A stretch of 64,000 nucleotides of DNA. It comes from a virus (taxonomy: Duplodnaviria > Caudoviricetes). The translations under genes were made by a program, and so were the position numbers. The first letter of the stretch is position 1. Every line of letters starts with the position of its first letter. Shown here piece after piece: positions 1 through 64,000 of this stretch. Below the pieces are notes generated by a model that saw nothing but the letters and a program-made list of their open reading frames with translations, did not search any database and was not told where the DNA came from. The DNA lies in IMG/VR virus record IMGVR_UViG_2511231106_000004, positions 32,001 to 96,000 of that record. One strand, given 5' to 3'.

Positions 1-8
1 GAAATTCG

Positions 9-794
9 TCATACAAACCACCTGTTGGTATAGGTAATTTCCACCGTGCCCGCTCCTCCTGTGTACAGAAAGAGGTTGGCTCCCGGTTTGGCATGGAGGA
101 AGGTGCCCGTAAAGGCATTGATGCTGTTGTCTTTATCCCGCCAGACTGTCCCTTCCCGGCCATTCACAATGGAGGTCTTGGGAGCCACCAGCAGTGCATC
201 CGTCAGGGTGAACTTCTCTTTGGCTTCCTGGTGCCAGACCGTAAGGTTCGTCATCCGGTCCAGGGGAATGAAGCGGAAAGTGAGAGGCGTATCCACGCTC
301 CCCAGGTTGTGGAGCACCATTTCTGCCTGCACCGTGGCCTGGGGAAAGACGAACACCACCCGGGATTCCTGGGCTTCGTAGCGGAACGGGTCTGCCAAAA
401 GCAGGGATACTGTGATGTTGCTCCGCCTCTGTTTGAAACCGTTCTCAAACTTGTGCTTGATCTTGGACAAACAGGCTACATGGTAGACCCGGTCCGGTCT
501 TCCCGCCATCAGGGAATAATCCGTCTGGCCAAAGAAGGTGTAGGCCTCGTTCAGCACTTCGTCATGGTCTTCTTCCGTAGCACCTTCCATGGAAAACTCC
601 ACCTGGAGAGTCCGTCCGTCAATCTTTCCATCCCCCACTGCATCACTTCCATGGGCAAAGGCCCGGGACTGGAGCTTGCTCCGAAAAGTATAGCTGCCGC
701 TGTCCGTAAGGCTCCAATGGACCGGCAGCTTGTATTCCACCCCGTCTTTGGTGATGGTAAAATTCTGTTCGTTTTCTTTTCTTTCCGGAAACAT
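9..794 (-). CDS. Siphovirus distal tail (Dit-like) phage tail family protein
   Basis: Downstream of tape measure; 'LLADPFRY', 'NLGSVDTP' and a C-terminal 'TYTNRW' typical of Dit-like proteins. Confidence 0.7.
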   Translation of the reverse strand: MFPERKENEQNFTITKDGVEYKLPVHWSLTDSGSYTFRSKLQSRAFAHGSDAVGDGKIDGRTLQVEFSMEGATEEDHDEVLNEAYTFFGQTDYSLMAGRPDRVYHVACLSKIKHKFENGFKQRRSNITVSLLLADPFRYEAQESRVVFVFPQATVQAEMVLHNLGSVDTPLTFRFIPLDRMTNLTVWHQEAKEKFTLTDALLVAPKTSIVNGREGTVWRDKDNSINAFTGTFLHAKPGANLFLYTGGAGTVEITYTNRWFV

Positions 795-830
795 GCTCTT
801 TCACCTCCTGGTTCCCACTACCTTTTTTTA

Positions 831-1109
831 TCAGTTGTTGGAATCCTGATCAAAGGGAACGAAGTCCCCATGATTAATTTCATACCGGATTACCACGTCA
901 CCATCCTGTTTGGTGATGGCCACATCATTTTCCACGTAGGATTCAATCAGGTGTCCATTGACCATCCGTTTCTGGTAGCAGGTGGGGTTCCGATCCGTGA
1001 TTCCAGTTCCAGGATCCCCCACGATTTCGCGGATGTCAGTAGCAAAAGCCGTTCCCGCAATGCCAGCTACCAGGGCCAGAGTCATTGCCATCATTTTCAT
1101 GTTCTTCAT
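831..1109 (-). CDS. Small exported hypothetical protein (moron)
   Basis: AAGGAG RBS before ATG 1109; MKNMKMMAMTLALVAGIAGTAFA is a Sec signal peptide with an AFA cleavage site. Confidence 0.65.
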   Translation of the reverse strand: MKNMKMMAMTLALVAGIAGTAFATDIREIVGDPGTGITDRNPTCYQKRMVNGHLIESYVENDVAITKQDGDVVIRYEINHGDFVPFDQDSNN

Positions 1110-1216
1110 CGTGCATCTCTCCTTTTTGTGCATAAAGATAGGGCAGCCGGTTTTCCGGCGCCCTTGTAGAAAGCTATTAAATTCAGGTATAAGTAAAATT
1201 GTTCCAACGGTTGGCT

Positions 1217-4200
1217 TTACGCTCCTCTCAGTCCTGCCAGGACAGCATCGGTGAAGCCATCCATCAGATCATCCAGATCTGCGGCGTTGTTGATGTCTCC
1301 GTAGTTGTTGAACGTGGTGTTCATTTCCCGGTTGTCCGTAGATTCGCTGGAATTTGTGATGCCTTCGGCAATGCTGTCGAACACCGCCCTGTTCAGGGGT
1401 AAGGCCACTTCGTCACCGGCATCCCCCAGGACACCAATAAGAGGTCTTGTAAAATAGCCGCCTTTGGCATAATGAGGAGTCTTCCCCGCTCCCTGGGCCG
1501 CACCGGCAGCCGTATTGGACGCAGCTGCTGCCATGCCGATGCCCACTGCCGCGGACGTACCTCCCGTCAGAAGGCCCGTAGCGATGGGACCTGCAGACGG
1601 GTCGATGACCAGTTTCAGCCAGGCCGCAGGAGCCAGAGCCCCGGCCGCTGCCGTTCCCTGAGCCACCGTCTTGGCGGCACTGGCCGCATTGAGCTTATCC
1701 CCGAAGAGAGCTGTCACCAGCATCCCGGACAGCATCTGGGAGAAATAGCTTGCGATGGTTTTCAGCATGGCCTTTCCCAGATCCAGGAAGGCATCCTTGG
1801 CGTTCTTGGCCCCAGTCAGGATATCCGTAAAGGCTGTCTCCAGACCGCTTAAGGTGGTGGACGCCATGTCCGCGATGAGTTCCAGGGTTCCCATATGGGC
1901 ATTCATATAGGCTTCCTGGTAGGTATCCATGAGAGACTTTTCCGCATCGATGTTGCTTTGCCGGAGGGCCATTTCTGCTGTGAGAGTCTCCTGCAGCATG
2001 GCCAGGGAATTCTGGTTGTAGGCTTCATCCAGAGCTGCCTGGATGTCTTTCCCCTGGGCAAAGTAGGCGTTCCGTTCCTCCATATAGCTTTTGTAGGCTG
2101 CTGCTTTTTCCAGATTGGCCTGTTTGTCAAAGGCAATCTCGTTGGCACTGGCCTGTTCATAGGCAATGCCTTTTTCCTTCAGAGCGTTCAGGAATACAGC
2201 CTTTTCACTGGCCGTCAAAGAAATAAAGTCCTGGGACAGCTTGGCGTACTTGTCATCAATGGACGCCACGGCCTTTTCCATGTCGGACTGCATCTTCATG
2301 ACTTCCTGTTCCTGTTTGGAACCATAGAGGGTAAGTTTGGCAGTAACGGCATCAAAAGACAGGTCCCGGGCTTTGTTCATCAGTTCCCGGTTTTTGGCCT
2401 GTTCTTCCGAAAGGGCGTCCAGGCGCTTCTGGGCATATAGCTCTGCCAGACGGGTCTTATCCCGTTCGTAGTTCTCGTTGGCAGACCGGGATTTTTCCAG
2501 TTCGTCCGTTTCTTCCTTGTACCAACGATCCACCAGGGCACTCTTGGTCTGGAATGTCCGGAACCATTCTTCTTCGATACTCTTGCTGGTCTGAATAGCG
2601 GCATTGGCCAACTGATCTGTTTCTCTGGAGCTTCCTCCCCCTCCGCCACCACCAGAACCACCGCCGCCTCCTCCACCTCCAGAAGGAACTGGGATATCCC
2701 CACCTCCCCCTCGAAGATTGCTGAAGTCCGGCAGCTTAAATTCCCGTTTGGCAGGAGTGCTACTGCCCCCGCCACCTTCTCCACCGCTTTCGCTACCCAT
2801 GGAACCCAGAGCATTGTTGGTTTCCAGGATTTTCTGGATCAGGCTGGAGAGCCAGCTAATGGCTTCGCTGACAAAGTTGGCGATAGTGGAAAGGCCGCTG
2901 GAAGCCCAGGAAGGAAGAATACTATCCGCCATGTCAGACAGAATGCTTCCCACTTCATCGATACAGGAACCGATGCCTTCCACCAGATAGGTGAAGGCAT
3001 TGAGAATCCAGGTCACACATTCACTGAGGACACTGATGAAGTTCAGCACCCCGTTCACCACGGCTCCGATGATCTGGAGGGACGCATAGAAGGCGGCTCC
3101 CATCACGGCAGCCACCAGGGTGAACACCGGCTCCATTGCCTGGAGATTGGCGATGATGGTCTGGGCCGCGGCACTGATCATTGCCTGCACAGAATCCACA
3201 GCCCGGGTGACCGTTTCCATCTTGATGCCCATAGTCCCCAGCACATCTTCCACGGTCATCCCGCTTTTCCAGATGGCATAGAGGGCCGTAGCCACCGCTG
3301 CCGCAGCCGCGATAAAAGGAGCTGCAGCCACTACTGCTGCCACAAAAGGAGCCGCCATCAGGGCCACCTTGGCCACAAAAAGTCCAATGGCCGGAATGGC
3401 AAGGCCAGTGAGAGTACTCACAATGAGGAGGATTCCTGCCTGGAATTCAGGAGGAATGGCTGTCATAAGAGCTTCCGTAAGTCCGGAAGACTGGACGGTG
3501 GCTGCAAAGTTCGTCAGCATATCCCCCAGGGACTGGAAAATCCCCGTCAGGTTCAGGGCTTCCGCAAGCTGGAGCCCTACCTGGGCCGCAGACTGTTCCA
3601 GCCCATCCATCAGGGTGGACCAGGTACCGCTGATGGTCTGGCTCTGCTGATCCATCATGCCCCCAAAGGACTGCTCCATGCCGCCGACTAAGGCCGTGAT
3701 GCCCGTTGCCGCGTCAATGGCTCCCTTGGACACCATGCTCATGGCTTCCGGCACAGACACACCGATCTGGTCTGCCAGCATCTTCCAGGCAGGGATCCCG
3801 GTTTCGGTAAACTGCATCATTTCACCGGCCTGGACCTTGGACTTGGCGGCCATCTGGCCCAAAGCCAGGGTGATCCGGTTGACGCCTTCCGCCCCAAGAC
3901 CGACCCCAGCCGCGGCATCCCCAACTGCCGTAAGGGTCGGTATAACCTGTTCTGCAGAAAACCCAAAGGCGATGAACTTCTGGGCCGCCTGGGACACCTG
4001 GCTGAACTCAAAGGGGGTCTTGGCCGCAAAGTCCTGCATCTTGGCCAGAAAGTCCTGGGCTTTTTCCGCGCTCCCCAGCATATTGGTGAAGGCAGTCTTG
4101 GTACTCTGGAGACTGGCCCCTGCTTTCACAGATGCCACTCCCAGGGCAGCCAGGCCGGCCCCGATGCCGCCTAAGACGGCCAGGGATTTCTTCGAAACGT

Positions 4201-4315
4201 CCAGAGCCTCGCTCCCGAAGGCGGTCTTGATCTGACGTTTGGTTGCATTGAGTTCTTTCCGGAGGTCAGAAGTATCCGCCCCGATCTTTACCAGAAGGTC
4301 AGCGATGGTTGCCAT
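1217..4315 (-). CDS. Tail tape measure protein
   Basis: MATIADLLVKIGAD start; 'DFAAKTPFEFSQV...LTAVGDAAAG...LALGQM' tape-measure domain, hydrophobic Ala-rich middle, Gly-rich linker; follows the tail chaperone. Confidence 0.93.
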   Translation of the reverse strand: MATIADLLVKIGADTSDLRKELNATKRQIKTAFGSEALDVSKKSLAVLGGIGAGLAALGVASVKAGASLQSTKTAFTNMLGSAEKAQDFLAKMQDFAAKTPFEFSQVSQAAQKFIAFGFSAEQVIPTLTAVGDAAAGVGLGAEGVNRITLALGQMAAKSKVQAGEMMQFTETGIPAWKMLADQIGVSVPEAMSMVSKGAIDAATGITALVGGMEQSFGGMMDQQSQTISGTWSTLMDGLEQSAAQVGLQLAEALNLTGIFQSLGDMLTNFAATVQSSGLTEALMTAIPPEFQAGILLIVSTLTGLAIPAIGLFVAKVALMAAPFVAAVVAAAPFIAAAAAVATALYAIWKSGMTVEDVLGTMGIKMETVTRAVDSVQAMISAAAQTIIANLQAMEPVFTLVAAVMGAAFYASLQIIGAVVNGVLNFISVLSECVTWILNAFTYLVEGIGSCIDEVGSILSDMADSILPSWASSGLSTIANFVSEAISWLSSLIQKILETNNALGSMGSESGGEGGGGSSTPAKREFKLPDFSNLRGGGGDIPVPSGGGGGGGGSGGGGGGGSSRETDQLANAAIQTSKSIEEEWFRTFQTKSALVDRWYKEETDELEKSRSANENYERDKTRLAELYAQKRLDALSEEQAKNRELMNKARDLSFDAVTAKLTLYGSKQEQEVMKMQSDMEKAVASIDDKYAKLSQDFISLTASEKAVFLNALKEKGIAYEQASANEIAFDKQANLEKAAAYKSYMEERNAYFAQGKDIQAALDEAYNQNSLAMLQETLTAEMALRQSNIDAEKSLMDTYQEAYMNAHMGTLELIADMASTTLSGLETAFTDILTGAKNAKDAFLDLGKAMLKTIASYFSQMLSGMLVTALFGDKLNAASAAKTVAQGTAAAGALAPAAWLKLVIDPSAGPIATGLLTGGTSAAVGIGMAAAASNTAAGAAQGAGKTPHYAKGGYFTRPLIGVLGDAGDEVALPLNRAVFDSIAEGITNSSESTDNREMNTTFNNYGDINNAADLDDLMDGFTDAVLAGLRGA

Positions 4316-4651
4316 TTCCGTCAGCTCCTTTCCGTCTGAATTCCTCGAAGAAGGCATCCCGTTCTGCTACGATTTCACTGCTTGTCTTTTTGGGCAGGAA
4401 GGGTTTCATCAGCTTCTCTGTCCGTACCGGTTTCCGGGTGTGGACGCTCATGAGACAGGCCACCCAATAGGCAGTCGCCCATTTCTTCCGTTCTTCTGCC
4501 TTTACCCGGCACTCGGCCATCCGGTCCAGTTCCAGGGGAGTTAACGCATAAAACTGGGCAGGCAGAAGATGCAGGAGGCCATAGGCTACTTCTTCCGCCC
4601 ACCGCAGCCAGTCGTTAAAAGACGGGACTTCTTCCTGTCCCGCCGTCAGTT
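4299..4651 (-). CDS. Tail assembly chaperone frameshift extension (gpT-like, -1 frame)
   Basis: -1 frame is open from the A_AAA_AAC site (4649-4655): KLTAGQEEVPSFNDWLRWAEEVAYGLLHLLPAQFYALTPLELDRMAECR..., continuous with track ORF 4299..4520. Confidence 0.75.
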
Positions 4652-5020
4652 TTTTGGCTTCGCTTTTCCCTTGCCCTGTTCTTTACCAGGGTCTTCTTCC
4701 GGAAAGATAGCATAGTACACTTCTTTCCCCAGAATTCCGGAACCAGCAATAGCCTTCACCACAGGCTGGACGAATTCTTCCATCTCATGCCCCTGGTCAA
4801 TGAGTTCCTGCATCTTGGTGGCATACCACTGGGGATTCTTGATGCCGTGCTGCCGGAGGCCGATAGAAAGAAGGGCCGTCAGGATTCCCAGGTTCAGTTC
4901 CTGGTTCCGGATAATGTCCCCGGCGCTTTTGCCGGTAATGTTTTCCACCTGGATCAGCCGACCGATATCGAAATACAGATACTGGCCGGGACCAAAGACT
5001 TCAAAGTCGATTTTCTTCAT
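4646..5020 (-). CDS. Tail assembly chaperone (gpG-like)
   Basis: Between major tail protein and tape measure; ends ...PKN* on a slippery heptamer. Confidence 0.8.
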   Translation of the reverse strand: MKKIDFEVFGPGQYLYFDIGRLIQVENITGKSAGDIIRNQELNLGILTALLSIGLRQHGIKNPQWYATKMQELIDQGHEMEEFVQPVVKAIAGSGILGKEVYYAIFPEEDPGKEQGKGKAKPKN

Positions 5021-5038
5021 GGAATGTTACTCCTCCTC

Positions 5039-5521
5039 TCAGCCGCCAGTTACGGTCGCACCGTCCGCACTCTTCAAATCGCTTAAGGGCCCGTCCCCGG
5101 AAATGGTCCCGGACAAGGTGGCTACGTCATCATGAGGGGTGGACAGGCTGCATTCCGTCACGGAGCCCCAGCCGGTCACATAGCTTTTGTCCGGATACTC
5201 GAATTTAATGTGGACCTGCTTTCCTGCAAGGAAAGAGGCTTCCAGGAATTTGGCCCCCTTGTCTCCGGCCAGATACACAGATTCCAGGTCCAGGGACCAG
5301 TTCCGCAGACCGGGGATGGTGGATTTCCATCCGCTGGACGTTTTACTGCTGGCGTCGATTTCGTCTGCCTGCCGGGTCAGGTCACCGCTCCGCTGGCCCC
5401 CTAAGAGCAGCCAGGTGGGGTTAGTATCGGATTCTCCCGCGTTCAGATAAATAAGGTAATCCTTGCCGGCAGTGGCCGTGTTAGAGGCTTCGCTCCGGCT
5501 AGGAAACGTTGTAGTTGCCAT
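5039..5521 (-). CDS. Major tail (tube) protein, TP901-1 family
   Basis: 'GGQRSGDLTRQADEIDASSK...GWKSTIPGLRNWS...PHDDVATLSGTISGDGPL' motif pattern. Confidence 0.88.
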   Translation of the reverse strand: MATTTFPSRSEASNTATAGKDYLIYLNAGESDTNPTWLLLGGQRSGDLTRQADEIDASSKTSSGWKSTIPGLRNWSLDLESVYLAGDKGAKFLEASFLAGKQVHIKFEYPDKSYVTGWGSVTECSLSTPHDDVATLSGTISGDGPLSDLKSADGATVTGG

Positions 5522-5522
5522 A

Positions 5523-5927
5523 TTATTCCTCCTTATGGATGTTCTGGATGAGAACTTCCAGGGTGATCACCCCGCTGTAGCCGGTCTCATCCTCCGGGTA
5601 GGTTTCGTAGAAATCCACCCCCTGGGCGTTTACGTAAAACTCCTCTCCCGTTAGATCCAGTTGTTCCGTCCCGAACAGGTTGATCAGCTTCTCCGCCAGG
5701 GTGTTGATTTCGTACCGTCCTTTGTAGTTGCTGTAAATGTGGATATGGGCCGAAAGGTGGGTTATATCTTCTATCTTGGTGGACTTATCCTGGACCGTCA
5801 TGGTCCCCAGGGTAATAAACGGCAATACCGCTTCCTGAGGGACATAGTCGTAGACGGCCAGTCCTGTATGGTTTCTCAAAAAGGCCACCAGAGCCTTGTG
5901 TACGGCGTTATTGGGTAATCTTTTCAT
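5523..5927 (-). CDS. Tail terminator/completion protein (DUF3168-like)
   Basis: 'VYDYVPQEAVLPFITLG' motif and position. Confidence 0.75.
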   Translation of the reverse strand: MKRLPNNAVHKALVAFLRNHTGLAVYDYVPQEAVLPFITLGTMTVQDKSTKIEDITHLSAHIHIYSNYKGRYEINTLAEKLINLFGTEQLDLTGEEFYVNAQGVDFYETYPEDETGYSGVITLEVLIQNIHKEE

Positions 5928-6367
5928 GGTTCCTGGATCACTTTCTTAACCTCTCGAATCAGCTGGGGTTCCACATAGTCATAGGCCGGCTTGAAGAAAG
6001 GCTTCCCAGATTGGGCCGGAATCCGGGACCGTTTCGTAAACACAGGGCCTCCCTTAAAGAACCGGAGGGCCTTTTTCTTCTTGGGCCTTACCGTATGGGC
6101 CCTACTGCCGAATTCCACCAAATGGGCATAGGGCACATTGCTGTACACCTGGCCTTCCAGCTTCACCGTGGAAAACCGGGTCTTGATGGATTTCTTCAGT
6201 TTTCCCGATCGCACCGGTACCCGCTGCCGGGCTTCCCGGGCTACCGCGTTCGTCCCGTTTTTCAGGACTGCTTCCACCCGAAGTCTTGTCTTCCCATCCC
6301 AGGCAGAAATCTGCCGGATGGCCTTACTCAGTTCCCCTTCTGGAACTTTTACCGTAAATACGGCCAT
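5924..6367 (-). CDS. HK97 gp10-family neck protein
   Basis: 'PVRSGKLKKSI...YAHLVEFG...PFFKPA' signature. Confidence 0.85.
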   Translation of the reverse strand: MAVFTVKVPEGELSKAIRQISAWDGKTRLRVEAVLKNGTNAVAREARQRVPVRSGKLKKSIKTRFSTVKLEGQVYSNVPYAHLVEFGSRAHTVRPKKKKALRFFKGGPVFTKRSRIPAQSGKPFFKPAYDYVEPQLIREVKKVIQEP

Positions 6368-6369
6368 GG

Positions 6370-6690
6370 CTACACCCCCTGTTCATACCGATGGACGATC
6401 AGCGTGGTACTGTCCCGGTAAGTATTGTCCACGGTCTCGATTTCATAGATTTCCCCCGAAAGCTTGAACTGCCAGCCTCTCCTGATGTCCTTTCGGGGCC
6501 GGATTTTGAGACGCAATTGCTCCCGATTCATGAGAGTCCCCTGGGCTTCCTGTTCGGCATAGTTTGTCTGGATCACCTGGGCCCAGATTTTCCCTTCTTC
6601 TTCATAGTCCGTATGAAAGCCCCCGTACCCGTCTTCGGAAGGAATAGGCCTAAGAAGGGTAATCCGTTTATCCATCTTCCCGATTTTCAC
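6370..6690 (-). CDS. Head closure / head-tail adaptor (SPP1 gp16-like)
   Basis: 'MKIGKMDKRITL...DGYGG...WA' motif and position. Confidence 0.8.
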   Translation of the reverse strand: MKIGKMDKRITLLRPIPSEDGYGGFHTDYEEEGKIWAQVIQTNYAEQEAQGTLMNREQLRLKIRPRKDIRRGWQFKLSGEIYEIETVDNTYRDSTTLIVHRYEQGV

Positions 6691-6974
6691 TAGAAGGCTT
6701 CCTTCCTTTCCCCAAACAAAAGAGAGCGCAGGGTGAGAAGCAGATTGTGATAATCCGCATCCTCCCTGTGCTCATAGAGATAGGCTACCGAAAAAAGGAC
6801 GGCCATTTTGAAGGCCGCCGTTTCTTCCGGTTCTTCTTTCCGCAGGGTGTCCAGACAGAGCCGCTCGGAAGAAGCGATGAGACGGGCAATCAGGTCATCC
6901 TCCTCGTTTCCGTCTATCCGGAGATAGGCTTTGGCTTCCTCAAGCGTTATGAGTCCTGTCACTGCCATGCTCAT
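6690..6974 (-). CDS. Head-tail connector (HK97 gp6-like)
   Basis: 'TLEEAKAYLRID..EEDDLI...YLYEHRE' signature. Confidence 0.88.
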   Translation of the reverse strand: MSMAVTGLITLEEAKAYLRIDGNEEDDLIARLIASSERLCLDTLRKEEPEETAAFKMAVLFSVAYLYEHREDADYHNLLLTLRSLLFGERKEAF

Positions 6975-6995
6975 CGCCTCCCTCTAAAGCGGTCA

Positions 6996-8192
6996 TCAAC
7001 CGGCCTGGACCTGCAGGACTTTTACGGTTTCCGGCAGGATCAGGCGGCCATCCACCCGTTCGCTGGCCAGGAATCCGATCTGCCCGTTGGCTGCATAGAG
7101 TTCACTAAGCCGCTTGAACTTCCGGCCCTGACGGTCGGCAATCCAGTAGTAGGAGTAGTCCCCCAGGGCAATGACCTTGTTGCCGGCCGCCAGTTCCGGC
7201 ACGAAAGAAGACGTGCGATACGGCAGGCTAAGGATCCGGTCCGGCTGGCCCACCTGGACAGAAGGCTGCCAGATGTAGTTGCCGTTGTTGTCCTTCAGTT
7301 TCCGGATGGCTTTTACCGTGGAATCGTTCAGGATCCAGGAAGCATTTCTGCGGTAGGGGGTTCTCAGGCTGTGGTACAGATCCATCATGTCATCGAAGGT
7401 GATGGCGGTCTTCCCGGCCGTCACTCCCACTTCCGCTCCCTGGAACACACCCATAGGTTTATGCTGGCCATCGCCCACCAGGAAGGCTTCTTCTTCCTTA
7501 GTGCCGATCCGTCTGGCAAATTCCTGAGTGATGTAGCTTTCCAGGTCAAAGACGCTGTCATTCATCAGTTCTTCGGAGACCCGGATGGCAGTCCCCAGCT
7601 TATGGGCTCCCAAGTTCACCTGGCTGAAGGTGTCATCGCTTTCCGGATAGACACTGCCTTCTTCCATCCAGGCCGCTTCCCCATGGCTGGCTACAACAGG
7701 GATCGTGTGGTCCCCGGAAGACGTGCGGATGGTATGGGCCAGGCTGCGGAAGAAGTTCTCTTCCTGGAGGGCTGCCACCAGAGTGTGTTCGTATTCATCC
7801 GGGACCAGGTACCCGCCTTCGGGATCAGAACCGATGGTCAGGGTGTCTTTGATTTCCTGGATGTTGCCCTTCCCCCGGAAGGCCTGCCAGAAGGCTTTGG
7901 TGTAGGCATCGCTGGCCCGTCCCACTTTGGTGTCCGGTTTCAGGTTTCCGGCACCGGGATTGACCTTGAGTGCCGTATCAATAGTCTTATTCATTTCATC
8001 ATCGATGTTCCGCTGGCGCTCCAGCCGTTCGATTTCTTTTCCCAGGGCCACCACTTTTTCTTCCATCCGGTCGTAAACAGCGCTGTCTTCCGCAGAGACC
8101 ATGCCGTCTTTGTCCCTATGGGATTCCAGGAAGGCTTTAGCCATTTCCCAGGTGTTGGCTCTTTCTTCTCTCAGTTTCAGAATCTGATTCAT
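6996..8192 (-). CDS. Major capsid protein, HK97 family
   Basis: N-terminal coiled-coil delta domain; 'GGYLVPDE', 'KLKDNNGNYIWQP', 'ERVDGRL'. Confidence 0.95.
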   Translation of the reverse strand: MNQILKLREERANTWEMAKAFLESHRDKDGMVSAEDSAVYDRMEEKVVALGKEIERLERQRNIDDEMNKTIDTALKVNPGAGNLKPDTKVGRASDAYTKAFWQAFRGKGNIQEIKDTLTIGSDPEGGYLVPDEYEHTLVAALQEENFFRSLAHTIRTSSGDHTIPVVASHGEAAWMEEGSVYPESDDTFSQVNLGAHKLGTAIRVSEELMNDSVFDLESYITQEFARRIGTKEEEAFLVGDGQHKPMGVFQGAEVGVTAGKTAITFDDMMDLYHSLRTPYRRNASWILNDSTVKAIRKLKDNNGNYIWQPSVQVGQPDRILSLPYRTSSFVPELAAGNKVIALGDYSYYWIADRQGRKFKRLSELYAANGQIGFLASERVDGRLILPETVKVLQVQAG

Positions 8193-8204
8193 GGATATTC
8201 CTCC

Positions 8205-8918
8205 TTAATGCACAAGAAGGCCCAGCCGCTTCATGAGTTTGTCCGCGGGGACCTTGTCGTTTGCAGGTTCTTTTGTTTTCTTATTGATGGACAGTTTAGT
8301 CAAAAGAGAATTCGTAACGGCTGCCCGACTAAAAAGCATGGCATCTACGTCGGGCTCTCCCTCTTTATTCTCTTCCGTATAGAGAATGGAATCCGCAAAC
8401 CCCATCTCCACCGCTTTTTTGGCGTTGAACCAGGATTCTGCATCCATCAGCCTGGAAATCTTGTTCCGGGACAGGCCCGTCTTGATTTCATAGGCGTTTA
8501 CGATGCTTTCCTTCACTTCAGCCAGCATATCGATGGCTTTCTGCATCTCCTTACTGTCCCCGATGGCCACCGTGATGGGATTGTGGATCATCATCATGGC
8601 CACAGGGGACATTTCCACCTGGCTTCCGGCCATGGCAATGACGCTGGCTGCAGAAGCCGCCAGCCCATCAATCTTCACAGTTACCCGACCGGGATAGTCC
8701 ATGAGCACGTTATAGATCTGGGCTGCCGCAAACACATCTCCCCCAGGGGAATTGATCCAGAGGGTAATATCTCCGCTCCCGGCCATCAGCTCGTCTTTGA
8801 ACATTTTAGGGGTCACTTCATCCCCGAACCAGGTTTCATCGGAGATTTCCCCGGAAAGGTACAGGGTGCGGGCTTCTTCGCCTTCGTTCTTCACCCAGTT
8901 CCAAAATTTACGTTTCAT
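8205..8918 (-). CDS. ClpP-type head maturation protease
   Basis: 'INSPGGDVF', 'IDGLAASAASVIAMAG', 'MMIHNP'; GGAGG RBS before ATG 8918. Confidence 0.92.
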   Translation of the reverse strand: MKRKFWNWVKNEGEEARTLYLSGEISDETWFGDEVTPKMFKDELMAGSGDITLWINSPGGDVFAAAQIYNVLMDYPGRVTVKIDGLAASAASVIAMAGSQVEMSPVAMMMIHNPITVAIGDSKEMQKAIDMLAEVKESIVNAYEIKTGLSRNKISRLMDAESWFNAKKAVEMGFADSILYTEENKEGEPDVDAMLFSRAAVTNSLLTKLSINKKTKEPANDKVPADKLMKRLGLLVH

Positions 8919-8991
8919 TGGTTTCCTCCTTTCAGGCATAAGAAAAGCACCCGGTAGATTACTCCGCCAAGGTGCTGTTAAGAAATCAAGT

Positions 8992-9744
8992 CTAATTCCA
9001 ATACATGCTAAGAGTTATGCTGTTTGGATAGTCATTAAACCACATATATTCTCCAGGCACTACTTTATAACCCGCAAGTACCCCTGCTTTCGGAAGTCCT
9101 CGAAAGCCATAAGCGGATTGAAATTCATAGGGCATATTTTCACAATTAAACCCTGTCCTGTCGAAACGCCGGTTTCCGCTCCGGTAAATTCTAATGGAAT
9201 GAACCCGCTGATACATCATAGTTAATTCCAGACCAATACTTTGATAGCTCCATACAGCACCATTGGTTTTAGGAATAATAGTATCTGGGTTCCCATATTT
9301 TGCACGAACAGCTTCTTCTGTCATATCCAGATAGATCCCGCCTACTGATTCATAGTATTGTGGTTCCAATGTTCTCAAAAGTAAGGTATTCTTACTGCCG
9401 TCCTTAGCATCCCCTTTCAAAATAACATGGGGATGGTAGCTGTCCGGATATAAGCAATCACAATCCAGAGGCAGATCCCGATACCCTTCTGATTCTACGA
9501 TACGGACGATACAGCTGAAATCGCCCCCGCCGCCAGCAACCCGATAGACTCCTATGACCGGACAGCTATTCACCGTATTGTCCTGAAAATCAAGGACAAC
9601 ATTCCCCTCCTTGTCATACCATTGCCCTTGCAATTTGGACAAAACTTTAGCAGTTGGATCATAAGAAGCCATTGCCATTGAACTAAATCCAAGCAGCATT
9701 AGACCGGTAAAAAGCAATAGTACTCCTTTTTTCCACCATTTCAT
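8992..9744 (-). CDS. Exported hypothetical protein (moron between portal and protease)
   Basis: AT-richer than flanks; MKWWKKGVLLLFTGLMLLGFSSMAMA signal peptide; no counterpart at the same slot of element 2. Confidence 0.7.
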   Translation of the reverse strand: MKWWKKGVLLLFTGLMLLGFSSMAMASYDPTAKVLSKLQGQWYDKEGNVVLDFQDNTVNSCPVIGVYRVAGGGGDFSCIVRIVESEGYRDLPLDCDCLYPDSYHPHVILKGDAKDGSKNTLLLRTLEPQYYESVGGIYLDMTEEAVRAKYGNPDTIIPKTNGAVWSYQSIGLELTMMYQRVHSIRIYRSGNRRFDRTGFNCENMPYEFQSAYGFRGLPKAGVLAGYKVVPGEYMWFNDYPNSITLSMYWN

Positions 9745-9802
9745 AAACCCGCCCCCATACAATTTTAAGATAATTCTATTATATAGAGGCTGCTTTGGAA
9801 AC

Positions 9803-11053
9803 TCAACTTTCTGTTGTTTTACCCGCAAATAGGCCGGCATCTTTCAGTTTCGTCATATTCCCATTGATGAGATACAAGTCCCCGCCCTCTTCTTCCGGGA
9901 TCCGGTTCATGTTCTCCAATTCCCGGATATCGTTGGCGGACAGCCACCCGTTCTGGCGGCCTACAGCATAACCGTTCATCCGGCTTTCGTAGTCACCCCG
10001 AAGGAGGCCATCCACATTGAAGTGGATTTCATACCGGGTCCGTTCTTCCGGGGTCAGGAGGGATTGGCTCATGGCCTGTTCCCACCGGGATACCCAGGGC
10101 CCAAGGGTATACTTCACAAATTCCAGAGACTGCTGCTCGATGTTGGAGAAAGTGGATTTTTCCAGATCCCCGATCATATGAGGAGGTACCCGGAAGATTC
10201 GGGCGATCTCATCAATCTGGAACTTCCTGGTTTCCAGGAACTGTGCCTGATCCGGAGAGATCCCGATGGGAGAATACTTCATGCCTTCTTCCAGGACGGC
10301 CACTTTGCCGGCATTGCTGCTGCCACCAAACTGGGACTGCCAGGCTTCCCGAACCCGCTGAGGATCTTTGATGGTCCCCGGATGCTCCAGGACGCCGCTG
10401 GGAGAGGCCCCATTGGCGAAAAATTTCGCCCCGAACTCCTCGCAGGCGATGGCCATGCCGATGGCGTTCTTGGCCATTGCGATGGGAGAATAGCCCACCA
10501 GGCCGTCAAAGCCAAGGCCGGGAATGTGCATCACGTTCTCCTTCCGGAGCCGGACCGTGCCGTATTCTTTAATTTTTGGGTTTTCGTCTGTGGCTTTGGT
10601 ATAGAGATAGTAAATCTCCCCATCCCCATCCCGGCACACTTCCATCCGGTCCGGCATCAGGGGATACAGGGCTACCACCTGCCCCCTGCCATTCCGAATG
10701 ATCTGGGCGAAGGCATTGCCCCACAGAAGAAGATGGGTCATGAGCGTCTCCCGGAATACGAAACTTGTCATCTCCGGGTTAGGGGCATCGTGAAGAAGCC
10801 CCGCAAGGGGATGCTGGAACTCCCGGACTTTCCCGTTTCCTTCCCGGTTGTACCGGAAGAGATGGAGGGGCAAGCCTGCGATGGATTCTGAAAGGACCCG
10901 GACGCAGGCATAGACCGCCGTCATCTGCATGGCGGACCGTTCATTGACGGCCTTCCCGGAAGAAGAGCCGCCAAAGAAGAACCAGTGCCCGCCGCCCAGA
11001 AGTCTGTTTCTGGGCTTGTCCCTGGATTTGAAGAGTTTGGAAAATAAATTCAT
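9803..11053 (-). CDS. Portal protein, HK97 family
   Basis: 'AVYACVRVLSESIAGLP', 'LLLWGNAFA', 'AQFLETRKFQ..EIARIFRVPP'. Confidence 0.95.
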   Translation of the reverse strand: MNLFSKLFKSRDKPRNRLLGGGHWFFFGGSSSGKAVNERSAMQMTAVYACVRVLSESIAGLPLHLFRYNREGNGKVREFQHPLAGLLHDAPNPEMTSFVFRETLMTHLLLWGNAFAQIIRNGRGQVVALYPLMPDRMEVCRDGDGEIYYLYTKATDENPKIKEYGTVRLRKENVMHIPGLGFDGLVGYSPIAMAKNAIGMAIACEEFGAKFFANGASPSGVLEHPGTIKDPQRVREAWQSQFGGSSNAGKVAVLEEGMKYSPIGISPDQAQFLETRKFQIDEIARIFRVPPHMIGDLEKSTFSNIEQQSLEFVKYTLGPWVSRWEQAMSQSLLTPEERTRYEIHFNVDGLLRGDYESRMNGYAVGRQNGWLSANDIRELENMNRIPEEEGGDLYLINGNMTKLKDAGLFAGKTTES

Positions 11054-11077
11054 GAAAGACTCCTTTTATTTTTTGGC

Positions 11078-11096
11078 AACCGACTTTTAGTCGGTT
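11078..11096. promoter_or_regulatory. Palindromic operator candidate upstream of the XRE moron
   Basis: AACCGACT-ttt-AGTCGGTT perfect inverted repeat in the portal/XRE intergenic region. Confidence 0.45.
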
Positions 11097-11176
11097 TTCC
11101 CATTGACGACTCGATTTCGCGTCTAGTGACAGAAAAAAAGCCTTGTACTATGCTTGCTAACAGGAGGTAATGTGAT

Positions 11177-11629
11177 ATGAAATTTGGAGAAAAGATTAGA
11201 CGCTATCGAGAAAACAATAACCTGACCCAAAAGGATCTAGGAGATCAGTTACATTTAACAGACGATGCAATCTACAAGTGGGAAGCTGGGAAAAGTTTCC
11301 CAGATGTCCCTATGCTTCGAAATCTTGTTGAACTCACAGGCTATGATGCTGAAACTCTGACAAACGATAACCGTTCTATCGAAGCCTATTACGGGCTTCC
11401 CGTTTCTGCTAAAACGTTCTTGTATGAAAAAACGATCAACGCAAGAGATTCAGTTCATGAAATCTATGATATTGGGTTACGAAAAGGAGTAAAATTACAT
11501 CGTTTTACAAACCGCGGTGGAGAAGAATACTCAGCCATTTACTGTGGTTCAAATGAAATTTTTTCTTGTCCACGAAAAGAAGAAAAGGAAATGATTTATT
11601 ACTGGAACACGAACGAAATCAATTTCTAA
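11177..11629 (+). CDS. XRE-family HTH regulator with unknown C-terminal domain (antisense moron)
   Basis: 'GEKIRRYR...LTQKDLGDQLHLTDDAIYKWEAGKSFPD' HTH_3 pattern; GGAGG RBS. Confidence 0.85.
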   Translation: MKFGEKIRRYRENNNLTQKDLGDQLHLTDDAIYKWEAGKSFPDVPMLRNLVELTGYDAETLTNDNRSIEAYYGLPVSAKTFLYEKTINARDSVHEIYDIGLRKGVKLHRFTNRGGEEYSAIYCGSNEIFSCPRKEEKEMIYYWNTNEINF

Positions 11630-11664
11630 ACGTAAGCCCTACTCACAACGAGCAGGGCTTTTCT

Positions 11665-13266
11665 CTATACAAAAAGCAGTCCCCGGGAATCGTAGACGCT
11701 TTCGTGAGCATTGTTCCCGCACCGGATGGCCCGGTCAAGGCCCATGATGGTGGCAATGGCCCCGTCTATTTTTTCCGTGGACTTTTCCTTATCTGCCTTG
11801 ATATTGCCGGCAGGATCTCTCCGGATATAAATATTATCCATCATCCATCGAAGGACTGGATGCCCTCCATGAGCAATTCGCTGCTCCAGCGTGAGCTTCA
11901 TAAGCTCCTTAGTAGGAGGGCTCATGTCCTTGAATCCCTGTCCGAAGGGGACCACCGTAAAGCCCATCCCCTCCAGGTTCTGGACCATCTGTACGGCACC
12001 CCACCGGTCAAAGGCAATTTCCTGTATATTGAACTTTTCACCCAGCTTCTCGATGAACTTTTCAATATACCCGTAGTGGATGACATTTCCTTCGGTTGTC
12101 TGGATAAATCCCTGCTGGGCCCAGATGTCGTACATCACATGGTCCCGCTTTACCCGCAGGGGCAGTGTCTCCTCCGGCAGCCAGAAGTACGGCAGGATGC
12201 AGTACTTATCCTGGTCATCCAGAGGCGGGAATACAAGTACGAAGGCGGTAATGTCCGTGGTGCTGGAAAGGTCCAGACCGCCGTAGCAGATCCGTCCTTC
12301 CAGGTCTTCTTCCCGTACTGGGAAAGCACAGGCATCCCACTTGTCCATAGGCATCCACCGAACAGACTGCTTCACCCATTGGTTCAGCCGCAGCTGACGG
12401 AAAACATTCTCTTCGCTGGGTGTCTCTTTGGCCGATTCACAGGCTGCTTTCACTTTGTCGATCCCTACAGTAATCCCAAGAGAAGGGTTGGCCTTCTTCC
12501 ACACTTTGGGGTCGGTCCAGTCATCCTGCTCCCCAGCCCCGTAGATTACTGGGTAAAATGTGGGATCATGCTTCCGCCCTTCCAGGATGTCCATGGCCTT
12601 TTGATGGACTTCATAGCAGATGCTGTGGGTGTCCGTCCCGGCTGTGGTAATGAGGAAATACAGGGGCTGCATCCGGGCATCCCCGGAGCCTTTGGTCATT
12701 ACATCAAAAAGCTCTCGGTTGGGCTGGGTATGGAGTTCATCGAACACCACCCCGTGGATATTAAACCCGTGCTTGGAATAGGCCTCTGCCGAAAGAACCT
12801 GGTAGAAGCTGTTGGTGGGACGAAACACCATCCGTTTCTGGGAGGACAGAATCTTGACCCGCTTGCTGAGAGCCGGGCACATCCGGACCATATCGGCCGC
12901 TACTTCAAAAACGATGGAGGCCTGCTGCCGGTCTGCGGCACAGCCATAGACTTCGGCCCCTTCTTCCCCGTCCCCGCAGCAGAGCAGGAGTGCCACAGCT
13001 GCGGCCAGCTCACTTTTCCCCTGCTTCTTGGGGATCTCGATATAGGCTGTGTTGAACTGCCGGTAGCCATTGGGCTTTATGGTACCGAACAGATCCCGGA
13101 TGATCTGTTCCTGCCAGTCGATGAGCTCGAAGGGATGGCCCGCCCAGGTTCCCTTGGTGTGGCACAGGCTCTCAATAAAGGCCACGGCATAATCCGCCAA
13201 TTCCTTGTTGTAGGTGGACGTTTTGGCCTTAAACTTTGTCGGTTTGTATTTTTTGAGTTTCCGCAT
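11665..13266 (-). CDS. terL: Terminase large subunit
   Basis: 'EIPKKQGKSEL' Walker A, 'VVFDELH' Walker B, 'GGLDLSST' and 'KIDG' nuclease motifs. Confidence 0.96.
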   Translation of the reverse strand: MRKLKKYKPTKFKAKTSTYNKELADYAVAFIESLCHTKGTWAGHPFELIDWQEQIIRDLFGTIKPNGYRQFNTAYIEIPKKQGKSELAAAVALLLCCGDGEEGAEVYGCAADRQQASIVFEVAADMVRMCPALSKRVKILSSQKRMVFRPTNSFYQVLSAEAYSKHGFNIHGVVFDELHTQPNRELFDVMTKGSGDARMQPLYFLITTAGTDTHSICYEVHQKAMDILEGRKHDPTFYPVIYGAGEQDDWTDPKVWKKANPSLGITVGIDKVKAACESAKETPSEENVFRQLRLNQWVKQSVRWMPMDKWDACAFPVREEDLEGRICYGGLDLSSTTDITAFVLVFPPLDDQDKYCILPYFWLPEETLPLRVKRDHVMYDIWAQQGFIQTTEGNVIHYGYIEKFIEKLGEKFNIQEIAFDRWGAVQMVQNLEGMGFTVVPFGQGFKDMSPPTKELMKLTLEQRIAHGGHPVLRWMMDNIYIRRDPAGNIKADKEKSTEKIDGAIATIMGLDRAIRCGNNAHESVYDSRGLLFV

Positions 13267-13344
13267 GGGTGCTCCCTCCTTTCTTTTTACTGGGTATAAG
13301 AAAAGGAGCCCGGAGGCTCCTTGGTTCTTGCTGTCCCCCGTTCC

Positions 13345-13788
13345 TCAAAGGCTGAAGAGGAAGGCGGGGATTCTTTCGTATTCGTTGCTCATGAATTTCT
13401 GGCCGGATCCGTAGATTTCGGTCATCCCTTTCAATTTGCAACCCAGCTGGGTAAATTGCCAGGCTACCTGGACGGCGCTGGACCAGGTGGAGGAAAAAGT
13501 GAATTCTTTCACCCCAAATTCCCGGAACACTTTGAGGATCTTTTCCGGTTCCTGGTAGGTTCCGGAAAGGTCCAGGAGGCTGTTGCCGTGCTTTTTCATG
13601 TCGCTGTAAAGCCGCATCATGTTCCCGAAGTCTTCCCCTTCTGCCTGGACTTCCTTCACCAGTTCCTGGTAGGCATCCCGGCAGGCCTGCATGGTCTGGG
13701 CATCCCCAACCTTTTCTGCTGCATCGAACTTCTTTTCCAGTTCCTCGCTGCGCCCGTAGAGTTTTTCCATCATTTCCATCTTTGTCAT
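13345..13788 (-). CDS. Conserved phage hypothetical protein (cassette)
   Basis: AAGGAGG RBS; 'GVKEFTFSSTWSS' motif; own upstream conserved promoter-like motif and downstream hairpin. Confidence 0.7.
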   Translation of the reverse strand: MTKMEMMEKLYGRSEELEKKFDAAEKVGDAQTMQACRDAYQELVKEVQAEGEDFGNMMRLYSDMKKHGNSLLDLSGTYQEPEKILKVFREFGVKEFTFSSTWSSAVQVAWQFTQLGCKLKGMTEIYGSGQKFMSNEYERIPAFLFSL

Positions 13789-13838
13789 TTTGTTTTCCTC
13801 CTTGTGGTTGTGTGCTTTGCCTTTTGGCATGTACATAC

Positions 13839-13865
13839 ATCACTCTAAAAACAGATAATAGCAAG
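13839..13865 (-). promoter_or_regulatory. Conserved promoter-like motif, copy 1 of 7
   Basis: Minus strand CTTGCTATT-N10-AGAGTGAT. Confidence 0.65.
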
Positions 13866-13934
13866 CAAATTCTGTGTATTTATTCATTTTTTCTGGAACA
13901 GGGGCCTTTGCTTGGCCCCTGCCCTTCCCCTGTT

Positions 13935-14114
13935 TTACCGGAACTCGATGGTCAGCATTCCGTTTCCCATCCACCAGGTACTTTCTTCATTCGGGTCTTC
14001 TAAAAAGGCTTTCTTGGCTTCCCGGATCATTTTGTTCACGTTGGCCTCTCCGTACATTTCACAGGCTGCTTTCTTACTGATTTTCTTGGCGTCCAGGGTA
14101 ATGATCGTTCTCAT
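13935..14114 (-). CDS. Small hypothetical protein (59 aa, cassette)
   Basis: GAGGA RBS before ATG 14114; flanked by the promoter motif and a GC hairpin. Confidence 0.6.
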   Translation of the reverse strand: MRTIITLDAKKISKKAACEMYGEANVNKMIREAKKAFLEDPNEESTWWMGNGMLTIEFR

Positions 14115-14178
14115 GGGTATTTCCTCGCTTTCATGTGCTTTTTGCTTTTGGGGGCTGTCCCCTTTGGCATGTCTATTA

Positions 14179-14205
14179 ATCACTCTAAAGGCACATAATA
14201 GCAAG
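14179..14205 (-). promoter_or_regulatory. Conserved promoter-like motif, copy 2 of 7
   Basis: CTTGCTATT-N10-AGAGTGAT. Confidence 0.65.
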
Positions 14206-14286
14206 CGAATTCTGTGTATTTATGCAAGTATACAAGAAAGAAGAACAGGGCCTTACGGCCCCTTCCCCTGCCTGTGGCTACCGCCT

Positions 14287-15183
14287 TCAGGCGGCGTTTC
14301 TCCAGGCGGAATTCCCGGTGAGGTGTTTCAGCATGTGGAGCCGGCAGGTCTTGAATTCTTCCCCGATAAGCCCCAGCCGGAGCATCCAGCACCGGAAGGC
14401 GTATTTCTCGTTGTCCGTCTCCGTCTTTCTGGCGGAGGCTTTCTTCTGGGTCAGTGCCTGATGGGCCACCGCCAGACAGAACTGGATGTATGCCTTGATT
14501 TCCCCGGCGTGGAGGGTGCCGTTGAAAAGCCGGAATTCCACCGTCCCTTTGGTGAAGGTGGCGTGGAGGTTGAGCCCGTGGTACCGGCTGTTGTTGTAAT
14601 GTTCATCCCGACCAAAGGGTGCCTGGATGTACCAGATGTCGGAAAATTCTGCCATGGTTCGGGGCTGCTTCTTGTTCAGTTCCCAGAGGAAGGTTTCATC
14701 TGTCTTCTGGCAGTATCTGGCTTCCCGGAGGGCGTCGATCTGGAGGGCATGGTAGATCATATCTTCCTTGCTGGCCACCAGGTTTACCAGGTTCCGCAGG
14801 GTTTTCGGGGTGAACTTCTCGGCTCCCACATGGATGTGAATCCCGCAGGAGGTGTTCACCAGGGCCCCGGCTTTTCTCAGGGTCCGTACCAGTTCCTGCA
14901 GCTTCGGGATGTCGTCGTAGGAAAGGATGGGGCTTACCACTTCCGTCCGGTAGTCCCGGGTGGCGCCCTCGATCTGGCCGCCCACCTTTCTCTGAGGTCG
15001 GATGCTGGAGTCGCTCATGGCTTTCCAGGTCCGTCCTTGGTTATCCAGGGCGGTGTAGGTATCGTAGGCTCCGCCTTCATAGGTGCCCCGTCCTGTTCCG
15101 AAGAAACCGGCCATCAGGTTGGCAGCCTTTTCTCTCGTAATCCCCGTCATTTCCATTTCAATCCCGAAGTGCAGTGTTTTCAT
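14287..15183 (-). CDS. Putative amidoligase (Amidoligase_2 / COOH-NH2 ligase family)
   Basis: 'FGIEMEM', 'EVVSPIL', 'SCGIHIHVG', 'RYHGLNLH', 'TVEFRLFNGTLH'. Confidence 0.9.
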   Translation of the reverse strand: MKTLHFGIEMEMTGITREKAANLMAGFFGTGRGTYEGGAYDTYTALDNQGRTWKAMSDSSIRPQRKVGGQIEGATRDYRTEVVSPILSYDDIPKLQELVRTLRKAGALVNTSCGIHIHVGAEKFTPKTLRNLVNLVASKEDMIYHALQIDALREARYCQKTDETFLWELNKKQPRTMAEFSDIWYIQAPFGRDEHYNNSRYHGLNLHATFTKGTVEFRLFNGTLHAGEIKAYIQFCLAVAHQALTQKKASARKTETDNEKYAFRCWMLRLGLIGEEFKTCRLHMLKHLTGNSAWRNAA

Positions 15184-15234
15184 CCTTCTCGTCATCCTTT
15201 CGCTAGGTTTGTGTGTTCTTTGGCATGTGTATAT

Positions 15235-15261
15235 ATCACTCTAAACGCACAGAATAGCAAG
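15235..15261 (-). promoter_or_regulatory. Conserved promoter-like motif, copy 3 of 7
   Basis: CTTGCTATT-N10-AGAGTGAT. Confidence 0.65.
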
Positions 15262-15283
15262 GGATTTTGAGAATAGTTATTAA

Positions 15284-15517
15284 TTATTTCGTGTCTTTAT
15301 TCAGTTTTTGCACCTCATCCACCCCATGGATCACATTAAGGTGGGATCCGTTGTCCCAAACCACCAGGAGGGACCCTATATCATCTACGCCGGTCACCGT
15401 GCCTTTCGTACCCAAAGACGGTGCCTGGGGATCGTCCATCCGGGTAAGGCGTACCCGGGTTCCGGGAGGGTATTCCTGCTGTAGAAATTCCAGCAGCTCT
15501 TTATTGGGAAACCGCAT
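15284..15517 (-). CDS. DUF4314-family protein
   Basis: 'YPPGTRVRLTRMDDPQAP..GTKGTVTGVDDIGSLLVVWDNGS' signature. Confidence 0.85.
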   Translation of the reverse strand: MRFPNKELLEFLQQEYPPGTRVRLTRMDDPQAPSLGTKGTVTGVDDIGSLLVVWDNGSHLNVIHGVDEVQKLNKDTK

Positions 15518-16307
15518 CTTTTTTCCCTCCGTTCCGGAAGGCCGCTGACCCACTGAGCTTTTCCAGCAGGATCTTTCGGCAGTCCTTGTATTCCTTCCCG
15601 ATAAAGCCCAGGCGCAGGAGGAAACACCGGAAGGCGTATTTCTCGTTGGGGACTTCATGTTCTTTGGCCGTGACCCGTTTGGCGTTCTTGGCAAACTGGC
15701 ACAGGGCCTTCACCAGTCTGGAGTAGGCTTGGACCTTGGCGCCGTCCGCTTCGTGGAACCAGGGGAAGTTGATTTTCCCTTCGCTGCGGATGATGGTCAG
15801 GTCATCCGTCCCCAGGGCCTTTTTGAAAAGGCCGGCTTTAGAGGCCACCAGGTTCTGAAGTTTCTCGAAGTCTTCTTCCGTGAAATCGTCCGGAAAGGAA
15901 ATGGTGAGGGTGTCGACTTTCTCAGGAGTTTCTTCCGGTTCCTGGGCTGTTTCAGGTTCCGTCCCTTCTTCCAGTTCAGCCGTTTCCTGGGAAAGTTCTG
16001 GTTCCGGGTTTGCATCCGGTTCTGCCGTTTCCTTTACGGGTTCTTGTTCCGGAGTTTCTTCCGTTGCTGCCTGTTCTGCAGCCGTTTCTTCTGGCTTGAA
16101 TCCTCTGGCTTCCAGTTCTTTTACCACCTTCTGGAACAGTTCTCCGTCTTCACATTCCATGGCACCGTTTTTCCACACCATAATGCTGCCGATCCGGTAA
16201 GCCTTGGTGGGAAGAAAAAGGTACTTTGCCCTTTCTCCCGTAATGGCGCTGATGGCCTGGACCAGTTCTTTTCTCGCTGCACCTTGTCTGTTGTATTCGA
16301 CCTTCAT
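15501..16307 (-). CDS. Phage protein with acidic linker and amidoligase-like C-terminal domain
   Basis: E/P/T-rich linker; ends NEKYAFRCFLLRLGFIG...LSGSAAFR. Confidence 0.75.
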   Translation of the reverse strand: MKVEYNRQGAARKELVQAISAITGERAKYLFLPTKAYRIGSIMVWKNGAMECEDGELFQKVVKELEARGFKPEETAAEQAATEETPEQEPVKETAEPDANPEPELSQETAELEEGTEPETAQEPEETPEKVDTLTISFPDDFTEEDFEKLQNLVASKAGLFKKALGTDDLTIIRSEGKINFPWFHEADGAKVQAYSRLVKALCQFAKNAKRVTAKEHEVPNEKYAFRCFLLRLGFIGKEYKDCRKILLEKLSGSAAFRNGGKKDAVSQ

Positions 16308-16345
16308 GATTGGTACCTCCTTAGGGTATTTTGGTACTGTTATTA

Positions 16346-16372
16346 ATCACTCTAAAGGCGAATAATAGCAAG
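16346..16372 (-). promoter_or_regulatory. Conserved promoter-like motif, copy 4 of 7
   Basis: CTTGCTATT-N10-AGAGTGAT. Confidence 0.65.
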
Positions 16373-16395
16373 CAAAATGTAGCCCTTTTTGTTCT

Positions 16396-17652
16396 TTATT
16401 TTTCTCCGCCCACAACTTCCTGGTAGGTGTATGTTTTCCCATTTCGCAGGACGGTCACGCTGTCCTGCTCCCCTTCGTGGGAAGCCAGGTACCGCTTCAC
16501 CGCCACATCCACGAACTTGGGTTCCAGCTCCACCCCATAACAGATCCGGCCCAGCTGGTCGCAGGCCATGAGGGTGGAAGCAGACCCCAGGAATCCGTCC
16601 AGCACCACCCCGTTGATCTGGCTGCTCAGCTTGATCAGATAGGCCAGCATGGGCACCGGCTTACTGGAGGGGTGCCCGAAACCGTCCTCTTTGCTGTTCT
16701 TGATCCCGTCAAACTCAAAGACTGCTTTCTGTTTCTGGTCCCCGTACCAGTTGTGTTTTCCGTCTTTCCGCCACCCGAAGATAATGGGTTCCATGTTAAA
16801 CTTCCAGTCGGTGCGCATAAAGGGGGCCTTGGGCTTTTTCCAGATCAGGCCAGCTCCCACTTTGAAACCGGCATCTTCGAAAGCGTCGTAAAAGACCCGG
16901 GCCTTCATGGTGGCGTAGAACACATAGATGGAGGCGTCCGCCGCCATGGCATCATGGAAGCAGGTGAAGGCCTTTTTCAGGAACTCGTACCCTTCCTGGT
17001 CGTTCAGATCATCGTTCCTGATCTTCCCGGAAGTACTCCGGAGGTTGACCAGGTACGGAGGATCCGTCAGGACCAGGTTTGGCTTTACTCCATCCATCAA
17101 CTGAGCATAAGTTTCCGACTTGGTAGAATCCCCGCACAGGACCCGGTGCTTGCCCAGCTGCCAGAGGTCCCCGGCTTTGGAAAACACCGGCTTCTGCAGT
17201 TCTTCTTCCACGTTGAAGTCGTCTTCTTTGGCTTCTGTTTCTTCATCGAAGATATGGGCGATTTCGTCATCGCTAAAGCCGGTGAGGCTCACATCAAAGT
17301 CCGCTCCCTGGAGGGATTCAATTTCCACCCGCAGCATTTCTTCGTCCCATCCGGCATCCAGGGCCATCCGGTTGTCGGCCAGGATATAGGCTTTCTTCTG
17401 GGCTTCGGTAAGATAGTCCACCAGGACGCAGGGCACTTCTTTGATCCCTTCTTCCCGGGCTGCCATCACCCGACCGTGGCCGGCAATGATGTTCTTGTCC
17501 TTATCGATGATCACCGGGTTGATGAACCCGAATTCCCGCAGGCTGGCCCGGAGCTTGTTAATCTGTTCCGGGGAATGGGTCCGGGCGTTATTTACATAGG
17601 GAATCAGCTCATCGACGGGGAGGAGCCTCATCTCTTTGGTTGTTTTCTCCAT
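16396..17652 (-). CDS. ParB-N domain + N6-adenine/N4-cytosine DNA methyltransferase
   Basis: 'PYVNNARTH...IIAGHGR' ParB-like N-terminus; DPPY catalytic motif; 'HPSSKP'; 'DGFLGSAS' SAM-binding loop. Confidence 0.92.
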   Translation of the reverse strand: MEKTTKEMRLLPVDELIPYVNNARTHSPEQINKLRASLREFGFINPVIIDKDKNIIAGHGRVMAAREEGIKEVPCVLVDYLTEAQKKAYILADNRMALDAGWDEEMLRVEIESLQGADFDVSLTGFSDDEIAHIFDEETEAKEDDFNVEEELQKPVFSKAGDLWQLGKHRVLCGDSTKSETYAQLMDGVKPNLVLTDPPYLVNLRSTSGKIRNDDLNDQEGYEFLKKAFTCFHDAMAADASIYVFYATMKARVFYDAFEDAGFKVGAGLIWKKPKAPFMRTDWKFNMEPIIFGWRKDGKHNWYGDQKQKAVFEFDGIKNSKEDGFGHPSSKPVPMLAYLIKLSSQINGVVLDGFLGSASTLMACDQLGRICYGVELEPKFVDVAVKRYLASHEGEQDSVTVLRNGKTYTYQEVVGGEK

Positions 17653-17796
17653 GCCATGTTTCTCCTTATAATCGCAGCAAGCCCCCTGCGGGCACCGTTC
17701 AGGTCCCCACAAAGGGCTTGTCCTCGTAATGTTTTGATCTGTTGTTTGGTGAGGGGATATCCCCTCAGCCGGGAAATGAATTCTCTTGCTGTCATG

Positions 17797-18324
17797 CTAT
17801 ACCTTCCGCGACCGCAGCAGCCGTTCCATCACGTCATCCTGGGGCGTGTTGCCGGCAAACTCCACGGAGCAGTTTTCCTTCACCACCTGGTAGATCTGAT
17901 ACCAGATCTGGTTCACCTGCTTCATGTAGTTCTGGCCCATGGTCACGTATGGAGAAGCAATGGCCGCATTGGTGGTGGGGTGCTTGGCCAGAAAGCCATA
18001 TTCCGAAATGGCATGTTCGCACTGGATCCACCGGGACACCGCCATGGCGTACTGGCTGATGAGCTGAGGGCTTACCAGTTTCTCGCAGTGCCGGGCTTTG
18101 AGCCACAGCCAGGTTTCCCGGTAGATTTCTTCCGCCTCCAGCTTCCCGCCGTTCCGCTGCTTTTCCTTCATGTAGGCTTTGGGTTCCGGCATATCTTCTC
18201 CAGATAGATCCGCCCCTTCCGGCAGGTCCATCACCTTAAGCGGCCGCTTCCCCGGATTGTCCGGCAGTTTGTCCAGCAGGGCCCTGGGTTTCCGCCCCTG
18301 GCCCACCCGCAATCCCCCTCGCAT
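17797..18324 (-). CDS. terS: Terminase small subunit, P27 family
   Basis: 'RGG.R.G.GRK', 'GFLAKHPTT', 'DDVMERLLR'; frame extends upstream to IAKDGT (ATA at 18342). Confidence 0.85.
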   Translation of the reverse strand: MRGGLRVGQGRKPRALLDKLPDNPGKRPLKVMDLPEGADLSGEDMPEPKAYMKEKQRNGGKLEAEEIYRETWLWLKARHCEKLVSPQLISQYAMAVSRWIQCEHAISEYGFLAKHPTTNAAIASPYVTMGQNYMKQVNQIWYQIYQVVKENCSVEFAGNTPQDDVMERLLRSRKV

Positions 18325-18364
18325 GGTTCCGTCTTTTGCTATTTTTCACACCCCCTTTTTCACC

Positions 18365-18460
18365 GGGTCAATACCCTTTTTGAAAACGCGTTTTTTTCGC
18401 GCGTGACCCCTCGCCCGTTCTGGCTTTCCGGGCTTCCAGAGATTCATACGCCCCCTGGGT
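18365..18460. other. Probable cos packaging-site region
   Basis: GC-rich non-coding stretch between HNH and terS, the usual cos position in HNH-terS phages; exact cut site not determined. Confidence 0.45.
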
Positions 18461-18482
18461 ATATCACTTTGTTTCAGATTTA

Positions 18483-18869
18483 TCATTCTGATAGTCCACT
18501 TTTTCTTGTGACTTTTTGGTGCCATCGATCTCCTCTTTGGGCATGAATCCTTGCGTGACAGGCTTTGCACAGGGCAATCAGGTTGTTCCAGTCGTGGGTC
18601 CCGCCTTCCGCCAGGGGCTTCTTGTGGTGGACTTCTTCCGCCACCACGTACCGGCCATTCTTCAGACACAGCTCACAGAGAGGATGGCTGGCCACGTAGG
18701 CATCCCGGATCTTCTTCCAGGTCCTGCCGTACCGTTTCTTCGTACCAGAACTTCGCTCATACTTTTCGTACCGCTTGGCGATGATCTTCTGGTGCTTCTC
18801 ACAGTACCGGCCGTCCGTCAGGTTCGGGCAGCCTGGGAAGGAACAGGGTCGTTTCGGTTTTCTAGGCAC
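18483..18869 (-). CDS. HNH endonuclease (terminase-associated)
   Basis: GTG start with GGAGG; 'CELC...EVHHKKP..GGTHD..NLIALCKACH'. Confidence 0.92.
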   Translation of the reverse strand: MPRKPKRPCSFPGCPNLTDGRYCEKHQKIIAKRYEKYERSSGTKKRYGRTWKKIRDAYVASHPLCELCLKNGRYVVAEEVHHKKPLAEGGTHDWNNLIALCKACHARIHAQRGDRWHQKVTRKSGLSE

Positions 18870-18893
18870 AGCTGCCACCTCCTTTCGGACATG

Positions 18894-18927
18894 AAAAAAG
18901 CCCTGCAGGATAGGTCCTGCAAGGCTT
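18894..18927 (-). terminator. Intrinsic terminator-like hairpin upstream of HNH
   Basis: Minus strand AAGCCTTGCAGGA-ccta-TCCTGCAGGGCTTTTTT. Confidence 0.6.
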
Positions 18928-18984
18928 GTCTTTATTATTCCCTTTTCTCGTGATTCTATCATACCACGAAGGGCCTGTTGAATT

Positions 18985-19437
18985 CTAGTGTTTCGCTACT
19001 GCATTTTCCTGCAATGTACTGCGCTCCTCCAAAATTTTTTCAACGGCCGCCACCCCATCACTGTGGACGGCGTAGATCCACCGGATCCCTTTGCCCATGC
19101 TCCGGGCAATGTCCTCCCAGGCATCGAAGTGGATGTACCGGTCCCGGAGGACCAGCCGCTGGGCTTCGTCTTCCACCCGGTCGATGACCTGGCCAATCTC
19201 ATACTTCAGGTCCACCAGCCGGTCCACTTCCCGGTTGATTTCCTGCTCCCGCTCCCAGATCTTCTCGATGGTCCGGACGAAGGGGGCTTCCGTGGGCCGG
19301 TTGGGGTTGTGGCTTTCTTCCAGCCCGGCTGCTGAGATGCCCAGGCAAAGATGCCGGAGCTCGGCCACTTCCCGAAGATTGCTCTCTATTTTCTTATCCA
19401 GGTAGAATCCCTGTTGCAAGTACTCTTTCGCGTTCAT
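18985..19437 (-). CDS. ArpU/RinA-like late transcriptional activator (DUF1492-like)
   Basis: 'MNAKEYLQQ', 'LRDRYI...WEDIA..M...R.IY..H'; last gene before HNH/terminase. Confidence 0.8.
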   Translation of the reverse strand: MNAKEYLQQGFYLDKKIESNLREVAELRHLCLGISAAGLEESHNPNRPTEAPFVRTIEKIWEREQEINREVDRLVDLKYEIGQVIDRVEDEAQRLVLRDRYIHFDAWEDIARSMGKGIRWIYAVHSDGVAAVEKILEERSTLQENAVAKH

Positions 19438-20788
19438 GCTTTTCCCTCCAAATCCGCTTTGACGGCTTCAATGAGATCCGCCTGGGAACTGTCTTTCTTC
19501 TCCAGGGCCTTCAGGATCCGTTCGTCCATGGTGCCTTTCGTCACAATGTGCTGGACGATCACCGTCCGGCTGGTTTGTCCCTGCCGCCAGAGCCGGGCCA
19601 CCGTCTGCTGGTAGAGTTCCAAACTCCAGGTGAGCCCGAACCAGATCAGGATGGACCCGCCCTGCTGCAGGTTGAGGCCGTGCCCGGCAGAAGCCGGATG
19701 GATCAGGGCCACCGGGATCTTCCCGGCGTTCCAGTCGGCAAAGTCCCTGCTCTCCTTCAGTTCCCTGGCTTCCATCCTCTGACAGATCCGTTCCCGGTCG
19801 TGCCGGAACCAGTAGGCCACAAGGACCGGCCGGCCATTGGCGCTTTCCACCAGGTCTTCCAGGGCATCAAGCTTTCGGTCATGGAGATGGATGGTCTTTC
19901 CGTCATCGGTGTAGATGGCTCCGTTGGCCATTTGGGTCAACTTCAGCGTAAGGGAGGCCGCATTGGCTGCCGTCACCTCGCCTCCCGGCAGTTCCAGCAC
20001 GAGAGACTTTTTGAAGTCATTATACCGCTTCCGCTCCGAGTCCGAAAGATTAACCTCGGTTTTCACACGCACCAGGTCCGGCATCTGCAAATAGTCTGTG
20101 GCCTTCATGGACACGGTGATGTCCGCGATCTTTTTGTAGATGGCGTCCTCTGCTCCCGGCAAGGGCTTGTAGGAAAACACCACCATCCCGTTCCGTTTGT
20201 CCGGCTGGAAATAGGTGTTCCGGTACTGGCTGATGTATCTCCCCAGCCGCTCTCCCATGTCCAGGAGCCGGAACTCCGCCCACAGGTCCATAAGGCCGTT
20301 GCCGCTGGGAGTCCCCGTGAGGCCCACGATCCGTTTCACCTTGGGCCGCAGGGCCTTCATGGCTTTGAACCGCTGGGCCTGCTGGTTCTTGAAAGAAGAC
20401 AGTTCGTCCAGGACCACCATATCAAAATCCAGCCGGCAGTTCTTGCAAAGCCACACCAGGTTCTCCCGGTTCACGATGTAAAGGTCTGCTGGCTTCTGGA
20501 GAGCCCGCCGCCGTTCCGTCACGGACCCTACCACCACGCTGCAGGTGAGCTCCTTCAGGTGGTCCCATTTCCGGAGTTCTTCCGGCCAAGTATCTCTCGC
20601 TACTCTGAGGGGGGCCACGATCAAAACCCGGTGGACTTCAAAGGAGTCATACATCAAATCCCGAATAGCCGTCAAGGTCGTCACCGTCTTGCCGAACCTA
20701 AGCCCATATCCAGCAGGAGAGCCGTCACCGGGTGGGTCTTGATGTACTCGATGGCATAGGTCTGGTATGCATGGGGTATGAACTTCAT
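19434..20788 (-). pseudogene. SNF2-family helicase, frameshifted in Walker A
   Basis: ATG 20788 frame (MKFIPHAYQ...LLDMGLG) stops at 20681; GKTVTTL...VVLDELS...QQTVARLWRQG continues in another frame; 5 extra nt at 20694-20698. Confidence 0.8.
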
Positions 20789-21087
20789 TGGGCATCACCT
20801 CCTTCCGCGATGGTCTGCAGCAGCCCGGGGATATCTTCCAGGGCATCCAGGACGAACATCCGGAACCCCAGCTCCCGAAGCTTTTCGTGCCTTTTCACCT
20901 GCAGAACCCGTGGTTTCTTCCCCGGTGCCTTCACTTCCACAAAGGCCAGCTTCCCACCAGGAAGAAGGACCAGCCGGTCCGGCATGCCGGAAAAGGAAGG
21001 GGAAACGAACTTCACAGCCAGTCCGCCTTTCTTCCTCGTTTCCGTCACCAGCTTCAGTTCTACTTGTTTCTCATTTAAAAAGGACAT
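20785..21087 (-). CDS. VRR-NUC domain nuclease
   Basis: 'KFVSPSFSGMPDRLVLLPGG..AFVEVKAPG'. Confidence 0.92.
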   Translation of the reverse strand: MSFLNEKQVELKLVTETRKKGGLAVKFVSPSFSGMPDRLVLLPGGKLAFVEVKAPGKKPRVLQVKRHEKLRELGFRMFVLDALEDIPGLLQTIAEGGDAQ

Positions 21088-21394
21088 CTGCTGCCTCCTT
21101 TGCCTTTGCCATCACTTCCGCATCCACCGGGGTTCTGGGTTCATGCTTCAGGTCTCCGTAAAACACATTCAGATAGTCATTGCTGACTTCCGGATGGTCA
21201 TGGAACATATTGTCTTCCGCCCGGGACCGCACTTCATCAATCTTTTGCAGGACCCGCATGAATTTGTCCGTATCCGTAGACAAAAGGACCTGAGACATGT
21301 GGATGGCAAGATTTCCACCCAATGTCCGGAACAGCCGCATTTCGGCTCCCACCAGTTTGTACAGTTCAATCGTCCGTTCTTTCTTGTTGATCAT
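21071..21394 (-). CDS. Hypothetical protein
   Basis: AAGGAGG RBS, 107-aa ORF overlapping the VRR-NUC start. Confidence 0.65.
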   Translation of the reverse strand: MINKKERTIELYKLVGAEMRLFRTLGGNLAIHMSQVLLSTDTDKFMRVLQKIDEVRSRAEDNMFHDHPEVSNDYLNVFYGDLKHEPRTPVDAEVMAKAKEAADVLFK

Positions 21395-21417
21395 CGCTTT
21401 TCCTCCTTCAGTATGGG

Positions 21418-21875
21418 AGTGACGGTGGTGACACTCTTCAACATACCCTCTCTATAGATCCTTTTTTAAAATCTTCTTTAGGACTTTCAGGTGAGAGTGT
21501 CACTACTGTCACTTTTCATAAGGTGCAGGTGGTGAAGGTCTCCAGCATACCTTTATATAGAACTCTTTTAAAAATTCTTCTTTAGGACTGTCAGTAGTAG
21601 ACCTGCACCCACCTGCACCTTTTAGATTTTTCCATAAATCCCATGGGGTGCAGGTGGTGAAGGTCTTCAACATACCTTTATATAGAACTTCTTAAAAAAT
21701 TCTTCTTTAGGACTGTCAGTAGTAGACCTGCACCCACCTGCACCTTTTAGATTTTTCCATAAATCCCATGGGGTGCAGGTGGTGAAGGTCTTCAACATAC
21801 CTTTATATAGAACTTCTTAAAAAATTCTTCTTTAGGACTGTCAGTAGTAGACCTGCACCCACCTGCACCTTTTAG
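21418..21875. repeat. Tandem 125-bp palindromic repeats (3 near-identical + 1 diverged copy); candidate replication origin
   Basis: GGTGCAGGTGGTGAAGGTC starts at 21522, 21647 and 21772; each unit closes with the inverted GACCTGCACCCACCTGCACC around an AT-rich core; diverged copy 21418-21513. Confidence 0.92.
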
Positions 21876-24160
21876 TCCAGAAAATCCTGTCCTTCTTTCA
21901 ACCGCAGCCCGTGAACAACGATTCCTTTCTTCGTCTTGTGACGGAAGAACCCCGCCTTCTCCAGATTCCCATAGAAATCCGAAGTGCTTCTGGTGTATTC
22001 ACCCGTCTGCATACAGACGATCCGGTACTGCTGGTACAAATCCCCCGACTTCTCCGTGAAGGAGGGATCCACGTCACAATGGGCGTCCAGGAATTGTCCC
22101 AGCCAATCGTTGTCCTCCCGGTATTTCTCTACCGCTTTCCGCACGGCTTCCGGTTCCTCAATCTTGAACTTCTTCCGGATGGCAGCTTCCGCGCCTTCAA
22201 TGACCCACTTCAAAATGGCCGGCCCGGCTTGTTCGAACAGGTAGTCCGAATAGTTCTTGATGTCGTTTTTCCGGGTAATCCTGGCGTTGAAGGGAATGAT
22301 AATCAGCCTCCGCCAGGTGCCGTCATCGTTGGCGGCCACTTTCGGCAGGTGGTTGGTGTAAAGGACCAGTGTGTGGGAGGGGACGAAATGGAAGGGAGTC
22401 TTGAACTTCTTCTCCGCTTCGATGGCGTCCACAGAACAGATCTGCTTCACCATCCCCGTATTGAGCCGCTGGCCTTCTTCCAGTTCGGAAGCGATGATCA
22501 GCCGCTTCCCTTTCAGTTCTGCAATTTCCGGTTTTACGTTTCGCCGGCAGTTCATGGTCATGGTCTCGGCGGAAATCTTGCCGGAATACAACCCCAGCAC
22601 CCTGGCGATGGTGTTCCAGAAGGTAGATTTCCCGTTGGCCCCGCCGCCATAGGCGATAATCATCTGTTCGGCATAGACTCGGCCCACTGCGGCCATCCCC
22701 ACGATCTGCTGCACGTACCGGATCAGCTCCTGGTCCTTGCAGAAAAACAGGTCCAGGCTTTCCTGCCACATGTTTCCTCCCTGGGTTCCGGGAGAGCAGG
22801 CAGTGACTTTGGTGATCATGTCATCCGGGTCATGGGGCCGTTTTCCATGCATCCCTTTGGAAAGGTCGTAGGTGGCTTCCGGGGTGTTCAAAAGTTCCGG
22901 ATCATAGTCCAGCTCGGAAACATCCAGGGCCAGCATGGGGGTGGCGGCATTCTGGACATTGAGGATGTTCTTGTAGTTCCGGTTTTTCATGACGAATTTC
23001 TTGTAAGCATCCGCGCTGAGAAGTGCCGTCAGCAAATGGCCTTTTTCCCCGGGAATCTGGTTGGCCAGGGTCTTGCTTCTGGACTTCACGTCTTCCCGGG
23101 AGATCCCGATGGCGGTCAGGTCATCTTCTGCCTGGCGGATCTTTTCTTCTGCGTCTGCCAGCTGGTCATCCATAAAGTCCTCGATGACGCCCAGAGGCTT
23201 ATGTTCATCTTCATCCCAGTGATTACCCACGTAGGCGATGTACTTCGTAGCACTGGTGTACCGAAGGCGTCCCATACAGGTCCGGGCCAGGACTTTGGCT
23301 TCCCCGATATCCGAGAAGTCATCCGGCTGGAGGGACGGATGGCCAACAGCTTTGTTGTATTCATCCGGGGGCACATACCCCTCGCTTTGCTGGATTTTGT
23401 TCCGGAAGAACTTCAGGGCACTTTTCCAGATGGTGTCCAGCTCTTTTTCCGGAAGCCGCGGTTCGCAATTCTCAGCCCGCTGCAGGTAGGCTTCGTAGGC
23501 TTTTTCCGTATCCCCATACCGCTTCAGCACCCGGCCGGCAAAGTGGGACATGGTGTTGTTCCGGTTGCCTTCCGGGATAGAACTCCCGGTATAGAAGGGA
23601 GGTTCCGTCTGGTCGGGTTCCAAAGGTCCCAGGCCGGCCAGAAAATCCGTGATGGTTTGCTTCTCTTCCTGCCATAAGATAGCTTCCGGCACCACTTCCG
23701 TGCCATACAGGAACCGGGCTGCATCCAGAGCCTGGGCGTCGAAGAAGGGAAACTCTTCCCGGATCCCCTGCTTCAGGGCCGTATAGGCTTTTTCGTCCTG
23801 CACTTCGGTGATGGGAAAATACGCATGGAACCGGGGCCGGGCTTTCCGGCCTTCCTTGGCTTTCCCGCTATTCCGGGACGGGACGATGACCACAGCCACG
23901 TTTGGCAGCATGGCAAGGAGCTTTTCTCCCGTCACCCACTCCTTCGGATTTTCCGTATGGTCGTTGTCGCAGTCCATCACCGCCACATCGGAAGCCAGGA
24001 AGTTATCCCGGCTCCGGTAGTTGTCCTTATAGGCCGCACAAACGTGGTCGAAAGCAGCAGCCGTCCCCAGTTCCCTGCTGCTTGTGATGACTGCTTTATT
24101 AGGATATATGGCATTTCGTTCGTTGCCGGTACAGTCAGCCGTGTAAATCGTAAATCTCAT
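21872..24160 (-). CDS. P4-family (D5-like) primase-SF3 helicase
   Basis: 'DCDNDH' and 'RPRFH' primase motifs, 'IPEGNRNNT' PriCT region, 'GGGANGKST' Walker A, 'LYTNHLP', 'GTWRR'. Confidence 0.93.
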   Translation of the reverse strand: MRFTIYTADCTGNERNAIYPNKAVITSSRELGTAAAFDHVCAAYKDNYRSRDNFLASDVAVMDCDNDHTENPKEWVTGEKLLAMLPNVAVVIVPSRNSGKAKEGRKARPRFHAYFPITEVQDEKAYTALKQGIREEFPFFDAQALDAARFLYGTEVVPEAILWQEEKQTITDFLAGLGPLEPDQTEPPFYTGSSIPEGNRNNTMSHFAGRVLKRYGDTEKAYEAYLQRAENCEPRLPEKELDTIWKSALKFFRNKIQQSEGYVPPDEYNKAVGHPSLQPDDFSDIGEAKVLARTCMGRLRYTSATKYIAYVGNHWDEDEHKPLGVIEDFMDDQLADAEEKIRQAEDDLTAIGISREDVKSRSKTLANQIPGEKGHLLTALLSADAYKKFVMKNRNYKNILNVQNAATPMLALDVSELDYDPELLNTPEATYDLSKGMHGKRPHDPDDMITKVTACSPGTQGGNMWQESLDLFFCKDQELIRYVQQIVGMAAVGRVYAEQMIIAYGGGANGKSTFWNTIARVLGLYSGKISAETMTMNCRRNVKPEIAELKGKRLIIASELEEGQRLNTGMVKQICSVDAIEAEKKFKTPFHFVPSHTLVLYTNHLPKVAANDDGTWRRLIIIPFNARITRKNDIKNYSDYLFEQAGPAILKWVIEGAEAAIRKKFKIEEPEAVRKAVEKYREDNDWLGQFLDAHCDVDPSFTEKSGDLYQQYRIVCMQTGEYTRSTSDFYGNLEKAGFFRHKTKKGIVVHGLRLKEGQDFLD

Positions 24161-24585
24161 CTTTCTGCCTCCTCGAGGGTTTCGTTAAAGAATCTCAGCC
24201 GATAGTTCTTCCATCTGGCCCGCCGAATCTCCGCATCCATGCCAGGAGATATGGTATCCCCGAACACCCACACTTCCCGGCAAAGGCCCATCAGGATGTT
24301 GCCGAAATGGAGCCCTGCCTCCCGTTCCTTTGGATCCCGGTCATCCAGGAACTGGGGAAAGAGGAGATGCGGAGCCAAGGGCAGGTACCCTTCTTCAAAG
24401 GCAAAGCGGCAGTACCGCCTTGCTGCCAGGATATTTTTATCCGTTGCCCCGGAATACGGGGAACAGATATATACGAGAGGCCGGTAAGCCCGGAGTGCCT
24501 TCCGCTGGGCTCCGACAGCACTGAGGGCTCTCTGCGGAGTCGGATCCGGATAGTGTTCCTGGTTAAATTTCTCCACTGTCGCCAC
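24157..24585 (-). CDS. DUF4406-like (nucleoside deoxyribosyltransferase-like) protein
   Basis: 'PLVYICSPYSG', 'APHLLFPQFLDD', 'EVWVFG..ISPGM..EI'. Confidence 0.82.
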   Translation of the reverse strand: MATVEKFNQEHYPDPTPQRALSAVGAQRKALRAYRPLVYICSPYSGATDKNILAARRYCRFAFEEGYLPLAPHLLFPQFLDDRDPKEREAGLHFGNILMGLCREVWVFGDTISPGMDAEIRRARWKNYRLRFFNETLEEAER

Positions 24586-25360
24586 GCCCCTTTTCGATAA
24601 GCGGATAGTTGCCTTCGGACGTCATCAGCTGATAAATAAACAGTCGTCCCTTCTGGGTCCAGTACATATAAGTGCGGTTATGGGGAATGCCATAGCTATC
24701 GGGAACACTGTATGTCTTGGTGCTGGTGTACCCCATGGGAGCGTATTTCTGGTAGAGCAGCCATATTTTTCCCTGCTTGTACTGGATTCCGTGTTCATGG
24801 AGCCAGTTATTCATATGCCGGGCAGACCATCCATAATCCTTTGCAATGACCGAAGTCGGAACCAGATCTTTGCATTGAAGGACCAGATCGTAGTAGCTTG
24901 CCTTCGGCTGGAGCTCTGCGATCTGCTGCTTCTGAGCAGCTGCCAAAAGTTCCATGGATTCACGCCGTTCCCGTTCTTCCTTGAGCTTAGTAAAGACTGC
25001 AATGGCAAGGTCCGGATTATCAAGGATAGCTTCCGTTGCATACAGACCGGATTGGCGGATAGAAGGAATGACTTTGTGTGTTACCCATCTTTTAAATGCC
25101 CTGGCTTCAGGTTTCCGGCTGCTGAGAATCAGGGTGTAGAGTCCCGGCTCATTCACAACACGTTTTTCCGGATTGCCAGGAATACCCTCGGTTAAAACTA
25201 GGGTATTCTTTTCATCGTCATCCAGCCTCGAAAGAGCATCGCTGGGGTTGGCAATACCAAGGATGCGGCACACATCGGCGGCCACGAACCATGGCTCTCC
25301 GTTCACAACAGCTGTCCGCACATCCATCCCGTTATAAATGAAGTCTTTTGTTGTAGTCAT
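24563..25360 (-). CDS. Phage antirepressor (BRO-N + ANT/KilAC)
   Basis: 'GEPWFVAADVC', 'NEPGLY.LILSSRKPEA..FKRWV', 'IAKDYG', 'WTQKGRLFIY'. Confidence 0.92.
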   Translation of the reverse strand: MTTTKDFIYNGMDVRTAVVNGEPWFVAADVCRILGIANPSDALSRLDDDEKNTLVLTEGIPGNPEKRVVNEPGLYTLILSSRKPEARAFKRWVTHKVIPSIRQSGLYATEAILDNPDLAIAVFTKLKEERERRESMELLAAAQKQQIAELQPKASYYDLVLQCKDLVPTSVIAKDYGWSARHMNNWLHEHGIQYKQGKIWLLYQKYAPMGYTSTKTYSVPDSYGIPHNRTYMYWTQKGRLFIYQLMTSEGNYPLIEKGRGDSGEI

Positions 25361-25423
25361 TTTGATGACCTCCTTGAAAGTAAGTTTGGAATTGTTTTCC
25401 TATTCATTAGCCAGGAGAACCCG

Positions 25424-26038
25424 TCAAATCTGACGGTTTCCAAAAAATTCCTGTAATTTTTTCTTTGCTCGCTTCAGCTTCTGGGTGATATTGTTTTCAT
25501 TGGCACCTGTTCTGGCAGCATATGCCCGGACGGATTCTCCATCGATATAGACAGCAATGACAGCTTCTGCCCATTCCGTTTTCTTGGCCAATGCGATCCT
25601 GATGGTTTGCTTGGTCTCTTCATCGCTGGCTTCGCGATCCCGTTCCACTTCATCCCGGCTCACAAGACTCATATCCGGCATTGCCTTTCCATTCCGTTTG
25701 CATCCGCTCCCAGCAACTGCACAACCGCAGGTATCAGGAGCATCTTCGATGGGATTCGCCAAGCTGATATCTTCTTCATCCCTTCCCTGATAATTCGGGA
25801 ACTCACTTCTTCTGCGGTGCTCCCTGTGCCAATCATTGTAGAGGGGTTTGTTGAAGTCTTCGTTCATGATTTCCTGGGCACTGCGCCGGGTAACTTTTTC
25901 CCCTTCCTTTGCCGCCTGTTTTCTCAGTTCGTAATCCCGCTCGATCATGATCTGACAGTCACCTTCAGGGACTTCCACTACCGTGACCACTGGTGCTTTC
26001 GATTCATCCCAACTGTAGTGTTTGACTCTGATTTTCAT
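25424..26038 (-). CDS. Sigma-70 region-4-like DNA-binding protein
   Basis: C-terminal 'IDGESVRAYAARTGANENNITQKLKRAKKKL' HTH; first gene of the leftward operon. Confidence 0.7.
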   Translation of the reverse strand: MKIRVKHYSWDESKAPVVTVVEVPEGDCQIMIERDYELRKQAAKEGEKVTRRSAQEIMNEDFNKPLYNDWHREHRRRSEFPNYQGRDEEDISLANPIEDAPDTCGCAVAGSGCKRNGKAMPDMSLVSRDEVERDREASDEETKQTIRIALAKKTEWAEAVIAVYIDGESVRAYAARTGANENNITQKLKRAKKKLQEFFGNRQI

Positions 26039-26040
26039 TT

Positions 26041-26289
26041 TTGGCATCCTTTCCGTCCGTGCCAGAGGACGAAGGGATGCCAAAAAGACCTGCAGGGAAT
26101 GTCCCCACAGGTCCCAAACGGCCAAAATGGCGCACGGAAACAAACGGTGGGGGCATTTCCATTCCTGCCCACCGCATCACTGCGGTGATCCAGAACTGTC
26201 TATGCATCCCATCGTCCTCATGCGCATCTCGGACAACAGAGATTTTTTTCGAGTGCCTGAGCACTCATATGGAAGCAGGACTGCCTGCT
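26041..26289 (-). ncRNA. Candidate structured 5' leader (about seven stem-loops) of the sigma-like gene
   Basis: Inverted repeats at 26041-26083, 26087-26113, 26145-26174, 26176-26189, 26226-26243, 26251-26266, 26274-26289. Confidence 0.45.
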
Positions 26290-26437
26290 GCCGTATCAAT
26301 GTTCAGACTATCCGTCCAGCTTTTGGAATACCCGCTTGCTGGTCGGTCATAATGAAATCGAACTTACTGATTGCAGATTATATTTCTGCATTTGCGGTAT
26401 TCAGATTCACAGCCACACAGAAAATTCCACACATGCA

Positions 26438-26446
26438 TGGTATAAT
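26438..26446 (+). promoter_or_regulatory. Extended -10 promoter for the plus-strand operon
   Basis: TGgTATAAT about 150 nt upstream of ATG 26597. Confidence 0.55.
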
Positions 26447-26515
26447 GTTAGAAAACCAGTAGTCACACTTCCTTCCACCTCCCGTCTTCAATTTCTGATT
26501 TCATCCTATTCTTGA

Positions 26516-26576
26516 TAAGGTTACTGTCAATCCGTAGTCCGGGTGGTTAAGGTTACTAACGATACTTAAGCTTACT
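26516..26576 (+). promoter_or_regulatory. Three direct repeats TAAG(G/C)TTACT, operator candidate
   Basis: Copies at 26516, 26548 and 26567, just upstream of the AGGAGG RBS. Confidence 0.5.
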
Positions 26577-26596
26577 TTTTTTCAGGAGGTACTGTT

Positions 26597-27988
26597 ATGC
26601 CCTCACAAAACAACTTCCACGTTCCCCATTTATGCGGTGGTATCCTGTTCAATCTTTTACTGGAAACAAGAAAAACACGCGGAAAAATCCGTGACAGGGC
26701 ACATGGCGGAACAGACGGTCTTTCTGATTTGGATGTATATATAGGACTTGTAAATGTTGTAGCTGGCAATGACTGGAAAGATGTTGACGGGACAACAAAA
26801 AATAAATGTGTATCTAACTATAAAAGGTGCGTGGACAGCACAGGTTCATATGTTCCTTTTACTGATGAGGTTTTTAGGAAAGCCTTCGATTCGGAATACA
26901 ATAAAAAAAGCCCTGCCCTCCTTGAAAGGATGGCAAGGTTCATAGAACAGTATTTGAGTCTTGAAAAGTGCAAGTGGCTTGGCAAAGCATTGATTGAAAT
27001 CATGCAAAAAGACCCTTCAATCAATGATGATGCCGAAATTGCTGTAGACTTTGGACAAAATATTTCTGTAAAAAAACTGCATGAGGCAAAGAACATTCAC
27101 TTTTTGCCTTTTTTCCTAAGCGTACTGCATTACGTAATCGATAATTGCCCTGACTGCGAATCCGGGCGGTCCACCTTTGAAACCTGGTATTGCCAAGTTG
27201 GTCCGAAAGCGCCATGGAAACCCAAACATGATGTACTCAGTAAACTCGGTGGCACCATCGGCGATATGGAAGTGTCAGTGAATCTGGAAGTTCAGAAAGC
27301 CATTACGATAAAAGATGCAGAACATAGAAATTCCGAGAGTACATCTTCTGCAGATGAATGCTCATCGGAAAAGCCAGATAAAAATAATGATATTCTTTCA
27401 TCCGAATCCCCGCTTTCCAACCGTGATACCACTCTTTTACCCCGGCTGGCGAAGGGATTCAACAAAATATTGAAGTTTGCCAAAGACACGGACCTCAGTA
27501 TAGAACGTATGCCTTCCGAAATTCTGAATACCTTTGAGACCCTGTATAATGAATGGAAGGATCAAGACACGGACTTTAAAGATCCGGAACTGAATAAATT
27601 GAAATATGACATTCTAAATACATTGTATTGGTATATCAACTTCTGGGGAACTCATCTTTGGCTCAACGATGATTCTGATTGCTTTGTCCACCTAAAAAAT
27701 ACGTACAAAGATTCCTGGAAAAAAGAAGGAGAACTTCGTCAGCAGGCCATGAAGGACAGAGAAGCTTTCACCCGTCTGCATGAAAGGCTTTGTCGGTATA
27801 TCATAGACTTTGATATCGATCTAAACAAAACTGAACCAGTTGAAGCCAAGGTCGTAGAAGAAACGCCGCCTCTGGAAAATAATCAAGGCGGCAGCCGGAC
27901 TACAATTATCGAGCACCAGACCAATATCGGCCACAGTGTGTCAAAGACATATAACATAAAGGACAGCACTGTCACATTTAATGATTAA
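26597..27988 (+). CDS. Hypothetical protein (463 aa) with C-terminal amyloid-like motif
   Basis: AGGAGG RBS; ends QTNIGHSVSKTYNIKDSTVTFND. Confidence 0.85.
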   Translation: MPSQNNFHVPHLCGGILFNLLLETRKTRGKIRDRAHGGTDGLSDLDVYIGLVNVVAGNDWKDVDGTTKNKCVSNYKRCVDSTGSYVPFTDEVFRKAFDSEYNKKSPALLERMARFIEQYLSLEKCKWLGKALIEIMQKDPSINDDAEIAVDFGQNISVKKLHEAKNIHFLPFFLSVLHYVIDNCPDCESGRSTFETWYCQVGPKAPWKPKHDVLSKLGGTIGDMEVSVNLEVQKAITIKDAEHRNSESTSSADECSSEKPDKNNDILSSESPLSNRDTTLLPRLAKGFNKILKFAKDTDLSIERMPSEILNTFETLYNEWKDQDTDFKDPELNKLKYDILNTLYWYINFWGTHLWLNDDSDCFVHLKNTYKDSWKKEGELRQQAMKDREAFTRLHERLCRYIIDFDIDLNKTEPVEAKVVEETPPLENNQGGSRTTIIEHQTNIGHSVSKTYNIKDSTVTFND

Positions 27989-28001
27989 GGAGAAACAATG
28001 T

Positions 28002-28652
28002 ATGAAGAATTTAACAGCTCCTGGCCCACATCAAGTGCGGCCGATAGCCCAAACGAATATAGGGAATCAGGTCATAAAGACATACAACATTCAGGACAGC
28101 AACGTTAACATCTATAATACGTTTCCACCTAACCAAGGGAATCCATATAGTGCAGCCCAAATGATTGCACTCAATAATTTCAGCAAAGAATATTATCAGC
28201 TCCTCGTTACCTGTGAAACAGATGTCTTTGAAAATAATAACGCCACATTTCCCTTAGACCGTGCGTTAAGTCAAAGGTATGTTCCGGAAGAAATATTAAC
28301 CCGTTGTTCGTCTTTGTCAGAAGAAGGGATTGCCGAACTGAAGACCTTTCCGGCCATTGTCTGTATGGAAAACACAGGGTTCAATGGAATTACAGATCCT
28401 AATCAAACCGCGATATTCGCATATATAACACGAGTAAAAATGGAAGGCTACCAAGTTAGAGTGGCGTTCCAGCCCATTGCACCATTCCATCAAAAAATAC
28501 TTTGTGAACAGAAATATGCTATTTATTTCGACTTGAACATGAGTTGTGCCATTACGGATTTGAATCGCACTGCCTGGTCTATCCATAAAGTGAATCTTTT
28601 TGAAGCTTTCAATGAGTCTGGACTGGGATATCTCCCGCACCCTTCTATTTAA
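28002..28652 (+). CDS. Hypothetical protein (about 216 aa) with matching N-terminal amyloid-like motif
   Basis: AAGGAG RBS at 27987, ATG 28002; QTNIGNQVIKTYNIQDSNVNIYN near the N-terminus, then a globular domain ending LNRTAWSIHKVNL. Confidence 0.85.
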   Translation: MKNLTAPGPHQVRPIAQTNIGNQVIKTYNIQDSNVNIYNTFPPNQGNPYSAAQMIALNNFSKEYYQLLVTCETDVFENNNATFPLDRALSQRYVPEEILTRCSSLSEEGIAELKTFPAIVCMENTGFNGITDPNQTAIFAYITRVKMEGYQVRVAFQPIAPFHQKILCEQKYAIYFDLNMSCAITDLNRTAWSIHKVNLFEAFNESGLGYLPHPSI

Positions 28653-28664
28653 AGGTGACTGTCT

Positions 28665-31016
28665 ATGAACAGAAAATATCCAAGCGAAATAACAGAAATT
28701 AGAGTGGATGATGCAACCTTTAAAAATACAGGCACTGTCATCACCCCCACCTATATCAACTACTTTTTCGGAAACAACGGCACGGGAAAATCCACTATTG
28801 CCAAAGCAATCCAATCTGGAACTGGCATCAAGTATGCTCCAGGAAGATCTGCCACAGACTACCAGGTATTGGTTTTCAACCAAGAATATATCAATCGAAA
28901 TATGCAGAACTTCCATAACCTTCCAGGTGTTTTTACGATGGCCGAGGAGAATGCAGAAATCCAGGACAAGATTGATGAGGCTGCAGAGCAGCTGGCTGAT
29001 GCACAGGAAAAAGTATCAGATGCCACGGATGAAAAAGAAAAATTAATTAAAATAAAAAAAGAAATCTGTACAAAGTTCTACGATGAAATCTGGCGGCGGA
29101 CTGGAAAACTGCGTAAAACATTTCCAGGCACACAGGCTGGATACCTCAAATCAAAGGCTAATTTAGCCGACAAAGTAAAACTGTGTTCACCCAGCGAATA
29201 TGATTTGGATGATCTTAAACGGATGTATGATTCTGCCTACTCTTCTACAGCACAGAGCTATCCTCGCTTTAATACAATTAGCGATACTACTGTGCTTGAC
29301 AGCATTGAAGGCAGCGAAATTCTATCTGTTGCAATTGTCAATTCCTCAGATACCCAACTTGCAAAATTTTGGAAGAAAATCAAGGCTTCCGAATGGGTGC
29401 GTCAAGGCCATTCTGCATATCATGGCAAAACCGATGGGAAATGCCCTTTTTGTTCACAGCCTTTGCCTTCAGAATTTGAAAAATTCTTGACAGACAGTTT
29501 TGATGACCAATACGAGAAGAACCTTACAAAGCTATCAGCATTCCTTGAAGATTACAGAAACACAGCCAACGCTTTATTTATGCCTTTGTCAAAACTTCCA
29601 GAACCGCTATATCCTGTCCTTGATGAAAAACCCTACAAGGATAAACTGGAAGCCCTAAGAGGTATTATTTCTACAAACATAAACCGGATAAAAGAAAAAA
29701 TAGCCGAACCTTCTAAATCTATTAAATTGGATAATACCGCACCACTACTACAAGAACTCCAAAAAATGATTACAGATTATAATAAACTAATTTCTGATAA
29801 CAACATGGTAGTTGCTGATGCCCCTAAGAAAAAAGAAGAATGCAAAGAAAAAGTCTTTTCTTTCATGTCCTTCATAACAAATGAAACAATCAAGGCTTTC
29901 AACAAAAGTATCTCTGACATTAATAAACAGCTAAACAAGCAACAGGAAATCATTGATACTCAGACAGAGCAAGGTGCGGATATCAGAGAAGAAATCCGTG
30001 TTCTAAACAGCCAGACAAAAGAAACTGAGTCCGCCATGAACAACATAAACCTTATGCTGAAAGATGCCGGATTCCAGGGATTTAAAGTCTGTCCCCACTG
30101 GGAAGAAAGAAGAAATCCGGATGGTTCTGTAAAACGAGTGATTCCTTCGCCGATTCGTAACTATGCTGTAGTCCGTACCGATACCGAAACAGGAGAAGAA
30201 GAAATTGCACATGACCTTAGTGAAGGAGAAAAGAATTTCATCGCCTTCCTGTATTTCCAGCAAACTGTATTCGGGAGCACTGACGCAGACAGCGATTCTC
30301 TGCAAAAAATAGTTGTTATTGATGACCCCGTTTCCAGCATGGACAGTGGTACGCTTTTTATTGTAAGTGCTCAAATCCGTAAGATGATCCATATTTGCCG
30401 AAACAATGTTGACAACCGGCAACCGGCAGCAGATGGAAATTTCATCAAGCAGATTTTCATTCTTACCCATAATGCTTATTTCCATCGAGAGGTAAGTTAC
30501 CTTTATGCCCGACAGTGGAACTTTGTATCTTTTTACCTGGTCCGCAAAATCAACAATAAATCTTCCGTCCAGTTGTTTGAAAAGCAGAACCCCGACTGCC
30601 CTACCAAAATGATGAATGTCAATCCCGTCAAGAACTCCTACGCTGCCCTTTGGGAATCTTATAAGGAAGTCCGGAGCGGTATCCCGTTAAAGAGCACCAT
30701 CCGCAGGATTTTAGAATATTATTTCCTGCAATTATGCGGCTATGAAGGAGACGATTTGAGAAAACGTATCCTGGAAGACCATAAGAACAACTTTCTATAT
30801 GACGAAAATGGCCATGAAACTCCAGAACGATACGAGATGGCTAAGGTCCTTCTGTCTTACATCATCTCCGATAATTCCAGCGTGAATGATGGAATCAACT
30901 ACACGGACGATTTCCTCGATGAACAGCTTTACAGGGATACATTTAAAATGATTTTCAAATACATGAATCAGGAACAGCACTTCAATATGATGATGGGTAA
31001 CGAACAAGGAGAATAA
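28665..31016 (+). CDS. RloC-like SMC/ABC ATPase (AAA_13) with zinc hook
   Basis: GNNGTGKS Walker A, coiled coils with central CPFC, LSEGE signature, VVIDDPVSSMD Walker B/D-loop, LTHN H-loop, C-terminal IRRILEYYF domain. Confidence 0.9.
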   Translation: MNRKYPSEITEIRVDDATFKNTGTVITPTYINYFFGNNGTGKSTIAKAIQSGTGIKYAPGRSATDYQVLVFNQEYINRNMQNFHNLPGVFTMAEENAEIQDKIDEAAEQLADAQEKVSDATDEKEKLIKIKKEICTKFYDEIWRRTGKLRKTFPGTQAGYLKSKANLADKVKLCSPSEYDLDDLKRMYDSAYSSTAQSYPRFNTISDTTVLDSIEGSEILSVAIVNSSDTQLAKFWKKIKASEWVRQGHSAYHGKTDGKCPFCSQPLPSEFEKFLTDSFDDQYEKNLTKLSAFLEDYRNTANALFMPLSKLPEPLYPVLDEKPYKDKLEALRGIISTNINRIKEKIAEPSKSIKLDNTAPLLQELQKMITDYNKLISDNNMVVADAPKKKEECKEKVFSFMSFITNETIKAFNKSISDINKQLNKQQEIIDTQTEQGADIREEIRVLNSQTKETESAMNNINLMLKDAGFQGFKVCPHWEERRNPDGSVKRVIPSPIRNYAVVRTDTETGEEEIAHDLSEGEKNFIAFLYFQQTVFGSTDADSDSLQKIVVIDDPVSSMDSGTLFIVSAQIRKMIHICRNNVDNRQPAADGNFIKQIFILTHNAYFHREVSYLYARQWNFVSFYLVRKINNKSSVQLFEKQNPDCPTKMMNVNPVKNSYAALWESYKEVRSGIPLKSTIRRILEYYFLQLCGYEGDDLRKRILEDHKNNFLYDENGHETPERYEMAKVLLSYIISDNSSVNDGINYTDDFLDEQLYRDTFKMIFKYMNQEQHFNMMMGNEQGE

Positions 31017-31020
31017 TGAA

Positions 31021-31224
31021 ATGCGTATCAGCTACAATAAACTATGGAAGTTGTTGATTGACAAAAATATGACCAAGATGGAATTAAAGGAAGCAGCCGG
31101 AGTAAGTTCCGCTTCGATTGCAAAGCTCGGCAAAGGTGCCAATATTACAACCGATGTCCTGCTTAAAATCTGCGAGGCCCTTCATTGCCGTGTAGAAGAT
31201 ATTATCGAAACGATCAATGATTAA
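31021..31224 (+). CDS. Small Cro/C1-type (HTH_26) regulator
   Basis: 'ISYNKLWKLLIDKNM.K.EL...G.S.ASIAKLGK..NITTDVLLKICEAL'. Confidence 0.92.
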   Translation: MRISYNKLWKLLIDKNMTKMELKEAAGVSSASIAKLGKGANITTDVLLKICEALHCRVEDIIETIND

Positions 31225-31225
31225 A

Positions 31226-31270
31226 AAAAGGACTCCATGTAAACTGATATAGTCTGCATGGAGTCCTTTT
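31226..31270 (+). terminator. Intrinsic (possibly bidirectional) terminator
   Basis: AAAAGGACTCCATG...CATGGAGTCCTTTT. Confidence 0.75.
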
Positions 31271-31290
31271 CTCACATAAACCATGAACGA

Positions 31291-33960
31291 TTACCAAACT
31301 ATTGAACGGTGGTCTTTTATCCTATCGTTCAGATGTTGTGCATTTATGACTTTAGAAAGAATATTCCTGAATACACAGATATTCTTTTTAGGGGAAAATA
31401 AAAAATGAGCCTTCGAAGGAAAATCCTTCAGAAGCCCATATATCAAGCCGCTTTTACTGTTTGGGGTGCGGAAAATTTTTTTATCAATACGGAAAGGCTT
31501 ATTTTTATCATCTTTATCATTTATCCGTACACGTTCTACCTTATGCCGGTCATTATCCTTGCCAGAAATACGGTCCACACGGAACCGATCAGCAGATGCC
31601 ACTTTTTCAACTTCAGGAGCAAATTCGCTCAAAGAACGTCCCATATCTGCATCTACAGGAGCCCCGTTTTGTAACGCACGATAGACAATAGCTGCATATT
31701 CATAACGAGTCATTGCTCGATCGCCTTTAAACTCACCATCTGTATATCCATTTAAATAGCCTCTATCGGCCAAACTCTTAACATACTGATAGGCCCAATG
31801 GTCTTTTGGAACGTCCGAGAAATTAACATTTCTCATAGGAGAAACTGTGCCAGCTTTCATCATGTTTTTCAATTCATCAAGTTCTTGGCGCATTTCCAAA
31901 TTATCATTACGTAAGGCAATAATTTCTTTTGCCATAGATACCTTAGACCGGCTAACAGTACTCTTCTGTCCCAGTTTAAAAGTCACGCCGGCATTAACCA
32001 TGTTTTCTCCACCACCGAAGCTCCCTCCGACAGAAAACATAGTATCTTCGTTAGGTCTATAGAAAGCTCCTACAGCTACAGCATGGGCATCTTTGTAGTT
32101 ACCATAACCTGTTGCAAAGTCCCACTTATTATCGGGATCAAAATCTTGGGGATGAAGAGCTGATAAAGCTGCTGCACCAGCACCGACTCTGTTTATACGG
32201 GTATCCATTTTATCTAATCTGCCAGTTAAAGAGCCTCCCGGAAGCTGTATATCATTGAAATAGCCTACACCCGCATGAACATCTCCTTTAATATTTGCAT
32301 CACCATCTACTTGGAGATTTTGTTGAATATGAGTATCACCAGCGATGGTTGTATTCCCACCAATATTGGTATTGCCGTCTACCTGGAGATCCTGTTTCAG
32401 GTGGGTGTCACCACCTACCGTTGTATTGCCGTCAATATTGGTATTGCCGTCTACCTGAAGATCCTGTTTCAGGTGGGTGTCACCGCCTACCGCTGCATTA
32501 CCGTCAATATTGGTATTGCCGTCTACCTGAAGATCCTGTTTCAGGTGGGTGTCACCACCTACCGTTGTATTGCCGTCAATATTGGTATTGCCGTCTACCT
32601 GAAGATCCTGTTTCAGGTGGGTGTCACCACCTACCGTTGCATTGCCATCAATATTGGCAGCACCTCCGATGTGGGCATCGCCAATGGTAGTAATAGAATC
32701 AAACGTTGGGTTCTTGTCCATCTTGACTGTGATGGTCGTATTGCCTGCTCCGTCTTGGCTCACAACGGTTTTGAGGTTATCCCCGGAGTATTCGGTGTCC
32801 GCTTTTGCGCCTTCACCTACTACGTTAACTGTACTCCCCAGTTTGGCCGTAGCCGGATTTGCCGCACCGCTTGCAGAATTGGCACCAAACTTCAGGCCGT
32901 TATTGATGAGTGTCTGCCCGTACTGATATACGCCATTGCTGGTAGCGAGATCTGAATTCCCAGCTGCAATCGTGTCTGTGCCATTTACGCTGATAGTATA
33001 ATTAGTACTTCCGCCAGCACCTGTATTAGATGATACCGAAACGTGGCTTCCACCTGTAATAGTGGTTCGAGCAGCAGCTGCAGCCTGTGCTACAGCAAAG
33101 AGCTGTGAACCATTTACTGCGTCTGTAGACCCTGCATCCACACGTCCAGCAGCCAGATGCGTCAACGTACGTTGTGTAGTGCCGTTGCCTATGGAAACCG
33201 TTCCATTGACATTGGTTCCTGCGAAGTTATAATTCTGGCTTCCAATGGTCATTCCTGCAGTTGAGACGGCTCCTTCTGCAGACGAACCCGCACCTAAGGC
33301 AACAACATTTGAAAGTCCGTCTATATTAATTCCTGCCCCTAACGCAACATTATTATTTCCGTTTGAGATATTATTACCTGTCCCCAAGGAGACACTATCA
33401 AAAGAATTACTACTTGTACTGCCAGTACCTATGGAAATCCCATTACCAACGCTATTTTCGATTTTTACGCCCTGTCCTATCCCGATAGTTGTTGTGCCCA
33501 ATGCATATCCTGATAATCCTGTAGTGGTAGGTACTGAATCAATATTGCCGATCATAATAGATGCATAGTCAGCTCTAGCACCAGTTCCGATTGCAATGGC
33601 TCCGGTATTGACGTCTTGGCTTAACGGATTGCCAACAGATGCTTTAGAATTGGCGCCGATAGCAATAGCTGTATTACCACTATGTCCATTTGAAGCAGTA
33701 CTATCTACTGCAGCTGCATTGTCGCCAATCGCGATACCCTGTTGGTACTTATGGGCTCCATCACCCGATGTTACACCCTCGGCAAATGCGGTTCCCAAAC
33801 TAAGGCTTGATCCTAACAGTACAGCAAGTGCGCCGGCTACTACTCTGCCAGTGACTCCAAGCTTGTTCCCATTATTCCTTCCGTAACTTTTTGCCAGTTC
33901 AGAAGTAACCACATAGCAGTTACGCACCCGATTCCAAACCAACTTATAAATTCTGTTCAT
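31291..33960 (-). CDS. YadA-like trimeric autotransporter adhesin with ESPR signal, YadA anchor and C-terminal SLH domain
   Basis: MNRIYKLVWN..RNCYVVTSELAK (ESPR), AIAIG head repeats, 'LAAG....STDAVNGSQL' stalk/neck, 'GAGAAALSAL...AVGAFYRPNE' anchor, 'FSDVPKDHWAY...GY.DGEFKGDRAMTRYE' SLH. Confidence 0.92.
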   Translation of the reverse strand: MNRIYKLVWNRVRNCYVVTSELAKSYGRNNGNKLGVTGRVVAGALAVLLGSSLSLGTAFAEGVTSGDGAHKYQQGIAIGDNAAAVDSTASNGHSGNTAIAIGANSKASVGNPLSQDVNTGAIAIGTGARADYASIMIGNIDSVPTTTGLSGYALGTTTIGIGQGVKIENSVGNGISIGTGSTSSNSFDSVSLGTGNNISNGNNNVALGAGINIDGLSNVVALGAGSSAEGAVSTAGMTIGSQNYNFAGTNVNGTVSIGNGTTQRTLTHLAAGRVDAGSTDAVNGSQLFAVAQAAAAARTTITGGSHVSVSSNTGAGGSTNYTISVNGTDTIAAGNSDLATSNGVYQYGQTLINNGLKFGANSASGAANPATAKLGSTVNVVGEGAKADTEYSGDNLKTVVSQDGAGNTTITVKMDKNPTFDSITTIGDAHIGGAANIDGNATVGGDTHLKQDLQVDGNTNIDGNTTVGGDTHLKQDLQVDGNTNIDGNAAVGGDTHLKQDLQVDGNTNIDGNTTVGGDTHLKQDLQVDGNTNIGGNTTIAGDTHIQQNLQVDGDANIKGDVHAGVGYFNDIQLPGGSLTGRLDKMDTRINRVGAGAAALSALHPQDFDPDNKWDFATGYGNYKDAHAVAVGAFYRPNEDTMFSVGGSFGGGENMVNAGVTFKLGQKSTVSRSKVSMAKEIIALRNDNLEMRQELDELKNMMKAGTVSPMRNVNFSDVPKDHWAYQYVKSLADRGYLNGYTDGEFKGDRAMTRYEYAAIVYRALQNGAPVDADMGRSLSEFAPEVEKVASADRFRVDRISGKDNDRHKVERVRINDKDDKNKPFRIDKKIFRTPNSKSGLIYGLLKDFPSKAHFLFSPKKNICVFRNILSKVINAQHLNDRIKDHRSIVW
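32290..32690 (-). repeat. Intragenic 72-bp (24-aa) tandem repeat, 4 near-identical copies plus degenerate flanks
   Basis: GTGGGTGTCACC at 32401, 32473, 32545, 32617; unit GGDTHLKQDLQVDGNTNIDGNTTV. Confidence 0.95.
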
Positions 33961-33998
33961 AATACCACTCCTTGTTCCAAAAATTTTTAACCATTTAC

Positions 33999-34024
33999 AG
34001 TATACCCCCCCCGTATCATGTCAA
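33999..34024 (-). promoter_or_regulatory. Sigma-70 promoter of the adhesin with a G8 tract in the spacer
   Basis: Minus strand TTGACA-tgatacGGGGGGGG-TATACT. Confidence 0.7.
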
Positions 34025-34041
34025 TAGATTTTATATTCCAT

Positions 34042-35613
34042 TCACATTCCCACATGTATTTTCGTACCATTCTTAAAAACTATTTGAATTTTTACTTTAC
34101 TGTATACTATAATGAAGTCTACCAAACTGCACCACAGCCTTTCGTCAAACTCATATACAAGATTTTGTTTCTGCAGATTTTTCATAAAGTTATCCAGCTT
34201 CCAGTATCTGTCCACACACTGCTGTATGGCATCACAGACCTGATCATACTTCTTCTTCGTTTCTTCATACCGGCTGACCAGCCCGTTGTACTTCCTGCCA
34301 TATTCATCCTGGTCCTGTGCCACCTGGGCATTCTCAGCAATGAGCTGTTGCACCTGGTCGGTCAACATGTTCAGGTCTAATTCCAGCGCATCACGTTCCT
34401 TTTCCAAAGATGCGGTATCTGTAAGACGCTTTTTCAGCATCGTGATATTGCTCAGAATATCTTCCTTATTTTCAATAAGCTGATTGACTGCTCGGATAAA
34501 AGCACCTTTAATTTCATTCTCCGTCAGGTGCGGCGTCTGACAGTGATTCTTGAATTTGTCATTGCAGCGGTAGATGGTTCTCCGGTACTTATCAGTCGAA
34601 TGCCAGACCTTGGCCCCGTACCAGCCGCCGCACTGGCCGCATTTGATTTTACTGGAGAAGATGGATACGCCGCTGTAACGTTTTTTCCTTTTACGCCGCC
34701 TCTTGATTTCCTCCTGTACCCAATCGAATACCTGCGGGCTGATGATAGCTTCATGGTTATGTTCCACATAATACTGTGGCACTTCCCCTTCATTTTTCTT
34801 TGTCTCTTTTGTCAGAAAATCAACCGTGATTTTTTTCTGAAGCAGGGCATCCCCTTTATACTTTTCATTCATGAGAATACTTCGGATCGTGTTAGCTCTC
34901 CAGATTTTGCAACCAGCTGGAGTGGGAATCTTGCGTTCCGTCAGTTCTTTTGCAATAGAATGAAACGTGTATCCGTTAAGATACAAACGGTAAATCAACT
35001 TTACGATTTCTGCCTGCTTTTTATTCACTACCAGGTTGCCATCCATTCCCTTATCATACCCAAGAAAATGAGTGAATGCCAGACTGACCTTCCCATCAGC
35101 AAACCGTTTCCGGTGTCCCCAAGTCACATTCTCAGAGATGCTGCGGCTCTCTTCCTGTGCCAGAGAACTCATAATCGTAATGAGGAGTTCCCCTTTTGCG
35201 TCCAGTGTCCAGATATTTTCCTTTTCAAAATAGATTTCAATCCCTTTATCTTTCAGTTTTCGCACGGTGGTCAAGCTGTCCACCGTATTCCTGGCAAACC
35301 GGCTGACAGATTTTGTGATGATAAGGTCAATTTTGCCGGCTATAGCATCCGCTATCATTCGCTTAAATCCTTCCCGGTGTTTGGTATTCGTAGCTGAAAT
35401 GCCTTCATCCGTGTATATCCCGACAAATTCCCAATCATTTCTGCTCTGGATATAACGCGTATAATAATCCACCTGTGCTTCATAGCTAGTAAGTTGCTCA
35501 TCGTGATCCGTTGAAACCCGTGCATAGCCTGCCACCCTTCTCTTTTTTTGACTGTTCATCGGCTTTTTCGTATAACTCCGCAGTGTAGCTGGAATTACCT
35601 GCACTTTTTTCAT
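34042..35613 (-). CDS. Large serine recombinase (integrase)
   Basis: 'YARVST', 'DEGISAT', 'TKSVSRFARN', recombinase domain, 'KIKCGQCG' zinc ribbon, coiled coil. Confidence 0.95.
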   Translation of the reverse strand: MKKVQVIPATLRSYTKKPMNSQKKRRVAGYARVSTDHDEQLTSYEAQVDYYTRYIQSRNDWEFVGIYTDEGISATNTKHREGFKRMIADAIAGKIDLIITKSVSRFARNTVDSLTTVRKLKDKGIEIYFEKENIWTLDAKGELLITIMSSLAQEESRSISENVTWGHRKRFADGKVSLAFTHFLGYDKGMDGNLVVNKKQAEIVKLIYRLYLNGYTFHSIAKELTERKIPTPAGCKIWRANTIRSILMNEKYKGDALLQKKITVDFLTKETKKNEGEVPQYYVEHNHEAIISPQVFDWVQEEIKRRRKRKKRYSGVSIFSSKIKCGQCGGWYGAKVWHSTDKYRRTIYRCNDKFKNHCQTPHLTENEIKGAFIRAVNQLIENKEDILSNITMLKKRLTDTASLEKERDALELDLNMLTDQVQQLIAENAQVAQDQDEYGRKYNGLVSRYEETKKKYDQVCDAIQQCVDRYWKLDNFMKNLQKQNLVYEFDERLWCSLVDFIIVYSKVKIQIVFKNGTKIHVGM

Positions 35614-37247
35614 GACAACTTCACCTCCTTCGTATGACCATCGTTAAATTGAAACAGCAATGTTTCGTTATCCTGTACTTCAATACGCTGCACTTGTGCT
35701 CTAAATGCTGTATCATCAAATTCCAATTTCCCCATTGTTTCTGCTGCCATACGCTGCAGCCATTCTTCTTTGATGCTTCTTACATGGATGCATCTATGTT
35801 CTCCCCGGCACCGCCAATAAGCCACTTTTCCATTCTTACGTTTCTCTAGACAACGTATGAATTTTGTCTGGCACGCAGGACATACAATGCGTTCCGAAAA
35901 AGCGGTATAACGGCCGGACGTATCACGCTGATGATACGTTTCCATCCATTGCCTCTGCTTTTTCTTCTGCTCATCCGTCCACATATCCTTTAAGGCTGTC
36001 GATTTCCATTCCTGTGTGATAACGTTTCCATCTTTGAAATGAAATACCAGCGTGTGATAAGAAGGAACAACAATCTTCTTTACCCGCTGAACAAACAGTT
36101 CTTCATCAAATTCATCTGTACCCAGAACGGCTGCGCATGCTTTTTTCAAAGCGGGCTGCGGGATGGAGCCATAGGCCCCGCAGTTTGTCCCCTTGCCCTT
36201 ATGCGAATCACAGGTCCAGTATTCCCGTATTCTTCCCTTGTATTTCCGAACAACATGGACATAGCTTTTCCCGCAGATGCCACATTTGATGATCCCCGTA
36301 AAGCAAGAGGTGTTCAAAAAATCCCTGGCATATCCGCCCCGCTGCATTCCCATTTCCTTGCGATTCTTTAATTCCTGCTGAACCCGTTCAAACATATCAG
36401 AAGAAATTATGGCTTCATGATGCCATTCCACTACATACCTATTCCTTTCTCCATGATTAACGGCCTGGCGTTTGGTAATAGGGTCCGTCACAAAGGTTTT
36501 CTGAATCTCAAGAACGCCCGTATAAATCCGATTCGTAAGAATCTGCCTGATACTGGCATCTTTGAAATAGTTCCCATACATGGTGCGAATCTCCCGCCGC
36601 TTTAGTTCCCGTAATATATCTTTTCTGGTTCTGCCCTGCAGATAGGCATCAAAAATTTCTCTGACAATCGCGGCCTCTTCTGGTTGGATGACCAGATTAT
36701 CTTTCTCCCAGCAATAGCCGTAAACGAAGAACTTTGCATGAGGAATCCCCTGTTCAAACTTTTTACGAAACCGCCACTTGATATTATCACTGATGGATCG
36801 GCTTTCTTCCTGGGCAAAAGAGGCAAGGATGGTCAGCATCAACTCTCCATCTCCGCTCATGGTATGGATATTTTCTTTCTCAAACCAGACTTCAATACCC
36901 AGTTCTTTCAGGTGACGTACCGTCTGCAGAAGGTCAACCGTGTTTCGGGCAAACCGCTGGATGGATTTGGTCAGGATGATGTCTATCTTCCCGGCTTCGG
37001 CATCTTCCAGCATCCGCCGGAATTCCTGCCTCTTCTTTATCCCCGTCCCAGAGATGCCGTAGTCCGCATAGACCCCGGCGTATTCCCAATTCGGATTTTT
37101 CTGTATCAGCTTGCTATAATAACTGACCTGTGCCGAAAGGGAATGGTGCATCCGCTCCGATTCCATGGAGACACGGGCATAGGCTGCCACTTTCTTTCGT
37201 TGTTTCAGTCCGGATATTTTTTGTTCGATTTTACGGATAGTCCGCAT
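35610..37247 (-). CDS. Large serine recombinase
   Basis: 'YARVS', 'DYGISGT', 'TKSIQRFARN', two zinc-ribbon-like CxxC regions. Confidence 0.93.
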   Translation of the reverse strand: MRTIRKIEQKISGLKQRKKVAAYARVSMESERMHHSLSAQVSYYSKLIQKNPNWEYAGVYADYGISGTGIKKRQEFRRMLEDAEAGKIDIILTKSIQRFARNTVDLLQTVRHLKELGIEVWFEKENIHTMSGDGELMLTILASFAQEESRSISDNIKWRFRKKFEQGIPHAKFFVYGYCWEKDNLVIQPEEAAIVREIFDAYLQGRTRKDILRELKRREIRTMYGNYFKDASIRQILTNRIYTGVLEIQKTFVTDPITKRQAVNHGERNRYVVEWHHEAIISSDMFERVQQELKNRKEMGMQRGGYARDFLNTSCFTGIIKCGICGKSYVHVVRKYKGRIREYWTCDSHKGKGTNCGAYGSIPQPALKKACAAVLGTDEFDEELFVQRVKKIVVPSYHTLVFHFKDGNVITQEWKSTALKDMWTDEQKKKQRQWMETYHQRDTSGRYTAFSERIVCPACQTKFIRCLEKRKNGKVAYWRCRGEHRCIHVRSIKEEWLQRMAAETMGKLEFDDTAFRAQVQRIEVQDNETLLFQFNDGHTKEVKLS

Positions 37248-37292
37248 AGAATCAGCTCCTTTCAACACTATATATCCCTCTTTTTTAACCAA

Positions 37293-37457
37293 TTAGCAAG
37301 TATATAAATCGCCAGAAAAGGTCTGATATTTTCGTAGCATCTCCTGCTCGAAAGCCCGGTACTCCTTCTTGGTGATAAGCTTTTCCGCCAGCATCACTCT
37401 CGCCAGATACATCGTCACCTGGAAGGTTGCTTCATTACGAAATAACCTTTTATCCAT
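37293..37457 (-). CDS. Small SHOCT-like protein of tandem-recombinase modules
   Basis: 'ML.EKLITKKEY' short ORF directly upstream of the recombinases. Confidence 0.6.
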   Translation of the reverse strand: MDKRLFRNEATFQVTMYLARVMLAEKLITKKEYRAFEQEMLRKYQTFSGDLYTC

Positions 37458-37842
37458 GGCGGACACCCCCGAACCTATAGGAAATATAACAGGCATGGGA
37501 GCAGAACTTCCGATGGCTGTTGCCATAGACGCTGAACTTCTTGCCGCAGTTCGGGCAGGTAAAGGTATAGACAGTCTTCCGCTTCACCAGCTCCAGATGT
37601 GTGTTCCACCACTTGTTCCGGCAGCCATCGCAGCAGAACCGTTTCCGCTTGCGTCCCGGATTCTGGACTACGGGTTTCCCGCACTGCTCGCATACTGCCC
37701 CATCTGTTCTGGCCGCCAGACTGTGCCGCCGGCAGAACGACTTCACCGTATTGATGGAAATCTGGAGCTGCATCGCTATCCTACCATACCCTGCCCCAGC
37801 TCGGCGCAGAGCAATAATCTGTTGTTTCTGTTCGTCCGTCAT
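37450..37842 (-). CDS. HTH + zinc-finger DNA-binding protein
   Basis: 'GAGYGRIA..LQISINTVKSFCRR' HTH; CEQCG...FCCDGC, CPNCG...FCSHAC. Confidence 0.8.
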   Translation of the reverse strand: MTDEQKQQIIALRRAGAGYGRIAMQLQISINTVKSFCRRHSLAARTDGAVCEQCGKPVVQNPGRKRKRFCCDGCRNKWWNTHLELVKRKTVYTFTCPNCGKKFSVYGNSHRKFCSHACYISYRFGGVRHG

Positions 37843-37916
37843 GATGGATACCTCCTGAATTTTTGGTCTTCAGGAGTAACAGGACAGAACGGCTATTACT
37901 AAGTACTATAAAAACA

Positions 37917-37964
37917 AAAAAAGCCGATACGGAACATCCTTCCCGATGTTCCGTATCGGCTTTT
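37917..37964. terminator. Strong intrinsic terminator after the lysis module
   Basis: AAGCCGATACGGAACATC-cttccc-GATGTTCCGTATCGGCTT with A/T tails. Confidence 0.85.
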
Positions 37965-37965
37965 C

Positions 37966-38238
37966 TCATGCAATCTTCTGCTTTGCATCAGCCACAATAG
38001 CCTTGACCGCTTGCTGCAGCAAAGTAATATACAGCCTGTTCCGAATCTTCACCCACCAGCTGGTGGTGGTCTGGATTTCTGCTTCCAACGGATCTGTGAG
38101 GTTCTTCATCTGCGCTTCCACCAGCTTCTGGATGTCCTCCAGGTCGATGGACTTGATGGCCGCTTCGGCTTCGCTTCTGGCAAAGTCTACGACGGCATTG
38201 GCGACGGCTTTCTTGATTTCTTCACGGTTCATAGTCAT
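37966..38238 (-). CDS. Hypothetical lysis-module protein
   Basis: Overlaps the amidase stop; Ala/Lys-rich helical 90 aa. Confidence 0.6.
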   Translation of the reverse strand: MTMNREEIKKAVANAVVDFARSEAEAAIKSIDLEDIQKLVEAQMKNLTDPLEAEIQTTTSWWVKIRNRLYITLLQQAVKAIVADAKQKIA

Positions 38239-38792
38239 TTACCTCCTAGAATCAGTTGTTCATAATCTGTCACTCCCCTGGCAACTGCTCTGGCCATGGC
38301 ATCCTGGGCGTTTGCAAGGATTTCTTCATCGCCAGGATTGGTGATAAAGGCCAGCTCGACCAGGACGGCGGGCATATCCGTGTTTGTGAGAACATACAGG
38401 CCGTTGACGCCGGGCGTAGCGATTTTCACGCCACGGTCGGTGATATCAAGGGCATCTACCAACTGGCTCTGGATGCAGCTGGCCAGCACGCTGCCACGGT
38501 AACTGCCGGCACAGGCCCAGGTTTCTGTGCCGTTGGCTTCTTCGGCTTCAGCGGCATTGCAGTGGATGGATACGAAGATGTCGGCGTCACTGCTGTTCGC
38601 CGCTTCGCAGATATCGTACAGGCTGTCGGACTGGAGCAGTTCGGTTTCAACACCAGCGGCATTCAGATAGCTTTCCGCAGATTCACCTACAGCCAGTGCC
38701 ACATCACATTCGCGCAGCCCCGTTTCTCCGTTCACGGCACCGGGGTCAGGATTGCCGTTCAGCGCATGGCCGGGATTCAGGAATACTTTCAT
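38235..38792 (-). CDS. Endolysin, N-acetylmuramoyl-L-alanine amidase (Amidase_3)
   Basis: 'LNPGH', 'FVSIHCNA', 'MPAVLVELAFITN'. Confidence 0.93.
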   Translation of the reverse strand: MKVFLNPGHALNGNPDPGAVNGETGLRECDVALAVGESAESYLNAAGVETELLQSDSLYDICEAANSSDADIFVSIHCNAAEAEEANGTETWACAGSYRGSVLASCIQSQLVDALDITDRGVKIATPGVNGLYVLTNTDMPAVLVELAFITNPGDEEILANAQDAMARAVARGVTDYEQLILGGK

Positions 38793-38974
38793 GATTTATC
38801 TTCTCCTTTCTGGTTGGCGGCGGACTTTACGGTACCGCCGATATAGCCAAGCAGGCCGGATGCGATGGACATGGCCAGCTCGTTGAGATTATAAAAAATG
38901 GCCATGATCAGGGCTGTGACCAGCCCAATGATGACCAAACAATCGGGGATATTCACTTTTTCAAACAAACTCAT
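38789..38974 (-). CDS. Putative holin
   Basis: 61 aa, two hydrophobic segments, charged C-terminus, directly upstream of the endolysin. Confidence 0.65.
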   Translation of the reverse strand: MSLFEKVNIPDCLVIIGLVTALIMAIFYNLNELAMSIASGLLGYIGGTVKSAANQKGEDKS

Positions 38975-39828
38975 CCCACCACCTTAATGGTTAATACCAC
39001 TTCTGCCTTTGTTGCTGAGGCTTCTGCCAGATAGGAATACAAAGCATCCGATATTTCCCCAATCATTATGACCCCCAGATCATCATCTTTCTCATAGAAC
39101 AATTCTGTGGTATCCGATATTCCTGTCCCTGTCGTAAGTTCAACTTTGCAACCTGCATATCGTTTTTCTTCATCCAACAGGAACAGCAGCCCTTTACGGC
39201 TTCCATTTTCCAGAGCCCCCACGCCGACTATCTTAGGGCTTTCCGGGGATTGCTTCGTCGTCATAAGCATATGGCCAGTCAGCCACTGCGTGCCCTGTCC
39301 CGTCATCGTAAGGCTTACATCTGTAAAAGGAACAGTGGGAATCGGGGCGGCGTCGGTTGCACTGACAATCATGCCATTACTGATGGGTGCCGATATATAA
39401 GCAAGTTGAGGATTGGTACTGCTGCTTTCCTGCTCTTCCCCGTTGATAGTGATTTTCCCCGCATAATAATCGGTATCTGCTTTCAAGTTGATGCTCAAGG
39501 TATCCTGATACGTTGTAGCATATACGGTATTTCCATCTGAGTCTGTTTGTGAGGATAACTCCGGATGGTTGCAGGTAAGCGTAATGGTCTGATGCTCTTT
39601 TTGAATCAGGGTTATCGTCTTTCGTGCATCTGCCTGTGACAGGTCAGCCGTCCCCGTCACCAGTTCACCCTCTGAGGTATAAAACTTTTTCCCCTTAGCC
39701 ACATCGGCGGCTTTCGCCGTTGTGTCAGACACTTCGCAGAACCGTGCCCTGCCGCCGTTTTTTAGGGGAATCAGGATGGATGGCACTTCGCTGTAACTGG
39801 CTCCGGCTATCGTCACATTTACCTTCAT
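38971..39828 (-). CDS. Putative tail fibre/receptor-binding accessory protein
   Basis: N-terminus paralogous to 39841..40347; 'TTAKAADVAKGKKFY' fibre-type repeat; unrelated C-terminal part. Confidence 0.5.
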   Translation of the reverse strand: MKVNVTIAGASYSEVPSILIPLKNGGRARFCEVSDTTAKAADVAKGKKFYTSEGELVTGTADLSQADARKTITLIQKEHQTITLTCNHPELSSQTDSDGNTVYATTYQDTLSINLKADTDYYAGKITINGEEQESSSTNPQLAYISAPISNGMIVSATDAAPIPTVPFTDVSLTMTGQGTQWLTGHMLMTTKQSPESPKIVGVGALENGSRKGLLFLLDEEKRYAGCKVELTTGTGISDTTELFYEKDDDLGVIMIGEISDALYSYLAEASATKAEVVLTIKVVG

Positions 39829-39840
39829 GGCCTTCCCTCC

Positions 39841-40347
39841 TTACTCGACAGTCAGGATTTTCGTCAGGCTGTCCTGGGAAACGGAAACGGTCGTCAGACT
39901 GCCCGTCACCTTGGTACCATTGATGTAGGCCGTCTTACCGCTGACAATCGTCCCCGCGGCGGCGGTGGCATCACTGGTATCGACTACGCTGGACTTGCCG
40001 CTGATGCCGAGGACCGTCACCCCGGACTTGATGTTGCCGCTGACGAGCTTGGCCTGTTCTTCTTTGCTGATACGCACAGAGCCGCTGCCATTATGAAAGC
40101 CGGCCGGGATGGTATAGGCGCCATCAGCTTTGGCAATGCTGCCGCTGACCGCACCGTTGTCAGTCATCGTCCCGATAACAGACCCGCTGCCCAGGAAAAC
40201 TGACTTGCCGTTCAGGATATCGCCGGAAGAGGCCGTAGCGCCAGAGGTATCATAAAAGACCGCGCTGCCCTCCCCTTCTGCCAGGGGAATCGATACCTGC
40301 GGCACTTCTGCATAGATAACGGAATTGATTTTTACGTTCTTCGCCAT
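39841..40347 (-). CDS. Putative tail fibre accessory protein
   Basis: Internal repeats 'ATASSGDILNGKSVF' / 'ATAAAGTIVSGKTAY'; 'IPAGFHNGSG', 'NIKSGVTVLG'. Confidence 0.55.
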   Translation of the reverse strand: MAKNVKINSVIYAEVPQVSIPLAEGEGSAVFYDTSGATASSGDILNGKSVFLGSGSVIGTMTDNGAVSGSIAKADGAYTIPAGFHNGSGSVRISKEEQAKLVSGNIKSGVTVLGISGKSSVVDTSDATAAAGTIVSGKTAYINGTKVTGSLTTVSVSQDSLTKILTVE

Positions 40348-40360
40348 GTTGATTGCTCCT

Positions 40361-40612
40361 TTACTCGACTTTTAATTCATAGCCATTGAAACTGATCCTG
40401 CCATAATTCGACGGAATGGCAGCCACCGTCACTTTGGAAAGAGCAGTATACCCGCCGTCTGCGGTGATGACCTGCTCCTGAGCCGTTGGAGTGACTCGCT
40501 TTCCCTGGTACGCTTCGGACGGCGCCTGCGGCATAGAAAGAATGCCGACCAGAGAATTTCTTTTAAGAGGTAGGGAAACAAAGCCTGCTAAATTACTTTC
40601 ATTCTGTGCCAC
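40361..40612 (-). CDS. Hypothetical tail-associated protein
   Basis: 'VTPTAQEQVITADGGYTALSKVTVAAIP' phage fibre-like motif. Confidence 0.55.
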   Translation of the reverse strand: MAQNESNLAGFVSLPLKRNSLVGILSMPQAPSEAYQGKRVTPTAQEQVITADGGYTALSKVTVAAIPSNYGRISFNGYELKVE

Positions 40613-40967
40613 GCTCCATCACGCTCCTTTCCAGGAAAAAATCCCTGGCCGGGATGATGGTATCGGTATAGCCAGTTCCCCGCACGAGCTTCACTTCATA
40701 GATATACCGGCCACAGGATAAATGCCGTGTATCTTCCGGCAGGAATACCAGAACACAGCTGTCCTGCTCCTGACGGATGCCCTGGCCCAGCGTTTTCGTG
40801 AGGACAGGGTCCTTATCCGTAATGAAGCGTTTCAGTGTAAAGGTCAGGCGGTCGCCGTCCCCCGGGATAAAGACACTGCCCGTTACCCGGTCGCGGATGG
40901 TCAGGTCGAATTCTGCTGAATCGCCCCGCGTCAGATGGATCCGGTTCTTCACTACAAAAAAGCTCAT
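40599..40967 (-). CDS. BppU-like baseplate/Ig-fold protein
   Basis: 'IHLTRGDS', 'LPEDT..L..GRYIYEV' pattern. Confidence 0.55.
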   Translation of the reverse strand: MSFFVVKNRIHLTRGDSAEFDLTIRDRVTGSVFIPGDGDRLTFTLKRFITDKDPVLTKTLGQGIRQEQDSCVLVFLPEDTRHLSCGRYIYEVKLVRGTGYTDTIIPARDFFLERSVMERGTE

Positions 40968-40979
40968 CTCCCTCACCTC

Positions 40980-41237
40980 CTACTCATTCTGCCGTTGCTC
41001 AATCACATCCAGGCGATGCTGCACGTGCCCCGTAGCTTCTTCCACCCGGGACAACCGCTCTGCCATCTGCTGTCGTTTGGATTCCGTATCGGATAGTTGC
41101 CTGCGCAGATGATCAATGCACTCCTGCAGGCTCCGTACTGATTGATTTAAGGGTTTGATGACGCTGAAATTGAAGATAACGCCGCAGAGCATCAGGACCG
41201 ATACCAGAGATGCGGCCATCTGTAACCATTCAGCCAT
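40980..41237 (-). CDS. Membrane-anchored coiled-coil protein (XhlA/holin-like)
   Basis: N-terminal TM helix then coiled coil 'ERLSRVEE...HRLD'. Confidence 0.6.
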   Translation of the reverse strand: MAEWLQMAASLVSVLMLCGVIFNFSVIKPLNQSVRSLQECIDHLRRQLSDTESKRQQMAERLSRVEEATGHVQHRLDVIEQRQNE

Positions 41238-41249
41238 ATTTCTCACCTC

Positions 41250-42233
41250 CTATCCCGTCCGCTGAAACATGTACACGACGATGGACGGCTGCATGTTGTT
41301 GTGCGGCTGGCCGCCACCCGTCCGGGAAAGGCTGTGGGAATGATTTCCATCCCAGGACGTATGCCCGTCTACCTGATTGCCATGCCAGCAGCCGTCGCCA
41401 TAGCCTACGGCCACAGGTGCATCATTGCCTTCACAGGCATCCCACTGGAAGTTGCGCGGCAATGCCCCGCAGGACCAGTGACGATGATTTCCGCTGTCTC
41501 CGACTGTATGGCCATGAGCCGGAGTTTCTGGAATCGTAAGATTGTGCTTCTCTTCGCCCAGTTTGTCCCCGGCCTTGTACATGGTCCCGCTGTCTGCCGC
41601 CCCGGCCCCGATCAGGCACCTCCCCATGGCAAAGGCCACCCAGGTCGTACCCGGCCAGTACGTTGCCGGATTCTTCCCGTCCGCAGAAATGTAGATGGCA
41701 TTGACAGGGAACGGACAGGCCTGGATTTTGGCCACGGCTTCCTCGTCCATATCGGCGTAGGTGACCTTGCCCCAGCTGCCGTTGCTGTGCAGGACCGTAT
41801 TCAGCTTCCCCGCAGCCGGTGACGGGACCATGCCGCTCTGGCCTGCTGTCTTTTCGCCGCAGCCGCTGAAATCCGGCAGGGTGATATCCCTCGTGCCGTC
41901 AAACAGCACCCGGTGAATCTTCCGTCCCGTCTGCAGCTTCGACGCACTGGCTGCATTGCCGCTGATGCCGCTGGCATGGGCCTTGGCATCGGTCAGATGA
42001 GCATTGATGTCGGCTGCCGTAGCAGAAATTCGCTCATAGAGCCGGGCATCATTACTGACCAGCTGGGACACGGTCCTGTTCTGCTGATTGAAGACGACCG
42101 GGTCTTCCGAAAGATACTGAGGGAAAAGCACATCATAATCCAGCGTATTTTCTACGGCTTCTGTCGGCCGGACTTCCTGCCCGGCCCGGTCCGGAAAATC
42201 TGCTGACCACTTCTCCTTGATATACTCAGCCAC
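41250..42233 (-). CDS. Tail fibre / baseplate tip protein
   Basis: 'GNAASASKLQTGRKI...FDGTRDITL', 'FPVNAIYIS...NPATYWPGTTW', HxH motifs, 'HNNMQP...YMFQRT'. Confidence 0.8.
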   Translation of the reverse strand: MAEYIKEKWSADFPDRAGQEVRPTEAVENTLDYDVLFPQYLSEDPVVFNQQNRTVSQLVSNDARLYERISATAADINAHLTDAKAHASGISGNAASASKLQTGRKIHRVLFDGTRDITLPDFSGCGEKTAGQSGMVPSPAAGKLNTVLHSNGSWGKVTYADMDEEAVAKIQACPFPVNAIYISADGKNPATYWPGTTWVAFAMGRCLIGAGAADSGTMYKAGDKLGEEKHNLTIPETPAHGHTVGDSGNHRHWSCGALPRNFQWDACEGNDAPVAVGYGDGCWHGNQVDGHTSWDGNHSHSLSRTGGGQPHNNMQPSIVVYMFQRTG

Positions 42234-42792
42234 TTGCCGTCACTCCTTTCCCGGATACGATAGTCGCTGTCGAGAACGTCGCCTCGCCATCCCAGTGGAT
42301 CTTCCCGTTCCAAGAATAGCCCAGATAGATGGCATAGCCCAGATGGGCCGGCTTGTAGATGTTGAGCTGCGTGATGAGCTTCTGCAGGGTCGTGGTATCT
42401 TTGTCGTTCATGATGCAGTAGACCTTGAAGTAGTACTCCTCATTGACTTCCTCGATATGGCCGACACTGTAAAGATTGATGATGGAGTTCATGAAATCTT
42501 TCGTAGACACATCCACGTGCTGCAGCTTGAAGAGAATCCGCTGTCTGCGGAATTCGTCACTATCTCCGTCACCGGGCTTGATGCCCAGGAACGATTCATA
42601 AAGCGGCAGCGCCCAGGTGGCGGTGTTCACGAAGAAGTTGTCCGACAGGTCCTGCAGAGCCAGGCGCAGGCGGTTATGCTCCGTGCTGCAGGTATCTGCT
42701 GTCTTATTGAACATCGGGTCTTTCCCCAGGAATTTCGGCAGATAGTCCAGCACATCAATGGGGTGCTGCCTCATCCACTCATTCGCTGACAA
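42226..42792 (-). CDS. Baseplate wedge protein (YmfQ/DUF2313, XkdU-like)
   Basis: 'FVNTATWAL..YE..LGI', 'KPAHL'. Confidence 0.85.
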   Translation of the reverse strand: MSANEWMRQHPIDVLDYLPKFLGKDPMFNKTADTCSTEHNRLRLALQDLSDNFFVNTATWALPLYESFLGIKPGDGDSDEFRRQRILFKLQHVDVSTKDFMNSIINLYSVGHIEEVNEEYYFKVYCIMNDKDTTTLQKLITQLNIYKPAHLGYAIYLGYSWNGKIHWDGEATFSTATIVSGKGVTASG

Positions 42793-43846
42793 GGTTCAGC
42801 ACCACCTTTCCGACTACCGGGATCTGCTCATTGGTCAGGCGGATGTTCTCCGCCTTGCCGCTAAGTTTCAGGTTCCGGTAGTCTGTAATCCCGTTCACGC
42901 CCAGAATGAGCCGCCCAATCTGTGCCAGGCTGACATAGGACAGGCTGAAACCTGTATTCTTGAAATAGGCAGACACAGCATCTGTCACCGCATCGGCATT
43001 GACGGTGCCGTACACTTCTGCCGTAATATCCACAGATACGGGTGCCGGAGATACCACAGTCACGGTGGCCCCGATGGGCCGCTGGGATTCGATGTACCGG
43101 GACACTTTCTGGATCAGCTCCTTGGAAGCAGATTCATTCTCTGCCGTCACAATGATGACTTTCACCGTACCGTTCCCGTTCCAGAGCGGGATGACCTTGC
43201 AGTTGCCCACCCCGTCCACGGACATGGCCCAGGAGCGGTAGTGGTTGGCATTGCCGGATGTGATGGGCTGGCGGACCCGGAACAGGAGCCGTGCCAGAAG
43301 GGCCGCATCGGTTTCCTCATCAGCCCCGTCCGTGCATTTCTCCGGATTGGTCACGCTGTATACATTGGGGATGGAATAAGGGATTTCCGTAATCGTCCCC
43401 GGTGCCACATTCCCTTTCACCCCTGTATCTGCGGCCTGGACAGCAATGTCTGCTTCCGTTCCGTCAGATGGAATCGTAGCGGATTCTGTCGTATAGAAGC
43501 GCAGCCCGTCTTTCGTCTGGAACAGGCTGCCACGTATGATGTAAGCCCCGGACTGCCCGGTAACCGTCACTTGACCATTGGCCTTCACTGCCTGTTTTCG
43601 CTGGATACCGAATTCCTCAGCCCGGAGCGTCAGATATTCGCCCCAGGCAGTTTCAGCAAATGCCGCGTCCCGCAGCATGGCCATCTCAGCATAGCTGTTC
43701 TCGAATTCCACGGCATTGGCATCAATCATATCCCGGGCAAAAGAGCCTTCGATAGCCGTCTTGTCCGTATCGGTCAGCGTGTGCAGGGTCTGCACCATGC
43801 GGCTCTCAATCTGGTCTTTTGTCTGGGCATCGAACAAATCGCTCAT
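42779..43846 (-). CDS. Baseplate J/gp47 family (XkdT-like)
   Basis: 'TAWGEYL', 'GADEETD', 'SGNANHYRSWA..VDGVG...PLWNGNGTVKV'. Confidence 0.92.
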   Translation of the reverse strand: MSDLFDAQTKDQIESRMVQTLHTLTDTDKTAIEGSFARDMIDANAVEFENSYAEMAMLRDAAFAETAWGEYLTLRAEEFGIQRKQAVKANGQVTVTGQSGAYIIRGSLFQTKDGLRFYTTESATIPSDGTEADIAVQAADTGVKGNVAPGTITEIPYSIPNVYSVTNPEKCTDGADEETDAALLARLLFRVRQPITSGNANHYRSWAMSVDGVGNCKVIPLWNGNGTVKVIIVTAENESASKELIQKVSRYIESQRPIGATVTVVSPAPVSVDITAEVYGTVNADAVTDAVSAYFKNTGFSLSYVSLAQIGRLILGVNGITDYRNLKLSGKAENIRLTNEQIPVVGKVVLNLVSE

Positions 43847-44292
43847 GCAAGACTCCTTTCTGCGGCAACCGTAATGCTTTCATCGCTGTAAATGGATGTC
43901 ACATCCACCAGAATGAACAATTCATCTTTCTCCCGCTTTTCCACATCCACCCGGTTGATCCGTGCAATATAGGGATTAACGGCCAGCCCCTCCCGGATAT
44001 TCTGGCAGATCTGGTCTGCTGTATAGACGCTGTTGGGCATCGCCCCCTGATAGGGTTCAATGGTAATGCCGTATTCATCATGGTAGGCCAGATACCGATA
44101 TCGTTCCGTCATCAGGGCTTTATAAATCCACACTTTGAGAGCTTCATCTTCTGTCACGGTGATGTTGTTCCCGTTCTCGTCATAGCGGAACCGATGCTTC
44201 TCAAAGTCATAGCCGTATTCCGAAAGGAGCGGCAATGTTTCTCTGGCACTGGTATCCGCTCCGGATGCCAAGGCCACAAAAGGATCAGCCAT
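43843..44292 (-). CDS. Baseplate protein DUF2634 (XkdS-like)
   Basis: 'EALKVWIYKAL.TERYRY.AY...YG'. Confidence 0.85.
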   Translation of the reverse strand: MADPFVALASGADTSARETLPLLSEYGYDFEKHRFRYDENGNNITVTEDEALKVWIYKALMTERYRYLAYHDEYGITIEPYQGAMPNSVYTADQICQNIREGLAVNPYIARINRVDVEKREKDELFILVDVTSIYSDESITVAAERSLA

Positions 44293-44704
44293 ATCCGTCC
44301 AACCTCACAATCTCATCTAAAATCACATACTGCTGGATTTTCCCGTTCACCAGCATGGGCATGATGGCGACTTTCATGCCCGGCTTCAAGGTATCCGTGG
44401 TAATCACCGAATCAGTGTAGTCGTTATGGATGTCGTGGTTATGCGACTGATACGCCGCATCCCCGCTGCCGCCTTCCCGGTTCTGGGTAGCCGATACCAG
44501 ATGGCCCCGGGCCGTCCTGCCGTAGCCTGCCAGAAGGTAATGGGAAATCCACAGTTCCTCTTTGGTCAGGACGATGCCGTTGTATTTCACCTGGATGTCC
44601 GGCGGAGATTGGAGTATCTCGCCAATCTGGATGGACGGGCTGTTGCTGCTCCGCGATACCTGCTCCATGAGGTTCAGCAGACTGATGTATGGATTTTTCT
44701 GCAT
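44285..44704 (-). CDS. DUF2577 (XkdR-like) spike-type protein
   Basis: 'IGEILQSPP', 'SHNH', 'LKPG.KV'; position. Confidence 0.75.
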   Translation of the reverse strand: MQKNPYISLLNLMEQVSRSSNSPSIQIGEILQSPPDIQVKYNGIVLTKEELWISHYLLAGYGRTARGHLVSATQNREGGSGDAAYQSHNHDIHNDYTDSVITTDTLKPGMKVAIMPMLVNGKIQQYVILDEIVRLDGYG

Positions 44705-44710
44705 CTCCCG

Positions 44711-46234
44711 TCACCCCCTCGATGTCTTGATGATGGTCGCCGGATAGTAGTCGCTCCCCATGTCGATGCTCCCTTCATAATGATGGAAGCAGCCGTACAC
44801 GCTGGAACTGTTGCCCCAGCAGCCGCCATTTCCGTCATAGACCACGACATGCCAGTTCGGATCTGGCTTGCTGTAGCGGTTGTACATGATGATGTCGCCT
44901 TTCTCCAGCCGTGCCGGGTCGTAGGGGATCGCCAGTCCCTGGGCTTCGGCATCGGCCCGGAGCTGGTCGCATCCTTTGACGTTGTTGTTGTATTCCTGCG
45001 CGGCAAAGGGCGAATACCCGGCAGCGGCAACTGTTGCCCGGTCCACGCAGCCATTGGAGCCATAAGGCGAAACGGTACCATCGAAATTCTCCATGCACGA
45101 ATCCACCACATCGCCTCCGGCGGCATTTCCGCTCATGGACGCCCCGCTCCGGCTGCCCGAAGCGGCCGCTATAGGCGGCACGTAATCCGGGTTCGCATTA
45201 TAGGACGCACTGTCGAGTTCCTGCTTCTGCTCATCCAGCAGTTTATGGAAGACCAGATGCAGTTCCATGGTGTGCCTGTTCCCCTCAATCCGATGGCTGT
45301 CCGACTTGATGAAGAACCGCCCCTTGAGCTGTTCTTCCTGGATGTCCACGGAAAAACCGGCGATGCACCAGATATGGCCGAGCGCCTTGACGGACATGTC
45401 ATGGGCAACGGTCTTCAGCATGGCCCGGGCCTGCGAGGCATCGTCCTGCTTGGGGTCGGCCTTGCAGATGGCCTGGATGGTGCCGAATCGTTCGATATCG
45501 GTGCTATTCGGCATCTCGCCTTTCGTCTGGCCCGCACTGTCCACGACCATCACCTTGGATACCAGGTCCTCGATAGACTCCGATACAGATGCCCCGGTAA
45601 GATTCGCTTCATCGCTGATGAGGAAGTTCTCCACCACCTGGTCATTGGTACAGACCACATTCAGCTTCCTGTCCGTCATGTAGATGTGATACCCTTTGCC
45701 ATCCTGTGCCGACTGGTAAGACAGCGCCTGCTTGATGGCATCGGTCGCTGAGATGTCATCGGCGATGAAACTGCACACCACGGAAAGGTCCGGCATCGTC
45801 CCGGCTTCGATGGAAAAGTCATGGATGGTCTGCCGGATGGCATCAGCCACGGTCACATTGGCGTATTTCCGGGTAATGCGTGACTTGGCCAGATAGATGA
45901 TGTTGTCGAAGGCCACAAAGCGCATGGCATAGGACTCGCTGTCCCGGCTCCGGGAGAAGATGCGCCCCTGGAAAACGGGGTACGTCTCCTGCGTGACCTC
46001 ATCGGTATAGGAAAAACACACTTCATCCCCCAGCTCCAGGACGGCATTCGTCCAGTCCTTGTCTTTCGTGGTGTAGGCGATATCAAATTCCAGCTTTCTC
46101 CCGGCCTGCTCCACATCGCCCGACCAGGTATAGGAAAGGACATAGGCAGACAAGTCCGTGTTCTGCGGCTTGTCTGCCTGCTGGCTTTCCGTATCTGCCT
46201 TATTTATCTTTGCCAACTGGAACATTTTCATCAT
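44711..46234 (-). CDS. XkdQ/YqbQ-like baseplate hub with C-terminal Cys-His hydrolase-like domain
   Basis: 'WSGDVEQAGRKLEF' N-terminus; C-terminal 'GCVDR...KGDIIMY...HVVVYDGNG'. Confidence 0.82.
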   Translation of the reverse strand: MMKMFQLAKINKADTESQQADKPQNTDLSAYVLSYTWSGDVEQAGRKLEFDIAYTTKDKDWTNAVLELGDEVCFSYTDEVTQETYPVFQGRIFSRSRDSESYAMRFVAFDNIIYLAKSRITRKYANVTVADAIRQTIHDFSIEAGTMPDLSVVCSFIADDISATDAIKQALSYQSAQDGKGYHIYMTDRKLNVVCTNDQVVENFLISDEANLTGASVSESIEDLVSKVMVVDSAGQTKGEMPNSTDIERFGTIQAICKADPKQDDASQARAMLKTVAHDMSVKALGHIWCIAGFSVDIQEEQLKGRFFIKSDSHRIEGNRHTMELHLVFHKLLDEQKQELDSASYNANPDYVPPIAAASGSRSGASMSGNAAGGDVVDSCMENFDGTVSPYGSNGCVDRATVAAAGYSPFAAQEYNNNVKGCDQLRADAEAQGLAIPYDPARLEKGDIIMYNRYSKPDPNWHVVVYDGNGGCWGNSSSVYGCFHHYEGSIDMGSDYYPATIIKTSRG

Positions 46235-46934
46235 TCCTTTTCAGGTTCATGGTCGTCAGCCGGATGATGTCCCCCGGCGAGAGGCCGCCGCTGCGGATGA
46301 TGCTGCGGTAGACCTGGAACTTGGAGAACTGCTCCTTATTGAGCGTGACCGATTTCCCGATGGCCCGGCCCACGACGTTGCCGATGCTGTCGCCCGGATA
46401 ATAGGTGATGTTCTTCTTCATCTTCTGCCAGAACGACTCAGGGCGTTTCTTCAGCCCCGTTGCCGGGTCCGTTTTCCCTGGTTCCGCCGCCGTGACATAG
46501 CGGTATTCCGTCAACGCCAGTTCATAATACACATCGCCGCTGCCGTCCTTTTCCCCGAACTTGAAAGAGCTGATCAGGCAGGGCATGGAGATGGGCGTGT
46601 CCGATACCGTGAGCTGGCAGACCTCGCCGCCTGTACGCATGGCTTCCAGTTCGGCGATATAGGTATAAGGCGACAGCGTCATCATGGCAAAGGGATAATC
46701 CTGGGCCGGGAAAAAGCCCGCCAGCGTCAGGGACTTCAGCCCGGTCCTGCCTTTCATGAGATACTCCCCGTAGTTGTTGATGTTCACCGTGCCATGGTTC
46801 GTATTGACGGAAACCATCAGTTCCGAAGGCAGCACGGGAAAGGTCACAACAGAGCTGCCCGCAGCCAGGGAAATCGTCAGATCCTGTGACGCCTGCCCGA
46901 TGGCATTCAGGATGGATTCTAAGAATGAGGCCAT
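46200..46934 (-). CDS. XkdP-like tail tube initiator
   Basis: 'FPVLPSE', 'FFPAQDYPF', 'DGSGDVYY.LAL.EYR'; LysM-like tail. Confidence 0.8.
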   Translation of the reverse strand: MASFLESILNAIGQASQDLTISLAAGSSVVTFPVLPSELMVSVNTNHGTVNINNYGEYLMKGRTGLKSLTLAGFFPAQDYPFAMMTLSPYTYIAELEAMRTGGEVCQLTVSDTPISMPCLISSFKFGEKDGSGDVYYELALTEYRYVTAAEPGKTDPATGLKKRPESFWQKMKKNITYYPGDSIGNVVGRAIGKSVTLNKEQFSKFQVYRSIIRSGGLSPGDIIRLTTMNLKRNDENVPVGKDK

Positions 46935-49054
46935 CAGATGGTCGCTCCTTTCATGCGGTTCATGCCGTACAGCCGGATCTTTTCCACCAGCTTGTCGGCT
47001 ACGGCATCGATGTCCTGCTCGCTGCGGACGTTCATCGTATCGATGCGAATGGTGATGGAGCGGCTGCCTGCGTTCATGGCCTGCCGGATGCTTTCATCAT
47101 GCGGGACCACGGTACTGCCGTTTGGCAGGTGGACCAGCTCGCCCCGGCGGTCTTCGTTGATGACCGCAAAGCCGCCGCCAAAGTTCTCGACGCCTCCGGC
47201 AAAATGACTGATAGGTTCCATATTGAATCCCACATGAGTCGGCGCCCCGCCGGTCAGAGACGGGATATCGATGGACAGGCCGTTGACGCTGGCAATGAGT
47301 CCGTTCACCTGGTCAATGACCCAGTTCACACCATTCCGGAAGGTATCCTTGATGCTCTCCCAGATGCTGGAAGCCGTCTCACTGATGCCGTTCATTGCTC
47401 CGTCCCAGGCCGAAGCAATCCATTGCATCCCGGCATCCACAGCATCCGACACCGCCTGGATGGCCTGTTCGATATACTGTGAAACCGTATCCCAGTTGCT
47501 CCAGAGGAGATACAGCCCTGCGATGACGGCAGCTATGACAATCAGGATTGGATTGTCCATCGCTGCTGCACCAACTGCCCGGATGACCGTAATCATCATC
47601 CTGCCCACGGTCAGGAACGTACTGCCCATGCCTTTGGCAACGATGGCGATGCCTCTTGCCACCGTGATGAGGCCCTTGAACTGGGCAGCCAGATACTTCG
47701 ATACGCTCCCGGCCTTGCTGATGCCCGCGGCGATGGAGCTGAACGTCCCAAAGGCCCGTCCGCCTATCGTCAGCACCCGTCCCAGGGTGGAACCGAAGAT
47801 CTGGAAGGTCACGATGCCGAAAGCCACCTGGCCGATCAGCGTCTTCTGCTCCGGCGTCAGCGACCGGAACCAGGCCGCCAGTTCCTTCACCCGCAGGGAC
47901 ATGGTCTTGAAATAAGGGGTAAAGGAAACAGCCAGGTCCATCCCGGCATTCTTCAGCTGGTTCATAGCAATCTGCATCTGCTCCGACGGGGTCAGCATCT
48001 TCTCATAGGCTTCCCGGGTCATGCCGGCAGACTGGGCCATCTGGTCCATGACCTTATCGAAATCCCCGGCTCCCTTGCCCGTCAGGACCAGGATGCTGTT
48101 CAGGCCCTCGACAGAACCAAAGAGCTGGGCCATCTGTTCGACATCACCGCCCGTGGCCCGCTTCACTTCGCCCAGGAACTTCACCCATCCTACGCTCTGC
48201 AAATGAGCCGCGTTGAACTCAAGACCAAGGGACTGAGCCAGTTTCGCCGCTTCAGCAGACGGCTTCAGGATGTTGCTGTAAGCCGCCTTGAGTCCTGTGA
48301 TGGCTTCACTGGTCCGGATGCCGTTCTTGGTCAGGACGGCAATGGAACCGAATAGTTCCTGGGTGCTGACATTAAGCTGTGCCGCAATGGGGATGACGTT
48401 TCCCATGGACTGGGCCATCTCGCCAAAGGATGTCTTGCCGAAGTTCTGTGCCAGGAGCATCTGGTCCGTCACCGCCGTGGCTTCCTCTGCCGATTTCCCA
48501 TAGGCATTGAGGACGGTCGTGACGCCATTCACGGCTGTCGTCGTATCCGTGAACCCGGCCTTGGCGGCGATGGTCATATCCTTGACAAAACCTACGGCAT
48601 GGCCGGCATCGACACCTGCCGAGATGGCCTGGTAGACCGATTCGGAAAGGTCGGCAACGCCCGCCCCGGTTTCATCGCTGACAGCACGGATTTCATCACT
48701 AACCTTCTGCATGGAAACGACCGTCGTATCCACCAGGGTCGAAATCTTGGCGATGCCATTGGCAAAGTCGCTGTGCAGCTTGAAGCCTGCCGTCGCAGCC
48801 GCCAGGATAGGTGCCGACAGCAGGGCCATCTTGTCTGACAAACCGGAAATCTTGCTTCCCGTCTGCTCGATGCTCTTTGCCGTCCGTTTCTGGATGTGCT
48901 CATGCTCCGTCAGCTTGTCTGACAGGCCACTGACCGATTGTTTCGCCGCCGCCATCTGGGCCTTCATGGTTCCCAGACTAGCATTGACGCTCCGCACGGT
49001 CGGCGTGAACAAATCCCGCAAACGGATAGCAGCATCGATGACGTTATTGGCCAA
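46934..49054 (-). CDS. Tail tape measure protein (TP901 core type)
   Basis: 'YQAISAG', 'QNFGKTSFGEMA', 'INEDRRGELV.LP.GS.V.PH'; TTG start. Confidence 0.92.
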   Translation of the reverse strand: MANNVIDAAIRLRDLFTPTVRSVNASLGTMKAQMAAAKQSVSGLSDKLTEHEHIQKRTAKSIEQTGSKISGLSDKMALLSAPILAAATAGFKLHSDFANGIAKISTLVDTTVVSMQKVSDEIRAVSDETGAGVADLSESVYQAISAGVDAGHAVGFVKDMTIAAKAGFTDTTTAVNGVTTVLNAYGKSAEEATAVTDQMLLAQNFGKTSFGEMAQSMGNVIPIAAQLNVSTQELFGSIAVLTKNGIRTSEAITGLKAAYSNILKPSAEAAKLAQSLGLEFNAAHLQSVGWVKFLGEVKRATGGDVEQMAQLFGSVEGLNSILVLTGKGAGDFDKVMDQMAQSAGMTREAYEKMLTPSEQMQIAMNQLKNAGMDLAVSFTPYFKTMSLRVKELAAWFRSLTPEQKTLIGQVAFGIVTFQIFGSTLGRVLTIGGRAFGTFSSIAAGISKAGSVSKYLAAQFKGLITVARGIAIVAKGMGSTFLTVGRMMITVIRAVGAAAMDNPILIVIAAVIAGLYLLWSNWDTVSQYIEQAIQAVSDAVDAGMQWIASAWDGAMNGISETASSIWESIKDTFRNGVNWVIDQVNGLIASVNGLSIDIPSLTGGAPTHVGFNMEPISHFAGGVENFGGGFAVINEDRRGELVHLPNGSTVVPHDESIRQAMNAGSRSITIRIDTMNVRSEQDIDAVADKLVEKIRLYGMNRMKGATI

Positions 49055-49133
49055 TAGGTATCACCTCTCAATGTTGTTACAGCTATAAAAATATAGTAAG
49101 ATAAAAGAAATCTATCTTTACGGAGGAATTCCA

Positions 49134-49829
49134 ATGCGCTATTTCAATGAAACAGAAAAAAGATTAGCTGAACGATATCACCATATGGAGCTTGGAACTT
49201 GCAAAATCTGTGAAGAATGTCATAAGAAAGAGCGTTTATCCTTGCCGATTGGCTGTTGGTGCGTAGGTTCCGATTTTAATAAAACTTCCAAGAGAATTCT
49301 ATTTGTCGGTAAAAATGCCAGAAACAATCCCGGCACGATTGAAGACGGCTTCCGCAATCCCTTTCAATATACCCGTGAATCTCTGTGGAACAAAAGCTGG
49401 CCATACTGGAGCTATACTCGTGCTATCACTCTGAGAATATTCGGTGACGATTCCATAGAACACATCGCATTTACCAATATTGTCAAATGCAACAATTCCG
49501 GAGGAAAGGATACTACCTCAGATTTTGTAAAATCCAACTGTATCCTAAACCTAAAAGTCCTTCAGCAGGAATTAAAGGTAATACATCCTACTCATGTCAT
49601 TTTTTATACATCTTGGTATTATGACGATTACATCCCTAACGTCTTTGACCGTTATAATATTCATTACAACGGTTTTAAAAATATTGGGAAAAGAAAAATG
49701 CCCTGGCAGGAAGCCATTTCCACGCTGGGCAATCAAACCTTTCATGTACTACGTGTCGGCCACCCACAATGCAAGAAAAAAAGCGACTTCGTCTATGAAA
49801 TATCTAAGTGGATTGAGCCTACCTTATGA
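49134..49829 (+). CDS. Uracil-DNA glycosylase superfamily protein (antisense moron)
   Basis: 'ILFVGKN', 'AFTNIVKC', 'ELKVIHP..VIF', 'GHPQ' match the UDG-fold motif order; AT-rich; GGAGG RBS. Confidence 0.7.
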   Translation: MRYFNETEKRLAERYHHMELGTCKICEECHKKERLSLPIGCWCVGSDFNKTSKRILFVGKNARNNPGTIEDGFRNPFQYTRESLWNKSWPYWSYTRAITLRIFGDDSIEHIAFTNIVKCNNSGGKDTTSDFVKSNCILNLKVLQQELKVIHPTHVIFYTSWYYDDYIPNVFDRYNIHYNGFKNIGKRKMPWQEAISTLGNQTFHVLRVGHPQCKKKSDFVYEISKWIEPTL

Positions 49830-49859
49830 CTTTATGCCAGATAGCCGTATTTTCAGCAG

Positions 49860-50035
49860 TTAATCCGATAATGCTGAAGATACTTTTTTATTGCGTTCTT
49901 CCATCTCATAGCGGATGAAGGCATACAGCACCTGCCGTTCACCGTATCCCAGTTTCATGACCGCTGACGGCAGCAGGTGATGCTCCCGGAATAGGAGATA
50001 CATCGCCTGCACTTCGCCATCGGTCCGGATCAGTT
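49860..50035 (-). CDS. Tail chaperone -1 frameshift extension (not in ORF track)
   Basis: Frame open after A_AAA_AAC: KLIRTDGEVQAMYLLFREHHLLPSAVMKLGYGERQVLYAFIRYEMEERNKKVSSALSD*. Confidence 0.7.
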
Positions 50036-50446
50036 TTTTACGGCTTTGTCCGCCTTTTCCTGGGTCGTATAACCGTTGAGTTCCGTAATCTGTGCCGTAA
50101 GGTCGGCGATTTCGCCCGCTAGGAAGAGCTTGCGGATGATGTCACCAGGGAGTACAACTCCGAATTTTTCCAGCAGGTCCTTGTTCTTGAGGTCGGGGTC
50201 GGCAATCCCTGCCAAGAGCGTCTGGGTCTGCATCTGATAAATGTCGATGTTATCGGCGCTGCCGTTGGTGAAGTCCACGGCCATCTTCTGGATATCTGCA
50301 TAGCGTTCCGGGTCGATGGCCCGGAGCGTGATGACAAAATCGAACCCGAACAGCTTCGAGAGCCGTTCCATCTTCACTTTCTTTTCAGGCCGTTCGGCCA
50401 GCTTGTTCACTACATCTGCTTTCAGTAGCCGGTCTACCATATTCAT
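50030..50446 (-). CDS. XkdN-like tail assembly chaperone
   Basis: 'PDLKNKDL', 'LFLAGE', ends VKN*. Confidence 0.85.
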   Translation of the reverse strand: MNMVDRLLKADVVNKLAERPEKKVKMERLSKLFGFDFVITLRAIDPERYADIQKMAVDFTNGSADNIDIYQMQTQTLLAGIADPDLKNKDLLEKFGVVLPGDIIRKLFLAGEIADLTAQITELNGYTTQEKADKAVKN

Positions 50447-50459
50447 GTGCTTGTTCTCC

Positions 50460-50888
50460 TTATGCTAAATCCAAGAGGTCCCAGTCCGAGAAGGTGAAGC
50501 TGTAGCTTTCCTCGCCCATCTTGTCCACTTCCCAGTCGGCCAGAATCAGGCTGTCAAAGGTCGCATCCTTGATGACGATGCGCTCGCTGCCGATAGCATC
50601 CTTGTCATCCAGGACGGAGACGATGGTCACGACAGTCTGCCTGCCCGCCTTGATGTTGTCGTTCATCTTCCGGATCATGTAGCTCGACACCTTATGCAGC
50701 TTCAGCTGACCTTTGCAGTCGTAGCCTGTGACCTTGTAGCCTTTGCCCACATGGCGGAGCATCTTTACTTCTTCCTTGGTCAGCGTGACCTCGGCCTTGA
50801 ATGCCGTTGCTTCGGCCATGAGGTCGCCGTCGATATACAAATCGGCGTACTTGCCGTTCATGACCCGTTTGGCTTCCATACTGTTCAT
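50460..50888 (-). CDS. Tail tube protein (XkdM-like)
   Basis: 'VMNGKY', 'GQLKLHKVSS', 'LDDKDAIGSERI', 'FTFSDW'. Confidence 0.9.
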   Translation of the reverse strand: MNSMEAKRVMNGKYADLYIDGDLMAEATAFKAEVTLTKEEVKMLRHVGKGYKVTGYDCKGQLKLHKVSSYMIRKMNDNIKAGRQTVVTIVSVLDDKDAIGSERIVIKDATFDSLILADWEVDKMGEESYSFTFSDWDLLDLA

Positions 50889-50902
50889 CCGGCTTCACCC
50901 CC

Positions 50903-51985
50903 TCAGATATTGATGGTAATCGTGACATCTTCCATGGCATCCAGCAGCGATGCCTTGACGGCGATGAACACATTACTGCCGATATTGGCCAGCTTTATAT
51001 CCATATCGGACATGTCTGCCAGTTCCGCCTTGGTGTATTTGCCGTTGGATTCCAGCCATATCTTCGTGGATTCCACATCGATATAGGCTGTGTTCTGGTC
51101 CTGTTCCAGCAGCCCTTCCTGGGCCAGCTGGTCAAGATACCCCTGGATGGCCGTCACCAGAAGGCAGCGGTTCGCATAGCTGTTGGCGTACTTCCCGAGG
51201 TAATGGTCCTGGGCCGTCGTGCGGATGTCATCGTGCATCATGTCCATCAGGTCCACAAGCTTGATTTTCTGGAAGCTCGTCCCCTTGTCCTGGACGGTGG
51301 TCACCAGGGAGTTGATGCCCCGGGCCAGTTTCACCTTTTCGCCGTCAAAGAAGAAGAACAGCTTCCCCGCTCCGGCCATGGTGTCCATTTCCTCTTTCGT
51401 CCACACATCGCAGCCGATGACTTCCGGCAGCGGCGCGTAGGTGCAGGAAATCGTCATGAGCGTCCCGGCGATGATGCCGGCAATGCGGCTGCAGTACTGG
51501 GCCGTCGTATAGGTCCTGCTCTTCGTGCGGATGGTCTTGTTGACGAAGTTGATGACGCCTTCCGTATCTGCCGTACAATCCGGCAGGACGGCCTTGATCA
51601 TCTTGTCTTTATTGGTACGCATCCCCTTGACCCAGGTGGCGATAGTATCGATGTGCGACGTCCCGATGTCCGGGATGACCAGGTAGTCGAAGCGCTTGTT
51701 CTCGATAACCTTCAGGATATCCGTATAGTCCTCGGCTTCACTGCTGATGATTTCGGCGATGACTTTCTTCGGGCTGTTCACATAGCCCCGGAGCGCCAGT
51801 TCCAGCTGCTCCCGGTTGCTGTCAGACAGCTCCTTGGGAATGTCATCTGCCGTGTACAGGTTCACTTCCGTCACCGAAGGCAGGGTCTCTTCCTTCAGGA
51901 TCATGAGGACAATGCCGCGCTCGCTGCGCTCGATGGCGCTGATGCCTTTTTCCTTGAACACGACATTAATGGATGGCATTTTCAT
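50903..51985 (-). CDS. Contractile tail sheath (XkdK-like)
   Basis: 'RIAGIIAG', 'KVKLARGINSL', 'KIKLVD.MD', 'GKYANSYAN', 'LDAMED'. Confidence 0.92.
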   Translation of the reverse strand: MKMPSINVVFKEKGISAIERSERGIVLMILKEETLPSVTEVNLYTADDIPKELSDSNREQLELALRGYVNSPKKVIAEIISSEAEDYTDILKVIENKRFDYLVIPDIGTSHIDTIATWVKGMRTNKDKMIKAVLPDCTADTEGVINFVNKTIRTKSRTYTTAQYCSRIAGIIAGTLMTISCTYAPLPEVIGCDVWTKEEMDTMAGAGKLFFFFDGEKVKLARGINSLVTTVQDKGTSFQKIKLVDLMDMMHDDIRTTAQDHYLGKYANSYANRCLLVTAIQGYLDQLAQEGLLEQDQNTAYIDVESTKIWLESNGKYTKAELADMSDMDIKLANIGSNVFIAVKASLLDAMEDVTITINI

Positions 51986-52430
51986 ATTTCGTTGTCTCCT
52001 TTCCCCGATACCGCTGATGCATCACTTTCATCCGTTCGGCTGCTTCCGTTTCATCTGCGGAATCGTAGTACTGGACGGTCAGCGTCAGCCGGCCGCCGTC
52101 GTTATCCGCCCCGATGAGTTCCTCGTTCATCGAGCGGACAGCAAAAAACCTGTCCTGGACGGCAATCCCGTCACGGAACAGGTCTTCTGCAGCAGCCAGC
52201 ACTTCATAGATAGATGCGCTGGCCGTCTGCTTCTGCGGTATATAGGTGATGTACATATCTGTATCCCGGTACACTTCCCTGCGGCCCTGGGGCGAAGCCA
52301 CCGTCATCGTCTTCAGGAAAAACGCTGGCGGACGGAACCCTTCCTTCACTTCCTGCAGGTACACGGGATACGGGAACTGTTCCTTCAGCTTCTGCTGTAT
52401 GGCCTGCAGGATGTCGATGTCATGGATCAT
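51966..52430 (-). CDS. Tail terminator-like protein
   Basis: 'EVKEGFRPPAFF'; position before the sheath. Confidence 0.7.
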   Translation of the reverse strand: MIHDIDILQAIQQKLKEQFPYPVYLQEVKEGFRPPAFFLKTMTVASPQGRREVYRDTDMYITYIPQKQTASASIYEVLAAAEDLFRDGIAVQDRFFAVRSMNEELIGADNDGGRLTLTVQYYDSADETEAAERMKVMHQRYRGKETTKYENAIH

Positions 52431-52846
52431 GTGCCGCCTGCTTTCTTCAGGAGCTTCTTCGCCAGTTTCTCCAGGCCCGGCTGCAATTCCCGGGCTTCGA
52501 AGGCCTTGACGGATTTCTCCGTATAATGCTGGCCTTCATAATAGCCAACGGTCCTGCCGCCCGGCGTTTTCTTGACATGGCCGTTATTGAGCAGGTGATG
52601 GACCGGGTGCCGGTTGACCAGTTCATAGGTCAGCTCCGAGCCGTTATAGCCTTCTACCTTGTGCTTCCAGCCTTTCTTCAGCTTGCCCGTGCTGCCTTCC
52701 GGCGTGTTCTTCACGCATTCCTTCCTGAGCTTGTTGCCAATTGTTACCAGGCCCTTTTCGGCAGTGCCGGGAAAATCTTCAATGGCAGAAAGCAGTTTTT
52801 CTGAAAAATCATCCAATCCTTTGACCTCAAAGTCACTTCCGCTCAT
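52427..52846 (-). CDS. HK97 gp10-family protein
   Basis: 'TP..STGKLKKGW', 'HLLNNGH', 'GYYEGQH'. Confidence 0.8.
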   Translation of the reverse strand: MSGSDFEVKGLDDFSEKLLSAIEDFPGTAEKGLVTIGNKLRKECVKNTPEGSTGKLKKGWKHKVEGYNGSELTYELVNRHPVHHLLNNGHVKKTPGGRTVGYYEGQHYTEKSVKAFEARELQPGLEKLAKKLLKKAGGT

Positions 52847-53180
52847 TGTCCGTCCCCCTCACTTCTTCCATGCAGTACAGTTCCAGGGCTTCATGGCGCA
52901 TGTACGGGTCCACGATGGTGTCGATGTCGTACAGGTGATTCTGGTACTTCACCTTCATGTCATGAGTAACGCCCGGCCGCCAGCGGATAGTGATCTTGCT
53001 GTACTCCGTGTCCGCCTTGCGTTCCATCTCATAGAACACTTTTCCCCGGGCGGGCTCGATGGATGCCCAGCAGCGGTACACCACGACGTCGGTCTGGGTG
53101 TCGAAGCCGTATGCATCCGTTGCCGCCTGCTTCCCCAGGATTTCAATCCGTTTGTTCAAAAGCCCGGTCTTCATGGGCAT
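52833..53180 (-). CDS. Head closure protein
   Basis: 'GLLNKRI', 'WASIEP', 'ITIRW'. Confidence 0.82.
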   Translation of the reverse strand: MPMKTGLLNKRIEILGKQAATDAYGFDTQTDVVVYRCWASIEPARGKVFYEMERKADTEYSKITIRWRPGVTHDMKVKYQNHLYDIDTIVDPYMRHEALELYCMEEVRGTDNERK

Positions 53181-53187
53181 CCCCCTT

Positions 53188-53469
53188 TCAAAAACAGCTC
53201 CGCCGCACCCCGAACAGCAGCCACCGCAGCCGCTTCAGCAGGCCGGAATAATCGGCTTCTTCCCGATGCTCGTACAAAAAGGCGGCGGCATAGAGGATGG
53301 CTTCATGGAACACGACGGGATTCTCTTCGGCATCCGCTTCCTCGCAGCGGGCCAGGTCCAGGCACAAGGCCTGGGCCGTTTCCAGGGAAGACAGGATGAC
53401 GTCATCATTGGACGTATCACCCTCATCAATCCGCAGATATTCCCTGGCTTCTTCCAGGCTGACCAGCAT
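53188..53469 (-). CDS. Head-tail connector (gp6-like)
   Basis: 'SLEEAREYLRID', 'FLYEHREEADY'. Confidence 0.88.
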   Translation of the reverse strand: MLVSLEEAREYLRIDEGDTSNDDVILSSLETAQALCLDLARCEEADAEENPVVFHEAILYAAAFLYEHREEADYSGLLKRLRWLLFGVRRSCF

Positions 53470-53472
53470 GGC

Positions 53473-54663
53473 TTATCCCTTCGCCTTCATCTCCAGGGCC
53501 TTGACCGCTTCCTTCAGCATCAGCATGCCATCGACGCGCTGGCTTGCGAGGAAGCCGATCTGGCCGTTGGCGGCATACAGTTCGTTGAGCCGCTTGAAGG
53601 AGCGGTATTCCCGGTCGGCAATCCAATAGTAGCTGAAATCGCCGAAGAGCATGGGACGGTTGCCGGCCGCCAGTTCCGGGGCAAAGGATGTGCTGTAGCA
53701 GGGACGGTTCAGGATGGTATCCGGTGTCCCGGCCGTGACAGACGGCTGCCAGATGTAGTTGCCGTTGTTGTCTTTGATTTTGCGCAGGGCCTTGATCGTA
53801 GCATCGTTCAGGAGCCATACGGCCTTGCGGCGGTACGGGATACGCAGGGAATGATACAGGTCGATGACATCATCAAAGGTGATGGATGCGCCATTGGCCG
53901 TCACGCCCAGTTCCGCAGACGGGAACACGCCAGTCGGCTTGTTCTTCCCGTCGCCCGTGAGGAAAGCTTCTTCTTCCTTCGTGCCGATACGGCGGGCAAA
54001 TTCGCCGGCGATATAGCTTTCCAGGTCGAAGACGCTGTCATTCAGAAGTTCTTCCGATACACGGATAGCCGTACCCAGCTTGTACGCCCCGATGGACTGC
54101 TGGCCGAAAGTATCCTGGCTGTCCGGATAGAGTCCGTTCTCTTCCATCCAGGACGCTTCGCCATGTCCCGTCACGACAGGAATCTTGCGGTCGCCGCTGG
54201 TATGGATGACCGTTGCCAGGCCGCGGAAGAAGTTCTCTTCCTGGAGCTTGTCGATGAGCTGATGCTCGAATTCATCCGGCACCAGATAGCCGCCATCGGC
54301 ATCTGTGCCCACGCTCAGGGCGTTCTGTACATCGATGAAGTTTTTATGGCGGATGCTGTCCCAGAAGGCTTTTCGGTAAGCCAGAGATGCACGGCCTTTC
54401 TTTTCCGGGGCCTGGTTCCCAGCACCGGGCTGTTCCGTGATGGGAGAAGATGTCGGCTGGGCCAGCTGGGCATCGAGCTGCTGCTGGCGTTCCAGGCGGT
54501 CGATTTCCTTGCCCAGATTCACCACATCCGCTTCCATCTTGTCATACCGGGATGCATCTTCTGCCGATACCATGCCGTTCTCATCGCGGGCCGTATCCAG
54601 GAAGGCTTTCGCCGCATCCCAGAGGTTCTTGCGCTTCTCGCGCAGTGCTAAACTCGTATCCAT
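53473..54663 (-). CDS. Major capsid protein, HK97 family
   Basis: Close paralogue of 6996..8192. Confidence 0.95.
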   Translation of the reverse strand: MDTSLALREKRKNLWDAAKAFLDTARDENGMVSAEDASRYDKMEADVVNLGKEIDRLERQQQLDAQLAQPTSSPITEQPGAGNQAPEKKGRASLAYRKAFWDSIRHKNFIDVQNALSVGTDADGGYLVPDEFEHQLIDKLQEENFFRGLATVIHTSGDRKIPVVTGHGEASWMEENGLYPDSQDTFGQQSIGAYKLGTAIRVSEELLNDSVFDLESYIAGEFARRIGTKEEEAFLTGDGKNKPTGVFPSAELGVTANGASITFDDVIDLYHSLRIPYRRKAVWLLNDATIKALRKIKDNNGNYIWQPSVTAGTPDTILNRPCYSTSFAPELAAGNRPMLFGDFSYYWIADREYRSFKRLNELYAANGQIGFLASQRVDGMLMLKEAVKALEMKAKG

Positions 54664-54679
54664 TGTATTTGTCCTCCTG

Positions 54680-55384
54680 TCAATGAATGAGCAATGCCAG
54701 CCGTTTCTCTAAGGAAGCGGCTGGCACTTTCTGCAAGGGTTTCTTTGGTTTCAGTTTCTGTACAAAGGAATTCGTCACCGTGACCGGGCTGTACAGCATG
54801 GCTTCCGGCTGCTGTTCTCCGTCTTCCTGGTCAAAAAGGATCTCATCGGCAAAGCCCAGTTCCACGGCCTTCCGGGCATTGAGCCAGGTCTCGTCATCCA
54901 TCATGTGCGAAATCTTCGTGCGGGCCAGGCCGCTCTTGATTTCATAGGCATTGATGATGCTCTCCTTGACTTCGCTCAGCATGCCGATGGTCTTTTCCAT
55001 CTCGGCTTTATCCCCATAAGCCAGGGTCGCCGGATTGTGGATCATCAGGATAGCCACCGGCGACATGCAGACCTTCGTCCCGGCCATGGCGATGACGGAG
55101 GCAGCCGAAGCCGCCAGGCCGTCGATCTTGACGGTAACGTTCCCGGGATAATCCATGAGCATGTTATAAATTTGGGCAGCGGCAAAACAGTCCCCGCCCG
55201 GGCTGTTGATCCAGAGGGTGATGTCGCCGCTGCCCGCATTCAGTTCTTCCTTGAAAGCCTTCGGGGTCACTTCATCGCCCCACCAGGTCTCGTCCGAAAT
55301 CTGGCCGTCCAGGTACAGCGTCCGTTCACTGCCGAAGGCATCGGGAACCGCATTGGTCACCCACTTCCAAAATTTATGTTTCAT
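54680..55384 (-). CDS. ClpP-type head maturation protease
   Basis: 'INSPGGD', 'GLAASAASVIAMAG', 'MIHNP'. Confidence 0.92.
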   Translation of the reverse strand: MKHKFWKWVTNAVPDAFGSERTLYLDGQISDETWWGDEVTPKAFKEELNAGSGDITLWINSPGGDCFAAAQIYNMLMDYPGNVTVKIDGLAASAASVIAMAGTKVCMSPVAILMIHNPATLAYGDKAEMEKTIGMLSEVKESIINAYEIKSGLARTKISHMMDDETWLNARKAVELGFADEILFDQEDGEQQPEAMLYSPVTVTNSFVQKLKPKKPLQKVPAASLEKRLALLIH

Positions 55385-56630
55385 TCGTTTCTCCCTTCTG
55401 GGCAAAGGCCCCGGCATCCTTGAGCTTGGTCATGCTGCCGTTCACCAGGTACAGATTGCCGCCTTCCTCATCGGGTACGGGATTCATGTCTTCCATCTCC
55501 CGGATATCGTTGGCGGACAGCCAGCCGTTCTGCCGGCCGATGCTGTACCCGGTCATGCGGCTCTCGTAATCGCCGCGCATGAGGCCGTTCACGTTGAACT
55601 TCAGGAAATACTGCTTCTTCTCTTCCGGCAGGAACAGGGCTTTCTGCATGGCCTGCTCCCAGCGGATGACCCATGGGTCCAGAGTGTATTTCACAAATTC
55701 CATGGACTGCTGCTCGATGTTATTGAAGGAACTTTTCTCCAGGTCACCGATCATGTGCGGCGGGATGCGGTAAAGCCGGGCAATCTCATCGAGCTGGAAC
55801 TTCCGCGTCTCCAGGAACTGTGCTTCTTCCGGCGGGATGCCGATCTGCTGGTACTTCATGCCTTCTTCCAGCACAGCTACCTTGTGGGCATTGCCCGTCC
55901 CCCGGTAGACAGCATTCCACGAATCCCGGACTTTGGCCGGGTCCTTCAGAACGCCGGGATGTTCCAGCACCCCGCTGGGACTGGCTCCGTTGGCAAAGAA
56001 AGACGCACCGTATTCCTCGCAGGCCATGGTCATGCCCACGGCATTGCGGGCCATGGCAATGGGCGAATAGCCGACCAGGCCGTCAAAACCAAGGCCGGGG
56101 ATATGCAGCACTTCTTCCTTCTGCAGGACCACCTGCCCGTATGGTTTGACATTCGGATTCTCATCACCCGTCTTGGTATACAGATAGAAAATCTGTCCCC
56201 GGTCATCCCGGCAGACGGTCATCTTGTCTGGACGCAGCGGATAGAGTCCCTGCACCCGTCCCAGGCGGTCCCGGATGATCTGGGCGTAAGCATTGCCCCA
56301 GATGAGCAGGTGGCTCATGAGCGTTTCCCGGAAGATGAACGAGGTCATCTCCGGGTTCGGTTCATCATGGAGCAGATGATACAGCGGATGGTCATAGACC
56401 CGCTCCTTACCGCCCGGCGTGTACCGGTACAGCTGTAGCGGCAGAGCTGCCAAGGTTTCCGCCAGGATGCGGACACAGGCATACACCGCCGTTGTCTGCA
56501 TGGCCGTGAACTCGTTCACCATCTTGCCGCTGGTGGAAGGGCCGAACAGATAACGGAAATCCGTGCCGATGTAATAGTTCTGAGGCTTGTCCCGAGTATG
56601 GAACAGGCTGGATAAAAATGGGATATGCAT
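55374..56630 (-). CDS. Portal protein, HK97 family
   Basis: GGAGG RBS before ATG 56630; paralogue of 9803..11053. Confidence 0.95.
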   Translation of the reverse strand: MHIPFLSSLFHTRDKPQNYYIGTDFRYLFGPSTSGKMVNEFTAMQTTAVYACVRILAETLAALPLQLYRYTPGGKERVYDHPLYHLLHDEPNPEMTSFIFRETLMSHLLIWGNAYAQIIRDRLGRVQGLYPLRPDKMTVCRDDRGQIFYLYTKTGDENPNVKPYGQVVLQKEEVLHIPGLGFDGLVGYSPIAMARNAVGMTMACEEYGASFFANGASPSGVLEHPGVLKDPAKVRDSWNAVYRGTGNAHKVAVLEEGMKYQQIGIPPEEAQFLETRKFQLDEIARLYRIPPHMIGDLEKSSFNNIEQQSMEFVKYTLDPWVIRWEQAMQKALFLPEEKKQYFLKFNVNGLMRGDYESRMTGYSIGRQNGWLSANDIREMEDMNPVPDEEGGNLYLVNGSMTKLKDAGAFAQKGETNET

Positions 56631-56742
56631 GAAAACCTCCTGAAAAGGGATACTTAACCTAGTAATTGATAGTTTACAAACACGTTTTATTATTGGTAAA
56701 CTATTTTCATAATAGTAAATCTCAGAAAGGAAATGAGCACTC

Positions 56743-57573
56743 ATGGGCAGAATAACTATTGAAAAAAATACGGTGCAAGAAACATTAATCATTCCCCTCT
56801 ATGCCAGGAAACTTGGCAATGAGCTCTTCCCTCACATTCTCCTAGACCCTTATGCGGATGACGTAATCAGACATCTGAATTACGATTTTTCTACGCTTGA
56901 TAAAAAGAAAGGTTCTTTTGTTTGGAAGTTTGGTGCCTTAGAAGGTATTCTTCGAAGCAAAGCTATTCTTTATGAGATGCAAGACTATCTATCTTCCCAT
57001 CCAGATGCGGCTGTTGTGAATATGGGATGCGGATTAGATCAGACCCCTCGCTTAGGAGATAACGGAAGAATGAATCTATACAATATCGACAGGAAAGACA
57101 TTATTTCCATACGAAATTCTCTTCTTCCCCCTATTGGCCGAGAAATCAATATCGCGGCTGATTTAAATGATGATACTTGGACTCAATACATTCATGTATT
57201 TCAAGGAGTTTTCCTGTTTGCAGCCGGAGTGTTTATGTATCTCAGAGAAAAAGAGGTACATCAACTTATTCTGAGGCTAAAGGGTGCCTTTCCCCACGGT
57301 TGCCTCGTATTTGATACCATCGGCAGCTTCGGTATAAAGGTACTGATGAAGAGAACATTGAAAACACTGGGAATACATGGCATAAAGGGAATGTTCTACT
57401 GCAATAACCCACTTCATGACCTAAGATTGGACGACGACATTAAGGTATCTGTACGAAAATACCTGACAGGCTATGTAGACCTGAAAAAGGAAGGCATCTC
57501 TCCACTTTTAAGGGGAATGGCGTATCTTTTCGATTGGGTGTTCAGAATGAACATCTGCCAAATTACCTGGTAA
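56743..57573 (+). CDS. Class I SAM-dependent O-methyltransferase (LCM-like; antisense moron)
   Basis: 'VQETLIIPLYAR', 'VVNMGCGLD', 'AAGVFMYL', 'LVFD'. Confidence 0.88.
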   Translation: MGRITIEKNTVQETLIIPLYARKLGNELFPHILLDPYADDVIRHLNYDFSTLDKKKGSFVWKFGALEGILRSKAILYEMQDYLSSHPDAAVVNMGCGLDQTPRLGDNGRMNLYNIDRKDIISIRNSLLPPIGREINIAADLNDDTWTQYIHVFQGVFLFAAGVFMYLREKEVHQLILRLKGAFPHGCLVFDTIGSFGIKVLMKRTLKTLGIHGIKGMFYCNNPLHDLRLDDDIKVSVRKYLTGYVDLKKEGISPLLRGMAYLFDWVFRMNICQITW

Positions 57574-57579
57574 TAAAAA

Positions 57580-59181
57580 TCAAAAAGCAATAACACCCCG
57601 TTCGTCATAGACACTGCCGCTGCCTATCCCGTTGCGGATGCAGCGGTCCAGTGCCATGATAGACGCCACGATTCCGTCGATTTTTTCGACGGATTTTTCT
57701 TTGTCCGGCTTGATGTTCCCCGCCGGGTCCTGCCGCATGACAACATTGCCCGCCATCCATTTGAGGACGGGATTGCCGCCATGGAGAATGTTCCCTTCCA
57801 TCAGAAGCTTGAACAGCTCCTTCGACGGCGGCGACATATCCTTGAACCCCTGGCCGAACGGCACCATGGTAAAGCCCATGTCTTCCAGGTTCTGCACCAT
57901 CTGGGTGGCGTTCCACCTGTCGTAAGCGATTTCCCGGATATTATAGGTTTCTCCTAAACGTTCGATGAACTTCTCGATGAAACCATAATGGATGACGTTC
58001 CCTTCCGTCGTCTGGATGAAGCCCTGCTTCTGCCAGACGTCGTATAGGACATGGTCCCGGCGGCACCGCAGTTCCAGCGTGTCTTCCGGCAGCCAGAAGA
58101 AAGGAAGCAGGATGTATTTCTCGTCATCGCTCCGTGGCGTGAAAGCCAGAACCAGGGCCGTGATATCCGACGTACTGGACAAGTCCAGCCCGCCGTAGCA
58201 CATCCGTCCCCGCAGGAAGTCCCGGTCAATGGGAAGATTCCCCTTGTCGTAGACCTGTTCCGGTATCCAGCGGATGCTGGCCGAAGTCCAGATATTGAGC
58301 CGGAGCTGCTTGAACACGTTCTCTTCCGCCGGATTTTCGACGGCATTCCGATAGGCTTCCCGGACGCGGTCAATCTGTATGGTATGACCCAGAGACGGGT
58401 TCGCCTTGTACCAGTTCGCTTCATCCGTCCAGTCTTCCTCATGTTCCAGGCCATAGACCACGGGGTAAAAGGTGGCATCCTTCTTCCGGCCCGCCATCAG
58501 GTCCAGGGCCTTGGTATGCAGTTCGTAGCAGATGCTGTTCTTGTCATTGCCCGCTGTGGTGATGATGAAAAAGAGCGGCTGCTCCCTTGCATCACCGGAG
58601 CCTTTGGTCAGGACATCGTAGAGCTTCCGGTTCGGCTGGGCGTGGATTTCATCAAAGACCAGGCCGGACACATTGAGCCCGTGCTTGGTTCCTGTTTCTG
58701 CCGACAGCACCTGGTAGAACCCGGCGTTGCGGTAATTGATGATTCGCTTCCCGGCCGACCGTATCTTGGAACGGCGCATCAGGGCCGGACTCATCTCGAC
58801 CATCTGCCGTGCCACATCAAAGACAATGGAAGCCTGGTTGCGGTCACAGGCCGCACCATACACTTCGGCACTCGGCTCGTTATCGGCATAAAGAAGGTAC
58901 AGGGCGATGGCTGCAGCCAGCTCGCTTTTCCCGTTCTTCTTTGGAATTTCTATATAGGCCGTCAGGAACTGCCGCTTCCCGTTTTTCTTGACGATGCCGA
59001 ACAGGTCACGCACAATTTGTTCCTGCCAGGGCAATAAAAGGAAAGGCTTCCCGGCCCATTTTCCTTTGGTATGACAGAGATGCTCGATGAAAGCGACGGC
59101 ACGGTCAGCCTTTTCTTCATCATAACGGGAATCCGGCAGCATGAACGCTGACGGCTTATATACAAACGCCAAACTTGTCAC
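57580..59181 (-). CDS. terL: Terminase large subunit
   Basis: 'EIPKKNGKSEL', 'VFDEIH', 'GGLDLSST', 'KIDG'. Confidence 0.96.
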   Translation of the reverse strand: MTSLAFVYKPSAFMLPDSRYDEEKADRAVAFIEHLCHTKGKWAGKPFLLLPWQEQIVRDLFGIVKKNGKRQFLTAYIEIPKKNGKSELAAAIALYLLYADNEPSAEVYGAACDRNQASIVFDVARQMVEMSPALMRRSKIRSAGKRIINYRNAGFYQVLSAETGTKHGLNVSGLVFDEIHAQPNRKLYDVLTKGSGDAREQPLFFIITTAGNDKNSICYELHTKALDLMAGRKKDATFYPVVYGLEHEEDWTDEANWYKANPSLGHTIQIDRVREAYRNAVENPAEENVFKQLRLNIWTSASIRWIPEQVYDKGNLPIDRDFLRGRMCYGGLDLSSTSDITALVLAFTPRSDDEKYILLPFFWLPEDTLELRCRRDHVLYDVWQKQGFIQTTEGNVIHYGFIEKFIERLGETYNIREIAYDRWNATQMVQNLEDMGFTMVPFGQGFKDMSPPSKELFKLLMEGNILHGGNPVLKWMAGNVVMRQDPAGNIKPDKEKSVEKIDGIVASIMALDRCIRNGIGSGSVYDERGVIAF

Positions 59182-59648
59182 CCCCTTAGCAGCAGTTCCA
59201 TTTCATCCGTTTCTGTTTCTGCCCCGTTTTCTTCCCCGATCTTGCGGCTCCGGGCAGACGGGGTCAGACCGAACTGCTCACAGAACTTCAGCATAATCTT
59301 GAGGTTCGTCTGAGCAATGGATACCTGCGGCACCTGCTGCAGGTACCCGTTCGGCGTCCGCACCATATCCCCATGCTGGGTGATGAACTCTTCGGCCCCT
59401 TTCCACCGGGCATACGCCTGGCAGTATCCGGCAAAGGCCATCATATCCAGATGGGTCAGCATCCCCATCTCAGCGAGGACTTTCCCCAGCCGCTTCCATT
59501 CTTTCTTGGCATCATCCTCCAGCCAGTCCGGGCAGCGAGGGAGCCGTCCCTTTGGCATGGGTTCCTTCTTATTGAGGGGACGATGGCCGGGATTGCCTTC
59601 CAGCACCTTGAGCGCCGTCGGCTTCGGTTTTCTTCCTCGTACAGCCAA
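59178..59648 (-). CDS. terS: Terminase small subunit, P27 family
   Basis: 'GRKPKPTALK.LEGNPG', 'FGLTPSARSR'. Confidence 0.92.
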   Translation of the reverse strand: MAVRGRKPKPTALKVLEGNPGHRPLNKKEPMPKGRLPRCPDWLEDDAKKEWKRLGKVLAEMGMLTHLDMMAFAGYCQAYARWKGAEEFITQHGDMVRTPNGYLQQVPQVSIAQTNLKIMLKFCEQFGLTPSARSRKIGEENGAETETDEMELLLRG

Positions 59649-59809
59649 TGGCGCTCACCTCCCAATAAAAAAAGCCCTTGCGGGCTGTACGGCAGAGAAG
59701 GCCGCGGCTGCAGCCTTCTCCGATTTTCTTTTACCATTTCTAAAGAAAATTTATGCATTTTATTTTATGGCAAAGGACAGGGCCTTGCGGCCCCGTCTTC
59801 AGGATTCCC

Positions 59810-60139
59810 TTACTTCGTGCTTTTCAGGACATCGACCAGCCATCCGGCGCTTGGATGGGTTTCCCCGGTTGCTTTTTCAAGCACCTGGCGGTCTTCCTCG
59901 ATATAATGAAGCCCCTTGCCGACTTTGATGAACCGGACATCTTCGTAGCCTTTTATATCGGTCCGGTAAACCCTTGCCGTGCGGCTTTCACCATCGTAGC
60001 TTTTGCCATCCCATCCGCCAAAAGTGAAGGTCACTTTTTCCTTGGCAGCCTTGAAATGGGCTTCAAAATCATTCCTTGTTATGGCTGTTTGGTATTCGCG
60101 AAGTTCGAAATGGTTGCGGAGTGCATCGATGTTTGTCAT
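59810..60139 (-). CDS. Hypothetical protein (cassette)
   Basis: GAGGA RBS; own promoter motif, leader and downstream hairpin. Confidence 0.65.
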   Translation of the reverse strand: MTNIDALRNHFELREYQTAITRNDFEAHFKAAKEKVTFTFGGWDGKSYDGESRTARVYRTDIKGYEDVRFIKVGKGLHYIEEDRQVLEKATGETHPSAGWLVDVLKSTK

Positions 60140-60201
60140 GGTAAAATCCTCGCTTTCGTGTGCTTTTCCTCTGGGGCTTGTCCCCTTTGTCATGTATATA
60201 T

Positions 60202-60228
60202 ATCACTCTGAACGCACATAATAGCAAG
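60202..60228 (-). promoter_or_regulatory. Conserved promoter-like motif, copy 5 of 7
   Basis: CTTGCTATT-N10-AGAGTGAT. Confidence 0.65.
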
Positions 60229-60252
60229 TCATTTATCCGATATTTATGCATC

Positions 60253-60864
60253 TTATTCGATGACTTCCCATTCATCGGCTCCGGGTACCAGCCCAAGACT
60301 GCTACCCGTATCCCACTGTACATGGATGGTTCCGGCATCATCGACGAACTGGACAGTGCCTTCAGTTCCCCTGGGCGGTGCCTGCCTGTCATCCATGGCG
60401 ATAAGTCGCACCCGCGTCCCTTCCATCCGTTCCCGGCTGTGCCGCAGACCGGCCCGCAGGACGGACAGGTCGAAACCGAATTTGCGGTACTCCTGCTCCA
60501 TGTTCTGGTAGTACCAGTCTTCCGGGATGCCGAACCGCCGGTCTTCGCGCATGATGTACACCAGACCGCAGACTGTACCGTCATCGGTTTCCATTTCCAC
60601 TTCTTTTTTGTAGTAGAACCGCGGGAAGCCTTCATAGGCATCGAGCCGCCGTTCATCCGCCGAAGAAATGCGCCAGAAAACAACCGGCACGAAGGCATCT
60701 GCCTTTTTCTCGATAGTGGCGTAACATCCTGTCAGGGAACCTTTGAAGAGAAGTTCATATCCCCGGATCCGGCCCGTTCCCGCAAGAACGGCATCAGGAC
60801 ACCGTCTTGCCATCTGTATTTTACTCATGTTGCTGCCGTAGGCAATGTAGATTCTTTGTTTCAT
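60253..60864 (-). CDS. Gamma-glutamylcyclotransferase (AIG2-like) fused to DUF4314
   Basis: 'YIAYGSNM...RCPDA', 'LDAYEGFPRFY'; C-terminal 'GTRVRL..MDD.QAPP.GTEGTV..VDDAG...WDTGSSL'. Confidence 0.88.
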   Translation of the reverse strand: MKQRIYIAYGSNMSKIQMARRCPDAVLAGTGRIRGYELLFKGSLTGCYATIEKKADAFVPVVFWRISSADERRLDAYEGFPRFYYKKEVEMETDDGTVCGLVYIMREDRRFGIPEDWYYQNMEQEYRKFGFDLSVLRAGLRHSRERMEGTRVRLIAMDDRQAPPRGTEGTVQFVDDAGTIHVQWDTGSSLGLVPGADEWEVIE

Positions 60865-60940
60865 CGCTCTCATCCTTTCTGAAGGGAATGCCCTTCTACC
60901 ACCCCAAGGGCAGCCGAAGCTGCCCGGAAGGCTATCCCCT

Positions 60941-61837
60941 TCAAGCGGCGGCATTGCGCCATGCGGAATTGCCTGTGAGGTGTTTGAGGAAGTGGAGCCG
61001 GCAGGTCTTGAATTCGTCGCCGATGAGCCCGAGACGGAGCATCCAGCACCGGAAAGCGTATTTCTCATTATCCGTTTCAGTCTTCCGGGCCGAGGCCTTC
61101 TTCTGCGTGAGGGCCTGATGGGCGACGGCTAGGCAGAACTGGATGTATGCCTTGATTTCCCCGGAGTGGAGCGTCCCGTTAAAAAGCCGGAACTCGACGG
61201 TCCCTTTGGTGAAGGTGGCATGCAGGTTCAGCCCGTGGTAGCGGGTGCTGTTGTAATGATGGTTCCGTCCGTAAGGTGCTTCCTGATACCAGAGGTCGGC
61301 GATGCCTTCCAGCGTATCCGGCTTTCTCCGATTGATGTCCTTCAGGAAGGTCGTGTTTGTCTTCCGGCAGTACCGGCTTTCCCGCGAAGGATTGATCTGG
61401 AGGGCGCGGTAAATCATGTCTTCCTTGCTCGCCATGATGTTCACCAGGTTCCGCAGGGTCTTTGCCGTGAACCGTTCGGCCCCGACATGGATGTGGATGC
61501 CGCAGGACTTGTTGGCAAAGGCCCCGGCCTTGCGGAGCGTCCGCACCAGCTCCTGCAGCTTCGTGATGTCTTCGTAGGAAAGAATGGGGCTGACCACTTC
61601 CGTGCGGTAGAAGCTGGAAGCATCCGTAATGTTTCCGTTCACCTTCTTCTGGGGAACCAGACTGGAATCGTTCATGGCTTTCCATTTCCGTCCCTGTTCA
61701 TCCCTTGCGGTGTAGGTATCGTAGGCTCCGCCTTCGTGCCGGCTTTCCGTCCCGAAGAAGCTGGCCATGAGGCTGGCGGCCCGGCTTCTCGTGATCCCGG
61801 TCATTTCCATTTCGATGCCAAAGTGCAATGTTTTCAT
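60941..61837 (-). CDS. Putative amidoligase (Amidoligase_2 family)
   Basis: Close paralogue of 14287..15183. Confidence 0.9.
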   Translation of the reverse strand: MKTLHFGIEMEMTGITRSRAASLMASFFGTESRHEGGAYDTYTARDEQGRKWKAMNDSSLVPQKKVNGNITDASSFYRTEVVSPILSYEDITKLQELVRTLRKAGAFANKSCGIHIHVGAERFTAKTLRNLVNIMASKEDMIYRALQINPSRESRYCRKTNTTFLKDINRRKPDTLEGIADLWYQEAPYGRNHHYNSTRYHGLNLHATFTKGTVEFRLFNGTLHSGEIKAYIQFCLAVAHQALTQKKASARKTETDNEKYAFRCWMLRLGLIGDEFKTCRLHFLKHLTGNSAWRNAAA

Positions 61838-61888
61838 AATCATCTCTGTCCTTTTTATGTGTGCGTGTGTTCTTTCGGTACACTATAT

Positions 61889-61915
61889 ATCACTCTAAAG
61901 GCACACAATAGCAAG
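61889..61915 (-). promoter_or_regulatory. Conserved promoter-like motif, copy 6 of 7
   Basis: CTTGCTATT-N10-AGAGTGAT. Confidence 0.65.
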
Positions 61916-61950
61916 TTATTTTGAGAATAATTATGAATTAAATTGAAGGT

Positions 61951-62808
61951 TTATAGGTTCTGATGCCGGCGTTCCTTCTGCTTTCTGGCATGGGCCATGG
62001 CCTCTTCTTCCGTGCGGAAAGCACTCCATCCGTTCAGGTCTTTCAGCAGGGCCATGCGCGATTCGTGGCTGGCCCTGGTTCCCATGCCGATGCGCAGGAG
62101 CCACATCCGCAGGTAGTATTTCTCGTTTTCCGGCTTCCGTGTGGCAGGCTGGACCCGTTTCGCCTTTTTCGCCGCACTGACAATGAAAGCCGCCAGTTCA
62201 ATCAGGGCGCGGTTCTTTACGGCATTGCCGGTCGCGGAGAAGTAGAATGTCACCGTGTCTGCGGCAATCAGGAACCCCCGCCCTTCTTTTCCGTAGTTCT
62301 GATAGATGGCAAAGAAGGAAGTCCGGTCTGTACCGGGTTCTTCTTTCAGGTCTTCCACCAGCCTGTCCGGCACATGGATGTTTTCATGTCCTGCGGCCCG
62401 GTTGAGCAGGTACTGCTGAGCATGGAGCATGAAGACCAGGTTGCGGAGCTGCGCCCCATCCATGCCATCATTGGGAACCTTGATTTCCATCTTGTCCGGC
62501 TCCGTCTGCGGCAGTGCTTCCGATTCTGGCGTTTCATCCTGCTGTGTCGGTTCTTGCGTTACTTCGGTTTCTGTTCCTTCTTCCGGTTTCGGCTGCGGAA
62601 GGATTCCTGCTTCCTGCAGGAAATCCGTGATGGCGGCTTCTGTCTTTTCATCATCGCATTCGATATCGCCGCTGCGAAGGATGCGGAATCCCTGCCCTTC
62701 GTAGGCAAAGGCCGGGGTCCCGGTGTAATGAAGCTTTTCGTTACGGTTGAAGGGAATCATCCTTCTGGCCAGTTCCTTGCGGTCGTTCAGGTTCGTCTGG
62801 ATTGTCAT
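61951..62808 (-). CDS. Phage protein with acidic linker and amidoligase-like C-terminal domain
   Basis: Positional counterpart of 15501..16307; 'ENEKYYLRMWLLRIGM...LNGWSAFR'. Confidence 0.72.
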   Translation of the reverse strand: MTIQTNLNDRKELARRMIPFNRNEKLHYTGTPAFAYEGQGFRILRSGDIECDDEKTEAAITDFLQEAGILPQPKPEEGTETEVTQEPTQQDETPESEALPQTEPDKMEIKVPNDGMDGAQLRNLVFMLHAQQYLLNRAAGHENIHVPDRLVEDLKEEPGTDRTSFFAIYQNYGKEGRGFLIAADTVTFYFSATGNAVKNRALIELAAFIVSAAKKAKRVQPATRKPENEKYYLRMWLLRIGMGTRASHESRMALLKDLNGWSAFRTEEEAMAHARKQKERRHQNL

Positions 62809-62842
62809 GGTCTATGTACCTCCTTGTTTTGCTAGTACATAT

Positions 62843-62869
62843 ATCACTCTGAACGCCGATAATAGCAAG
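62843..62869 (-). promoter_or_regulatory. Conserved promoter-like motif, copy 7 of 7
   Basis: CTTGCTATT-N10-AGAGTGAT. Confidence 0.65.
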
Positions 62870-64000
62870 TTATTTCTGCACTTTATCATAAGGAATTTTC
62901 TCATTTTTACGCAGTACAAACACGCCTTCATCCCCGCACTCGCTGATATACCGCTTCACGATGACATCGACGAACTTCTCGTCCAGCTCAATGCCATAAC
63001 AGATGCGGTCCGTCTGCTGGCAGGCCATGAGCGTGGAACCGGATCCGAGGAACGGGTCCAGGACGATGCAGTGGCTCATGGACGAATTCTCTATGGGGTA
63101 GGCCATAAGAACCACAGGCTTCATGGTCGGATGTTCCTTGCTGGCTTTCGGACGGTCATATTCCCAGATGGTCGTCTGCTTGCGGTCGGAATACCACTGG
63201 TGCTTCCCGTTCAGCTTCCAGCCGAACAGGCACGGCTCGTGCTGCCACTGGTACGGGCTGCGGCCCAGGACCAGGGCGTTCTTCTTCCAGATGCAGCAGC
63301 CGGACAGGTAGAAGCCTGCGTCCTTGAAGGCCTTGCGGAAGTTCAGCCCCTGCGTATCGGCGTGGAACACATAGATGGATGCATCCCGTTCCATGTTCTG
63401 CTCCATGTTGACGAAGGCGCTGAACAGGAACTGGTAGAATTTATCGTCCGGCATATTGTCGTTCTTGATTTTTCCGGCCGTTTCTTCCACATCCACATTG
63501 TACGGAGGATCCGTCAGCACCAGGTTGGCTTTCTTGCCGTCCATCAATCGTATATAGGTTTCCGGCAGCGTGGCATCGCCGCAGATGACGCGGTGCTCCC
63601 CCAGGAGCCAGATATCCCCTACCTTGGCCATAGCCGGCTGTTCCAGTTCTCCGTCCACATCGAAGTCATCTTCTCTCACCTTCTTGTTGTGGACTTTGGA
63701 AAAGAGCTGCTCCACTTCTGGTGCCTCGAAACCCGTCAAGTCTACATTGAAATCGACGCTCTGCAAATCCACGATGAGGTCGGCCAGGAGCTGTTCGTTC
63801 CAGGTGCCGGTGATTTTATTGAGCGCGATATTGAGGGCCTTGACCTTGTGTTCGTCCTCGATATGGACAACCACGCACTGGACTTCTTCATAACCCAGTT
63901 CTTTCAGCACTGTCAGGCGCTGATGCCCGCCGATGACGGTCATGTCGTAGTTGACAATGACGGGTTCCACATAGCCGAACTCCTGGATGGAGTTCTTGAT
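62870..64000 (-). CDS. ParB-N + DNA methyltransferase (5' partial)
   Basis: 'IGGHQR', DPPY, 'HPTMKP', 'DPFLGSGS'; frame open to the window edge. Confidence 0.92.
   Translation of the reverse strand: MKNSIQEFGYVEPVIVNYDMTVIGGHQRLTVLKELGYEEVQCVVVHIEDEHKVKALNIALNKITGTWNEQLLADLIVDLQSVDFNVDLTGFEAPEVEQLFSKVHNKKVREDDFDVDGELEQPAMAKVGDIWLLGEHRVICGDATLPETYIRLMDGKKANLVLTDPPYNVDVEETAGKIKNDNMPDDKFYQFLFSAFVNMEQNMERDASIYVFHADTQGLNFRKAFKDAGFYLSGCCIWKKNALVLGRSPYQWQHEPCLFGWKLNGKHQWYSDRKQTTIWEYDRPKASKEHPTMKPVVLMAYPIENSSMSHCIVLDPFLGSGSTLMACQQTDRICYGIELDEKFVDVIVKRYISECGDEGVFVLRKNEKIPYDKVQK

Follow-up and report, generated by a model that had tools for sequence, protein, structure and literature searches.

Two adjacent genes of a provirus, A and B, carry the same type of short motif, at the C-terminal end of A and near the N-terminus of B, and wherever a locus was examined the tail of A matches the head of B, with six or more motif types represented. 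Judged from sequence comparison, the pair is most probably a true relay between effector and sensor that belongs with amyloid signalling; its motifs, its effector domain and its classes of sensor would be new. It lies in a window of 64,000 nucleotides, the whole stretch of DNA analysed here, where A and B form with C and D a four-gene cassette:

26597..27988, + strand: gene A, 463 aa, proposed effector, comprising N1, a helical region in the middle, a linker that is acidic and of Pro/Gly type, and the motif at the C-terminus (open reading frame; 72 homologues)
27899..27985, + strand: C-terminal motif of A, type T1, residues 435-463 (columns 436-462 invariant or at least 90% conserved, alignment A4)
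28002..28652, + strand: gene B, 216 aa, proposed sensor-side adaptor, in which the N-terminal motif is followed by a Pro/Gly linker and a globular domain of PUA-like fold (open reading frame; 205 homologues)
28050..28118, + strand: N-terminal motif of B, type T1, residues 17-39 (pLDDT < 50 for residues 1-41; match to the tail of A)
28665..31016, + strand: gene C, 783 aa, an AAA_13 ABC/Rad50-like ATPase with a conserved CPxC zinc hook, PADLOC PDC-S06 (Pfam, PADLOC)
31021..31224, + strand: gene D, 67 aa, a Cro/C1-type HTH protein (Pfam HTH_26, E = 4e-18)

For gene B the start at 28002 is preferred, an in-frame ATG at 27981 being the alternative.

The motif shared by A and B

The last 23 residues of A, encoded by 27917-27985, recur in B at residues 17-39 (28050-28118) with 14/19 residues identical, and a BLASTP alignment of A with B returns this motif as the sole matching segment (E = 1e-5, for a single comparison). 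Codons differ at 8/14 identical residues according to a script count, and nucleotide identity of the motif pair is 39/57. The linker upstream of the A motif is acidic and contains Pro/Gly, and the one downstream of the B motif is of Pro/Gly/Asn type. The open reading frames, motif positions, linkers and counts of identical residues and differing codons given in the preliminary description were all recovered by BLASTP, the codon script and inspection of the sequence. In the family alignment, the conserved motif on the A side begins at residue 435 (27899), slightly before the position first given.

Such a match could in principle have no function, either as a chance likeness between low-complexity segments or as a remnant of duplication or gene conversion at the site of a gene split. 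The biased composition of the motif, 26% of which is Asn, does raise chance similarity. Yet the alignment of the last 40 aa of A with the first 60 aa of B scores 71, a value never attained in 5000 composition-preserving shuffles of that end comparison (mean 23.8, maximum 53; z = 9.3, p <= 2e-4). Moreover, the motif is the best-conserved segment in the C-terminal half of A in the family alignment, and fused relatives show no motif-like segment at the junction. Over 67 loci, A and B motifs share 50% amino acid and 57% nucleotide identity, and 59% of the identical motif residues use different codons. The similarity is thus held at the protein and not at the DNA level, as had been proposed from the window pair, and on this codon and nucleotide comparison it does not appear to be due to gene conversion. 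We regard a match without function as hardly credible.

With respect to composition, the motif is enriched in N (5.3-fold), Q (2.8), T (2.1), G (2.0) and V (1.6) and depleted in P, L, K, A and R, isoleucine not being enriched (0.93-fold). BASS motifs are about 25 residues long; N, Q, G, V and I are over-represented in them, and P, K and L are scarce (Dyrka et al. 2020, 10.1101/2020.01.06.895854). Compared with BASS by description, the motif composition agrees largely with this published bias.

Co-variation of the motifs and their partners

The 67 distinct A/B pairs comprise 14 T1-T1 and 53 T2-T2 combinations, with no mixed pair. The co-variation between homologous pairs that the preliminary description had put forward as a test is therefore present: termini match mutually wherever examined, and the motif type switches in A and B together. 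On the tree of the B globular domain, this type changes at least four to five times, four of the changes being forced by well-supported branches. When phylogenetically independent contrasts are used, matching to the own partner is favoured 13:4 (p = 0.025); the cross-type contrasts are strongly positive in 4/4 cases, whereas the within-type ones display a trend only (9 positive versus 4 negative, p = 0.13). Co-change specific to one locus is exemplified by L033, where both partners carry a Cys. Co-switching alone is no proof of selection, because the tail of A and the head of B are adjacent and one recombination event can swap both.

Further motif types are each significant against shuffles (z = 3.3-12) and extend the range of partners. 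In L140 and L141, motif pairs occur with PUA-like relatives of B at 26-31% identity. L133 and L137 are Lamassu loci with CTD6, MC2 and ABC components, in which LmuA is split at the motif, and L152 associates the motif pair with a NACHT NLR in an effector/NACHT arrangement. The same effector domains, N1 and a second one, N2, are used with NLR, Lamassu and AAA_13 partners. The view that the pair works with no NLR partner consequently stands for the window locus only: among relatives, L152 is a classical effector/NLR pair, and N1 also heads NACHT and NB-ARC proteins. Effector domains are found in motif-less fusions too: P0170, P0179 and P0119 unite N1 or N2 with the B domain, and N1 is fused to CTD6 (P0180), NACHT or NB-ARC. 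Motif-less ‘all-in-one’ fusions are likewise encountered in known amyloid-signalling systems. Other fusions, P0194-P0200, retain one motif copy.

These fusions bear on whether the motifs template each other or merely hold two proteins together. As a constitutive docking tag, they would zip into a finite beta-sheet keeping A always tethered to B, with neither templating nor polymerisation; the pair would then amount to a split effector-sensor protein whose activation takes place at another point, such as release from C. Since there are relatives in which the B domain, CTD6 or an NLR is covalently fused to N1 or N2 with no motif, simple tethering of N1 to a sensor-side domain can suffice in them, and the tight operon spacing, with overlapping stop and start codons in most loci, fits such a tether. 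On the other hand, a heterodimeric zipper needs complementarity, whereas similarity is what is kept, across six or more motif types that look unrelated to one another. Judged from the aligned motifs, the partners conserve similarity and not complementarity, as in-register parallel stacking requires; opposite charges do outnumber like charges at aligned in-register positions (29 versus 16), a count of little weight given the non-independence of the loci. Known amyloid signalling motifs have this same N/Q/T/G-rich, Pro-poor composition, and the B motif is predicted to be disordered in the monomer model. In addition, the covalent fusion family P0194-P0200 keeps its one motif copy despite needing no tether, which argues that the motif also acts homotypically. 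Permanent docking is for these reasons rather unlikely in our opinion, and we retain templating between similar motifs as the preferred reading.

The cassette and its protein domains

The pair is not free-standing: a Rad50/RloC-like AAA_13 ATPase and an HTH protein accompany it in a conserved cassette, in parallel to the split LmuA of Lamassu. Among 111 loci holding B, C adjoins B in 107, an open reading frame lies upstream of B in 102 and D is found in 79, many of these loci being incomplete. In the 102 loci, as in the window, a short motif stands at the C-terminus of one product and at the N-terminus of its neighbour. The D gene also closes the Lamassu-type loci L133 and L137. Two distant A-B pairs are devoid of C and are followed by a methylase and an S subunit in one case, by SNF2 and DUF4391 in the other. 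Metatranscriptome contigs span all four genes and the A/B, B/C and C/D junctions, weak evidence given that DNA carry-over is possible. A promoter and terminator scan gave no more signals than shuffled sequences.

The globular parts of A and B were delimited as follows:

26597..27301, + strand: N1 domain, residues 1-235 of A, all-alpha (AlphaFold2 model, pLDDT 88, pTM 0.87)
28149..28649, + strand: globular domain of B, about residues 50-216, alpha/beta, PUA-like fold (confident model; Foldseek; VIA-align)

Protein A, the variable protein of the cassette, has no match in Pfam, PADLOC, PHROGs or NCBIfam. Fold searches with N1 gave no convincing relative (Foldseek PDB, best E = 1.2; VIA-align, best Z = 2.7; Atlas, best score 0.80), while a profile search collected 1107 clusters, i.e. 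about 1100 at 50% identity. In NACHT/NB-ARC NLRs and in CTD6 (LmuA-like) proteins, N1 stands at the N-terminus, where the effector is placed; its fusion partners include NACHT+SNaCT14, NB-ARC, CTD6 and GmrSD_N. Since N1 has neither a known fold nor obvious catalytic residues, it is from this position in other architectures that we propose it as an effector domain. A Bell/HeLo-like membrane domain was considered for N1 and rejected, its sole support being a short hydrophobic helix close to the N-terminus followed by a basic stretch.

Protein B gave no family match in the same four collections, and its Atlas clusters are unnamed and mostly viral. The predicted structure of its globular domain resembles EVE, YTH, ASCH and the N-terminal reader domain of McrB. 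Foldseek retrieved YTH and Lon-N (E = 4e-3), and the top 17 VIA-align matches are all PUA-like readers, with modest scores (Z 4.7-6.5) that include VcaM4I and PH1033 (both Z = 6.5) and McrB-N (Z = 5.7).

In the case of C, Pfam AAA_13 matches with E = 5e-111 and the PADLOC model PDC-S06 over the full length (PDLC04890, E = 1.8e-199, residues 9-781). The zinc-hook residues C260, P261 and C263 are conserved in the family, and R680, R681, E684, Q769, Q771 and H772 are at least 95% conserved among 53 homologues. The PrrC model aligns with the ATPase part of C only. From the conservation of R680, R681, E684 and H772, C may carry a RloC-like nuclease of its own, which would make the role of A less clear.

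The near-constant presence of C raises another explanation, namely that both motifs are a shared address, binding a common third partner (the dimeric ATPase C, the membrane or a phage protein) instead of each other. The linkage of C to B in 107/111 loci agrees with it, and two proteins bearing the same tag could load onto both arms of a Rad50-like dimer. However, tails and heads also match by this rule in loci that lack C and have a NACHT NLR or a Lamassu CTD6 protein as partner, switches of motif type recur among loci that all retain a C of the same family, and the distant A-B pairs do without C. We judge a common third partner improbable and return to a direct relay between the two motifs.

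A proposed motif-templated relay and known systems

Taken together, A-B-C-D is probably a prophage-borne anti-phage cassette built on a motif-templated relay from B to A, a reading we favour with moderate confidence. The cassette would act in anti-phage defence, probably by abortive infection, A supplying the effector (N1), B together with the Rad50/RloC-like ATPase C forming the sensing side and D being a regulator. At rest, the two motifs of about 25 residues that link sensor to effector would both be disordered. Once the sensor side is triggered, B would be released or clustered so that its N-terminal motifs converge into an in-register cross-beta (amyloid-like) nucleus, which in turn would recruit and template the similar C-terminal motif of A. 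N1 would thereby be clustered or unlocked and harm the cell. Four parts of this model are inferred: that the motifs adopt a cross-beta state, that signalling runs from B to A, what triggers it and that N1 is toxic. By analogy, the scheme would mirror the release-and-oligomerise step of LmuA.

The motif diversity suggests a wider, more tentative proposition, plausible but short of what we would call probable: a large and so far undescribed set of at least six prion-like motif types in gut Firmicutes and their phages may wire N1, and also N2, to NACHT NLRs, to Lamassu through a split LmuA and to a PUA-like reader with its Rad50/RloC-like ATPase, amyloid nucleation being a general output of SMC/ABC immunity as well as of NLRs. 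To our knowledge, Bab/Agp is the one functional example of amyloid signalling in bacteria, the other cases being predicted NLR/Bell pairs. If our reading is correct, templated beta-assembly would be a modular plug through which effectors connect to widely differing sensors, among them SMC/ABC systems of Lamassu type, whose known activation step is effector release and oligomerisation. It would also provide a natural set of orthogonal motif types for specificity swaps and synthetic signalling parts, and define a large new effector domain with no known fold.

The closest precedent is Bab/Agp (BASS11) of E. coli, in which motif-dependent amyloid signalling operates in anti-phage defence (Ibarlosa et al., 10.1101/2024.11.07.622273). 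As in the window, the genes are adjacent within a prophage defence locus, the motif of about 20-25 residues is C-terminal in the effector and N-terminal in the sensor, and abortive infection is proposed. The sensor of Bab/Agp is not an NLR either, so that an NLR is not obligatory for an amyloid signalling pair. The two differ in the effector, N1 (about 235 aa, no known fold) standing in place of a small Bell-type domain, and in that the window system belongs to gut Firmicutes and their phages and is known here from sequence.

Bell-domain/NLR pairs (BASS1-10) and the fungal HET-S/NWD2 share with the window family the matched terminal motifs in adjacent genes, the existence of several motif families, the composition bias and ‘all-in-one’ effector-NLR proteins. 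The Bell/NLR pairs were reported mainly from multicellular Actinobacteria and Cyanobacteria, with helical pore-type effectors (Dyrka et al. 2020, 10.1101/2020.01.06.895854). The partner in the window is, in contrast, a PUA-like protein with an AAA_13 ATPase, the NLR/STAND feature being met only in the relative L152, and comparison of N1 with Bell or HeLo domains detected no similarity.

In Lamassu, LmuB and LmuC hold the oligomerisation domain of LmuA, which oligomerises upon release (Li et al. 2025, 10.1101/2025.03.14.643221). The window cassette resembles these Lamassu/ABC-3C systems by its coiled-coil ABC ATPase and variable N-terminal effector, coupled via a C-terminal docking or oligomerisation domain. 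L133 and L137 are true ABC-3C loci (CTD6, MC2, ABC ATPase) that have the HTH gene, an N1 or N2 domain and the same principle of matched motifs in common with the window. A Pfam search of the window found no Lamassu middle component or CTD family match and, unlike LmuB, the window ATPase is of AAA_13/PDC-S06 type, PADLOC LmuB models matching it weakly (E = 3e-17). In the literature searched, we found no description of an LmuA split by a matched motif and no work linking amyloid with Lamassu, AAA_13, PDC-S06 or RloC.

Finally, C shares its AAA_13 architecture and zinc hook with RloC/PrrC-type nucleases, alongside its strong match to PDC-S06, a candidate defence system listed as single-gene. Partner genes would be added to this ‘single-gene’ system if the relay holds: unlike in that listing, C invariably follows B here, and in most cases A as well.

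The matched motif of genes A and B

Genes A and B belong to a four-gene cassette, in which A encodes the proposed effector and B the proposed sensor-side adaptor:

26597-27988, + strand: gene A, 463 aa
28002-28652, + strand: gene B, 216 aa; the in-frame ATG at 27981 is another possible start
28665-31016, downstream of B: gene C, AAA_13 ATPase (Pfam E = 5e-111)
31021-31224: gene D, 67-aa Cro/C1-type HTH protein

As read from the ORFs of the window, A and B follow one another head to tail, both on the + strand. The sole segment that BLASTP aligns between the two proteins pairs residues 441-459 of A with residues 17-35 of B (14/19 identical, E = 1e-5). The last 40 residues of A score 71 against the first 60 of B (z = 9.3), while 5000 composition-preserving shuffles gave a mean of 23.8 and a maximum of 53. 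Different codons are used at 8 of the 14 identical residues, and nucleotide agreement is 39/57. The amyloid-like motif that the preliminary description had claimed to be shared by the end of A and the start of B is thus borne out as a match; its placement needs a small correction, the conserved A-side motif starting slightly upstream, at residue 435 of A, as the family alignment shows. That the resemblance arose by chance, or is the remnant of a duplication, is contradicted by the codon differences and shuffle scores as well as by motif conservation in the A family alignment, and we give this explanation hardly any credence.

The AlphaFold2 monomer model of B is confident for residues 50-216, and its residues 1-41 have pLDDT < 50. 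On the A side, motif types T1, T2 and T3 carry an extra conserved hydrophobic-plus-Gln/Thr strand just 5' of the B-matched part (e.g. window 27899-27916).

Co-variation of the motifs among related loci

Scans with the B alignment gathered 30 genome, 80 metagenome and 22 viral loci, contributed by Clostridia, Lachnospiraceae, Negativicutes and their phages. In the 111 loci scored (the window together with the genome and metagenome loci, many on contigs cut short), C adjoins B in 107, D occurs in 79 and an ORF upstream of B in 102. Conservation extends to B, C and D. The upstream protein is variable in its body, and its terminal motif in every case resembles the start of the B from its own locus.

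T1, found in the window, and T2, richer in Gly and Asn, are the two dominant motif types. The 67 distinct A/B pairs comprise 14 T1-T1, 53 T2-T2 and no mixed pair, and the tree of the B globular domain contains at least 5 changes of motif type, 4 of them forced by well-supported branches. Own-partner and swapped-partner alignment scores were contrasted in 27 phylogenetically independent locus pairs, giving 13 positive, 4 negative and 10 zero values (p = 0.025). The four cross-type contrasts range from +27 to +70, and those within types show a trend (9 vs 4, p = 0.13). Co-variation in homologous pairs, the check proposed in the preliminary description, was therefore found. Local co-changes also occur, for instance in locus L033, where both partners have a Cys at the corresponding motif position. 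One recombination event could swap both motifs, because their coding segments lie within ~100 bp of each other; partner resemblance within every motif type is a stronger argument than co-switching.

Over the 67 pairs, the motifs share 50% of amino acids and 57% of nucleotides, and 59% of identical residues use different codons; gene conversion therefore does not account for their continued likeness. Relative to the remainder of the same proteins, N is over-represented in the motifs (26%, 5.3-fold), as are Q, T, G and V, and P, L, K, A, R and acidic residues are under-represented. This bias agrees with that published for bacterial amyloid signalling sequences, except for Ile, which is not enriched here (0.93-fold).

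In the Acidaminococcus sp. genome that also carries locus L002, the A homologue (L143, 1207-2829) continues as unrelated sequence; the segment coding for its motif is found on a separate short contig (L145), and B (L002) begins near the edge of a contig. This may reflect either an interruption of gene A in this genome or a break in the assembly.

Domains, sensor partners and a putative relay

The N-terminal domain N1 (A residues 1-235) is confidently modelled as all-alpha (pLDDT 88, pTM 0.87) and has no structural match in Foldseek (best E = 1.2) or VIA-align (best Z = 2.7). A profile search yielded 1107 clusters at 50% identity, and in nearly all of the 150 listed out of these N1 is N-terminal. 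Members of 280-350 aa mostly have an N/Q-rich motif at their end, and these motifs are of many types. The long proteins have the architecture N1-NACHT-SNaCT14 or N1-NB-ARC, and other fusions involve CTD6, B-like domains and GmrSD_N. Its N-terminal location and its fusions to NACHT, NB-ARC and CTD6 place N1, as judged from sequence, in the effector position of bacterial NLRs and LmuA-like proteins. In many loci N1 is substituted by a shorter N-terminal domain, N2 (~130 aa), which is likewise coupled to these motifs and to each of the two sensor cores. The top 17 VIA-align matches of the B globular domain all belong to the PUA-like superfamily (Z 4.7-6.5); B is likely akin to PUA-like readers of modified nucleic acids, a similarity that we treat as fold-level only because the scores are modest.

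The following architectures depart from the A-B pair:

P0170, P0179: N1 fused to the B domain, without motif
P0119: N2 fused to the B domain, without motif
P0180: N1 fused to CTD6, without motif
P0185, 473 aa: N1 fused to GmrSD_N (DUF262)
P0194-P0200, 391-403 aa: N2 (or truncated N1) and B domain, one T2 motif copy in the linker
L007, 1518-2747: N2 (or truncated N1) and B domain, one T2 motif copy in the linker
L135, 7001-7663: stand-alone N1, 220 aa, without motif, beside unrelated large genes

Phage genomes (L140, L141) encode B relatives at 26-31% identity with further motif types, matched within each locus. In L133 and L137, a third motif type ends the A-type protein and recurs at the head of the next one, whose remainder is the CTD6 domain of ABC-three-component systems (E = 5e-33); next come MC2 (E = 3e-44), an SMC-like ATPase of 600 aa and the HTH gene of the window. 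ABC-three-component systems are Lamassu, and LmuA is thus split here into effector-plus-motif and motif-plus-CTD proteins. L152 has the classical effector/NLR arrangement, in which an N1-plus-motif protein overlaps the beginning of a NACHT and SNaCT14 protein (945 aa) with a matching head. All nine pairs tested exceed composition-preserving shuffles (z = 3.3-12). In two distant relatives, N1+motif then motif+PUA-like proteins are followed by genes other than C:

L153, 1498-6175: A-B pair, then N6 methylase with type I S subunit
L154, 1486-8259: A-B pair, then SNF2 helicase with DUF4391 and Schlafen/AlbA_2 protein

The A-B pair may be a module attachable to several defence systems. Alternatively, both motifs could bind one common third partner; this seems unlikely, being hard to reconcile with the NLR and Lamassu loci.

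These findings agree with the scheme worked out for HET-S/NWD2, Bell/NLR pairs (10.1101/2020.01.06.895854) and Bab/Agp (10.1101/2024.11.07.622273): an effector bears a C-terminal motif, a sensor-side protein bears it N-terminally, and equivalent all-in-one proteins exist. In Lamassu, LmuB and LmuC keep the oligomerisation domain of LmuA sequestered; once set free, LmuA oligomerises and becomes active (10.1101/2025.03.14.643221). By analogy, release or clustering of B would allow its N-terminal motifs to nucleate a cross-beta assembly, which would template the A tail and so cluster N1; the amyloid state, the trigger, the signalling direction and N1 toxicity are all points that we infer. The sequences favour in-register stacking over a simple zipper, because similarity, not complementarity, is conserved between partners in many motif types. 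The motif-less fusions are the main support for a constitutive docking tag, which we hold to be possible and the less probable reading. A pure A-to-B tether would be redundant in P0194-P0200, a family of its own, which suggests that the motif also assembles with itself.

A literature search found no paper connecting amyloid motifs to Lamassu, AAA_13, PDC-S06 or RloC, and a 2026 review presents bacterial amyloid signalling solely as NLR-linked BASS. The new parts of the relay proposed here are the unrecognised motif families (compared with BASS by composition), the putative effectors N1 and N2, and the sensor sides, which consist either of a PUA-like protein and a Rad50/RloC-like ATPase or of a Lamassu core.

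Genomic setting and expression

A and B have no family match in Pfam, PADLOC, PHROGs or NCBIfam. C matches the PADLOC candidate system PDC-S06 over its full length (E = 2e-199) and, more weakly, LmuB, PrrC and Rad50-type models. It retains a CPxC zinc hook, and in its C-terminal domain (window 30640-31016) conservation among 53 homologues reaches at least 95% at R680, R681, E684, Q769, Q771 and H772, which puts a conserved His close to the C-terminus.

In four metatranscriptome runs from three studies, contigs span all four genes and also run across the A/B, B/C and C/D junctions; these contigs, which may include DNA carry-over, are compatible with one transcript for A-D. Those of two studies (runs X15 and X17) both start at 26464-26466, ~130 nt 5' of the A start, and 26300-26463 has no RNA-library coverage. 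The common contig start weakly suggests that transcription begins there; a simple promoter scan found no + strand promoter at this place.

The cassette is present once in the source record, a 111-kb provirus. Upstream, on the opposite strand, it is flanked by early genes of the phage, namely primase-helicase, deoxyribosyltransferase and anti-repressor genes and a sigma-like gene. Directly past the cassette, on the - strand (window 31291-33960), lies a gene for a protein of 889 aa that has YadA-like repeats and, in its C-terminal part, SLH-like ones, a combination typical of Negativicutes surface adhesins.

Follow-up and report, generated by a model that had tools for sequence, protein, structure and literature searches.

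Organisation of the locus

The four genes described here, g1 to g4, lie one behind the other on the plus strand of the window, the 64-kb stretch of viral DNA that was analysed (Table 1). The initial annotation had described them as a tightly packed, AT-rich operon with its own extended -10 element and terminator, encoding two uncharacterised proteins that share an amyloid-like motif, an ABC ATPase with a zinc hook and a helix-turn-helix protein, and this description was borne out in each of its parts. The four open reading frames were confirmed and are separated by gaps of 13, 12 and 4 nt (g1-g2, g2-g3 and g3-g4, respectively), and GC content is 0.40-0.43 over 26-32 kb of the window compared with 0.51-0.57 in the flanks. 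The element upstream of g1 is of the TGnTATAAT type. Contigs from the RNA libraries of two studies start at 26464 and 26466, with the bin upstream of them empty, which gives a weak hint that transcription starts near the extended -10. A ribosome-binding site (AAGGAG) lies 9 nt before the start assigned to g2, and an alternative ATG at 27981 has none. The hairpin downstream of g4 is built on a perfect 10-bp stem (31230-31239 / 31257-31266) with a run of A before it and a run of T after it, and escaped a consensus terminator scan because its loop is 17 nt long.

The cassette was also said to diverge from the lytic genes at the end of the element. It is indeed divergent, but the genes running leftward from it are early, regulatory and replication genes (sigma-like, Ant, DUF7768 and primase-helicase) and not lytic ones, and an adhesin gene and two serine recombinases intervene before the end of the element is reached. 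The region between recombinases and divergent early genes is a frequent repressor site; no CI-type repressor was seen there.

Table 1. Positions in the window of the genes and features of the cassette.
Feature	Position	Strand	Basis
Extended -10 (TGgTATAAT), about 150 nt 5' of g1	26438-26446	+	Read from the sequence
g1	26597-27988	+	ORF, 463 aa
C-terminal amyloid-like motif of g1 (aa 441-461, type A)	27917-27979	+	Identity to g2 motif
g2	28002-28652	+	ORF, 216 aa
N-terminal amyloid-like motif of g2 (aa 17-37)	28050-28112	+	Identity to g1 motif
g3	28665-31016	+	ORF, 783 aa; AAA_13 ABC ATPase
g4	31021-31224	+	ORF, 67 aa; XRE-type HTH (HTH_26)
Bidirectional terminator-like hairpin, between g4 and the convergent adhesin gene	31230-31273	none	Sequence

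The effector-position protein g1

The AF2 model of g1 (mean pLDDT 83.7) consists of an all-helical N-domain (approximately aa 7-235) and a four-helix-bundle middle domain (approximately aa 275-404), each followed by a disordered linker, with the motif at the C-terminus. No match to g1 was found in Pfam, NCBIfam, PADLOC or PHROG and no DNA-binding domain was detectable in it. The VIA-align lists, obtained with the N-domain still joined to the remainder of the model, were taken up by matches to aa 275-404, a four-helix bundle of generic type (Z approximately 8). A search of BFVD led to one uncharacterised siphovirus protein, the ESM Atlas gave no usable match, and sequence searches of the PDB with g1, g2 and g3 returned nothing. 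In none of the fold searches with the g1 model was a recognisable fold or catalytic signature found for the N-domain.

Collection of g1 homologues (P0121-P0192) placed the N-domain in several other architectures. It is also the N-terminal domain of NACHT proteins that carry SNaCT14 and of NB-ARC proteins, one homologue (P0180; 8.1e-34) has it joined to CTD6, a docking domain of Lamassu, and it is found in cis with the g2 domain in an all-in-one protein. In the lack of such a signature g1 is termed an effector solely for its position; it is probably a cell-killing protein.

The putative adaptor g2

The g2 family comprises 386 clusters at 50% identity. The protein has the motif at its N-terminus, followed by a C-domain that is conserved (aa ~48-216); in the AF2 model residues 1-42 have a pLDDT below 50 and residues 50-216 are mostly near 90. 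No sequence-family model matched g2, and neither g1 nor g2 matched a CTD family. In the Foldseek comparison that had been proposed for the two uncharacterised proteins, g2 reached a best E of 5.8e-3 and g1 gave nothing from the PDB below E 0.7. The 17 best rows of the VIA-align comparison of g2 were domains of the EVE, YTH, ASCH or McrB-N type together with the N-terminal region of DrmA, with Z of only 4.3-6.5, and the ESM Atlas returned only unnamed, mostly viral clusters. These structure matches, of middling score, suggest that the C-domain probably has a PUA-like fold. Such a fold, as modelled, hints at a ligand-reading role instead of simple docking.

Evidence bearing on docking comes from longer members of the family. 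Among the 150 best g2-family representatives, 29 are at least 280 aa in length with the g2 domain at the C-terminal side, and in 23 of these blastp recognised an effector domain, of class I or of class II, on its N-terminal side. Pfam named no effector domain in the 20 cis-fused g2-domain proteins searched. In the cis fusions the g2 C-domain fills the CTD position, and g2 probably behaves like a Lamassu docking domain. The protein at L007, considered as a clean g1-g2 fusion, was rejected as a deletion derivative in which the N-domain is cut.

A matched pair of terminal motifs

The motifs of g1 and g2 are identical at 14 of 21 residues. Eight of these 14 residues are encoded by different codons, indicating that the motif is kept at the level of protein and is not a DNA repeat. 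The motif score was 54, compared with 26 +/- 6 against composition-shuffled g2 N-termini. Both motifs lie at extreme termini beside disordered linkers and are predicted by AF2 to form beta-hairpins, that of g1 at aa 449-462 following a disordered linker.

In all 34 non-identical loci examined, the end of the upstream protein matches the start of the next. The mean score of cognate motifs was 55.8 compared with 37.8 +/- 1.8 for permuted partners, and none of 10,000 permutations reached the observed value. When a simple pattern classifier was used to set motif types A, B and C, the pairs were B/B in 20 loci, C/C in five and A/A in four, with the members of the other five typed unlike or untyped. 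Mean aligned length is 22 aa. Asparagine is enriched 4.9-fold, glutamine 2.1-fold, glycine 1.9-fold and valine 1.6-fold, lysine, proline and leucine are reduced to 0.4-0.5-fold, and isoleucine (1.05-fold) is not enriched. The motifs of BASS are reported to be enriched in Q, N, G, V and I, depleted in K, P and L, and about 25 aa long (bioRxiv 10.1101/2020.01.06.895854, section 9). Isoleucine excepted, the motifs described here share this bias and this length.

The ATPase g3 and the putative regulator g4

The product of g3 matches the Pfam family AAA_13 (4.8e-111), and Walker A (aa 36-44), the CPFC hook (aa 260-263), the signature LSEGE (aa 518-522) and Walker B (aa 549-554) are all present. In 21 homologues C260, P261 and C263 of the hook are invariant, as are the ABC motifs. 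The C-terminal domain contains conserved R680/R681, E684 and H772, with R681, E684 and H772 invariant; approximately 88 residues separate the R..E from the invariant histidine, a spacing unlike that of PrrC. This sequence signature suggests that g3 may be an active RloC-type nuclease and an effector in its own right.

The initial annotation had proposed a search of PADLOC as a guide to novelty. In this search g1 has no match, and g3 matches the candidate family PDC-S06 (1.8e-199, aa 9-781). The matches of g3 to LmuB (2.6e-17) and PrrC (7.6e-07) are far weaker, with the PrrC model aligning to part of the ABC region only (aa 517-608), and weak matches to the coils of Rad50, JetC and LmuB extend over aa 90-460. 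PDC-S06 is listed in PADLOC as a single-gene candidate system, and no report of an experimental test of it was found in the literature searched.

The product of g4 matches HTH_26 in Pfam (4.4e-18) and resembles VanU, falling below the VanU cut-off. It is 62-100% identical among the related loci that have it, the Lamassu locus L031 included, and is probably a regulator of the cassette.

Distribution and gene neighbourhoods

A core of g2, g3 and g4 was found in Negativicutes, Clostridia and Lactobacillaceae, and on many prophage contigs. Co-occurrence of the four genes across genomes, on which the initial annotation had made its proposal depend, holds for this core and not for the upstream gene, which varies. 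In the 28 genome loci g3 directly follows g2 in 25 and lies 362 nt downstream of it in one more, and g4 follows g3 in 23. In a sample of 401 Negativicutes genomes, centred on the genome that holds L019, 11 full-length AAA_13 matches have at least 35% identity to g3 and every one of them has a g2-family gene within approximately 360 nt upstream; six matches with no more than 31% identity have no g2-family gene upstream. Among the loci examined PDC-S06 is not single-gene: the relatives at 35% identity or above to g3 are all accompanied by the adaptor gene and usually by effector and regulator genes. The neighbours of the cassettes include genes for a Dcm-like methyltransferase and type I restriction-modification (R-M) subunits, named from their N-terminal sequences only, and cassettes are carried on prophages, including unrelated ones.

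One relative, L031, is a true Lamassu locus (LmuB 2e-238, LmuC 1.3e-53). In it the C-terminal half of LmuA (2e-69) is a protein by itself, headed by a motif, and this N-terminal motif matches the C-terminus of a g1-like protein encoded upstream. On these sequence matches, the motif pair in L031 divides LmuA between two proteins, one for the effector and one for docking. The same motif logic is seen with CTD6 in both L031 and L033.

Comparison with known systems

Several known systems resemble the cassette, among them the BASS1-10 Bell/NLR pairs and Bab/Agp with BASS11. In these pairs the genes are likewise adjacent, with an N/Q/G/V-rich motif of approximately 22-25 aa at the C-terminus of the effector and at the N-terminus of its partner. 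The BASS pairs also share the disordered linkers and the occurrence of all-in-one fusions beside split pairs, and Bab/Agp shares the prophage location. Unlike in BASS and Bab/Agp, the partner is not an NLR or TPR protein but a 216-aa adaptor that has no NTPase and is tied to an ABC ATPase (in L031 this place is taken by the C-terminal half of LmuA). The effector domains come from two unnamed families and the hosts are anaerobic Firmicutes.

With Lamassu and ABC-3C the cassette shares an ABC ATPase, probably a coiled-coil sensor, and variable effectors that go with a conserved putative docking domain, and the g1 N-domain itself is found as a Lamassu effector in P0180 and L031. It differs from Lamassu in that g3 is of the AAA_13/PDC-S06 type and not LmuB, no LmuC or MC match was found in any of the four proteins, and the putative docking domain is a different one, probably PUA-like, from which the effector is detached and to which it would be joined by the motif pair. 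RloC/PrrC and PDC-S06 resemble g3 in their AAA_13-type ABC head, in the long insert that bears a CxxC hook and in the conservation of a C-terminal Arg-Glu...His; unlike RloC/PrrC, g3 is always accompanied by g2 and usually by effector and HTH genes. Finally, the g1 N-domain is an N-terminal, effector-position domain in anti-phage proteins of the NACHT/STAND (NLR-like) type, although no STAND NTPase is present in the 64-kb window and the NTPase of the cassette is an ABC ATPase.

Interpretation of the cassette

Two alternatives had been put forward in the initial annotation, the first being an anti-phage abortive system in which the ATPase signals through amyloid templating to an effector. This alternative fits every comparative result. 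We consider that the cassette is an abortive-infection ABC-ATPase system linked to its effector in trans through a motif pair like those of amyloid signalling, with a probability of roughly 0.58, because the core is conserved, the motifs co-vary, the g1 N-domain occupies an effector position, R-M genes are neighbours and the cassettes are carried on prophages. There is an established precedent for amyloid signalling in phage defence, the Bab/Agp pair (bioRxiv 10.1101/2024.11.07.622273). We infer the biochemical steps as follows. The Rad50/RloC-like AAA_13 protein g3, with its zinc hook, would be the sensor and would probably respond to the ends of phage DNA or to replication structures. The C-domain of g2 would dock on g3, in the role that the C-terminal domain of LmuA has in Lamassu, leaving the disordered N-terminus to present its N/Q/G/V-rich motif of approximately 22 aa. 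The effector would be g1, with a helical N-domain that is possibly membrane-directed and the matching motif at its C-terminus. Activation of g3 would gather the g2 motifs into a beta-rich, amyloid-like fold that templates the motif of g1, and this templating would oligomerise and switch on the g1 N-domain so that the infected cell is stopped. Transcription of the cassette would be controlled by g4.

Not all of the cis fusions of effector domains carry a motif. Some have none at all, both among fusions to the g2 domain and among fusions of the same effector domains to CTD6, indicating that a covalent link can take the place of the pair, and with this a permanent tether fits equally well. The same defence system might then operate with the motif pair as a permanent, non-amyloid beta-zipper that holds the effector on the adaptor and ATPase at rest, as in the sequestration seen in Lamassu, with activation releasing the effector; the parallel between the split LmuA of L031 and intact LmuA proteins points the same way. 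We regard this as rather unlikely. Other cis fusions keep one copy of the motif in the linker, of which a simple tether has no need, and the composition of the motifs, their length, their location at termini behind disordered linkers, the existence of split and all-in-one forms and the fusions to NACHT and NB-ARC are published hallmarks of amyloid signalling motifs.

It is less probable still that two functions are housed in one operon, g3 being a self-sufficient RloC-type anticodon nuclease and g1-g2 a separate amyloid pair that senses through the PUA-like domain of g2 (modified phage nucleic acid, for example). The invariance of R681, E684 and H772, the treatment of PDC-S06 as a single-gene system by PADLOC and the resemblance of the g2 C-domain to the EVE, YTH, ASCH and McrB-N readers are each in keeping with such a division. 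However, g2 and g3 are strictly adjacent over the range of 35-100% g3 identity and g2 is absent beside more distant AAA_13 proteins, the same motif logic feeds CTD6, which argues that the g2 domain docks instead of sensing, and the scores for the g2 fold are only middling. The second of the original alternatives, an SOS-independent lysis/lysogeny switch of the prophage with g1 as regulator, is very improbable: the cassette does have the recombinases on one side and the divergent early genes on the other, in a place where no CI-type repressor is seen, but the same cassette stands beside R-M genes in bacterial genome assemblies (which may include prophage) and in unrelated prophages, g1 has no detectable DNA-binding domain and has an N-domain in common with NACHT, NB-ARC and Lamassu proteins, and g4 moves with the cassette and not with the phage.

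Implications for bacterial immunity

To our knowledge, amyloid signalling in bacterial immunity has so far been confined to NLR-type receptors and one pair from E. coli, Bab/Agp. In the limited set of literature searched, nothing was found that linked amyloid signalling with Lamassu, none of the matches listed brought amyloid signalling motifs together with an ABC ATPase or with antiphage systems, and neither ABC nor ATPase is mentioned in the ASMscan paper. Returning to the reading of the cassette as an abortive system coupled by amyloid-like motifs, the locus and its relatives suggest an amyloid device linking effectors to sensors of the ABC/SMC type, including those of Lamassu. We propose, tentatively and at somewhat less than even odds, that ABC-ATPase immune sensors (AAA_13/PDC-S06 and a subset of true Lamassu) use prion-like amyloid templating to pass from a docking adaptor to a separate effector. 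This would be the first amyloid signalling outside STAND/TPR receptors and would establish a phage-borne family of defence systems, widespread in anaerobic Firmicutes, that has two new effector domains. In such systems g2 may recognise modified phage nucleic acid through its PUA-like domain and thereby contribute to nucleation of the fibre. Compensatory swaps are possible between the natural motif types (A, B and C), and the locus adds to the parts known two candidate domains for cell death and a putative docking domain, all of them new. If the proposal is true, functional amyloids would have a wider role in immunity, and the exchange of effectors between STAND and SMC-like systems would be explained.

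Operon layout and genomic surroundings

The four genes of the cassette, g1 to g4, encode proteins of 463, 216, 783 and 67 aa and are separated by gaps of 13, 12 and 4 nt. Their open reading frames lie on the plus strand at the positions given by the initial annotation, which had also described an AT-rich operon with its own -10 element and terminator. This description is borne out by a GC content of 0.40-0.43 in the cassette stretch against 0.51-0.57 in the flanks and by the promoter element and hairpin recorded in the table.

Features of the cassette and its right flank
Feature	Position	Strand	Description
Promoter element	26438-26446	+	TGnTATAAT; read from sequence
g1	26597-27988	+	ORF
g2	28002-28652	+	ORF; AAGGAG site 9 nt upstream of start at 28002
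g3	28665-31016	+	ORF
g4	31021-31224	+	ORF
Hairpin	31230-31273		10-bp, with T run
Trimeric-autotransporter-type adhesin gene	31291-33960	-	ESPR signal, YadA stalk and anchor, SLH domain
Two tandem large serine recombinase genes	34042-37292	-	523 and 560 aa; Resolvase, Recombinase and Zn_ribbon_recom

The operon is covered by RNA-library contigs of three studies. Two of these studies have a contig that begins at 26464 or 26466 with an empty bin upstream, a weak hint that this promoter drives transcription; such libraries may also contain DNA. Contigs from two runs of one study carry an extra T in the T run at 26575, just 5' of the g1 ribosome-binding site, a length variation of the g1 5' leader.

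The window belongs to a 111-kb virus record. The left flank of the cassette carries minus-strand genes for a sigma-like protein, an Ant antirepressor, DUF7768 and a primase-helicase, and to the right the YadA/SLH adhesin gene is followed by the two recombinase genes, which overlap by 4 nt. The adhesin gene lies inside the element; its final ~100 residues look unrelated to the remainder, and it may be a moron or have a disrupted 3' end. Among public runs, metagenomes of bovine gut, pig, landfill and bioreactor origin in several studies contain almost identical versions of the cassette (window 26300-31300; at least 93% of sampled words), and the element is widespread across anaerobic habitats.

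The encoded proteins

That g3 is an SMC-like ABC ATPase with a CPFC zinc hook was confirmed by its match to Pfam AAA_13 (4.8e-111) and by the conservation, across 21-24 homologues, of the Walker A, CPxC hook (C260, P261, C263), signature and Walker B motifs; R680/R681, E684 and H772 in the C-terminal part are likewise conserved. By its Pfam match g4 is an XRE-type protein of the HTH_26 family, to which it had been assigned earlier. The PADLOC search proposed with these assignments placed g3 in the candidate defence family PDC-S06 (1.8e-199); the LmuB and PrrC models matched g3 only weakly.

Neither g1 nor g2 matched any family in Pfam, NCBIfam, PADLOC or PHROGs, or any PDB sequence. For g1, AF2 confidently predicts an N-domain made up entirely of helices (about aa 7-235); a generic four-helix bundle (aa 275-404) comes next and, after a disordered linker, a terminal beta-hairpin. 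In the g2 model aa 1-42 are disordered and the C-domain is confident; the 17 structures that match it best are all of EVE, YTH, ASCH or McrB-N type or the DrmA N-terminal region, with middling Z scores of 4.3-6.5.

A matched motif pair

The same ~22-aa motif closes the upstream protein and opens the next one in all 34 non-identical loci examined. At least three types were seen: type A in the window, type B, the commonest, and type C in several prophage contigs. A simple classifier gave the two partners the same type in 29 of the 34 pairs, and the mean cognate alignment score across these loci (55.8, against 37.8 +/- 1.8 for permuted partners) was reached in none of 10,000 permutations. The window pair shares 14 identical residues, 8 of which use different codons. 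Asparagine is enriched 4.9-fold, Q, G, V and T are also enriched and K, P and L depleted, in agreement with the bias reported for BASS, the bacterial amyloid signalling motifs, and their fungal counterparts (10.1101/2020.01.06.895854).

Gene order across genomes

When species-representative genomes were searched with the g2 family, which comprises 386 clusters at 50% identity, 28 loci were recovered in Negativicutes, Clostridia, Lactobacillaceae and one Desulfobulbaceae MAG. Co-occurrence, on which the initial annotation had staked its proposal, was found for both neighbours of g3: it directly follows g2 in 25 of the 28 loci (362 nt downstream in one more) and is followed by g4 in 23, simple counts that are inflated by kinship among loci, yet the three motif types span different effector classes and docking domains. 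Loci were drawn from MAGs and prophage predictions. In a search starting from g3, 16 of 401 Negativicutes genomes hold an AAA_13 relative; all 11 full-length hits of at least 35% identity have a g2-family gene no more than ~360 nt upstream, and none of the six at or below 31% identity has one.

In two loci an excisionase-type HTH gene separates g2 from g3, and g4 is missing downstream. The g2-HTH-g3 layout is seen in L061 and in L070 (G285:C1:824550-829817), a second g2-g3 pair, 38-40% identical, in a genome that also carries an identical copy of the window cassette; in L070 g3 is not followed by g4, and the next gene resembles that of a type I R-M subunit.

The gene upstream of g2 varies and has two unrelated N-domain classes, class I being the g1 N-domain and class II a ~125-aa domain; linkers and middle domains change from one locus to another. 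This putative effector gene is often damaged where g2-g3(-g4) is intact: it is truncated next to a transposase-like ORF in L052 (5798-7774), frameshifted at the 5' end in L001 (2785-4177) and broken into two ORFs in Limosilactobacillus antri (L028 5970-6861 / L050 6974-7865). Selection against a toxic gene may explain such damage, or it may stem from errors in assembly.

Architectures of the g1 N-domain

Scanning IMG/VR for the g1 family yielded 25 loci, further searches recovered longer proteins, and the g1 N-domain was seen in four architectures. Firstly, it stands at the N-terminus of STAND-type proteins, both NACHT+SNaCT14 (L032, L033) and 1,200-aa NB-ARC proteins. Secondly, in protein P0180 it is joined to CTD6, a Lamassu docking domain. 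Thirdly, in locus L031 a g1-like protein with a terminal type C motif precedes a 234-aa protein in which the matching motif at the N-terminus leads into the C-terminal half of LmuA (PADLOC 2e-69; Pfam CTD6 4.6e-33), followed by LmuC/MC2 (1.3e-53), LmuB (2e-238) and an 84% identical g4 homologue; L033 is split similarly with a type B motif. Fourthly, among the best 150 g2-family representatives, 29 are at least 280 aa long with a C-terminal g2 domain, and blastp found a class I or II domain N-terminal to it in 23 of these 29. As the N-terminal position is that of the effector in STAND proteins and LmuA, the g1 N-domain is best read as a putative effector and, by the same argument, the g2 C-domain as a probable docking domain for the AAA_13 ATPase.

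In L032 (9733-12743), and likewise in L034 and L038, the NACHT+SNaCT14 gene with the g1 N-domain is followed by genes for an NgoFVII-type PLD restriction endonuclease and a Z1-domain protein and may form part of a composite defence island. Other fusions join the g1 N-domain to a GmrSD_N (DUF262) fragment (P0185) or to an unnamed ~250-aa C-terminal domain (P0187, P0190, P0192; Lachnospiraceae-type).

A model for cassette function

The demonstrated part is the genetic architecture alone; each biochemical step is inferred. Rad50, RloC and LmuB provide the analogy for a g3 ATPase that would sense infection, the likely trigger being DNA ends or replication intermediates. ATPase-bound g2 molecules would be gathered so that a beta-rich nucleus arises from their N-terminal motifs, and this nucleus would recruit and convert the motif at the C-terminus of g1. 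The g1 N-domains, oligomerised in this way, would cause cell arrest or death, with g4 probably regulating expression of the cassette. This route from ATPase through g2 nucleus to g1 oligomer is the most likely account of how the cassette works. In the main rival the system is the same, but the motif pair serves as a permanent tether. The motif-free g2-domain fusions speak for this view: a few fusions keep one motif in the linker and most none. Motif composition, terminal position and the NLR-type pattern of split against all-in-one forms favour amyloid signalling. A second rival, in which g3 is a self-contained RloC-type nuclease and g1-g2 a separate pair with g2 as sensor, is opposed by the strict g2-g3 linkage and by the CTD6 parallel. 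The lysis/lysogeny switch with g1 as regulator, also proposed by the initial annotation, is not supported.

Relation to known systems

Published work on amyloid signalling covers the Bell/NLR pairs of Actinobacteria and Cyanobacteria (10.1101/2020.01.06.895854) and the E. coli pair Bab/Agp (10.1101/2024.11.07.622273). Lamassu/ABC-3C and RloC/PDC-S06 are known or candidate ABC-ATPase defences. Among the papers searched, there was neither a combination of amyloid signalling with Lamassu nor a link between amyloid signalling and an ABC ATPase. The cassette and its relatives would therefore give amyloid-type signalling a new receptor architecture and PDC-S06 a new multi-gene context, and would include a split form of Lamassu.
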